The notes beneath the pieces were generated by a model. That model saw nothing but the letters and a program-made list of their open reading frames with translations. It ran no database searches and had not been told where the DNA came from. DNA of 64,000 nucleotides from Magallana gigas. Its lineage: Eukaryota. Both the position numbers and the translations under genes were made by a program. The DNA is taken from NCBI RefSeq assembly GCF_963853765.1, contig NC_088856.1:29636001-29700000 (forward strand), read 5' to 3'. Shown here piece after piece: positions 1-64,000 of this stretch (positions within the stretch are counted from its first letter, which is position 1; every line of letters begins with the position of its first letter).

Positions 1-1437
1 TACATGTGTTAACAGTATTACAAAAAATAAATCTGTTCATTGTGATTTTTAAACGTTTTTCATATATTAAATAATGCACAGTTTCTTTTTTCCGTTAATA
101 TATAATACTAAAGAATTTTTTATGAAGAAAAAAAAACCTCAGTTGGACGATCGCAGACAACAGATGGTCCAAAGCGTTCACTTTCACATTAGGATGAAAG
201 AAACTATAAACCTGTTAGCACTAAAGAAGAGCATATACCTAGTATTCACAAGACGAAACGCTACCATTCAGTTATAAAATATAATGTTAAAAGTCTTAAT
301 TCTTTGTTCTTTTTTTCGAATTCCGGAAAAGCTAGTTCGTGTCTCTAATAAAAACACACAAAAAACAAACTATGAGTTTTTTTTCACGTAAGTCTTGGTG
401 TTAGAACCATTGTTTCCAATAAAGCATTTTTTTGGGTGTGGGGTGGGGTCATTCAAATTTACACGTCTTATACAAATGTATGTGCATGCGATGGTTAAAA
501 CAAATTTAAGCTGAGAAACTCCGCCATTCAGTAAACTGAAAGACGACTTAAAGAAGATTGTATGTTGACAGAAAGGCAGGAGTATGCCATTTCGGCAACT
601 TTTTAATCCTTTAAGTTAATATTCAGTTGATTGAATGACACAAGTTCATACTGTAATTTGCTGCCAATCTACAGTGGACAGAACGAATGTTAGATTATGA
701 TGTACAATGAATTTGATGTTCCTTAATGTTTCATTTATATTATGGCCTCTTGATTAACGAGGGCCTGAAATAAATGGATGCAATGATTTACACAATCACA
801 TATACAATTTAGTATGTGCATTGATTTAAGATGAAGGAATTCTTCAAATATTCTTACATTTTGTCACGATTGTATTGGTTTTGTATTATACCTCAACAAT
901 TGCCTAGTTCATTATCTTGCAGTTGGAGATTTAACATTTAAGACAGTTCCTCTTGTTATGATTTTGCAGATATACAAATGGTTCAATACTTTTGAATAGG
1001 TCTCATGTCATAATTAAAGAACAACTATATATATAAGTAACACTGTTGTGACCTTGTTAGATGAAAATATATTTATTTTTACACAGTACAAAAGATTACT
1101 ATGGTGTAAGAGAACATTAAATCGGGCAATTTGTGTTGTTCTTGTGTCTCACGCTTTCCACAAGTTCAATTTTTGGGTTATCTAAAAACGTAATGAAAGA
1201 GGTCTTATCAATTTTCATTCCAAGAACATTTAAGAAATAAAATGTCATGTTTGGAGGTATATGGCATTGGGGATATAAAAACGGGTGGTCATGTGATAAA
1301 AAAAATCTGATCACGTACCAACCCGTGTTTACCGGTATAACCCAACAGTCATTCAAAAAATGATACATTATTTCTTAATTTACATTTGTTGCAAATAATT
1401 GCAATAACATTGCTAGAGCTTCGTACTTTTTTTTGTT

Positions 1438-2269
1438 CGCGAGGGTGTTAAGGGAGCGTATGAGCAATTTAGCGTCTTATTTTGACTATTATATTAAAAA
1501 TCGTGAAATTAAATAACTATTTTGAATAAGATCAAAAACTTAGTATTATCCTGTAAAATAGATGGAAACGCAATAAAATTAAGTAGTACATTACTGCCAC
1601 ATTGGTGCATTATCACGTGACAACTATAAATAGTTTACGTATATTCCTTAACATAAAATGAGATAGAACAACACTACCCCGGTGTTTCTAAAATAAAATA
1701 AACAATCAGTAGAAGGCAAAACATCTCAGTTTAATCAAAACCGCTGCTAGAATTCTGTTTTTGTAAATTAAATATTAGTTATTCACCCGGGTCTCGTAAA
1801 ACCTTTCCAACTTTTATAAAGTTTGCACGGAAAAAGTATGTTGCATCAAAACAACACACAGCATGGGATTCTAGCAGTTTTCAATTTAAGCATTGATAAA
1901 ACTAACTAATCAAATTTACATACCTTTTAGCGAATTATTGATAAAACTAACATCTCTCCCAGTATTCTTATGTTCAATTCTCAATAAATCACACCACAAT
2001 ACTTTATCAAAGTTATCAGATTTGTTATATTTTGAATATGTTTACAATGCTCTCCAATTAAATTCACACGAAATTCAACTTTAAGTTATGACGTCATCAA
2101 TGTGTAAATCCACGTAATACAAACTAATTTCTGGGAAAAAATTAAGTATATTTTAATTGTTTTTGTTCTACGTTTCGTTGCTTAAATATTTGAATATGTA
2201 AATAATAATTTGCGATTTCAAGGAATTACATGCAACTCAGATTCCATATGCTTCCTTAACACCCCTGCG
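1438..2269. mobile_element. Degenerate non-autonomous TIR element (~830 bp)
   Basis: 25-bp inverted repeats 1438-1462 and 2245-2269 match at 21/25 and each contains TTAA. No coding capacity seen. Confidence 0.45.
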
Positions 2270-4738
2270 TTGACCTAGAATAGTTCTTCAATTTACATGA
2301 CATAACAAAAAAAAAAATAGTTTAACAAAGTTGCAAATATTTGACTAAAACAGTATAAAAAAGAATATAACACTATTTTTACAAGGCAACACTTTTTTTT
2401 ATTATTATGAAGTGAAATATGAAAGACATCTTAAATGAACAAACCGATTGGAGTTAGGCTAATTATTACTGCGTCTGTTTAAGTTTAGGTCGCGGAGCGT
2501 TTGGAATGAAAACAATGCGCTTTAAAATAGAGGTACATAGAAAACAAAGGAAATCATATCGCAGATTTATATTTAAGAGCATAATGTTTTGCCGCGAAAT
2601 TTTTGACAAGCTGTTAACAGAACAAAACAGGCAAACTAGACAAAAAAGACAAAAAAAACCCACCCAGACAAATAAAAAACAGAAGGTATTGAATTTGGCA
2701 TTGTAAACAGGGGTATCGCGTTTGTGAATTTGAACGGGATGCGAAGAACAAGTCAGACATTAAGTACATGTGTTTTCTACTTTGATTAATTGCGATTGTA
2801 GAATTTTCAGTGACAATTTGTTGTACGATGTCGACCCATAAAAGTGTATATCGTTACCTTGAGTTCACATTAATTGCCTTCAACTTTTCTTTGAGGGTAC
2901 ACCTAAATCTTGGGCTAGGACGTGTTAATGTGGGAATAATCATTATATAAATGACGTATTCGCTCATTAACCAAGACGACAGCAATTCAAGGACTTGGTT
3001 ATAGCTTTACTGTGGTGACATTGAACTTGCCCTGAACACATCCCTTACAGGTATAATTTATACGTTTTTGCACTTGTTTGGGCAGTCTCATATGTACTGC
3101 TTTTCGATTTTTGACACCTGCAAGGCTATATAGAGACTAACAATACAGCATTTTATACAACCACAGGATACATGTACAATGGGAAATCAATTTCAATAAG
3201 CATAATTAATATAATGAACAATGTGTTACCTGACAAATACAAGACCAATCATGATAATTTATACCACTAGTGTTGCTTAACGGGTGTGTCGAAGGATAAA
3301 AGACGAACAATACTCATCTGACCTACAAAAAACCTATCCTTTTTTTAATAAACACGATCTTCTCTGGGATTTTGCAAAACTTTTTTATTTGTTCTTTCCT
3401 AATTCTTGTGTTCATTGTAACATTCAAATACCCATTAAAATTAGATTTAAAATCCTGTGAAGTAGATAATGTTTTTCTTGCTAGATATGCTTCAATCAGT
3501 TCTTATATATAGACTCAAAACTAACATTATGGAATACATGTATGTTATAGAGACCATATGATTTATCTCAGTTCTTTTCATAGACTTAGTATCTTTTACA
3601 AATGTTTTAATGTCTTAATGTATTTTAGAAGGAATTTACTGAGGCCCTCATCTCTTGCAACTCCCTTATTATTTCCCCTAATGTTAAAAATTATACTATC
3701 TTATACATGTACATTATCTTTCTGGGAAATAAAATGGAGAAAAAATTGATCTGATTAAAAAATTGAAATACCAAACAAGGGTAAGACGTTGAATTAGTTT
3801 TGTTCTGGCATTGTTTCATTTTGTTTTTTATTAACATGTGCATGTTTATTCCAGAAAATAAATGATATAAATATCTGATGAATTTGCTAGATCGGTTTCA
3901 AATAAATGTACCCCCCCCCCTTTAATTTGTCAAATCGGTTAATGTTAAACGTTTTGCTTTTTAATCTTTTCAAAGAAAAACTTAAGATCTATCTTCATGG
4001 TTGCATATATATTCTTCGTCAAAGTACTGGTGTATATTTTAAGAACCAAAGTCTTACCATAGTTACGAATGTGATTAAGATTTATGTTTTTGTTTTTAAT
4101 GTTTTTACAATGCGTTAGTAAGACATTTCTAATAGTCAGCCAAAAGTTTAGTGTCAGCCGTCGATTTATAAAGGTAGAACCTACAATTGTTTGGTTATGC
4201 AAAGAAATCTTGGGTTTTGTTTTGTTTGCATTTTGAATGTTGAAAGAAAAATTCTAGGTTTAGACCAACATTGAAAATGACAAACGTCAGGAAATCTGGT
4301 CATAACAAACTGCCAGACAGAAAAATAAGCTTTAAAACGAATTTTTCAAGCATTGAACTAATGTTACCAACCACATGGCACGAGTCATGTTTAAATAACA
4401 AAGTATTGTATGATCTGTATCTTAAAACTCTACGAGTGACGCTTAAAATCAAGTTTACCATGTTAATGCATTTTTAAAGCATTGTAAACAATGAACATAA
4501 AAAATAAAATTTCACCAAAATCTTTACCCTGCTTGAAGGTAAAGATTTAGTAAATAATAGGTGCCAATAAATTGATAAAATTCAAGATAAAAATTCTTTC
4601 AACGATGTTTCAAAATTGTTTTAATATGATGTATCATCCCTTAATTTTTTTGGAAAAAACCCAATAAAAACTGTCATTTCTTATAAGATCTGAAGGAAAT
4701 AAGTAACAAATCTCGAAGTTTTGTTTATTTTTCTGACC

Positions 4739-4741
<3 letters not shown>

Positions 4742-4829
<88 letters not shown>
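4742..4829. repeat. (TA)44 microsatellite
   Basis: Pure dinucleotide run. Confidence 0.98.
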
Positions 4830-4832
<3 letters not shown>

Positions 4833-6488
4833 GTTCCATAATGCCTGCATTCTCTCAAAAACATGCTTTTGATCACCTCTTTAAAATGATTTGAAATGAC
4901 GTCAAATGCACATATGCATCAGCATTACTCCCCCCCCCCCTGATTTTATATCAGATATCAAGAGTTTATTTTTTTTTCTGCATAATAACTTTAAATCTTT
5001 AAAATCTAAAATCTATAATTACGTCATATTGGTTTTACCATCAACACTTTGGAATCCTTTACGAGATCTAATTTAAGGTCAAAGTCTAGTAAATGAAAAG
5101 TAGCTATAGCTTAGGAAACTCCAAATAAAAATGATAAATAAGAGGGCGATTAGAAATGAATTTTGTGAAGTTGATGTTAAACACTCGAAAAGTTCAGAAA
5201 GATCAACAAATAAAGATGACCTCATGCATTTGTTTTGAATAAATAAGAACAAAAAGGTTAAGTTAGAATCTTTGAATATATTGTGTATTGGAATCAAAGC
5301 AGACAACCACTATACCTTGTGTTCTATTTTTGTGCGTCAGGAAAAAAAATGGCGCCGTAGTTTGACATCATGACTGACAGAAATTTGAAATATCTGACTA
5401 TTAACGCTTTAATTCTTTTTTGTCAACAGATGATTGTTATCTTCCTTTATTTTCCTAAGAAGGATAAAATGTCACCAAATAAGTATTGTTCTATTAGTCA
5501 GAGTGATTTGGTTTTTTTTCCAGAGAGTCAGAATTTCAAAATAGATTGTTGTGTTATTTCTAATTAGTCAAAAGCGTTTGGGAGGAGAGGTATATTAACT
5601 AGGATATAAGGACATACTTGCATTTTAGTAATGTCTCAGACAATTATCATTTTTTTCTAAAAGTTTTATGACTACATTTTTCTGTTAAGTATTTCAGTTG
5701 GTTGATTTAAATAGTTTTCTATGCCCACAAATTGAAGGCAACTTAATGAAGAGATATTATATATAAGGATGATATATTGATTTTTTACTGTAAAGAAATT
5801 TAACGATCAATAAATAAGTTGACAAATAAGAATACATCGATACATGTACTATACTGTGAAATATTGTCGGCCTAAGATTATTATTTTTTATCCGCCAAAA
5901 CTGTTTTATATAGTGAAAATTATTATACTGGTTCAAATTTTAAAAAAATGATCAATGCGATTCGATTTAAGGTAAATCTTCGATTATCAATGTCATTTGG
6001 GTGATAATTTGTGAAGACATTTTGTTCCCAAAATCCATTTAATAAAAGAAATATTCAATATTAATCCCAGTAGATATGTATTTTTATCTAACATGTTATG
6101 TAAATTGTGATATTGTGATCACGTATCTTATTAAAAAAAATTAATCAGCATTTTAATACGAAACAAAGGTTTACCATATTAGTGTCTGTTTTAAAAATAC
6201 ACTCATGCTCTCCTAAATGTTCTCAATTTTTAAACTTTGCTTTGTCGCTCTCAGTCATAAAAACAAAACACAAATTTCCAAGAAAATATTTAATTGAACA
6301 AGTTTACATAAAAAGACAAAGACCGTCGATACTGAGTATGTGTCACGTAATGTTAGTCTCGCACAATGTGCCCGCACAATAAAAATCCCACGCATTCCTT
6401 TTGGTGTCTCTTGAATTCCAAAGAAGACATTAGTAGTTTTATAGTTCAATGAATATAATCAAAGCTATGTACAATGCTAATCTTTTCC

Positions 6489-9400
6489 TTAATTTTCAAG
6501 CTGTTCGTGACTTTGCATTTCTGCAAGAGGATGACGGGCTGAAAAAATAATAAAAATGATTTTATTGTGCCACTAATGATTTATCAGCTAAATGAATTAA
6601 AGTGCAATTGAAAAGCTAATTGACAAAGGAAGTTCTGCGTAGGTGTATGCTTTCACTTCAAAAGGCTTCTGTTTCTTGTATTCATAAGGGGCGGAAAAGA
6701 ACACGATTATATCAAATCCATAGAATACTATTGCTCCATAAATACAATGACAATCAATAATTAAAACTATCTTGATATAAGATTCGTATGTATAATCCTT
6801 GTATGCAGAAGGCTTATGAAATGTTCACCTAATTGGATATTGTTTATACTTACTACAGTCACATGTTGCCGGGCAGTACTCTTTGAGAATCAATTGGTCC
6901 TCGGACATGCAATCCTCTTGAGTGACCAACTCACAAAAGTCCCAATTTTCGTACATCTTTGGGTTCACACAGTCCTCTGAAGAACATAGAAAAACCCACC
7001 GATATGATAAGGAAAAATATTTAAATAACTTAATTATTTTGTAAAGGTTAGGTAGAAAAAAAATTGAGTGTCAACTTATCTTTCATCTGCATATTTGACA
7101 CCTTTTTGAGTTTTTGTATCTTAACCATGACAGGGCTAGATTTACCAATTATCTCCCCCCTTCTTTCTACATGAATTTTTCCCTTAAAAACATTTTATTC
7201 CTATAAGGCATTTCAAAGGAAATAACTGCCACAATGTTTCTTATAATATGTATTTAAATCATGTTTAATTCAGTAAATAGACTAAAAACTAATATCATAC
7301 AATTCCTAAGGCTTCTGTGTTGATATGAATCAGACATGCAAATACTTTAACTTGTAAAAAAACATATGATATTTTGTGTTATGCGCCAGGAACTAAATCA
7401 GAGAGAACAAGTGGATGACATCATGGAAAAAATGTTTTTTACGTGCAGAAAAGTGATAAAAATCTATGATTTAATTATTCCGTACAACACAGTGAAAGAA
7501 TATAAACAATAAAAATGAAATGAGACTGATTATAAAGGAGCTGTTATGAAACAAGGAATGCGATATTAGATTGCTGATTTATCACCAAGAACGCTGTGAA
7601 ACTTCAATAACAGGAAAGTTTTTAGAATGTCAATAGCTCTTCATTAGCCACGTGGGTTTTCTAAATACTGTCATTATAGATTCAGTACACCTAGGGCAAA
7701 CAAAAGAGGAATAAGATATAATCAACGTGTTAAATGCAGTTCTATTTATGTTTTAAAATACGGTGAATATTTTTTTCAGACGGAAAATAATTGTCAATGG
7801 GATTTTTTAATGTTGCAATTAGCATTCAAAAGTACAAAAGTCCTTCTTTTGTGAACTAAAATAACTGTAGATTCAACAAATGAATAAATGAACAATAACA
7901 ACCCCCTATAAGTCACGAAAAGATACTTCATGTCGAATTAGAAGACTCTTGTTGAGAAAAAAAACCCAATTAAATCGAAAACAATCAGAGATTCAGATAT
8001 CAGAAAGTGTTATAAAAAACATTGAAATGGAGATATACATTCAAAATCTTAATGTTCTATAGTGACAAAAAATATCATATCTCACCATCGCAATTTGGAC
8101 CTTTCCCATACAAACACTGGCAAGTGCAGGTTGTATTATCAAGGGCCCCTGTACCAATTCCGGGCTTCTCGCAAGTTTTTCTGCAGTCTAAATAAAAATT
8201 GTTTACTTTGTAAGCAAACATATTTCTTTGGGAAAGACTACATACACCTCATTTCCTGGTTGGCATATTCCGTAAAGCTATATAACGAGTAATACGTAAA
8301 TGCCTAGTCATATACATGTGCCTCTAAACCGATTGTTTTCAAAACATGAAAGTAACACAATGTATAAGTTAATAAAAGAAAAGCAATGTAGAGCTTTTAT
8401 TTTTGGTGTCAACTGAATTAATATTTCTAATGATACCCTTAATCTTGAGTAATCAGTAAATGTATAATTTTTGTTTCATTTTATTCAAGATCTCCTATAC
8501 CGATGTTTCCTTTGATCAGCTGAGTAGCAATCGATCCATCGTCATCTTTGTGCGGAAGCAATGCCTTGTCAACATCGGTGAATTGTACGCAATGAATGTA
8601 TATCACAATACAGTATAGTTATATCGACCCGTGCTTGGTAACGAATGTAAGTACATGTAATAGTGTGTTTCTTTCGAAGAATGATTCACAGAAATAGTTA
8701 ATTGTCACATTAGCACATCGCTTCTATAAAAAATTCTATTGGCTGAAGATCTTTTCAGGAGATATATCGTTTGGTAATTTTTCTATTATTTTTTTTAAAT
8801 TCATTGAAGTTTAAAACTAACAGAATTTTATAGGAAATCTTAGTTTAAATAAAAACTGAAATAATGTCGAAAAACACGTAAAGCTGGACACAAAATGAAA
8901 AAGATAATCAATTTTTTTCTACAGAAAGTTTATGTAATCAATTTTTTTTTTCTGCTGCTTTCTGTTTAGAGAAAATATTCCCAAACTAAAACTACATAGT
9001 TATGAATGGTCTCCAAATGTTGACTGTTAACAAATGAATTCCTTACAATTTAGCAGTTGATAAATTACAGTATGTTCAGTACCGATCAGACCAAACTTAG
9101 CAGAAAGTAACCCCCCCCCCCCCAAAAAAAAAATTTTGGATAGTCTAGGACTTTCTCTGGGTTTACTAGAATGGACCCAGAGTAAACCCCGATCAGAAGT
9201 AAACCCGTGAAGGAAGACACTACATGTGTATTTGGATTGTTCAAGGAACAGGAGTTACAGGCAGTAGGATAGTTAGATAAAAGATGGAACTGGTTAAAGT
9301 GCAAAAGTGGACCCCAAATGAAAACCCCAAATAAACACAAAGTAACCCCGAGTGGACCCAAAGAAACCCTGATTAGACACAATTTTTTTTAAAAAATCTT

Positions 9401-12400
9401 ACCCTGAGTTTACCCCAAGAAAACACTTAAAGTAACACCCGAGATTTAGTGCGGGTCAACTCTGGTGTTAGGTTGGGTCTGATCGGAACTGTATAACGAA
9501 AAATCTTAATGAAAAATTGTGTCTCCTTGATGTAGCTTCATTTCAAAAATTTCTGGAACAGCAGGTCTAAATTTTGTATTTAGATCTTGTGATGTGCTTG
9601 ATAATGGAGGCGGTGAAAACCACTGAAACATTACGGATACTCAACATTAAATAAGCAAAATAAATTTACCACAGTTGGCAGGATTTTCTTCATTGCACGA
9701 ATCTGTAAAAAATCAAACAAATTCATTTTACATTACCGTTGACAATAAACCCATATACCACAAATGAATCAAACCAAAGGCGTTTGACTTCTTATCACCA
9801 GAATAATTGCCTTGTGACGTTTAATGTATAAAGCACTGCACAAAAACATTGTATCCCTTTATTACAATGAAACCAATTTCAAGCAGAATTCATTTAAATT
9901 GAAAACCATCGTCGGCATTAAAGGATTGACTTTATTTCTTGTAAGAGTACTCTTGTAATGCAAAGGTTTGTATTTTTCCCTTGTTTACAAATTGTTGCAG
10001 ATGCTAATTTCATAGAGATCAATTGGATCAGTTCCAGGAGTAAAAACAGCAACAGTTAAAATATGTCACTTATATTAAAACCTAACCCCCCCCCCCAAAA
10101 AAAAAAAATAAATAAAAAAAATCAATAAAATAATTGATTCTCTGTCCCTATTTAAGTTCTGGGGTTTATAATCGAGATTTTCATTAGTTTCTTAATTAAA
10201 GAAGCATACTCTGACAATATTAAATCATTATTTTTAATTTCATTTTAAGATGCGATCTTGATCATTGTAACTAGCAGGATTTGAGTAAAATTTTATATTT
10301 CAGGCTGTCAAATTGGACGAGCGCGTGTTGCAATTATGCAGGGCTGTTTTTCCTTGGAGTTAATTTTCTGAATGCAATTGTAGTAAAAACAACTTTTCAA
10401 AAATGCACGAAAAAGATAATATGGATCGATAAATATTTGTTATGAATTGTTTTAAATTATATTGAAGTTCTTTTAAATGATAGGCACATGATGTTGTTTT
10501 AAGGAAAATTAACTATAAAACCGTTATCCTAACAAATTGGCAGACAAGGTTTAGTAACAATCAACAGTTTTCAGTCGCTGCGAGGAGTTCCATAAGAAGT
10601 TTGATATGTTCAAGAGTAGCTGCAAAGGTAGAGTACGCTTTTGAACCACCTTTATCATCAGCTGCAAATCGATAAACGTAAATAGAAACACAAATCAGAT
10701 TAAACAATAACTCATTAATTTTGGGATGAAATATNNNNNNNNNNNNNNNNNNNNNNNNNNNNNNNNNNNNNNNNNNNNNNNNNNNNNNNNNNNNNNNNNN
10801 NNNNNNNNNNNNNNNNNNNNNNNNNNNNNNNNNNNNNNNNNNNNNNNNNNNNNNNNNNNNNNNNNNNNNNNNNNNNNNNNNNNNNNNNNNNNNNNNNNNN
10901 NNNNNNNNNNATTGGAACAGCAATAAAAAGGAGTGTAGGTTTTATAATAACTGAACCCTTTCTGCACCGTTTCGTTAATTCTTCGCAACACTATACTCTT
11001 TATCCAAGTTCTTGAATTTCAATAACGCCTTCGACATAACTGTTTCTCAAAGGTTCCATAATCGTCGAAATATATGTGATTATCTGTCTGCATCTGCAGG
11101 GTGTATTTCTTTTTGTGATTCAAGCGAAGTCTGAAAAATTTGTCTAAAGGATTACAATCCTATATTCATCTAAAATATAATATGGTTGCTGACAAGAAGA
11201 TTGGAGTTTTTTTTATTCCATTTTCTCTATGTCTTTTATAGTGCACTGAATTATATGGACAACAATGTAACCATTATTTGATGTGCCATCCTACGAGTTT
11301 ATAAAGCTTACAATATTAAACCAATGAATCACATTGCAAAAACTATGTTTAATCGAAATAAATATTCCCTATCTCATAATTGTGCTTTGGTGCACTCTAT
11401 TATTTTAGGAACCTCTGCAGTTAAAGGATTTATGGTCTTGACTATGAGAGAGAGCAATATTATTTTTTAAACCTTCACCCTTTATGAACGGAATGTGTCA
11501 ATTCTTTGCCATAAAATATTCATAAAATTCGAAAATGTATATAAATGAACAACTTTTTCTTTGTTTTATTGATTTCATAAAGTTTTACGATAAAACAAAC
11601 ATATTTCTTAATTTGTTCACAGACAAATAAAATCAATGGAAAAGTATTGTTCATGTAAATTTGTATTTTTTTTTAATAACAAAAATGTGTTTAATAATAT
11701 TTTATCGCAAAGATTGTTAGATATGTTCAAATTAAACCAAACACATTTTCACTTTTGAAAAATATAAAATGAGTCAAATATATGATAAGTTGTGGTATAT
11801 TACATTCTGAAAGGTATGCTTTATTCTGGTTTATTTTGATTGTTCATATGGGTACTTAATCACATAACACTTCTAACATGTATTTTTCTTTCTCTTCAGA
11901 ACACATGACTGTACATAAAGAAAATTGTTTAAATACTAACAAAATTTTAAAAAATCGACTTTAAACAAAGATACAAATTAAATATCTTAAAATGAAATCT
12001 TAATGAAATCCATTTGCTAAATCTACCTTTGCATATTGATACAAACACATGAATTAACAACTGATATCAAATCTTAATATAAATTTAACAACTGTACCAA
12101 TATAATACAACGATTTATTAAATTAACATTTACATGTAATTGTTGTAGACCTGAAGCATGCTAACACTCTACATATTTTTCTCACAACTTTTTCATGTGC
12201 ATCCCGGTTGATGCCTTTTTCAAAAAGGAGGTTCGTTAAACGTAAACCCAAACTGTACAAATTTCTGGAATAAAAAATTCCGAAATAATTTAAAAACTTT
12301 GCTTCAATAAAAAATAGATTTATTTATTTTTTGATTAATAGATCTTATTATGAATAAATGTAAAATCATTTAAGACTTAAATTTAGAACAATTTGAAGAG

Positions 12401-15400
12401 GCATGATATCTTTGTCCATTCTTATTCTGAAATGAAAACGCCTGCCATGTAATTTAACACCAACATGTGCAGGCACGTAGCATCGTTTTTGAAAGTGGGG
12501 GGGCCAGACTCATCCAAAAAATCTTGACAAGCAAAAAAAAAAAAAAAAGGAAGAGGGGGGGGGGGGGGCTGGCATAGTATATAACTTCAATTTCACTCCT
12601 CATTTCCTTATTTTCATATCAATTTTTTACATACTCCCAAAAAAGTGGGGGGGCCAACTCTATGATAATTCAATTTTTTATATGTAAATTTTAAAAAATT
12701 TGTTGCTGCGAGAAAAAGTGGGGGGGGGGGGGGGGCCAGGCCCCCCCTGGCCCCCCCTGATGCTACGTGCCTGATGTGTATTGCAAATACCTTAACACAA
12801 GGAGTTCAAATATTTAACATTGAATTACAGCTTAGTGCAACATGCCCTGTCGTGTCAATGTTAACATTTTTTGTGTTGTGCAGGCCAAGTAAAATTTGAT
12901 TTCGTCACACATAATGCTGGATATTGTTTCCAAATAAAAAATGATAATAAATAAAGACAATGTCTGTCCCAAAAAGACAGTAAAAGATTAATCTTCCTTG
13001 TTTGGAATGTCGGCTGCAAGTCAACCCATCCTCAGTTTGCCATCTACATATGTATTTCTATTTTTGCCAAACAGTATTGAATCTTTTATTTAATATTCAA
13101 TGCAATATGTAACAAAGTATATATGTTACGTGTATAGTTTTTAGTATTTAAATAAGACCAAACGAGTACAAATAGATTCGTGTTTAATCAAAAAGTTGTC
13201 TGCTAGAACGTCTAATTTTGTTATTGATTAGTTTTTACACGGTGATATAAAATACGATTCTCAGTGCGAGGAACCTTAACTCTAACAGTTTCCATTCAGC
13301 TGGAAGATAATGTGCATTTAACAATTAATAATTTTAAAACCATATAGACGTATTAAAAAACAAAGCCAACACCTGTCATTATGTGGTCAATTTAAACGTT
13401 TATGCCGTTTCAAAATCATGTGTCATTTTTATTCACACTGTGTTCCTTTAATCTTAATGGTTCGTGGTAAATGAGTGATGTTTATTCAATAGCGCAAGAA
13501 TATTGAAATGAAAAAAAAAACTTTTTTCAAACTATGCAATGCATTATATGTTTAAACTTTATTTCTATACGTATGATGAAAGGAGAATGAGTCGTATGTG
13601 CCCATAATGGCCAAGTAAACACAATAACATGTTTTCAAACCCTAATTTTTATCGACAGGCGAATTTTGATTTGAGAAAAAATAAAATGTATTCAAATTGC
13701 AAACGGTTTTAAAATTACTATGAAAATAGATATGCTTGTGATTTAAAGTAAATAGAAATATATATTTTACGTCATAATGTTCCTGCACCTAAAGCAAACT
13801 TATTATTTTTTCCTTTATCTTTATCTAAAATTTGAATAAATCATCGTAATGTAATTAATTAATAATTATTCATGCAGTTTGAAAGTACTAGAGTTTGCAT
13901 AAATAACATTTCTTTCAGAATATGCGTTAAAATATTACGCTTATTTGGAATTACTCCACCAGAAACGTCGCACAAAATGATTTCAAATAAAAACAAGCTG
14001 TAATATTTTAGGTTCGGGACTTAAAGAAAGTTCAAGAACCCAAAGGAATTATTTAACATATAAAGATAAGAAATGATGTTCATAGTGTAAGTTTTTATAA
14101 GATTCAAAAGTGATACGACAGTTTGTGTTTAAAAAATAATCAAATTCACCCAGGAAGTTCAAATTTTTGTGTAACAAGAAGAAAATATCCAGTATAACGT
14201 ACATGATTAAATTATAACTAAACGGACGTATATGGTATTGTTTAAAATTAGGAATTTTCCTTGAGGCTCAATTATTTTGAAAAATACACAACATTATTGA
14301 TTATTTTATTGAGCCATAGTTTTCATTAACTCGGTTTTTCCGACATGACTTTTGATTTTATTTATAACAAATATATACAAACCCAATGGAAGTGAATGAA
14401 TTAACACCGTTTTTATAACAAGCCAGTTACTAATAAGGCCTTGGCATTATTGACATAAATAGGTCGCTATATATGTATAAATGCTTTTAACAGTTAAGAA
14501 CTAACTTTATTAATGAATATTTTTGAAGATTATGACCTTTATATTGAAGAATGTGGATTAACATTTTAGAAATCTAACGGTGATAGTTAGAACAGGCATG
14601 TTCAATGTCAAAATTTGCATTCAGTTCGACATTTTCTTGACATTAAAGGTCATTAGAGATGCAAGAGAATCCTACATGTTAACATATCGTTTCTGCAATT
14701 GAAAATTCACAAAGCTAAGGTATAATTATTTGCATACAAAAACTTTTTTTGGGGAAAACTTGTAAGAACATACGAACTAAGTCTCTTTTACATGATCAAG
14801 TTCAGTTGTAGTGAAAAAGAAAATATTCAAGGGACATGTTTTAAAATGGGACAAACCAGGTGAGTGTTTATTGATTAGCATTAGTAATTTACGTAAGACT
14901 ATTAATACACGAGATGATTAAAGTCCTATAGTATCGTAAAAGTTGAAATCAGAACAAAAATCAGAAAATTCAGTCAATTATTTTCCAGAAGTTGTCTTTC
15001 TTTCAATAAGCTTTGAGAGTTGGTGATTAAACCTTAAACGTTATCAAATCAATATTGCAATTTAATATTTTGAATATCATACATAACAAACATGTATGTA
15101 AATATAAGTATAAAGATACCAATAAATATAACTTACCACACAGGCCGTCATTGCAAAATGGAGTTTCGTCTTCGCATTGTGTGCAGACCGGGCCTTTGCT
15201 AAAAAGCCTTTGTTTTTCATGACTGTAATATTGGAATTAAAAAAGATTGTCATGAAGACCACAACGAAGTTATTTTGAATAAAGAAAATAATTCATCAAA
15301 TAAAAATGCATACTTTCCCTCATATATGCACATAAAAACATCGTATCTAGATTGACTCTCGCCGCAATTCCTTTTAAATGCACATCCTATTCTTCGTAAT

Positions 15401-18400
15401 TGTGCATTTATTATCTACAAACATAATATTTATATGGATAAAATCTCGCACATATTATTATATAATTTGCAATACCTAATAAGTGAATGAATTTCAAATT
15501 TTGTTATTATTCACTTACCGTGAGAAAGTTTTTGCAGGCCTGAAAATCAAGACACATTTCAAATTCTGGAATGAAATTTTGTCCTTCCCTCAACCAATGT
15601 CCAATGACTTTTGTTATGTTACCATTAAAAGTTAATCCAACATTTGTTTGTTTAACTGATAAATGATGCAAATTTTCATCAAAAGTTTGTCTGCATGAGA
15701 CTTTTTCTTTTGCCTCAAGGCTTAAAATGTTGTCCCAAACCTGAAAAAGAAAACGAACATTTATATAATTTTACAAAAGTAAAAAGTTGACGGGATATGG
15801 CGAAGATTGTTTACAAATTAAAAGACATAAATTCATTGTCACAATGTGCATTAATTACTTACTAATAGCTTCATATTTGCAATTTCATTCTGTAAACCCC
15901 GTTTTGCATAGTGTCTTCTAAATGAATTGTGTACTCGTAAAATCTTTTGTATTTCCTCTTGCTGGATGCAAATAACATTTTGTAACAATACTGCTGAAAG
16001 AACTGAAAAGTATAAAAACAACAATTCTAATGAACTCGGAAAATTAAACGAAATTAGTATTAATCTTCAATTTAAAGTTTAAAAATTGTTAATATATCTT
16101 GTACTTTTTTCCATTTTTTAGATAGGTTATACGAATGGGAGAAAAAAATATCTAAATTTGCTTTAAAACTAAATTGTAATCGACAAATATTTTCCTGAAG
16201 GAGTGTTTTTCAAAGCATGATGGAAATATAGGTTATTTGGTGCAGAGAAATGATCGATTAACACAATTAAAAAAAACCAGGGTAATTGGGGCCACACATA
16301 TGAAAGTAAAGGATGTTGATCTTCTTTTCTCGTCCTGTTTCCGCATGTTGTCGTTAGCTACGACAAAGGCAAATCCTGCTTTAGATTATATTGATGCATT
16401 GATTAGTGAGATATACTATTTGAATAGGTGGATGTGGGTAGTTAAGTGTCAAATAATTATCTATATTTTATCTACTGAATGACACTTGATTTTTAGGTTC
16501 GGTAAAAGTAGTTGACATGATGAATTTTTTTTTTGCAATACCTGTACTAAACGACGTACGAGTTTTCGTTAGCAGTATAAATACTATTTGAATAAATAAA
16601 CGCTAATCAACAACGTTATTAATCTTGAAATATTTTTTTTTCTTTCTTAAGGGTTTATCATTGGTTTTTTTTTTCGAAAACTATGAATATTTTTTTTGAA
16701 ATAACAAATAGGATCGATGGATTTAAAAAAAAACAACATTACCCTTAAATGTTCTTATTAACAGTAATCAAATTTTTCCAAGTGCTTAAGGCAACTATAT
16801 ATACATATGAAAACACCAAGCAGCACCCAACGTCGGTTGAGACACTTGTTAAATACGCAATGTTAAGTGTTAACGGGGAAATAATTACACATTAGATCTA
16901 TAAAAAAATGTCATTTGATGAAACAATATTAATGGTCTAAGATCCACAATCTAGTTTGAAAATTAAAAAAGTGTATAATCAATTGTAAGGGTACACTTAT
17001 TAAAAAAAACTGATAAACTATTTAAAACAAACGAGGGAATTTCAAAATAAAAGAATCAAAAATTTAAAACTGTCTCATTTTCAAAAAATAATTAATTATA
17101 ATTGAGCATCCGACTTTATTTACATGACAATTTGTGTATTTCACATACATCTGAACATTGATCTGTTTACAAGCCGATGGATGGTTTAAGCTAAATTCAC
17201 ACATCCGCGGTATTTGGTGTTAATGTCTTTAATAAGGCCTTTTGTAGGATTTCGCAATGGCAAAAAAAGTAGGATAATTGGGATATATATGTTATTGACG
17301 TTTATTTGCATCATCTAATGACTTTCAAATAAAGCCAATACCATGTTTCACGTACATGAGTGCCTAACAAACCTTCATAATTCATATTATTAGAATGTTT
17401 TGCAAAATAACATATATATGTTTGTTACGAACTATGCAACAACTAGGCGACTGTAAACACGAGTAAGAAAATTAACTTTGTTGTAATAATAACGATGCGA
17501 ATTTTCCGTAAATAAAAACCAAAAAATAAAAAAATAAAAATAAAAATACCCGAACAATGTAGTCTGTAAATAAAGCAACAACAACAAAATTCAAGTTATA
17601 AGACATTATCTTGTTCTTTTATCAAGTGTTATCGCAGACTTTTGTAATAGTTATATAGTAACTCTCAAGTCAGTCTTAAGCATTGAAATCATGGATGTAA
17701 TGCATTTAAATTACTATCCATACATAATTTATATTTCTCCCAATTTTATAGTTAAAATGAACGTATTGAAATTCAAATTTAGGTCAACAAACGTCATGTG
17801 CAGAGTATGAAATTAATTTTTCCATTATGACATTTTATATCGTAAAAACCAAACATCCCAAACTGAACAGCTTGTATATATATTTTCCTCGTATAAATAG
17901 ACACTAGTATACAGTATTTAGTTTATCAAACAATCTTACTAATTATAAAGAGTGTACAAACTAAATGAAAAGTTCTGATCTTTAATGAATGCAAAGCATT
18001 AAATTTCTTTTTTCTGACTCTAAAATTTGTTAAATTGCATGAAAATAAAATTATCTAATGAAAATTAATAGTATAACTTTTTGTTTCTATTGATTTAATG
18101 TAAAATATGCAGGAATCGAAAGAAAGGGCATTGAAGAAAAGGCGTTTACCTTAACATGTTAAGCCTAAATGATTACCGTTAAAATATATATTTAAAAGAA
18201 AATTGAAAAAAATAAATATTGATGTTTCTTCATTGTTTTATAGTAAATGCCATTCGCTCAAGTGAGAAAAAATACGATCCATAAATTGCGTTCACATTTT
18301 ATACGAATATAATAGACATGTCCCCGAAGCAATCTATCTTATTTAAATAGTTATGTAGACGTTACCAAGCAGGTATTGCAGTAATCAATTTAACAATTAT

Positions 18401-18498
18401 TCTCTTTACAATTAATTGTTTAAGAGCTAAGACATCTGAAGTTATTAACCTCAACCGTGTTATAACTGAACAAATTAAAACTCACCTATTCGTAACAT
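6489..18498 (-). CDS. Secreted CAP/SCP-domain (CRISP/GLIPR1-like) cysteine-rich protein: signal peptide + CAP + hinge + EGF-like + ShK/ICR-like module, 278 aa, 8 coding exons
   Basis: Model complement(join(6489..6538,6854..6976,8086..8187,15137..15222,15314..15414,15519..15740,15863..16002,18486..18498)) = 837 nt. All introns GT-AG, phases compatible, no internal stop. Protein: MLRIVLSAVLLQNVICIQQEEIQKILRVHNSFRRHYAKRGLQNEIANMKLLVWDNILSLEAKEKVSCRQTFDENLHHLSVKQTNVGLTFNGNITKVIGHWLREGQNFIPEFEMCLDFQACKNFLTIINAQLRRIGCAFKRNCGESQSRYDVFMCIYEGNHEKQRLFSKGPVCTQCEDETPFCNDGLCDCRKTCEKPGIGTGALDNTTCTCQCLYGKGPNCDEDCVNPKMYENWDFCELVTQEDCMSEDQLILKEYCPATCDCTRHPLAEMQSHEQLEN*. CAP hallmarks: HNxxR, ANMxxLxWDxxL, WxxE, IGCA..C, MCxY, and the G-x-x-C-x2-C...C-NDGLC hinge. 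The last exon (6489..6538) is the least certain. Confidence 0.85.
9077..9491. mobile_element. Degenerate MITE with CAGT...ACTG termini (Tc1/mariner-like ends), in CAP intron 5
   Basis: CAGTACCGATCAGACCAAACTTAG vs reverse complement of the right end CAGTTCCGATCAGACCCAACCTAA; TA on the right flank. Internal AGTAA(A)CCCC repeats. A related fragment lies at 33860-33957. Confidence 0.5.
10735..10910. other. Assembly gap (N176)
   Basis: N run. Confidence 1.
12470..12773. mobile_element. 304-bp MITE with perfect 15-bp TIR and 5-bp TSD (hAT5-like signature)
   Basis: TIR CAGGCACGTAGCATC/GATGCTACGTGCCTG; flanking direct repeat ATGTG at 12465-12469 and 12774-12778; internal poly-G tracts. Confidence 0.85.
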
Positions 18499-18529
18499 TT
18501 CCTACAACTAGACCTTTATTCACCGTAAG

Positions 18530-18537
18530 TTTATATA
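18530..18537 (-). promoter_or_regulatory. Candidate TATA box (TATATAAA) of the CAP gene
   Basis: TATATAAA on the minus strand about 35 nt upstream of the ATG, with an Inr-like CTAGTT roughly 25-30 nt downstream. Motif only. Confidence 0.4.
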
Positions 18538-18782
18538 TACTAATATAGGTATGTTCGTTGTGACAGCTTATATAATGACAGATTGGATGAAAACTAAATG
18601 AGGGCTTTCATCTAGTTTTCAATACAAGGTCAGTTCTGTAACGGTTGACTATTACTCCCACCATATCTGATATATATTTGTTTCATATATATATTGTGTT
18701 GAAAATTGCGGGTAATTTTTAAATATGTAAGTTGAACATGTTGAAATTCCACAACCACCCTTGTTATTTAATTTTTTTTTTT

Positions 18783-19372
18783 GAAAGGACTATATATGGT
18801 TTGAGTCCAAAATAGCCCCCTAAAATGAACATTGTCATTTTACTGTAATTCTTTGTTTTATTTGTACAAATAAACATTTGAATTTTTTTCATAATTTTCA
18901 TTTTGATTTTAGTGCCCACAATTTAAAAATATGACATCATAAAGTTAACCTTTTCCCGCCATTTTCTCATTTTAAGCATAAAACGGCTTGTTTGAAACAG
19001 TTTTTCTTTAAGGAAACATTAAGCGACTGCTTGAACAAACAAAATATTTTCACCAAAGATGTATCTCTCCAATACTTATAAGTGACAAAAAGTTCGTTCT
19101 TGTTCAAAGAGTCGCTCTATATTTCCCATTCGAAAAAAGATAAGAAAAATGTCCATTTTTTGACTGATTTTCATTGAATTATATAAAATAGCGTCACTTC
19201 TGACGTCATATACTGCCATTGAGTGCATTTTAATAAAAAAAAAACAGGTGAAAAACATATTTTCTATCAACTCTTTTATAAAATAACACAACAATTTAAT
19301 GTACCTGATTCATTTTAAAAATAGCGAATTATGGGGGCCAAATTTGACTTATATATCATATATAGTTCTTTC
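18783..19372. mobile_element. ~590-bp TIR element upstream of the CAP gene
   Basis: Left GAAAGGACTATATATGG vs reverse complement of the right end GAAAGAACTATATATGA (15/17); similarity continues to a GCCCCC motif about 40 bp in. Confidence 0.6.
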
Positions 19373-20849
19373 CACTCTAACATTTATAATGAGATCAAAA
19401 GACATATTATTTCATGAAAGTCTTTATCAAAGTGATTTGTTGTATGTTTTTGTTTTAGTAGAATTTTATAAAGCAAAAATATCATAAAAGTCAAAGATTT
19501 ATTTTTAATTAATATATCAGTTGAATTTACAAAGCACACAAGTAACAGGATTAGATTGAGACTGTTACCTCTAATGATGCCCAATAATGTTAATGCATTC
19601 TATGTACAATATCTTTAAAAAACAATGTGTCCTACTAATTGCGTAAAAAGGCTGCTTTGATGTTTTATTACATTGACAATTATGCTTACAATTAAAACAA
19701 ACAGTATAAAATAAGAATAATTTATTATCCATTGTTTTTAAAGAAATGAAGTGAACCATGTCTTGTCATTTCATTATCAACGTTTGATAATAATATAGCC
19801 GGGGTGGGGTGTCGGCATTAGATGTAAGACGAATGATTACAAAAAAATCTAAGTTTTAATGTTTTAAATGCTTCATGTAAATATTCCTAATAGCCAAACA
19901 GACTTTAAGTATCGCTGGTTGAGTTTTTGAAATGCGATAAGGAATATTGATAGGTTATTTTTCAATGAATAACATATTAAGTGGATCGGATAGCGGGCAC
20001 AACCTAAATAAGTTATCTCCAAACATCATATCAATAACAGTTGTTTTGTTACATAGCTTTGTAATTTTAATATACTTCAATACGAGAATTTGAAAAAAAA
20101 ATTAGTTCATAACACTGATAAAAGTAATGAAGATCACAAATCTTTGAATTATTCATCGAAATCACAATTCTTTAAAAAATATTTAAAGCTCAGATTATGT
20201 TCTATTCACACAGTCTTGATCTCTTAGAACAAAAAGCGAACAGTTTAGTGTAATGTTGCAATTGTTTACAGCAATGAATTATTGATTTAAGTATGTACTT
20301 TTATCTACATTGATATCTTAAAGTATTTCATACTACCTAAATTCTTTACTCCCTTTTAAGGACAAAAGATTCCGACATATTGTTCTACTTCTAGCACTAA
20401 GGAGCTTCCATGATAAAATATCGTTGGTTGATTATAAAATCAAAATCTATCATCAATAAAGAAATACATTTCAAATCTTTGATATGGCTGATAAAAGCAT
20501 CATGATAGGAAATGATAGAAAATAGATAGTTTTATAGCATCGTTGGCATGAACTCGTAATAAAATCAAAGTACTGAAGAACTGGCGGGAGTTGATTTTGT
20601 CGATGTTTATTTATTTTAAAATCAACGATATGTTATTTTGCATGACAAGTACATGTATACGTAATTTCTAATTTGAATTACGCATATTTTTATAATATGA
20701 ATTTTTGAACTTTTTCGACTAGAATGTCGAGAAACCTCCATATGAATCATGTTAAATAATATTTAAAGATAAAATTAATTCAATCAAACTATGTATCAGT
20801 GGTAGAAGTATTTCTCGAAAATTGTATGGATCCAAGCAATTTTGAACTC

Positions 20850-20938
20850 TAGTGTCGTTCAACCAAACGCTCGGCTGACACCGTAAATCTCCGACAAGGG
20901 TTTACGGAGACAGCCGAGCGTCGAGTTGAACGAGACTA
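20850..20938. mobile_element. 89-bp fold-back MITE, TAG...CTA termini, ~10-bp TSD
   Basis: Arms TAGTGTCGTTCAAC..CGCTCGGCTG..CCGTAAA / TTTACGG..CAGCCGAGCG..GTTGAACGAGACTA; flanks TTTTGAACTC and TATTGAACTC (9/10). Confidence 0.75.
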
Positions 20939-22750
20939 TATTGAACTCTGGCGTAGGAATACGTACGACTACAAAAATATTTAAATTGTTCGTACCATTT
21001 AAAATCTGACTATTTTTAAGGTATTTGTAAATAAGTTTCCTTGAAAAACAATGCTTTAGCATACATTACATCGAATTCATCAATTATTTTCAAGAACTAA
21101 GTCTTGTCAGGAGCAATGATTTGTGCTGAGGTCCAAACACTGTTTCATTTTCGGTTTGTCCGAGTGACTGCATAGGAGAGTTGATTAAAAATCAACTCCC
21201 AAAAAATAATTTGAGAAAAGCCTTTGAATTTGAACATTCAAGATAAGCTTTATAAACATTGATATTATGACATATGCCTTGATATAGTCAAAATTAAGGT
21301 TTGCACTGCGACCCCTGAACAAATAAATGGGGCCCGCGAGCAGTAAGATGAATGTTCAGAAATGATTTACTCATTTACTTCACCTCTTCGAGAGAAAAAG
21401 AAAAATATCAATAAAAATCCATCAAAATGTAATCAAGGATCACATATGTGAAAACATTCTAGTCTTTAGATCATCTCTTTCTTTGAATAATATAGTTCGA
21501 TGATGTACTTTTGGATAGTTATCAAAGATATATCATATATATAAATGAACATGCAGGTTTTAATGAGATATGTCATCGTAAAAGTAACTTAGTCAGTAGG
21601 GTCAGAACCCGTCTCGTTGCCAGGCGCGTGCGGATCAACAGAACACAAACGAGACTGTGAAATCTCTGTGAATAAAAGTCTTGATGGATAAATTTATAGT
21701 TTTGGTATTAATTTCATTTCATACCTTTGTTTCATTTAAAATCAAAATTACAAAGACTCACCCTTGATAATCAAGATCAGTCTTTGTGATTAAGCTAGCC
21801 TAATGTTATATATATATATATTAAAAAAAAAATCAAGAAAAGTCTTAATTGGGTAGGAAAAGTATGTACTTGAAAAGTTTTTAGGGTCAATCTTGTGAAT
21901 TCTCCAAACTCAAAAATTGAAATAAAGATCTGCATCACATATTCCGCATCCAATCTGTCATGTGCATCACAAAATTCATCCTCCACCCAAATTTGGTAAA
22001 TATAAAACCAGAATTAAAAATGACTTAGAAATTACAATCAATTTTCTTTTTGTGTCGAAAATTATAACCTGCTTTTAGAGAAATGTCCTCTTCAGGGATC
22101 CATAACATGGTGTCTAAGATTTAGCGCCTAACTCCTTTAGGTGCATATGGTATGGATAACACGATTCATAATTTATGAAACATTTATGAAATAAAGACAC
22201 AATTTACTTTAAAACAGTCATCACAAGACAACTTTAGCTTCCTTCTGCATCTAAAAAATTATTGTTTAGATTGATTATTTATATCTGATTGGTCCTTCAA
22301 TATTCCAAGATGCAACATTATGCAAGTTTAGTAAGGTAAGGACCATACATGTATGCGACTTAAATATAAGACCTGAACCGCACACCTTTGCCTAATTGCA
22401 TACCCCTCTCCCGACTTTTTCTTGGTGAGCTCAAAGGTTATTGCAAGAAACACATGAGTGAATTCACAGGGAATATAAATGTCGTTTTACTGAATGAATT
22501 AAAAAATGGTTTGCAGCTAGATTTTTTTTTTTTTGCTTATTATGTTTTTTTTATGGGTTTTGCCTACGACATGAATCATATCATATTTAAAAGTGTTTCA
22601 TATTAATTCGGTAGAGAAGCAAAATAAAAGGTAACATTATAATTAAGCATTGTAAAAAAAAATAAATAATAATTCTCAAACAAATCTACGATTGCACATA
22701 TTTTGGCAAACCTGTAAAATCCTCATCAAAATGTCAGTTTGAAATACGGA

Positions 22751-23007
22751 ATCAAATCCATTAAAGCCTGAAGGGCTTAATGATAAATCTGATCACGCCA
22801 CGACCGAAATTAACACCTCACAATATTCAAAAAATGATTCCTTATTACTTATATTTATATAATTTTAAGCCATCGTACGTTTAAATATTAACATACATGT
22901 ATAAACAAGCAAACTCCGCTGGCGTCTCAATTTGGCGTCATTTGAAGTAATGGGTTATATATTACAAAATCGATATGTAGTATTATCACAGGCGAAGACA
23001 CTGGAAA
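22751..23007. repeat. Truncated inverted copy of the palindromic element at 40118-40420
   Basis: Reverse complement of 40118-40365; retains the central AAGCC-TGAA-GGGCTT hairpin and one arm. Confidence 0.75.
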
Positions 23008-24137
23008 ATATTAACATTTCATGAACATTGACTTTTAATGGCTTCAAAAACAAAACAGGTAAAAAACCGTAAAAACCAGGATAAGAAAATTTTAAGTGAC
23101 TTTTGTGCAGGTTCTAAAACAAATAAAAAAAATCAATTTTAACTTAAACTATGAGACTGGATCACAGAAAAAAAAAGATGTGCCAGCATAATAAATTTTG
23201 GAATTTTTGAGAAAATAATTAAGGGGATACAAAATTAAGCAAGGAACTTATATAAGAAATGTCTACAATGTATATTTAGCAAACAAAAATGAAAAGTTAA
23301 AAGGAAAAAAAGGTTACAAATTCTAACAAAGAATTAAACACTATTTTAAGATGAGGGGAGTTTATGGGATGTAAAGACAACGTTAAGAAATTTGTGTAGT
23401 TTCTGGGTTTTTTTTAGCACCCAACGTTCGAAGTAGGTTTTGCATTTTTAACCTTAATTGAAAAATATGTTGCTAGATTCTCTGTCATTGTTTTAATCAA
23501 AAGACTGAATGATGTCATTGTGCATCAAAGCCATGGGATATGTGATTGGTTGAATAATTTATAACAACACCTGTCATCTGCTGGTTTTTCTCTAAGCCAA
23601 CAATATAAAGTCAGAGAGTTAATATAATTGTGTTACCTAGTCTAGAGAGTCAATATATAGTATAATCTAGTAGATATGGTTGGTAGTTTAATCTTTAGCG
23701 AAATTCTATTGTTTTTTTTCCATATTTCATTTTTTATTGTCTCTTTGTAAGAGATCTCAAAGACACTTGGAAAAATTGGTCATTATTTTATTCTTAATTG
23801 CAGAGGACACCAAGAGACCAACTTTAAAATGGACACTTATTATGCTTTTTACGATGGTATGAAAAAGCTACAATTATCATTAAGGATCCGTCGACAAATC
23901 CAAAATATCCTTTTACATTTGGTAAAAAATATATGCTTATCAATACTAAATTGGCTTCTTTATTTAATGAGACCTATACAGTGAGTGTTTGCTCATTATA
24001 TTATCACAAGGTTAGCGTCCAATTACAGCAATCGGGTTTATCAATACATCTTAACTTTACCATTTGCACCTTTCCAACGTATATAATTTTTGTCCCTCTC
24101 TCGCTCTCGCCCTCCTTCTCTCTCTCAAATACTCACA

Positions 24138-24139
<2 letters not shown>

Positions 24140-24187
<48 letters not shown>
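24140..24187. repeat. (CT)n microsatellite, ~24 units
   Basis: Direct reading. Confidence 0.97.
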
Positions 24188-24189
<2 letters not shown>

Positions 24190-27100
24190 ATGTCACTTTT
24201 TCTTTTTCTGTTTTGTTTTCGTGCAAGGCTTTAAGTGTCATTTTACATTAACCTTTCTTTTTAACAGCGTCAACAGCTCGAAGAAAAATAGCAATAATTG
24301 CCTTTGCGACACTACAAGAATCGTGCCTTAACGTTACAATCATGATGAAGAAACCTAATGTTACATAATACAGAGTCGCCATATATCTGTTTATATTCAT
24401 GCCCGCTACCCATTCATTGACGTGCTCTCTCATGCAGTTTTCCGTGTTAATAAAAGAATATATAAAATGCGTTGTATTATACAACAAATTGAAACTTTTA
24501 AAAGGAAGCCTAAAGGTTATTTTGTACCTTTCTTGTAACTGGCAAATTTTATTTCTCGTGTATGTCACGTTTTCTGGTTGTTGAACATGAAATGCATGTT
24601 CAATATTGCGAAAGAATGAACAATCAAACACACTTTCCATTAATATATGTTTTTATAAGCGTCGAATTTAAGGATTATAAGTAATTTATTATAATTAAAA
24701 AATTAGATGAAAATGTTCAAAGGTAATGATAAATGTATTTTAAGGGTCCAATCCATTTTTAATCTTTCATCAACAGAAATATTTCTTTTTTTTATCTGTG
24801 GATTAGAATTGAATAAGCCAGTTGGTTTTTAAAAACTACTAAGATTGGTACTTCGCTTAATTTTGTGAATCATTCTTATTAAGAATGAATTTTTATTCGT
24901 TTTAATTCGTGATTTCTGACATAAAAGTAAAATCTGGTTTACAAAGGATACCTTTGGGACAAAAATTATTGAAAATATGCATATGTTGTTACTTCTGAAC
25001 CATCAGATTCCTTAGTTCTGCACATCAAAACCAAAACATTCATGCTTACAAATAAACTAAATTCGCAAGACATTAGTTTCGTCAATTTATCTTAAACTGT
25101 TAGCTGCGGAACTGTATCTTCACGGGGAATTTTAGTTGACGGACCGTGAAGACACTCTTCCGTCAATACAAAAAATCAGTATATTTATTGCGCAAAAAAA
25201 AAAAATATTTAACTGATTTAGGAATACATTCGGTGAACATTTTAAAACGAAAACATTCCTGAGACATTTTACTACTGGTTCATTGGTTTACATGCCTCAA
25301 ATATTTTCCTAAACACTTTAACACTAACCCGTGGAGCTACATTGATGCGGCTCATGTACGTGTATTTGATAGTACACAGTCGATAATTCTTATTTTATAA
25401 TTTTGCAACTAACTTGGTATACGATGAAATTCTAACGATACTCTTAGATATAATTGGTATGTAATATCATATTTTTTCGCCAGTTAGACTATCATTGTTG
25501 TGAAACAAGACGGTCAGAATATCATATGACCTCAGTGCATAATATTCTGAATATCTGAGTAAGTATAACATAACCACTAGTATATACCCATCTAAAGGTT
25601 TTTATGTATGTGAATTTTACCCTTGAATTTCCCATGATTTAACAGTCTCTGATATATATCAACCATTTGGGTTGCATTATTTAATGTATTTCATGAGAAT
25701 TATAAAAAAAAAACCCAACTTAAATCCAATTAAATCATATTTGATTAAAAAAATTCAATAATACAAATGGAAGGAGTTATAGAACTTATATTGAAAATTC
25801 GCATTATATTGGCGCCTACTTACAATTGACACTATTTTCTCATACATGTACAGCCTACAGTTATATTCATATTTGTTCGGCGATTAGATTATTAAGCTAA
25901 AATCTAACTTACATTTTTACTAGAGACAAGATAGATAATGAAACGGCCAATTAAGATTATGTGTAGTAAGCAAACTAACTGCTTGCAAGCCTAATACTAT
26001 GTCTGTTGCTCTAAATAATGACTTCTATAAAATTGCCCTTAAGTATGATTTTTGTAATATATATGTATGAATATCTACCAATGCCATTAACTATTTGTTA
26101 TACAATATAATTTTTAATATATTTTTTTCACATACAAGTTTTACTAATTGATAAGTTTTTTAAAGTAGTTACTTTTCGTTATAAAACACATATTCTTTTA
26201 AACACTGAAATAAGATTTAATCCTTCCACCTTTTTGGGTTTTTTTTAAATATATGTAAAAGAAACAAAAACTTACCGAATAATTCTTTCATGATCATATT
26301 ATTCGCGTAAACCTCCAGTGTTTTTGTATAAAAATGTGATGCTTTTCTTCATACTACAAGACGTCCTAGTCTATTATAGGAGAGAGACAATCCGGGTGGG
26401 AGTTTCTCTGTCGTGAACTTCAATGACTGATGCCAGCGTGAATAGGGTTTAGATATATTTATCGATAAGTTTATATCATATTCTATTTTCTGGATAGCAT
26501 ACAAAACATTAAGGAGATCCAGGTATACTGCATGCATCAACTTCGTGTACACCAAACCCACTGACATTAAACATTTTTTATTTTTTTATTTCATTGCATT
26601 GAAATAAAAAATGAAATTGTTTTAAGTTACACAAAGAAAAAAATAGTTAAAAAATTATTTAAAATCCATCAGTAAATTCACTTAAAACTGTTTTATATAT
26701 TTTTATGATATGCGGAATGACTCTTATTTGAATAACTGAGATAAACAAAAATTGCGTGTATATAATCCCTTTTCTCTCAGATTTGTATAGTAACACATAA
26801 ATAACTTAATCAGGCACAAATCACATTTTACTCCATTTATGATACCCTGACTTGTACTTTTGTTATAAATTTTACCATACCAAACTTACGACCTAGTATA
26901 TACCGTTTAAACGATTGTGTCTTGTAAGTACGATCTACTATCTTACATAAATGACTTAATACCTAGCAGCTTGTTCTACTTACAATCAAAGGACTTGTAT
27001 ATTGTGTCGTAAATAAAACAAAGCTAATGTTACTTGTACATCTTTTTCTCATAATAAAATTTTACTACTTTGACCGATTGATTAATTAACTCGTTCTGCC

Positions 27101-28091
27101 ACCGCGACTTGCACTGTGGTTCGTTCATTTTTACGTCTTCGTATCTTGTACATGTACATACAACATTACTCCTAAGATTTACTTTATGTATATAAACATG
27201 TAAATTATAAAATAATATCTTATTATTTCGAGTTGTTATTTTATGTACGATGACTTAGATTATGTCCTTTGTACGACGTACTCATGATCAGGCTATAAAG
27301 ACTTATTTTATTGCTGTAAAGACTACGTATCTCGTATGTAAGACCTATTACTTTCCACGTATGACTTAACTACGTAATGATATCAACAAGCAGCAATTTG
27401 TTTTTGTAAATATCCTGGAAAAAATAGAAAAAAATGAGATTGGAAAGTAAAATTAGTTTAAAATGTAATTATTTAAAAGAAAAGACATCATAATCAGCGA
27501 TCACAATAATTCATGGTATCTTTTTGTTCTTGAGAACATTTATATAAAACCACTTTTTCAAAACCATTTTGTATTCATAAAGGCGAATCGAAGGAGAGAT
27601 AAATACTTAATCATAATTTGAAATGCATATGAGAAGTCAAAATGATATACACAAATTTGAGGAAAAGGTATTTTGAAGAAACATATATTTATAACTCTTG
27701 TTTAACGAGAGCAAGAGTTGACAGATAGATTTACATCATTTGACAAATTATGCCTGGAAGGGTTGATATATTTACAGCATTAATGATTATATTGAGTGCC
27801 TTAATATTTCGTATCGACTGAAGAGACATTTTTCATTTGACTCAAAATTTATCAAAAGTGATTTACAAAACATCTTTTTATGTTTTGCTTAAATGCTATG
27901 TCTGAATTTATCTTTTCTGAAAAATGATGTTAACTAAGACCTTTTTAATCATGTGTTTTAAATTATAAATGAAAAACTATAACACACTCACTATAAACTT
28001 TGAAGGCATACACGGATAAAGTGAAACCGAATAATCAATTTAGTACAATTGATGTTAATTCAAGACATGATAATTGAGACATTAAGTATTT

Positions 28092-28280
28092 TTAAAATCA
28101 GCATGCCTTAACAAATCCTATAGGTGTGTTACAGGTAGAGGTGATATTTTTGTAAGGCGTCATCTAGCAATTTGATAAAGATATCAATTATTTTTATCAA
28201 ATTGCTAGATGACGCCATACAAAAATATCACCTCTACCTGTAACACACCTTTAGGATTTGTTAAGGCATGCTGATTTTAA
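28092..28280. repeat. 189-bp near-perfect DNA palindrome (88-bp arms, 13-nt loop)
   Basis: 28092-28179 is the reverse complement of 28193-28280 with 2 mismatches; TTAA at both outer ends. Confidence 0.95.
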
Positions 28281-30991
28281 GGATCAGGTAATTACACTGA
28301 GAGAATGTACACAGTGATTGTTTTCAATAGAGCAGTAGGACAGACATACGAACCTGACATTTATTTATATCATTCCTGACCTGCTTCTGTGTTTGATTTG
28401 CATCGATTTGGAATATTGTGATTACACTGACGTCACTAATGACCATCATAGACGGTTAACGGACTAGCGATATATGTATTTGATTAGCATGTACTTTCTG
28501 TATACCTGTGCCTGTTTTCAATATGATGAGAAATAAATTGCAATCAGCACTACAAATACAAGCGCCGTATTTGGTAAAGAAAGATGGAAGAATAAATTCA
28601 AAGATGATTTTATATCCTTATTTTCTTTTATAAGTCCGTCTTTTTGCTTCCTTATGGTGTATTAAATATTGATATAAGAGATTAGATGGCTCTCTTATAT
28701 CCGACAAGGATGGTTAATCTTCAAGCCTACAGTTTGATGAAACATCGTTTTAAACCCACATACTTTTGGTTTACGTTCGTATCAGATAAAGAAATATCTC
28801 TCTCCTGTGACAAATAAAGAATGAAGCTCTCAGGTTACAATCCGGATGTTGACTATGTTAAGTCTGACAGCTGCTAGAGTGGAGTTGTCTTAAAAGATAT
28901 CAGTAACGTGACAATGGCGACAATTGTCCTTTGTTCCTTTGTCGATCAGACATCAATGTTATGACAGACACATTTTGTGTCATTCTTTCTAGTTTTTTTA
29001 AGCAGAAAGTCGAAGTTTTTTTTTCCGAAGTCGAAGTTTGTTTTTCTGATCAGAACTTGTTTGCCGTGGTACTTTCATATTTTCAATTTTTTTTACATAA
29101 ATATTGAACAATTATCGATGGAACTTGACATTAAGCATAAGTAAAAACGTTTGCAACAGTGGTTGCAAAAGGAGACACTCTATACTTTATACTCTTACTG
29201 ATATGTGGATGTATATATTGCATTTAAATCAAGGCATTAAGGTTTGGGATCGGAGTTCAATAGTCATCTGTTATGAAAATGGATTTTTAAAACGGTGATG
29301 TGTTCAAAAGCACGTAAATGAGGGCGTCTATCAACCAAAAAGGGATTTAAAGTTTGAGTTAAGAAATGAGTAAATAATTTAATAAAATTGCAACTACGTT
29401 TGCAAAAAACAAATGGGAATATAATGTGAATTAGCAAAAAGTAATAAATAAGCAACTTAGTGAATACATATAAGTTAAGAAAGAAAGCTGCAAGTAAAGT
29501 GGAACATTTTTTTGTTTTGGATGATTTAATTATTTTATGAATAAAAGAATTAAAATCCATAGGTTATTTTCTAATTCCATTCTATTCTAATTGATCAACA
29601 GATTTCGTGTACATATACACCTATTTATTGATACATGCGAGTTTTACAAATATATTATTTGAGTTTGACTTTTAGAAATATAGAAGTGTAGGAAAATTGA
29701 AATAATCTTTTCAAAATATTGGTAAAATCGAAAAAATCAAAATACATTTCCTACGTGTATATTTTTTTCCTTGTGTAATGTTAATATCACTGATAATCCG
29801 AAGATTAATCAAAGGAAATTTTTCAAAATAAGAGAAAGACGACAAAAAGTATAATAAATTAATAGATATATGCAAATATCCGTCCCTCAGTTATGTAAAT
29901 TAAAGAAAAATTGATATGTTGTTATAATATAAATCAATAATGGTTGTTTAATATTCACAATATTAATTTGTGTACTTGAAAAATAATATTTAAACCAACA
30001 GTGTTCATAATTATCAGACAGGAAGATCTATTTAAACAAATTGATCAATAAACACATTGTTCTTTTTGCGTTACTATATACATATCTCTCACGATTCTCA
30101 CCCATGTTTATGACTTGTTATAAACGTAACCCCTTTAATTCAAAAAACCTTGATTTGGTATTTTATTAGGATACTGTAAAGTCATTTTATTAGGCGAGGA
30201 CTTAATTAGACGATCCCGCTGTTTTATATCAAATCGCGAGAATATAAAATCACGAACGCCAGATATTTATCTTTATTTATTATAGTTCTTAACTTTAAGA
30301 AAATAATATTAAGATTTCAAAATCTGCAAACTTAAGGGTTGATCCCGTAATTTTACGAGAAAAGTAATTCCTCGCATTTGATTAGGAAACTAAAGTATTA
30401 AACGCAATGATAACTTTCAATTTGTCCAAAATTAGTGATTGCCTAGTTTTTTAGTGTCTATCCACCTTTTTATGGACAGGCATTTTTTATGCTTGTTTTT
30501 ACCAATGTCTATAGTAGGGGGTATGTCAGGTATTTTGTTTGTACATTGTTGCATAATATTTACTAGTCCTTTGCCCTTATATCTTGTGCTTTGTGTTGAT
30601 TTTTATTTTCCATATGTGTGCATTATTAATGGGGTCATGATTGCATTCAGCACCACATGTCTTATTACTATGTAACTTATTTATAAATGCCCCCTGCTTT
30701 GTATATATTTTTTTCGTCATTTACTAAATAAATTACATTTTTCATTTTTACACATGTGTTCTGTTTTATGTCTGCTAGGCCAAAAATCAAGCTCAGCCTC
30801 TTTGTCAAGGTTTAAAAGCAAAGAAACTAAAATGCTTTCATTTTCTCAATAGTACAACTGGTAAATCAGTTTTTGTAATTTGGTGGGTTTTTTTTAAATT
30901 TTTGGTTACAGACAGCACCTTCAGTAGTTTGCGCAAACACATGCATGTACGTATATGTATGTTAATAGATCTGAAGAATGATAAATACTAG

Positions 30992-31185
30992 TACTGTATA
31001 CGGGGAAATATTCGTCCCCGTTTTTCCCATTTCGCCCTCGTTGCCAGCGGGCAAATTATAGACTAGGAAAATATCAATGTTACAAGTTATTTCTTTGGTA
31101 CCCGAGCTTGTCTTTAAATTCTAAAGAGGGGAAAACTGTCTGCAAGTGTAGAAGGGCGAAAATAACGAGGAGAAAATAACTTTTT
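30992..31185. repeat. Dispersed repeat fragment (MITE-like); relative at ~57025-57175
   Basis: Shared TTTCGCCCTCGTTG(C/T)CAGC(G/T)GGCA..TTA..GAC and GCAAGTG(T/A)AGAAGGGCGA-like segments. Confidence 0.5.
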
Positions 31186-31488
31186 ATAAACTAAAGCAAA
31201 CCAGAAAAATCAGACCATATTTAAACAGATTATGCGATTTCTGATATTATTAACAAAATACATTTGTTTCAAAATCAAACTAAACGATTTTTTTAAAAAT
31301 ACAAATTCACAAATTACTCAAATTTGCAATTCAAAAGATAAAAACAAACTTGAACTACTTGAAATAATTATTCTTAAATATTTAATTACTTTACGGGTGT
31401 ACGATTTTAAAAATCTTGATATGCTTAGGAGTACCGTTTTGTTGAGAAAAAAAGAAGAAAGTTTAAGCTCAACTGAGACAAAAGTGCA

Positions 31489-31813
31489 ATAGACCAATCC
31501 ACACTTTACAAAAGTTATGTCCCTTGCTGCCATCTTTGAGGAAAAAATCATATATTTCTCACAATAGCCTTTGAACTTTAGAGTGTTGTAACTTTGTCAT
31601 TTGACAATAGAAATCCGTTTCCGCTGTGAATTTTGATTGCCCACAGTTGGGGCAACACACAAATTGAAGGAAGAAATTAAATTCAAAGAGATTTTTTTCA
31701 CAGGACGCCCAAATATTTGGTTGAATAAAGAAGGGAAAATTTGTTTTTCCCTTTTGACCTTTGGGTTGATCCCCCAAAGGGGAACAACTTTTGCAAAGTG
31801 TGGATTGGACTAT
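31489..31813. mobile_element. 325-bp MITE, ~28-bp TIR (ATAG...CTAT), copy 1
   Basis: ATAGACCAATCCACACTTTACAAAAGTT / AACTTTTGCAAAGTGTGGATTGGACTAT; full-length inverted homologue at 34628-34951. No clear TSD. Confidence 0.8.
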
Positions 31814-31819
31814 TAGGCT

Positions 31820-31900
31820 TTGATTATCAAAATTTGTCCTTTGCCGATCGCTGTCGCTGTCGTCATTGCCTTTAACTTTTCACATTTTTTTTTTTTTCCT
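31820..31900 (+). mobile_element. Possible degenerate left end of a Helitron/HINE-type (Pearl/CvA-like) bivalve repeat
   Basis: ATCAAAATTTGTCC, then GTC-type microrepeats, then AACTTTTCACATTTT. Resemblance is from memory of oyster repeats; needs a repeat-library search. Confidence 0.3.
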
Positions 31901-32040
31901 TTGGGATCCTGAACATTTTTTCGACGATCGCAATAAGTCGGGTCCTCATACAATGATAGAGAATTAATGAATACTTAAAACATAAAGAACATGGGAAATT
32001 CGCAGATATTTTTTTAACCAAATTTTGCCATTTTTTAAAA

Positions 32041-32174
32041 NNNNNNNNNNNNNNNNNNNNNNNNNNNNNNNNNNNNNNNNNNNNNNNNNNNNNNNNNNNN
32101 NNNNNNNNNNNNNNNNNNNNNNNNNNNNNNNNNNNNNNNNNNNNNNNNNNNNNNNNNNNNNNNNNNNNNNNNNN
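32041..32174. other. Assembly gap (N134)
   Basis: N run. Confidence 1.
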
Positions 32175-34394
32175 AGGAGACAATTGAAACTGGTTACAAC
32201 GTGATTAAGCGTTGTATTTTTATACGTATAAACACAATCTGATATCTTTTCCAGCACAGGTATGTAAAACTCTAAAATAAACAGACCATAATTGCATCAA
32301 TTTTTACATACCACCATTACATAATTCGTAAACGAGCAATGAAATTTCTGAAATATCTGCTTTATCCATCCCTACATATACCTCGTAAATATCATTTAAT
32401 TATCTCAGTATTGCAGAGTAAGCTATTTTATGTGTTGAAAGAAATCAATGAAATAGCGTACAAATACATTTCAGAGAGCACCCAGAGTAGTTTGCGTTAT
32501 TTACAGAGGAAGCATGCATCATCCGGGTAACTTCGATCTTACCTTTGGTTGGAATGTTAAAATGATCATCTTTATTTTTAAAAGATAAAAATAGGGGGAA
32601 ATGAATGCTAAGCTGCCAGACATAAAGGATATGTGACATATCTAAAACTGATGAATTGTTTAAACGTGCAGAGACAGAAATACGGTTTTTGTAAAATCAT
32701 CAGCTTAAAAGGAAGGTTTGACAAGCCAATATTTCGCATTTAAGCTCTCGAATAGATGGCCTTGAATATAATTTGTAATAAATAACATGATTTGGTATTT
32801 CTCATTTGATATCCATGTAGTTGATTTATTTTAATTTGGTTTTGTCAACTGTAGTGTAAATGGCATAGTTTATATTTAATTGTAATCTTGCTTTGGTTTT
32901 TGGTTTATTTTTTATTGGAAAGCAGAGCAAGTGCATTGGCTTAAAGTATAGACCACATTCGGATTTGTACGCGCTGCACTCAATTTGTTTGCACGACCTG
33001 GTGTGGTATAGGACTGACGGTATCCAAAAATAAGCATTCAATGCCTAAATGTGCGAATGTTTTTGACATAATTATTATTTGCGTCATCGAGCAATATCAC
33101 AGCTTATTTCTGTGTTTTCCCTAGGTCGACTATAAAGTTATCACCTTTGTCTGCTCCGCATACGTCATATATATTAGATTTCATGAATTAGGACTATCTG
33201 TCAATAGTAAATGATATACGTTTAACGAACCAATAAATCCCATTATAATATGGTACAGAGAATACCATGACAATACATGTGTTCAATATATGTATGAGGT
33301 TTGAATACCATTTCGACATCATATGGTCTGTTGTTCACATAACACAATTTGGCCATGCGCCATGACCTCAGATTTTGAATATTCCGGGATAAGCGGAATT
33401 AAATTTAGTATATTGATTTAAAGTTCATTAGAATTATTGCAAAGGTATCTCTAACTTTGGTGATTATTTGGCACTAAGTACAACAGCAATGACAGAAATC
33501 TTCGTTGTGTTTTTTTTTAATTTACCCATGCATTAAAGAATCAGAGGCAATAATTATCAAGGTCGGTGTATTATAAGTTTTAAAACTAGCTTCAGAGTTT
33601 TAAATGAATCAACGGGTAATGAGATCATTTTCAACTGTTTCTTCAGTCAGAATTATATAGATAACTGACAATTAATTAAAGTACTATACTGTCTAATACT
33701 GTAATACTGAATACCGTACTTTAGTGTAGTTAAAACAATTGAATACTATAATAGTCACGTTTTAGACAGAACCAAGAACCACAGTTTTGCTATTTCATTA
33801 GCCTTGTCAGTCTTATAGAATGGTTTCCGAAAAGCATTATTCGAACGATATCATTTTTTCAGACCGAGAGTAAACCCCACGTACACCGCAAAAGTTAACT
33901 CGAAGTTAACATGTAGTTGGGGTCCGTTCTGGTGTTAGGTTGGGTCCGGTTGGTACCTTCAAGTTTTTTCCAATCAAAATGTCTGACATCGTGTAGAGAA
34001 GATTGTAAAGTTATTTCACATCAACACAAAGTAAATGTAAGTCACTAGATTGTTTTATTGCTTAGTTTTAGTAAAATAATGTCATCTAATTTGTTTTACA
34101 TGTAATTTCGTATGTTAATAAAAGAAATGTGTTGTACATCCCACCTATAATAAAAACAATCATAATGGTAAAATATGAAGTATTGTTTTCATTTTTTACG
34201 TACATGGTACATTATACAGATTCTAAAATATTTATACCATCACCATGCTGAAAACTGACATGAACTGTGTTAAATAGCTAGGGCTTTAATTGCTTTTTTG
34301 TCTCTTTCATTTTTTTTAGTAAAACAGAGGAGACGATGAATAATTAGATTATTTTTCAGAAAGACAATTCTTCGCCTGATGATCGTCTGATTTG

Positions 34395-35967
34395 TTATGT
34401 GTACTGTATCTCCAAGGGAATGTTAGCGGCCTCGACCTCAGCATCAACAGCCTCACTCTGAGCTACTTTTAACCAGTTTTTCCAGTCGCCAGCTTCACCT
34501 GAAATTATGTTAATGTAAGACACATCAGCAGTTTTAAAAATACTTAGTTAGATTATCAGAAAGCTATAAAACAGGGCCATTTTCAATCTGTCGTTACTTT
34601 ATAACAATAATTTTAAAACAATGTACCATAGTCAAATCCACACTTTGCAAAAGTTGTTCCCCTTTTAGGGTCAACTCAAAGGTCAAAAGGGAAAAAACAA
34701 CTCTTCCCTTCTTTATGCAACCAAATATTTGGGCGACCTGTGAAGAAATCTCTTGGAATTTAGTTTATTCCTTCAATGTGCGAGTTGCCTCAACTTGGGG
34801 CAATACAATTCAAAGCGGAAACGGATTTCTAATGTCAAATGACGAAGTTACAACCCTCTAAACTACAAAGGCTACTGTGAGAAATATATGGGTTTTTCCC
34901 CAAAGATGGCGGCCAAGGGACATAACTTTTGTTAAGTGTGGATTGGTCTATATATTCCATTCCATTCCGCTTTGCTTATTTCAACAATCACTCATTGACA
35001 ACCCAAAGATAAAATCACTATCGCCTCTTCGACCCAAAACCCCCAATGCTCCATACAAATAACAAAAGCAAACGTAAAGAAAAAATAAGCCAAGAAAAAT
35101 TCACATTACTTTCGCTTCAAATCAATTATATAGGTCTCTGTATATGTAATATCTGCAATCCTGCGTGTACCTGGGGAAAATGGTCGATATTTTCTAATGT
35201 ATTACCTTTTCTGTACATAATATGTTTGTCCCTAACATCTGTCACCATGCGCATGTTTTCTGGAATGTTGTTGTTCTTAAATTTGGACATAGTTTGAAAT
35301 TCACATTTGTTTGCTATTTCCTCTATCAATTCTGCACTGGGCTTAAGTTCTAGGAAGTCAGCAATCATTTTAACATGGGCTTTTAGGTCCTGGAAAGAAA
35401 ACAATGTTTTGTAGAATGTTTTGTAGTCATAAGGGCTTCATTGTGTGCAAGAATAAAGCACTGAAAAGTAAATATATAGCTTAAATTGACAGTATCTTTT
35501 GAAATGTTTCTGGTTGCATTAAAATAGATGTTACAACTCTAAAACATGTAATGATAATGCAACCCTTCAGATGAGACTTGTTTCAACCTACTTTCTTCAT
35601 CTTCTCGTAGCAAATGTTTAAAATGGGGTATGTAGGATTCTCATCTTTGAAATCTGACCAAGCCTTCACAAACTTTGTCCAAAGGCCACCAGGCACTGAA
35701 AGGCAGAAATTGAAAATTAGATATTTTTCGAACAATACGTCTTGTCGATTTAACTAATCAATAAATCTTTGAAGATAAACCTGCTTTATGGATTATTGCA
35801 TTCGACCTTATAGAGCGCTGTTTTAAGACAAATAAAATCAATGAAACTTAAACGCACTAGAGGAAACAGTTTTTGTTTTACATTCATTTAACAGTTAGGA
35901 GAACTTCCGGTAACAATAGTCGTAGGTTCTACTTTTAAAAGAACAAGTGCATGTATTTTTAAACCAT

Positions 35968-36034
<67 letters not shown>

Positions 36035-36916
36035 CGATCGATCGATCGATCGATCGGTAGATAAATATGTTGTTTAGCTTACACTGGTCTGTGATATATA
36101 ATTCGAAAAACACATCGAATTCCATGTCTTGCATCATAGCCCCATCTTTGGTTTTCTTGATGAAATTAAAAAACGAGACAATCACGTCTTTGGGATTCCT
36201 GTATATGTGAACGAGTTTACAGCGCTTTTGAATAGCATTTTTGGGCATGTGTCGGGGCAGGAGATGCGCTACTAGAACACCATCGGGCACCTGCATGAGT
36301 TTTTCTGCTGGCAACATGCCAACCAAAGGTGGGACGTGTTTAGTAAACTCAGCTCTATTGTTTCTCAGCATGTCCACAATTTCATAGCACCAGTGGGTTC
36401 CTATAGATAGAAATGATAAGCTATTTAAAAATAAATGCTATTAAATGACGTGAAAATGTAGAAGAAAAAGTTTTATAGATATGTTGAGAACATTTTGTTA
36501 AACGATTGCAAGAACATCAAAATTCTAATACGGTGAAAAATCGTCACACGCCAAAAAAAAAGAAAAAGAAAAGTTTTTGTCAATGATTATAAATATTTCA
36601 AAAAATAACGGAAATAAATTAAGTTTTCGCATGAATTTGAAATTATCTCAGAGGGAGTTACCGTATACTGTTTCTTGTAACTTATCAAAATCTGATGAAT
36701 AAAGTCAAGTCAATGTAACGAAACGTCACTTAGCTACTTACCAGATTTTGGATATGACACAACAAAAACATCGCTTTCCTTTAACGTTGCTTCGTTCAGT
36801 GCTTTCAGGCTATTCAATACGTTGCCAAAGACATTTACTGGAAAGCGGGCTCCTTCATACTCAACAACTCGAAATACAACTTTTCCATCGGGATCTTTAA
36901 CTTCTTTCTCAGTCAT
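34395..36916 (-). CDS. Cytosolic sulfotransferase (Sulfotransfer_1 family), copy 1, 294 aa
   Basis: complement(join(34395..34498,35206..35389,35592..35695,36083..36400,36742..36916)) = 885 nt, GT-AG introns, in frame. Motifs: 5'-PSB SYPKSGTHW (split by intron 1), catalytic His in VAHLLP, 3'-PB YRNPKDVIVS, YEKMKK, and RKGEAGDWKNW. Confidence 0.95.
34628..34951. mobile_element. 324-bp MITE, copy 2 (inverted), in intron 4 of SULT copy 1
   Basis: Reverse-complement homologue of 31489-31813. Intron 4 is 707 bp in copy 1 vs 384 and 379 bp in copies 2 and 3; 707-324 = 383. Confidence 0.85.
35969..36056. repeat. Compound (CT)n-(CGAT)5 microsatellite in SULT copy 1 intron 2
   Basis: Direct reading; shorter (CT)n at the same intron position in copies 2 (~44996-45012) and 3 (~53271-53320). 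Confidence 0.95.
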
Positions 36917-37601
36917 TGTTATAAAATGATTGATACTGTAAGTTTTTTATGCTGAAAACGAAATAAATTATGTTATGAGCTCAAGAACGGCGATACAATA
37001 TATCACATTATATCACAACTTTAATCAAAATCATTATGCATTTTAATTCCAACGTTAACCTAAAATAAGAAAAGGAAAAAATTCCCAGCTATTGTGTTAC
37101 TATCATCAGGTCTCATTGACCCTCTGATATTATTTTTATTATACATAATTTTAATGTAATATATCATTTCTAAAACTTACGCAAAAATAGTTCTTTTTGG
37201 TTAAATGCTTTTTACTACAATTCTCAACTAAGTCTCTGTTTAACTAGTGTCAAGCGTTTACAATATCTTTTATTCAATAAATAAGACACGATAAGAAGTT
37301 AGGTACATGTATATTAACACCATTCAATGCCACGAGGAATTTCGGATGATTTGCTAACAAACAACTTTTACGGAGTCACATGACAATCAATTAAGAAAGC
37401 CTTTTGATGTCCCCTTTACTCAATTGCTGTCAGGATTACGGATTAGCGCTGCTTTTGTTTAGTCCACGCTACATCCCTCCTTTCGGGTATGAGGCCCCCG
37501 ACAGGGAAATTATTGTGTTTTCTTTTTAACTTTAATATTGTAAACCTATCGTGAACCCTACCGTGACCAAGAGGAATTTTTGCATCAAAGCCCACCGCGT
37601 C

Positions 37602-38767
37602 ACTTTTGCTGGACGCTTCCTAAATAAAAGACGTTTTCTTCATATTTCAACTCTTCGTCATATTTTACAGGTAGGCAATATTTTACTTACTCTTTAATTA
37701 TTTTCGTATTGTACGTTTTTATAATCTCAGGTTTATGTGTTCAATTCTACTTAATTTCTATTACACATCAATATAAGTTTGTGCTTTATTTTATGTGATT
37801 TTTCTTTGTTCTTGTTGCATGTAGATTAGTCATTTTCATATATAGATCCCGTTGTATGCTGTTGAAATGCGTAAATGTACAAAAGTAATTTAGTATCGAT
37901 TGAAAAATTATCTTATTTGAAAATCTAACATTACTTTGGCTAGATTTATCTGAATATTTGAATTACTCTTTTTATTATTTTTATGCAACACTTTTCCCGA
38001 AATTTATGTGTCACATGGCCATTTCTAAATTTAGTCTCGGATTTGCTTCCGCCCGAATTGAAAATGGTTTGACTTAAGGAAAACATTGTTAATCTGCAAA
38101 TACATTTGATAACTAAATGGCATAAAGATGTAAGTTGATAACTACATATTTTTACTGTAATTCATTTAGGGATTTATTGTCATTGCATACTTTATGATTC
38201 TGATTGAGGGTTTTATGACAATAGACATGTACAGTGATGCTGTGTGTGCTTTCATTAAGCATTAATGATTTCAATTCTTTTATTTGTTTTAACTCCATAA
38301 GTGAAAGTCCAGAATCAAAATCTATTTCATCTTTATTCAAACATATCTTTCGATTCAAATCATGAATATAAATTGAGAACATGTAGTTTGAAATTATGCA
38401 AATAAGACCCTATGTTTATGTCTGCTCCTTCATAATTTGTGTACCTTATCATGGCCAAGTGAAGTTCTCTACCATTAAAGTCAATTCTCCCCACTAAAGT
38501 TAATCTCCCCATTTGATTATAAGCATTTATACTTTATGTGGTTTTTATACTTTTGTTTATTTTTATTGATGTTTGCACATGTAGGTCATATGATTAATTT
38601 TACATAATGTGGTCATTGATATTTTATATCATCTGTTGCACTATTTTTACATGTGCAAAGACTCATTGTTTATAATCTTATGATCTATATGTCATGACTT
38701 TTGCTGGACGCTTCCTAAATAAAAGACGTTTTCTTCAGATTTCAACTCTTGGCCATATTTTACAGGT
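37602..38767 (+). repeat. 71-bp direct repeats (37602-37672, 38697-38767) bounding ~1 kb of AT-rich DNA
   Basis: ACTTTTGCTGGACGCTTCCTAAATAAAAGACGTTTTCTTCA(T/G)ATTTCAACTCTT...CATATTTTACAGGT occurs twice, 1095 bp apart. Confidence 0.85.
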
Positions 38768-39035
38768 CAACTTTAATTATTATATCTCAACCCAAAATTC
38801 CAATATGACATTACCTTGCTCTGTGTACAACAGATAGATATTAGTTTTTCTAATTGTCTATTATTTGAAGAAGCATCCCATATACTTTATAATTATAGGT
38901 CGTATAAAAATATTTTAATCCTTATATATTGGGGTGGTTCTTTCCCCTCCCCTCCTTCACAACGCCACAAAAATTGACTCCTGTACATTTTGAAAAGTAA
39001 ACAGAAAATAAAGGAAAAGAGAACACCCTATTTCA

Positions 39036-39185
39036 NNNNNNNNNNNNNNNNNNNNNNNNNNNNNNNNNNNNNNNNNNNNNNNNNNNNNNNNNNNNNNNNN
39101 NNNNNNNNNNNNNNNNNNNNNNNNNNNNNNNNNNNNNNNNNNNNNNNNNNNNNNNNNNNNNNNNNNNNNNNNNNNNNNNNNNNNN
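39036..39185. other. Assembly gap (N150)
   Basis: N run. Confidence 1.
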
Positions 39186-39772
39186 ACATCGCTATAAGAT
39201 TTTATATCTGATATGTCTATAAGCCTTAGACATCTCGGTTCCAACCTCACCCTTCTTGATCCGCGCATGAACTGAATTAACTGGAGCAAAAAGACGGTAT
39301 TCAACTAACGTTCCTCTACCATCTAATCTCTCGCCAACTGTGTATATATAACCCAAATAAATCCATTTCGTACTTTTAAACGTCCAACTATTATTTAAAG
39401 ATGAACTGCATTTTTACTGTGTCAACATTTTTCAAGTATTTGATTTAAGTAATCTTATCTAAAATTCAGTGTGCCAGGCCTATTGATTGTTGGACGCACA
39501 TGGATACATGTCTATTTCATCTATCGATTGATCAGATTTAACATAAGTATTCATTGATTATTCACCTATAATTTTTAAACACTTTATTGACGCCAAACCT
39601 ACCAACTCATACTTACAGAAACTAGAGAAAAATGAACATTTAATCACATAACTTCAGTGCTGAGGTTATCATAATTATATAGAGCGTGTCTCGATTTTTG
39701 TACGTGATCGTATACAATGCTTAGAATGGCAGAACAAATAATGCAAAATAAGAAGTGTAAAGAAGTGCTTAC

Positions 39773-39913
39773 CCTGTAGTTGGCGAAATGATACACGTTG
39801 ATGGTTTCTTTTTTTTAACGTCTGAAGGAGTCCGAGAGTTAATAAATATATATAACTAACTTTCGTTCTATTTTCTCAACTCTATGGATGAATCAATTTG
39901 GGTCATTCACGTG
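39773..39913 (-). promoter_or_regulatory. Putative non-coding leader exon and conserved promoter block (E-box CACGTG at 39908-39913) of SULT copy 1
   Basis: Donor G|GTAAGC at 39773/39772. A 33-nt block (39862-39894) is 32/33 identical to copy 2. Acceptor TTTCAG just upstream of the ATG at 36952. Confidence 0.55.
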
Positions 39914-40117
39914 GCTCATTTATTTTGAAAAGGAGACAGTAAACTTATTGATATTCACATATTCTTTTTGAATTATTATACTTACATCAGAAAAACCACA
40001 CCAAAAACGGTCTAATTACTCAACTTTGTACTAGCTTTGTAATAATTATTTTTGAAGAAACGACACGGTTCTATCCTACAATATCAGCTATTGTTAAACA
40101 TCCCCATATATTTACAT

Positions 40118-40420
40118 TATCCAGTGTCTTTGCCTGTGATAACACTACGTATCGATTTTGTACTATATAACTCATAATACAAATGACGCCAAATTGAGGC
40201 GCCAGCGGGGTTTGTTTATTTATATTTAAATATTTTATCGTACGATGGCCTAAAATTATATAAATAGGAATAATAAGGAATCATTCTTTGAATATTATGA
40301 GGTGATAATTTCGGTCGGGGCGTGATCAAATCTATCATAAAGCCCTTCGGGCTTTATTGGATTTGATCACGCCCTGACCAAAATTATCACCTCATAATAC
40401 TCAAAGAATGATTCCTTATT
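40118..40420. mobile_element. Palindrome-containing dispersed element (149-bp fold-back 40272-40420 plus a ~150-bp tail)
   Basis: AATAAGGAATCATTCTTTGA...AAAGCCC-TTC-GGGCTTT...TCAAAGAATGATTCCTTATT; second partial copy at 22751-23007. Confidence 0.75.
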
Positions 40421-43400
40421 CCTTATTTTAAACTAAAACTTCAAAATTATACAATCATTTCTTCCTTTTTCTGAAATGCGTTCTGTTATTCGATAATTAA
40501 TTTTTTTTCAGATAAATAGACTAAAACTTTAGGTACCTTGTTTTGGTTCCTGAAAGGAACAAAACGTACGTCGTATCGGTTGGTTTCAGAAATAATTTTG
40601 AGCGACCAGTATAGAAAGAACTTCAAGACTAAAGTGATAATATGTAAACATCTTTCAATGTTTATCAATCACACCTATAGACGTTTTCTTATTTTTATTT
40701 GAAGTTAATGTTTAATAAATCTATAAGTACATGTACATTTTAAAAATTACAAAATGACGCTAAACTTTATCTCAGTTTACTCATACGTTACAATATCCAT
40801 CCCTCCTAAGTTGTACCCGGTTGAATGGTTTAATGGTGTGTTGAAACGGGATTGCTGTGTTTACGTACAATTGCAAACAACCATGTTGTTATGTATAATA
40901 CAAGGGTTGGTCCAAAAGTAATGTCACAGTATGCACCGCGCTTCTCATTGGCGCTGTATTGTATAAAATGATACATCAAACCTTTTCTTATCAAAATCAA
41001 AATTAAAATTAAAATTGTGATTAAAATTCGTTGAACACTAATTAAGATATTGATGTTTATAGCATGATATATAAGTGACATCGCCGCGTCATGAAAGTTT
41101 TTTTTAAGGTTTGCATTTATGAATAAATTATATGCTTCAATATTTGAAAAAACCCGAAACAACACAATATTTTGAAACAAAATTTATTATAAACTTTTTC
41201 TGTTTTAAAAAACTAGGGACCGTTACGGTCCATTTCGGGTATCTAAGCAATGCCTTTTGTCTCTAGATCAAGTATAAAAAGGTTGGACATGCGTATAGTG
41301 ATACGATGCATTTTTGCTTTGATGGATAGAAATCACTAGAAATTGTACTGGAATTGATATATCAAAATAAAATTAAGAGCGAATTCACAGGATATCCTTA
41401 ATGTGGTTCCAATCTCTAATAAAAGCATAAGTCATGTTAATAAATAAATTAGATAGACAGAAGATACACGCTCTGAAGGAAAGTTAAAGCTGGGTTCTTA
41501 CGTCAATGGCTATTTTCTAAAGCTACGTTCATGACTATATGAAGAGACATGTACCTCGACCAACCGATCGCACATTAAATAATCCAATATTCTACTTCAT
41601 TGATTACAAAACGAGTAATTAGTTACATAATGAAAAAAATGTTTTAAAAAAATGTAAATAGAGCATCGTGGCAAATTTGTATAGAGTACTAAATTATGCA
41701 ATTCTGCCAGAAGGCCCAAGATTTAGAAATGACGTCACTAGCGTGCGGTGACTATCTTTACCTCACGCTCTACAAAATATTTTATCTTCACATATATTTA
41801 TAATAATGCATTAAACTTATCAGATCTGAATTGAATTAGGTAGGTATCTCAAAGCACGTATTTTTCTCACTTCACGCGGATTTTCGACGATTTATCGCAT
41901 CTTTGACATTACTTTGAGATCAACCCTCGTACATTTACTTACATGGTTCTTTACACTCTTTAGCATTGTACATGTTAGTAAATAATTTTTTTTCATTCAC
42001 ACGAAGCATCATATTGTATGTCCTTTTACAATCTATGGAAATGGCAATCCGAGGATCATGATCTGAGCATTAATCCATCTTCACTGTTAAGATTGTTTTA
42101 GTGATCTTTAGAAAATCTGTTTTCTGGTAGTAATGGCTTTTAAGTGCAGTGTAAACCTATTAAACATGATTCCTATATGAGAACGAAGACAAGATAGTTT
42201 AAATATTTAAGAGTCAAAATGAGGATGGCAAAGATGTATAGCGCAGTTAGTATACGATCTCGCATACAAAATAGCGGTTTTGCAAACATCGAACTTTTTC
42301 AATAGCATACAAATTTTAGAATAAATGTAATTAAAGAAACACAAATTATAGTTATCAGATCAGATAATTCCTTATTATTTTATACGACTCATAAACATCT
42401 TCAGGTTTTGTAGGGACCATAAAAGAAAATAATATGCAATAAAAAGGTGGATGGTTGAGTATTTGAACCATATTAAACCAAGGAAATCCGATTAAAATTA
42501 CGTTCTACAGGTGCCCGTAATGCTCGGTTACATTGAATTATTTGTGTTCAACGTGGCCTTTTTACTGAACATTTGACAGGTTAGTAAGTGACATTTCCAA
42601 TGAATTCATGTATGTAGCTACATATATTGCGAAGATGCGAGGAAATTAAATTTGCACAATTTTACAAGTTCAAAGCCTTAATAATAACTGAGAGCGTGTG
42701 CTTCGTGATCACGCGTGCGCTAGGCTGCGGATTTTTCCGGTCCTCGCTGCCGTGGCTGATCGTAGGGCGGGAATGATAAAGTGACTGTAAGTTTAACAAG
42801 TTCGACGTGCCATTTTTACATTATTTAAAATGTTACATTTGCTTTCACAAAGGTCAACATTTGATGATATTCACATTGTGATTAATAAGTCTTATCTTAT
42901 ATTAAGAAACATTTCATTCATCACAGCCCTTTTGTTTTTGAAAATTAGGGAGTACCGATAAAGAAAACCATGTAATTGAATTAAACGCATTCTTTTTCTT
43001 CCGAATCAAAAGAAAAATAACGATAATTTTTTTCAAATAATTTTCTATGAATTGATACAAAAAATGTAACTTTTTTTCACATATTAAGGCATAAGTAAAG
43101 CCGCTTTTTTGAAAAAAAAAATGTTTTTGTCAGGTCTTGTAATACAAAATTTAAATGTCTAAATTTAAAATGATTTTTGGAAAAAGTATTGAAGGGAGAA
43201 TTCAGCTTGTTTTTAAAGTTAAGTGTTCAGTTAATTGTTTGATTCCTTTTTTCTTTTCTGAATTCATTCACAGCGTTGACGTAAAATCTATTGAAAATCA
43301 ATGAAATACAACATAATTTTCTAATGGTGTTACCAGTACTTTATTTGTTTAGCTCACAATACATGGTACATAATACAGATTTGTACCGTTTCATATACAT

Positions 43401-43580
43401 GTATATATGTTTACAGTCATGTAGCATGCATCTTGTCATTATGAGGAAAAATGGCATATACTAAACTTGATGGGTTTCGAATATATATATATAAATGTTT
43501 TATCAAATTGACTTTTTCTTGATGAATTGTAGAGAAGTATTTCTCAGAAACACATCTATTTCTGGTCATCGTCTAATTCG

Positions 43581-45592
43581 TTATGTATACTGTATTTCTA
43601 AAGGAATGTTTGCGGCCTCGACTTCAGCGTCTACAGCCTCACTCTGGGCAACTTTGAACCAGTTTTTCCAGTCACCAGCTTCACCTGCAATTACGTAAGG
43701 AGTAACTGTTAACTGTTGAAAGATCAGAAAGACAAATGATGACTTTCAAATTGTTTTACCTTTTTCTTAAATTAATAACTACGTTACATTTAATTCACAT
43801 TCAGTTTAGCTCATTTCAAAATCGATTCATTTAATGTAATGATTTTGAATAATGATATATTTATTGATAAACTCACTATTACCCCAACCCAACCCATTCT
43901 CTCCTGAGTATAAGAATATCAAAAGCCAAATAACAATAAAATGCGAACTTTACTTAGAAGGTATAAGTATAAAAACAACGGGGACGTATGTTTTTGTCAG
44001 TCCACTTCAAATCGATGATAGTAGTCTTATATCTGCTGAACTTCACGTACAAGTGGAAATGTTCTTACCTTTTCTGTACATAATATGTTTGTCCCTAACA
44101 TCTGTCACCATGCGCATGCCCTCTGGGATGTTGCTGTTTTTAAATTTGGACATTGTTTGAAATTCGCATTTGTTTGCTATTTCCTCGATCAGTTCTTCAC
44201 TAGGCTTCAGTTCCAGGAAGTCAGCTATCATTTTAACGTGGCCTTTGAGGTCCTGAAAAATAATATTTCGTAGAAGACTTCAGTGACTTGTGCTTCATAC
44301 TGTAGCATGCATGAATAGGTAATTCTTTTGCAGGTTTTTAAAAGTTTTATTTCAAAATCAAAATGTCTTGCTCCTTCAAATACAGACTCACAGCATGTGT
44401 TAAAATTGTAATCATTTTCTTAAAAATGTTTCCATCCTACAGAGTAATTGAGCCTCAAAATACATTATTTATCTTATACAAGTACACTTTTTGTTTGCAT
44501 TGATATAGGTATGTTAGTATAGAAAAACAGTCGTTCTTTCTGTAACAATGAGCGGTGATTGCACTTACTTTCTTCATCTTCTCGTAACAAATATTCAAAA
44601 TGGGGTACGTGGGATTCCCTTTTTTAAAATCTGTCCAAGCCTTGATGTAATTTGTCCACAGACCACCTGGCACTAAATGGCAAAAAGATCAATGAATTAT
44701 CTGCTGTAAAAGTATTTGAGTACTTGATGTTGGACATTTATATATACGATAAAAAAATCGGTTTTTTCTTTGTTTGGAAACTGCTTCATCGATTATAGTA
44801 TTTGACCGATGACACGCTATTGCTTGAAAAATTAAATCAATATAACTGAATCGTACAAAAGAGAAAAATTTTGTTTTTTGTTGTTGTTTTACATTATTGT
44901 AGCAGCTGGAAGAGCAGCTTATTTTCTGTAATTCATAGTCAAAACCGACTTTAATAAAGGAGTAGCTTCAACTGTTCAGTCTTTCTTTCATGAATCTCTC
45001 TCTCTCTCTCTCATTTGATCAGTAGATAAATAAATAGAAAAGCTTACACTGGTCTGTGATATACAAGTCGAAAAACACATCAAATTCCATGTCCTGCATC
45101 ATGGCTCCTTCTTTGGTTTTCTTGAGGAAGTTGAAAAATGAAACGATCACGTCTTTGGGATTCCTGTAAATGTGAACCAGTTTACAGCGCTTTTGGGTAG
45201 CATCTTTTGGCATGTGTTGGGGCAAAAGATGAGATACGAGAACACCATCGGGCACCTGCATCAGTTTTTCAACAGGTAGCATGTCAATCAGGGGAGGCAT
45301 GTGTTTAGTAAATTCTGAGCTATTGTTTTTCAGCATGTCCACTATTTCATAGCACCAGTGAGTTCCTATAAATATAGAAATTAAAATCTAAAATAATTGT
45401 CATTAAATTTCGTTGTAATGTAAAAAAAAGTTTAAAAACATAAATTGAGAACAATTTCTCAATGATTGCTGCAAATTTTAAACTTAAAAAACGTTGGATA
45501 AGACTAATATTAAACCTTTTGTTTTGCCAATGATTTTGGAAATTTTGATTTCGTGTTAGCTATGTAGCGCAAATGATAAATGTGATTTTGCG

Positions 45593-45667
<75 letters not shown>

Positions 45668-45934
45668 CAGAGATGTTTCTAGCTTAACGTGCAATTAAAA
45701 AAATTCCCTTGAATTTTACTACATCGATCGCATGAAGACAGGGGACGTCCCACACTAACCAGATTTCGGATATGATATAACAAAAACATCAGTGTCCTTA
45801 AAAGTTGCTTCAGAAAGTGCTTTCAGGCGATCCAATACGTTGCCAAAGACTCCTACTGGAAAGCGAGCGCCTTCGTGGTCCACAACTTTAAATACGACTT
45901 TTCCATTGGGATCTTTAACTTCTTTCTCAGTCAT
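43581..45934 (-). CDS. Cytosolic sulfotransferase, copy 2, 294 aa
   Basis: complement(join(43581..43684,44069..44252,44569..44672,45048..45365,45760..45934)). Exon sizes identical to copy 1 (175/318/104/184/104). Same PAPS-binding motifs; VSHLLP. About 87% aa identity to copy 1 (37 differences by hand count). True ATG is 45934; the ORF track starts at an upstream GTG. Confidence 0.95.
45598..45665. repeat. (TA)n microsatellite in SULT copy 2 intron 1
   Basis: Direct reading; homologous run at 53924-53996. Confidence 0.97.
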
Positions 45935-47448
45935 TGTCACAGAATCGTCCTGACCGTATGTTATATACTGAAAACAAAAATAAATTGTGTGTCAAGGAAG
46001 GCCATATTTACTCCATCTTAACTTTCTCATTACTACTGACGTCTTTCTAATCTAAGCGAAGTGATAAAAGAACCCAGTCGTTACATATGTTACCTGTAAC
46101 GGGTCAACAAAAAAGTTTGCTGTAATCTATTAATTGAAGAAGCATCCCACATCCATCAGATCAGAATACAAAAGTATCTCATGGATTTCTAGTGTGAACA
46201 TAATTTACTCATTCAATGGGTGTGTAATTCCCCTCTATCCCCTTCTCTAAAAGAAAATTGATCCGAAAACATTTGATAAACAAAATATGCATCTTTAACG
46301 GGGAAAGAGGAACAGTTTTTAGGGGAGTTAGATTATATGATTTTGAAAATGAAAGGAATGCGTTGGGGGGTCGTTCGTTGAGTCGACCACGGTTGGTTGG
46401 CGACAAAGGAAAATAAGTGTAAGAAGTCGCAGAACTTCTTACAACAAATGAACAATGCCAAATGTCGCATTAAGAAAATAAGCTTAGTACTTGGGTCTTG
46501 GCCATTAGAAATGGTTAAAGACACTTTTCAAAAACATTAATTTTGAAACAAACAGAATGAAAAACATAAGATCTTATTGTACACACTTTCAAACTGCTTT
46601 CTAAAATTAAAGAAATTTTAGAGTTTTAATGGCATCAGTATGTTTATTTGAAATATTGAAACCAAAGCTTTTTTATGAAACTTGGTGACAATATGTTATG
46701 ACATGTAAGCAGTGAAAATATTAGTGTGACATTTGCTTTGCTATATACAATTTAGCTTTAAAACATCTAGGAAACAACCCCGCCTCACATTGATCCGCGC
46801 ATGCATTTAATATACTGGAGCAAGAACGTTCTTCACCAGATGTGTATAACCTTCAACTTTAATAAAGACATTAACTGCATTTTTACTATGTCAAGCACTC
46901 CTTTTAACATTTTCAAGTATTTGATTAAGATAAATTTATCCTAAAGTCTCGGTTCGCATAATCTATCGATTGCTGGACGCAGAAATGTTTGTTTTACATG
47001 TACAATGTATATTACTAGATATATCAACTGACCCAATTCAACACACTACATTAACTATACATGTCCGAATAACCACGCATATAATTATGAAAGGTCAACG
47101 CACTCAAACTAAGGCAAATCAGAAAATGTATACAATCACTAAAATATGTTTTACGGTGCTACCGTTCGGGCAAACACAGAGAGATCATAATAAATACATA
47201 GGCTGACTTGCTCCCCCTTAAAAATTGTTCTTTACTCTGGGAGAAAATTGATCAGTCTGTAAAAATTTTACTTTGATCAAATATGTTAACGACATATTTT
47301 ATTTTTTCTCTAGTACCTTGTACTTATTTGATTTTTCCCTTGTTCATAAATTTGTTCTATTTAAATATTATATTGTTAATATTCTTATGCATGTTAATAA
47401 GCAATATTCAGCAATATAGATTTACAGTTAATGTAAAGAGGTACTTAC

Positions 47449-47585
47449 CGCGTGTAGTTGGCGAGATAACACGTTGGTGTATTTTTTTTTTTGACAGTGG
47501 ATCCGTCCTCACAGGTCCTAAATATAGTTGAAATTCGTTCTATATTCTCAACTCTATGGATGAATCACTTCAGGGCATTCACGTG
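47449..47585 (-). promoter_or_regulatory. Putative leader exon and conserved promoter block (CACGTG 47580-47585) of SULT copy 2
   Basis: Donor G|GTAAGT at 47449/47448; conserved block 47534-47566; acceptor TTTCAG at 45968. Confidence 0.55.
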
Positions 47586-48798
47586 GCCTATACAAACATA
47601 CTACTCTGTGTATACAGAAAAATAACGAGGTTAATGTGGCGTTTATTTTTCTCGTGCAATCTGTGTCGAATATTTCTTATGTTAATTGTGATACTTACAT
47701 AAAGAAAAAACAAAACAAAACAAAACGATCTAGTTTTTCAACTTCTAACCATATTCAGTTAAATATTAATTTTATTTTGGACGACGTAGTATAAAGTTTA
47801 ATCGTGTGTTGTATAAGCTGAAAAGTGTTGTCTTTGCTTTAAAAATGGTTACGAACAAATTAAGCAAAAGAATTGGTATCACTGTTCTATCAATCAAGAA
47901 AAATAATTTGAATTGTAAACTTTTTGGTACTTTTATATTCGAATTATAGAATAATATTATCTGAATTCTCTAATGAAATTCAACTCAACCTAAATGTTGT
48001 TTTTTTCAAAATTATTTTGGGCAATACAAAGTGCACAACAAACATTTTAAACACTTATCAGTATGTCTATATTGTTGATACCTTAAAATACAAAGTTTGA
48101 AAGAACTAGGTGAAAAAAACCCTCATGCTATCTTTTCATATCAAAATTACCAGAGGTAAAATATGAATATGTCGATTGCAAATTAGACAGGTTAATCATA
48201 GTTGCCACACCTATTGTACTTCATAGATGTTCATTATGCAGAGTCCTTAAATTTGATTTTTGAAGTAAACTTGTTTCTTAACAAAATATTTAGACTTTCA
48301 ACAAAGTTACAAAATCCTTCGGAGAGAATGAAAAAGAAAATGTTGTGAGAGTTAATGAAAAATTTGAATGAGTGTAGTCTACCTGTTTTATTTTGTACCA
48401 AGAAAACGTTGTAACTGAGTGGATTATAAAAATTCGGGACTTTTTTCCCCAATTTTCTCCCAATTTAAACGATTATAAAATTGTAAAAAATCAAATTTAC
48501 GAATAGAAATTAGCTTCAAAATTTTTAAAACTATCATTGAATCTAAATCTCATTATATATGCATAGAAAATATTAAAAGAATTCCTGTACTTCCTGAAAA
48601 ATGACAAATTACTTCTAGAAAGTCAGTTGGTGTGTTACATATTGAAAAGAAATCCGTAAATGTACTTTAGTTGTTGTTAGATTATTCTCGCTTCACCGCG
48701 TGTTTAATTGATTTTATTACCTTATCAAAGGGATTTTGTTTTTTTATTTCAATTTAAATATTTTCGTTTATTTTGTATGTGTATTCAGATTTGAAAGT

Positions 48799-48903
48799 GA
48801 TCTATTGAACTGCCAGTCAATAGGCTGCGATCTATTAGACTGCCGGTCAATAGACTGTGATCTATTGGACCGCCGGTCAATAGACTGCGATCTATCGGAC
48901 CGG
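48799..48903 (+). repeat. 30-bp minisatellite (3.5 units); each unit is an internal palindrome
   Basis: Units start at 48799, 48829, 48859 and 48889: GATCTATTG(G/A)AC(C/T)GCC(G/A)GTCAATAG(A/G)CTG(C/T); TCTATTG...CAATAGA. Confidence 0.9.
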
Positions 48904-48996
48904 TAACGTATTTTAGAAAAACTGAAATTGCTACAAGATGAAAAGATAACTTTATTTTGTTATGTCATTTCATCCTGCCTCTTGTTTGATATTTAG

Positions 48997-49213
48997 NNNN
49001 NNNNNNNNNNNNNNNNNNNNNNNNNNNNNNNNNNNNNNNNNNNNNNNNNNNNNNNNNNNNNNNNNNNNNNNNNNNNNNNNNNNNNNNNNNNNNNNNNNNN
49101 NNNNNNNNNNNNNNNNNNNNNNNNNNNNNNNNNNNNNNNNNNNNNNNNNNNNNNNNNNNNNNNNNNNNNNNNNNNNNNNNNNNNNNNNNNNNNNNNNNNN
49201 NNNNNNNNNNNNN
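48997..49213. other. Assembly gap (N217) between the duplicated SULT units
   Basis: N run. Confidence 1.
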
Positions 49214-62979: not shown

Positions 62980-64000
62980 TCAAATTGTAACCTGGTTGTG
63001 AAAGCTTTCAATGTCAAAAATTGTCAGTTTTAAGTGCATCATTAGAACTTTTATAATTGTCAACAGAAAAAAACAGCATATGTTTATTTTTATGTTTTAT
63101 TTTGATTTTTCAAAAATAACAGATCAGCTGATTCTTTTTAAAAACTTCAAAACAAAGTCTCATAATACAAACATTTATATAATGGACGGACCATATCAGT
63201 GCTAACAGTACAAGACATTCGACAAACTCCGATGTAAACATAAAATCAAGCAATACCAAAGAGGCTATATTCCATTCATCTAAATAACAACATTTTCACA
63301 CGTAATACATAAATAAAATAAACAAAGCAAGTCAGATCACATTTTAAACTGTCATCCCCAGTCAGCAATGTCAGTTTTAATCTCCCTTTTGAAAAAATAA
63401 TCACATATTATTATAAATGCAAGATCTTTTTGTAAAATGATATTTTTTTTTTCAAATATACCAGATCTAATTATTTAATCCAAATAAGATTAAGAAAGCT
63501 CTAGTATTTGTTTATTCTTAATACAAGAATGTTGATGTCATTGTTTTATTTCAGAACAAAATGTTTCAGTAATGCTAAGAAAGACCTCAGGTAACAGATG
63601 GTAAATGTATTACTTCTACATAAGAAAGTACCTTTTTTTAGTAAACATGTACAGGAAAAAAAGGAATAAAGAGGGGACTCTTTTCAATTTTGTAAACAAA
63701 AAGTATCTTACATTTACTCAAAACAATACAAAAATAAAAGATTCTTAACATTTATGGAATGAAAAGATATGTTTATAATCAAATTCAAAATAGTATGCAA
63801 ATTATTTAAACAGATTGATATCAATTTTGACATCGTCTTTATACTTTCAATGATAAAAATATAGATGGCTACATTTTGGAAAACAAATTTCGTACTATTC
63901 TTTTTTTAGTTTCGTTTCTACAAGGAAAAAATATGTGACACGTAGCTATACTATATTAATTACACGTACTAAAGCCTTCTGTAAAATCTGAACAGTCATA

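Follow-up and report, generated by a model that had tools for sequence, protein, structure and literature searches.

Molluscan CAP-ShK type II proteins form a clade in which a CAP domain is combined with EGF-like and poorly recognisable ShKT motifs; the clade is reported to occur in non-predatory gastropods and bivalves, and Mr30 and Tex31 belong to it (Gerdol et al. 2019, PMC6409789). The gene described here is encoded on the minus strand of the window, the whole 64,000-nt stretch of Magallana gigas DNA that was analysed. Judged from its sequence, the oyster protein appears to fit the type II group by architecture and taxon range, since in each case a signal peptide and a CAP domain precede a Cys-rich tail with EGF-like and ShKT-like motifs. 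Conus Mr30 (289 aa) matches oyster residues 19–272 structurally, with 25% identity. The oyster tail is single and fixed, consisting of a hinge, a two-Cys loop, an EGF-like module and an ICR-like module, whereas multiplied arrays are found in Cumia. Furthermore, a venom context is absent in oysters. To our knowledge, no member of this CAP protein type has been studied outside venomous snails. The biological gain from the present locus is small, since the gene is annotated and the family architecture has already been described.

The vertebrate CRISPs (natrin, stecrisp, triflin and CRISP1–3) share with the oyster protein a six-Cys CAP domain, a four-Cys hinge (C-x2-C ... (D/N)-G-L-C) and a terminal six-Cys ICR ending C-P-A-x-C-x-C. 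Their Foldseek alignments (E about 1e-9) extend to residue 274, with an identity of only 16–23%. The oyster protein contains 24 Cys compared with 16 in the vertebrate CRISPs, and the extra eight derive from the micro-exon loop and the EGF-like exon. The CRISP-like spacing of 6 + 4 + 6 Cys is kept, with the eight additional Cys (residues 191–232) placed between the hinge and the ICR. The oyster protein thus resembles a CRISP carrying an insert rather than a canonical member of the subfamily, in which the ICR directly follows the hinge. The vertebrate CLEC18A/B/C proteins (CAP-EGF-EGF-C-type lectin) likewise carry an EGF-type module directly after the CAP domain and match oyster residues 19–237 (CAP, hinge and EGF-like) structurally at 23–24% identity; several orthologues of the oyster protein bear the RefSeq name 'CLEC18A-like'. 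In contrast to CLEC18A/B/C, which are about 450 aa long, the oyster protein has about 290 aa, ends in an ICR/ShK-like module and has no C-type lectin domain. For the CAP core, the best structural match is GLIPR1 (E 3e-10, TM 0.73 by target), and the insect antigen-5 Ves v 5 matches by sequence (E 0.0044). Both are CAP-only proteins without the Cys-rich tail of the oyster protein.

Gene structure, transcripts and annotation

The gene spans approximately 20 kb (26410 to about 6281) and comprises nine coding exons (Table 1). Two alternative first exons or promoters differ solely in the first 4–7 signal-peptide residues that they supply. The products are 289, 290 and 292 aa long, and 24 Cys follow the signal peptide.

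Table 1. Features of the CAP gene, in positions of the window
Feature	Position	Strand	Description
Exon 1a	26276..26410	-	Alternative first exon: 5'UTR and 16 coding nt; ATG at 26291 (MKELF), in-frame ATG at 26297 (MIMKELF); donor G/gtaagt, phase 1
Exon 1b	18486..18529	-	Alternative first exon: short 5'UTR and 13 coding nt (ATG 18498, MLRI); donor G/gtgagt, phase 1; TATA-like runs immediately upstream
Exon 2	15863..16002	-	140 nt; remaining signal peptide, predicted cleavage VIC/IQ; CAP motifs HNSFRR, NMKLLVW; cDNA blocks match borders
Exon 3	15519..15740	-	222 nt; mid CAP domain (WDN..., GHWLRE, C..C); cDNA blocks
Exon 4	15314..15414	-	101 nt; CAP domain end (IGCAF ... MCIYEG); cDNA blocks
Exon 5	15137..15222	-	86 nt; CRISP-type hinge C-x2-C-x6-C-NDGL-C; phase 1 end; cDNA blocks
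Assembly gap	10735..10910	.	176 N, within intron between exon 5 and micro-exon; non-coding
Micro-exon	9670..9702	-	33 nt, phase 1 to phase 1; encodes DSCNEENPANC
EGF-like exon (exon 6 of the preliminary description)	8086..8187	-	102 nt; six-Cys DCRKTC...TCTCQC...GPNCD; cDNA blocks
Exon 7 of the preliminary description	6854..6976	-	123 nt; six-Cys ShK/ICR-like C-x11-C-x7-C-x11-C-x3-C-x-C, ending CPATCDC; cDNA blocks
Last exon	6281..6538	-	47 coding nt (TRHPLAEMQSHEQLEN), TAA 6491-6489, ~208 nt 3'UTR

A preliminary description of this DNA had proposed eight minus-strand exons of 13–222 nt with canonical splice sites. All eight are real, and their borders agree exactly with the cDNA. When rebuilt, the exons measure 13, 140, 222, 101, 86, 102, 123 and 50 nt, and their join has GT-AG borders throughout and gives 837 nt, namely 278 aa plus TAA, with 23 Cys, 22 of which follow residue 16 as claimed; every motif and Cys spacing quoted is present. 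The cDNA confirmed six of the seven proposed junctions (18486/16002, 15863/15740, 15519/15414, 15314/15222, 8086/6976 and 6854/6538). The seventh, 15137/8187, skips the micro-exon at 9702–9670 and was not found in the cDNA contigs, nor was the 278-aa product observed. The model was thus incomplete: it missed the 33-nt micro-exon with its two Cys and the upstream first exon 26410–26276, and its 278-aa product with 22 Cys is replaced in the transcripts by products of 289, 290 or 292 aa with 24 Cys. This outcome indicates that an animal gene of many exons can be recovered in full from raw sequence, even down to a first exon with 13 coding nt, while micro-exons and alternative first exons are blind spots of such a reading.

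The transcript data consist of Logan cDNA contigs from independent public runs (L006–L013, eight samples, and L005). These nine contigs map onto the window as nine blocks whose ends fall exactly on the exon borders, at 97–100% identity. Two runs of other studies, together with raw polyA reads, also show the joints 6538/6854, 6976/8086 and 8187/9670. First mates of the raw reads lie on the plus strand only, which fits minus-strand RNA, as most stranded libraries would give. The consensus of the loose ends beyond 9703 (runs X1 and X7) equals the reverse-complemented 3' end of exon 5. Of the words of window positions 15100–16050, the share contained in 14 probable RNA runs (one on record as RNA) from seven studies was 0.46–0.47, matching the computed exonic 31-mer share (429/921). 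The CAP gene is real and transcribed.

Both first exons are represented among the transcripts. Positions 1–135 of contig L005 correspond to 26410–26276, with the next block starting from 16002, and exon 1a was found once by a back-translated pattern; it fits the 290/292-aa database proteins P0013, P0025 (A0A8W8LXJ1) and P0027. Contigs L006, L008, L009 and L012 begin at 18529–18520 and join 18486 to 16002. Exon 1b accordingly fits the 289-aa isoform X2 (XP_011437026.1, P0026) and P0030. The 13-nt first exon at 18498 was suspected to be wrong when the first cDNA was found to use 26291, but this suspicion was rejected, since isoform X2 (MLRI...) and eight contigs use 18498, and the exon is genuine. 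At the 3' end, an ATTAAA lies at 6294–6289 in the last exon, and the longest cDNA contig stops at 6281.

An early candidate location for the 11 missing residues was the N gap; it was rejected once the micro-exon had been located among the readable letters. The cDNAs run from 15137 directly to 9702 without extra letters, and the readable exons cover all 290 residues; therefore, the gap contains no coding sequence and leaves the frame unaffected.

The window product is 100% identical to the M. gigas UniProt entry A0A8W8LXJ1 (P0025), whose cluster also includes XP_011437024.1 and XP_011437026.1. The locus is very probably the already annotated secreted CAP-superfamily gene of Magallana (Crassostrea) gigas represented by these three entries. 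The gene is already known, being present in RefSeq and UniProt, so that its description as 'hidden' holds only with respect to a prokaryote-style ORF track. No paper naming this gene turned up in literature searches that used accessions, SRR numbers or the old name 'VAR11'. The fragment K1QY93 carries the automatic UniProt name 'ShKT domain-containing protein'.

CAP domain and Cys-rich tail

The protein is arranged as a signal peptide, a CAP/PR-1 domain (6 Cys), a CRISP-type hinge (4 Cys), a two-Cys loop, an EGF-like module (6 Cys), a ShK/ICR-like module (6 Cys) and a short acidic tail. The signal-peptide cleavage site was judged by eye. Two N-x-S/T sites are present, and the 24 Cys after the signal peptide would allow 12 disulfides. 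Database searches were performed with the database proteins P0013 and P0025 in place of the spliced 278-aa model. Pfam PF00188 matches full-length P0013 with 36.3 bits (cut-off 21.1, E 1.1e-8), spanning residues 27–157 and profile positions 1–117 of 117. The same threshold is exceeded by eight of the nine further family members tested. Translations of single exons gave no significant CAP match in Pfam or the PDB, and exon 4 alone matches only the profile end (positions 90–117 of 117, E 0.059). This difference between the single exons and the full-length protein indicates that the domain becomes recognisable only once spliced. When all six frames of the genome were scanned with Pfam CAP, the 50 best pieces did not include this locus.

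The AF2 model has a pLDDT of about 85–90 across the CAP part. Foldseek against the PDB returned 54 matches at E <= 0.001; each of the 50 that were listed is a CAP protein. GLIPR1 is followed by natrin, stecrisp, triflin and Ves v 5 (about 1e-9), and the listed matches include the lipid-binding CAP proteins tablysin-15 and Pry1. Matches among Swiss-Prot models include GLIPR1L1, CLEC18A–C, snake CRISPs and Conus Mr30. The proposal of a divergent mollusc CAP member was borne out, as the protein has a modelled fold matching GLIPR1, natrin and stecrisp, has Mr30 among its Swiss-Prot matches and has orthologues only in bivalves and gastropods. The H30-N31-x-x-R34 motif is invariant in the family. 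In one pairwise alignment, the His of the Ves v 5 GHYTQ motif aligns with Asn in the oyster protein, and this position varies among N, R and H in the family alignment. The GHYTQ-type motif, which is not a defining feature of CAP membership, is thus kept in part, and the Asn suggests that the canonical metal site may be incomplete.

The tail modules are less readily assigned. Of the CAP-hinge-EGF-ShK architecture proposed in the preliminary description, the CAP domain, the motifs and the Cys layout stood, whereas the EGF-like and ShK modules fall below the Pfam thresholds. The best Pfam match of the EGF-like exon is EGF_C8A_B_C6 (15.2 bits, E 0.021, cut-off 27). Exon 7 matches Pfam ShK (PF01549) with 17.4 bits against a cut-off of 20.9 (E 0.0068, profile 2–35 of 37) and Pfam Crisp (PF08562) with 14.7 bits against a cut-off of 27 (E 0.049); with the full protein or tail pieces, Pfam Crisp gave no match. 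Only one of 14 family tails reaches E <= 1 against Pfam ShK, and a family/tail profile found no match among PDB sequences. The EGF-like and ShK-like labels are plausible at sub-threshold scores. AlphaFold confidence is below 50 for residues about 200–245 of the full-length model, so that any fold or disulfide pairing of the tail is tentative. A tail-only AlphaFold model was poor (pLDDT 51.6), with Foldseek rows almost all to EGF domains at E >= 3, and was dropped as a verdict on the fold.

Conservation and possible role

Orthologues were found in bivalves and gastropods only, with 67–78% identity in three other oysters and 30–48% in scallops, mussels, Solemya and two gastropods. Invariance extends to all 18 Cys of the C-terminal part in molluscs ranging from protobranch bivalves to heterobranch gastropods and, in 14 mollusc proteins, to CDCRK and GPNCD; the C(T/R)RHP tail is kept in scallop and oyster orthologues. 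A region-restricted homologue search and an ESM Atlas search of the tail yielded nothing further. Within the genome, exon 3 has a single further copy, in a paralogue on chromosome 3 with 36% identity. This paralogue shares all eight intron positions and phases with the present gene, including the micro-exon, whose counterpart measures 30 nt. The tail architecture is retained in oysters as two ancient paralogues. With the 74-aa exon as query, phmmer returned five matches only among 1.84 billion representatives, from which P0002 and P0005 were set aside as unrelated low-complexity or repeat proteins and P0001 and P0004 as ORF-caller read-throughs of genomic exons.

On the basis of family knowledge, the oyster CAP protein would be exported and would act as an extracellular binding protein rather than as an enzyme. 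By analogy with CRISPs, the CAP domain may provide a docking or lipid-binding scaffold, while the invariant C-terminal Cys modules could engage a receptor, an ion channel or another target on a surface. Tentatively, the fixed tail might define a mollusc-wide extracellular ligand with a specific receptor or channel target, tuned by a skippable micro-exon and the two promoters. Candidate contexts for such a ligand would be gamete recognition, larval settlement or immunity, and the protein would then be no toxin but what Mr30 and the venom CRISPs correspond to in normal physiology.

Alternatively, the function might be driven mainly by the CAP domain, with the protein binding sterols, lipids or small ligands, or acting in defence like PR-1, Pry1 and tablysin, and with the tail serving only for structural spacing or oligomerisation, not as a head that binds a channel or receptor. 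Significance is reached by the CAP domain alone, which is also the best-folded part, and the structural matches to tablysin-15 and Pry1 point in the same direction. However, the tail is the more conserved part (mean column identity of 59%, compared with 49% for the whole protein), besides its invariant Cys and motifs. This conservation argues for a specific interaction surface, and we regard the CAP-driven alternative as rather doubtful.

The micro-exon and the integrity of the locus

The micro-exon was located by a translated scan in which 10 of 11 residues matched the database protein P0013, and its borders read ttttacag/AT...TGTG/gtaaat. It contributes two invariant Cys, placed after the hinge and before the EGF-like module, and every transcript seen contains it. 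All five contigs aligned to the window (L005, L006, L008, L009 and L012) contain it, and the joint 8187/9670 is present in runs X1, X7 and X21. The junction of the preliminary description would correspond to a minor 278/279-aa isoform in which exon 5 is spliced to the EGF-like exon, leaving out one two-Cys loop. Such skipping would keep the frame, since the 33-nt exon both begins and ends in phase 1, and would remove exactly two Cys; moreover, the Pecten maximus RefSeq 'isoform X2' (P0008) lacks precisely this segment. Nevertheless, the segment is kept in 15 of 15 listed cluster members (lengths 289, 290, 292, 268 and 102), none of the five aligned cDNA contigs lacks it, and the listed loose ends at 8187 in four runs show no partner except 9670, in a comparison of low power because contigs drop rare variants, raw depth is 1–3 and the exons lie 7.1 kb apart. 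A skipping isoform in M. gigas therefore appears unlikely.

An extremely improbable reading is that of a copy in decay or without function, whose transcripts are noise. The Asn at the GHYTQ His position and the single-exon pieces without a CAP match might point to it; against it stand an intact 290-codon frame, correctly spliced polyA transcripts across many runs and studies, and orthologues that keep every Cys across oyster genera. Elsewhere in the window, a weak CAP-like match at 33862–33770 contains a stop (E 0.1) and was taken as chance.

Exon structure and transcripts

The preliminary reading of the gene was correct and careful, and its architecture is essentially right; it overlooked a micro-exon and an alternative first exon. 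When rebuilt from the window, its eight segments join into 837 nt (278 aa plus TAA; 23 Cys, 22 of them beyond residue 16), with AG/GT borders and polypyrimidine tracts at all segments. The product contains every CAP motif quoted (HNSFR, NMKLLVWD, WLRE, IGCA, and MCIY), as well as CTQCEDETPFCNDGLC and both six-Cys spacings. Polyadenylated, spliced transcripts of the gene exist. The 1139-nt Logan cDNA contig L005 matches the window in nine blocks (97-100% identity), and all eight described exons appear in the cDNA alignments. However, the proposed direct joint between 15137 and 8187, in exons 7.1 kb apart, was seen neither in these alignments nor in the runs placed on 6250-9800. Instead, a micro-exon encoding DSCNEENPANC intervenes, which is kept in every transcript and every listed database protein covering the region.

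The 13-nt first coding exon (MLRI...) is genuine and agrees with isoform X2, XP_011437026.1. This 289-aa form is encoded by eight contigs from other samples, and four aligned contigs start at 18529-18520, join 18486 to 16002, and then follow the exon chain of L005. The described extent of 6489-18498 holds for the exons within it, but a second first exon lies outside. An in-frame ATG two codons upstream of its MKELF start yields the 292 aa of XP_011437024.1 (MIMKELF...). The two first exons have a phase-1 end in common and alter the protein at the beginning of the signal peptide only.

Features of the CAP gene, its product and its paralogue, with assembly gaps of the window
Feature	Position	Strand	Details
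Second first exon	26410-26276	minus	L005 block 1; MKELF..., 290 aa
First coding exon, MLRI... form	18498-18486	minus	preliminary segment 1
Exon	16002-15863	minus	L005 block 2; preliminary segment 2
Exon	15740-15519	minus	L005 block 3; preliminary segment 3
Exon	15414-15314	minus	L005 block 4; preliminary segment 4
Exon	15222-15137	minus	L005 block 5; preliminary segment 5
Micro-exon	9702-9670	minus	L005 block 6; 33 nt, ttttacag/AT TCG TGC ... TGT G/gtaaat, phase 1 to phase 1
Exon	8187-8086	minus	L005 block 7; preliminary segment 6
Exon	6976-6854	minus	L005 block 8; preliminary segment 7
Last exon	6538-6342	minus	range is that of L005 block 9; preliminary segment 8 is 6538-6489
3'UTR of last exon		minus	~208 nt; ATTAAA at 6294-6289; longest contig stops at 6281
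Assembly gap (N run)	10735-10910		in long intron after exon ending at 15137
Assembly gaps outside gene	32041-32174, 39036-39185, 48997-49213		
Hinge	C173-C188		C173-x2-C-x6-C-x4-C188
Micro-exon loop	C191-C199		C191-x7-C199
EGF-like module (putative)	C201-C232		C201-x3-C-x14-C-x-C-x-C-x7-C232
Terminal module	C236-C274		C236-x11-C-x7-C-x11-C-x3-C-x-C274
Paralogue	G000:C3:8535544-8542456	minus	loci L003 and L004; other chromosome; 294 aa

Splicing is also evident in sequencing runs. In a word search over 15100-16050, 14 probable RNA runs (one recorded as RNA) from seven studies contained 0.46-0.47 of the words, while DNA runs contained 0.92-0.98. Since 429 of the 921 31-mers (0.47) lie wholly within the four exons of this interval, the RNA share is the value that spliced mRNA would give. 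Four runs were placed on 6250-9800: two sets of contigs from other studies and two of raw polyA reads. The joints 6538/6854, 6976/8086, and 8187/9670 were observed, each flanked by CT..AC on the plus strand, and the loose end past 9703, once reverse-complemented, gives the end of the exon finishing at 15137. The raw first mates lie on the plus strand only; in most stranded libraries, minus-strand RNA places first mates on the plus strand. The gene is visible in one raw polyA run and was not seen in the other.

The contigs run from 15137 into the next exon without added letters, and the readable exons account for all residues of the transcript-derived protein. Thus, the frame is carried by splicing, and none of the coding sequence of the isoforms seen lies in the intronic gap.

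Within the micro-exon, codon 190 (9698-9700) reads TCG, for Ser, in the window; the RefSeq and UniProt proteins and sequencing runs X1 and X7 agree. The Logan cDNA products of the SRR244891xx series, P0013 (from L005) and P0030 (a 289-aa form), have Leu instead, which looks like a natural polymorphism.

CAP domain and cysteine-rich tail

The full-length protein passes the Pfam CAP threshold (36.3 bits vs 21.1, E 1.1e-8), with residues 27-157 covering the entire profile, consistent with the CAP assignment of the preliminary reading. Among solved structures, Ves v 5 (E 0.0044) and an Ostertagia ASP were matched by sequence. An AlphaFold model built with 14 family sequences has a pLDDT of ~85-90 in the CAP part and is weak at residues ~200-245. 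Foldseek matched this model to GLIPR1 (3e-10) and to natrin, stecrisp, triflin, pseudechetoxin, and Ves v 5 (~1e-9); Swiss-Prot model matches include GLIPR1L1, CLEC18A-C, snake CRISPs, and Conus Mr30. The CLEC18A-C alignment extends through residue 237, and thus through the EGF-like module, and that of snake CRISPs through 274. H30 (HNxxR) and E104 (WxxE) do not vary in the family. The classical CAP cavity comprises two His and two Glu. In one pairwise alignment, the His of the Ves v 5 GHYTQ motif corresponds to Asn in the oyster protein, and the family has N, R, or H at this position; the cavity may therefore be incomplete.

The CAP domain contains six Cys and is followed by the tail. Among 14 aligned proteins from oysters, scallops, mussels, Solemya, Gigantopelta, and Biomphalaria, all 18 tail Cys, CDCRK, and GPNCD are invariant, and mean column identity is 59% in the tail vs 49% for the protein as a whole. 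Single exon pieces scored below the Pfam thresholds for ShK (17.4 bits), Crisp (14.7), and EGF_C8A_B_C6 (15.2). Whole tails gave no Pfam match except one ShK at E 0.015, and a tail profile found no match among the sequences of solved structures. The tail-only AlphaFold model is poor (pLDDT 51.6), and its Foldseek matches are nearly all EGF domains at E >= 3. Because of the sub-threshold scores and the poor model, the EGF-like and ShK/ICR-like labels for these putative modules are reasonable, not demonstrated. By eye, the hinge and the terminal CPATCDC appear to resemble CRISPs.

Annotation, paralogue, and proposed role

The gene and its family were already known, and the gene had been annotated beforehand. 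A phmmer search with the product of the 222-nt exon led to a 300-aa scallop protein of like layout, and thence to the family including P0013. The conceptual product of the window is 100% identical to UniProt A0A8W8LXJ1 of Magallana gigas, an 'SCP domain-containing protein'. Its 90% cluster includes XP_011437024.1 and XP_011437026.1, whose earlier name 'cysteine-rich venom protein VAR11 isoform X1/X2' has been replaced by 'uncharacterized protein'. Also in it are a Crassostrea angulata protein and an old fragment, K1QY93 ('ShKT domain-containing protein'). These matches make the Pacific oyster the most likely source of the genome. RefSeq names of orthologues (CLEC18A-like, GLIPR1-like, venom allergen 5-like, CRISP2-like, and scoloptoxin-like) show that automatic annotation recognises the family, not the function. 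Our literature search found no mention of the oyster gene. Three database entries, P0001, P0004, and P0024 (183 aa, 188 members, window 7070-6600), come from prokaryote-style ORF calling, in which single family exons on genomic contigs are read through into introns; they are artefacts, not isoforms.

In the 564-Mb genome, the paralogue is the sole other locus matching the central CAP exon or the C-terminal profile. Its nine coding exons (46/131/210/86/86/30/102/135/59 nt) share all eight intron positions and phases at a protein identity of merely 35-50%, which independently supports the exon structure of the gene. Its 30-nt micro-exon encodes VACDPSTEKC, and its terminal module ends in C-x3-C-x2-C, canonical for ShK. 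In a maximum-likelihood tree, whose backbone lacks resolution, the window protein clusters with those of Crassostrea virginica, Saccostrea cucullata, and Ostrea edulis (support 95/100). The paralogue clusters with the 'CRISP2-like' protein of Saccostrea echinata (100/100), to which it is orthologous on this phylogenetic placement. A weak likeness to the HNxxR part at 33770-33862 (minus; 39% over 31 aa, E 0.1) includes a stop codon and was judged to be chance rather than a second CAP gene.

The N-terminus is hydrophobic (MLRIVLSAVLLQNVIC or MKELFVLSAVLLQNVIC), with small residues at -3 and -1. The remainder contains 24 Cys and the N-x-S/T sites N93 and N217, and the mature protein is acidic, at ~31 kDa. 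From the sequence, we infer a secreted protein held by at most 12 disulfides. A binding rather than a catalytic role would be expected. On the established analogy with CRISPs, also summarised in PMC6409789, docking or lipid binding would fall to the CAP domain, and contact with a surface protein, for instance an ion channel, to the conserved tail. Gerdol et al. 2019 (PMC6409789) describe two ancient molluscan CAP-ShK clades. Of these, type II combines a CAP domain with EGF-like and poorly recognisable ShKT motifs, is known from bivalves and non-predatory gastropods, and includes Mr30 and Tex31; the oyster gene fits this description and is a candidate member. Unlike vertebrate CRISPs, the oyster protein has an additional eight-Cys insert between the hinge and ICR and falls below the Pfam Crisp threshold; it shares the CAP-EGF arrangement with CLEC18 but has no lectin domain.

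Other intronic features

Between the micro-exon and the EGF-like exon, the intron harbors a repeat at 9103-9500 with inverted arms (~9155-9190 and ~9460-9495). All four RNA runs cover this repeat very deeply on both strands and show 'opposite strands' joints and numerous loose ends there; it resembles a dispersed foldback or MITE-like element of which many copies are transcribed. At 12400-12800 on the minus strand, two neighbouring stretches translate as poly-Pro or poly-Gly (PPPPP, GGARGG) in several frames, probably reflecting low-complexity or repetitive sequence within the large intron.
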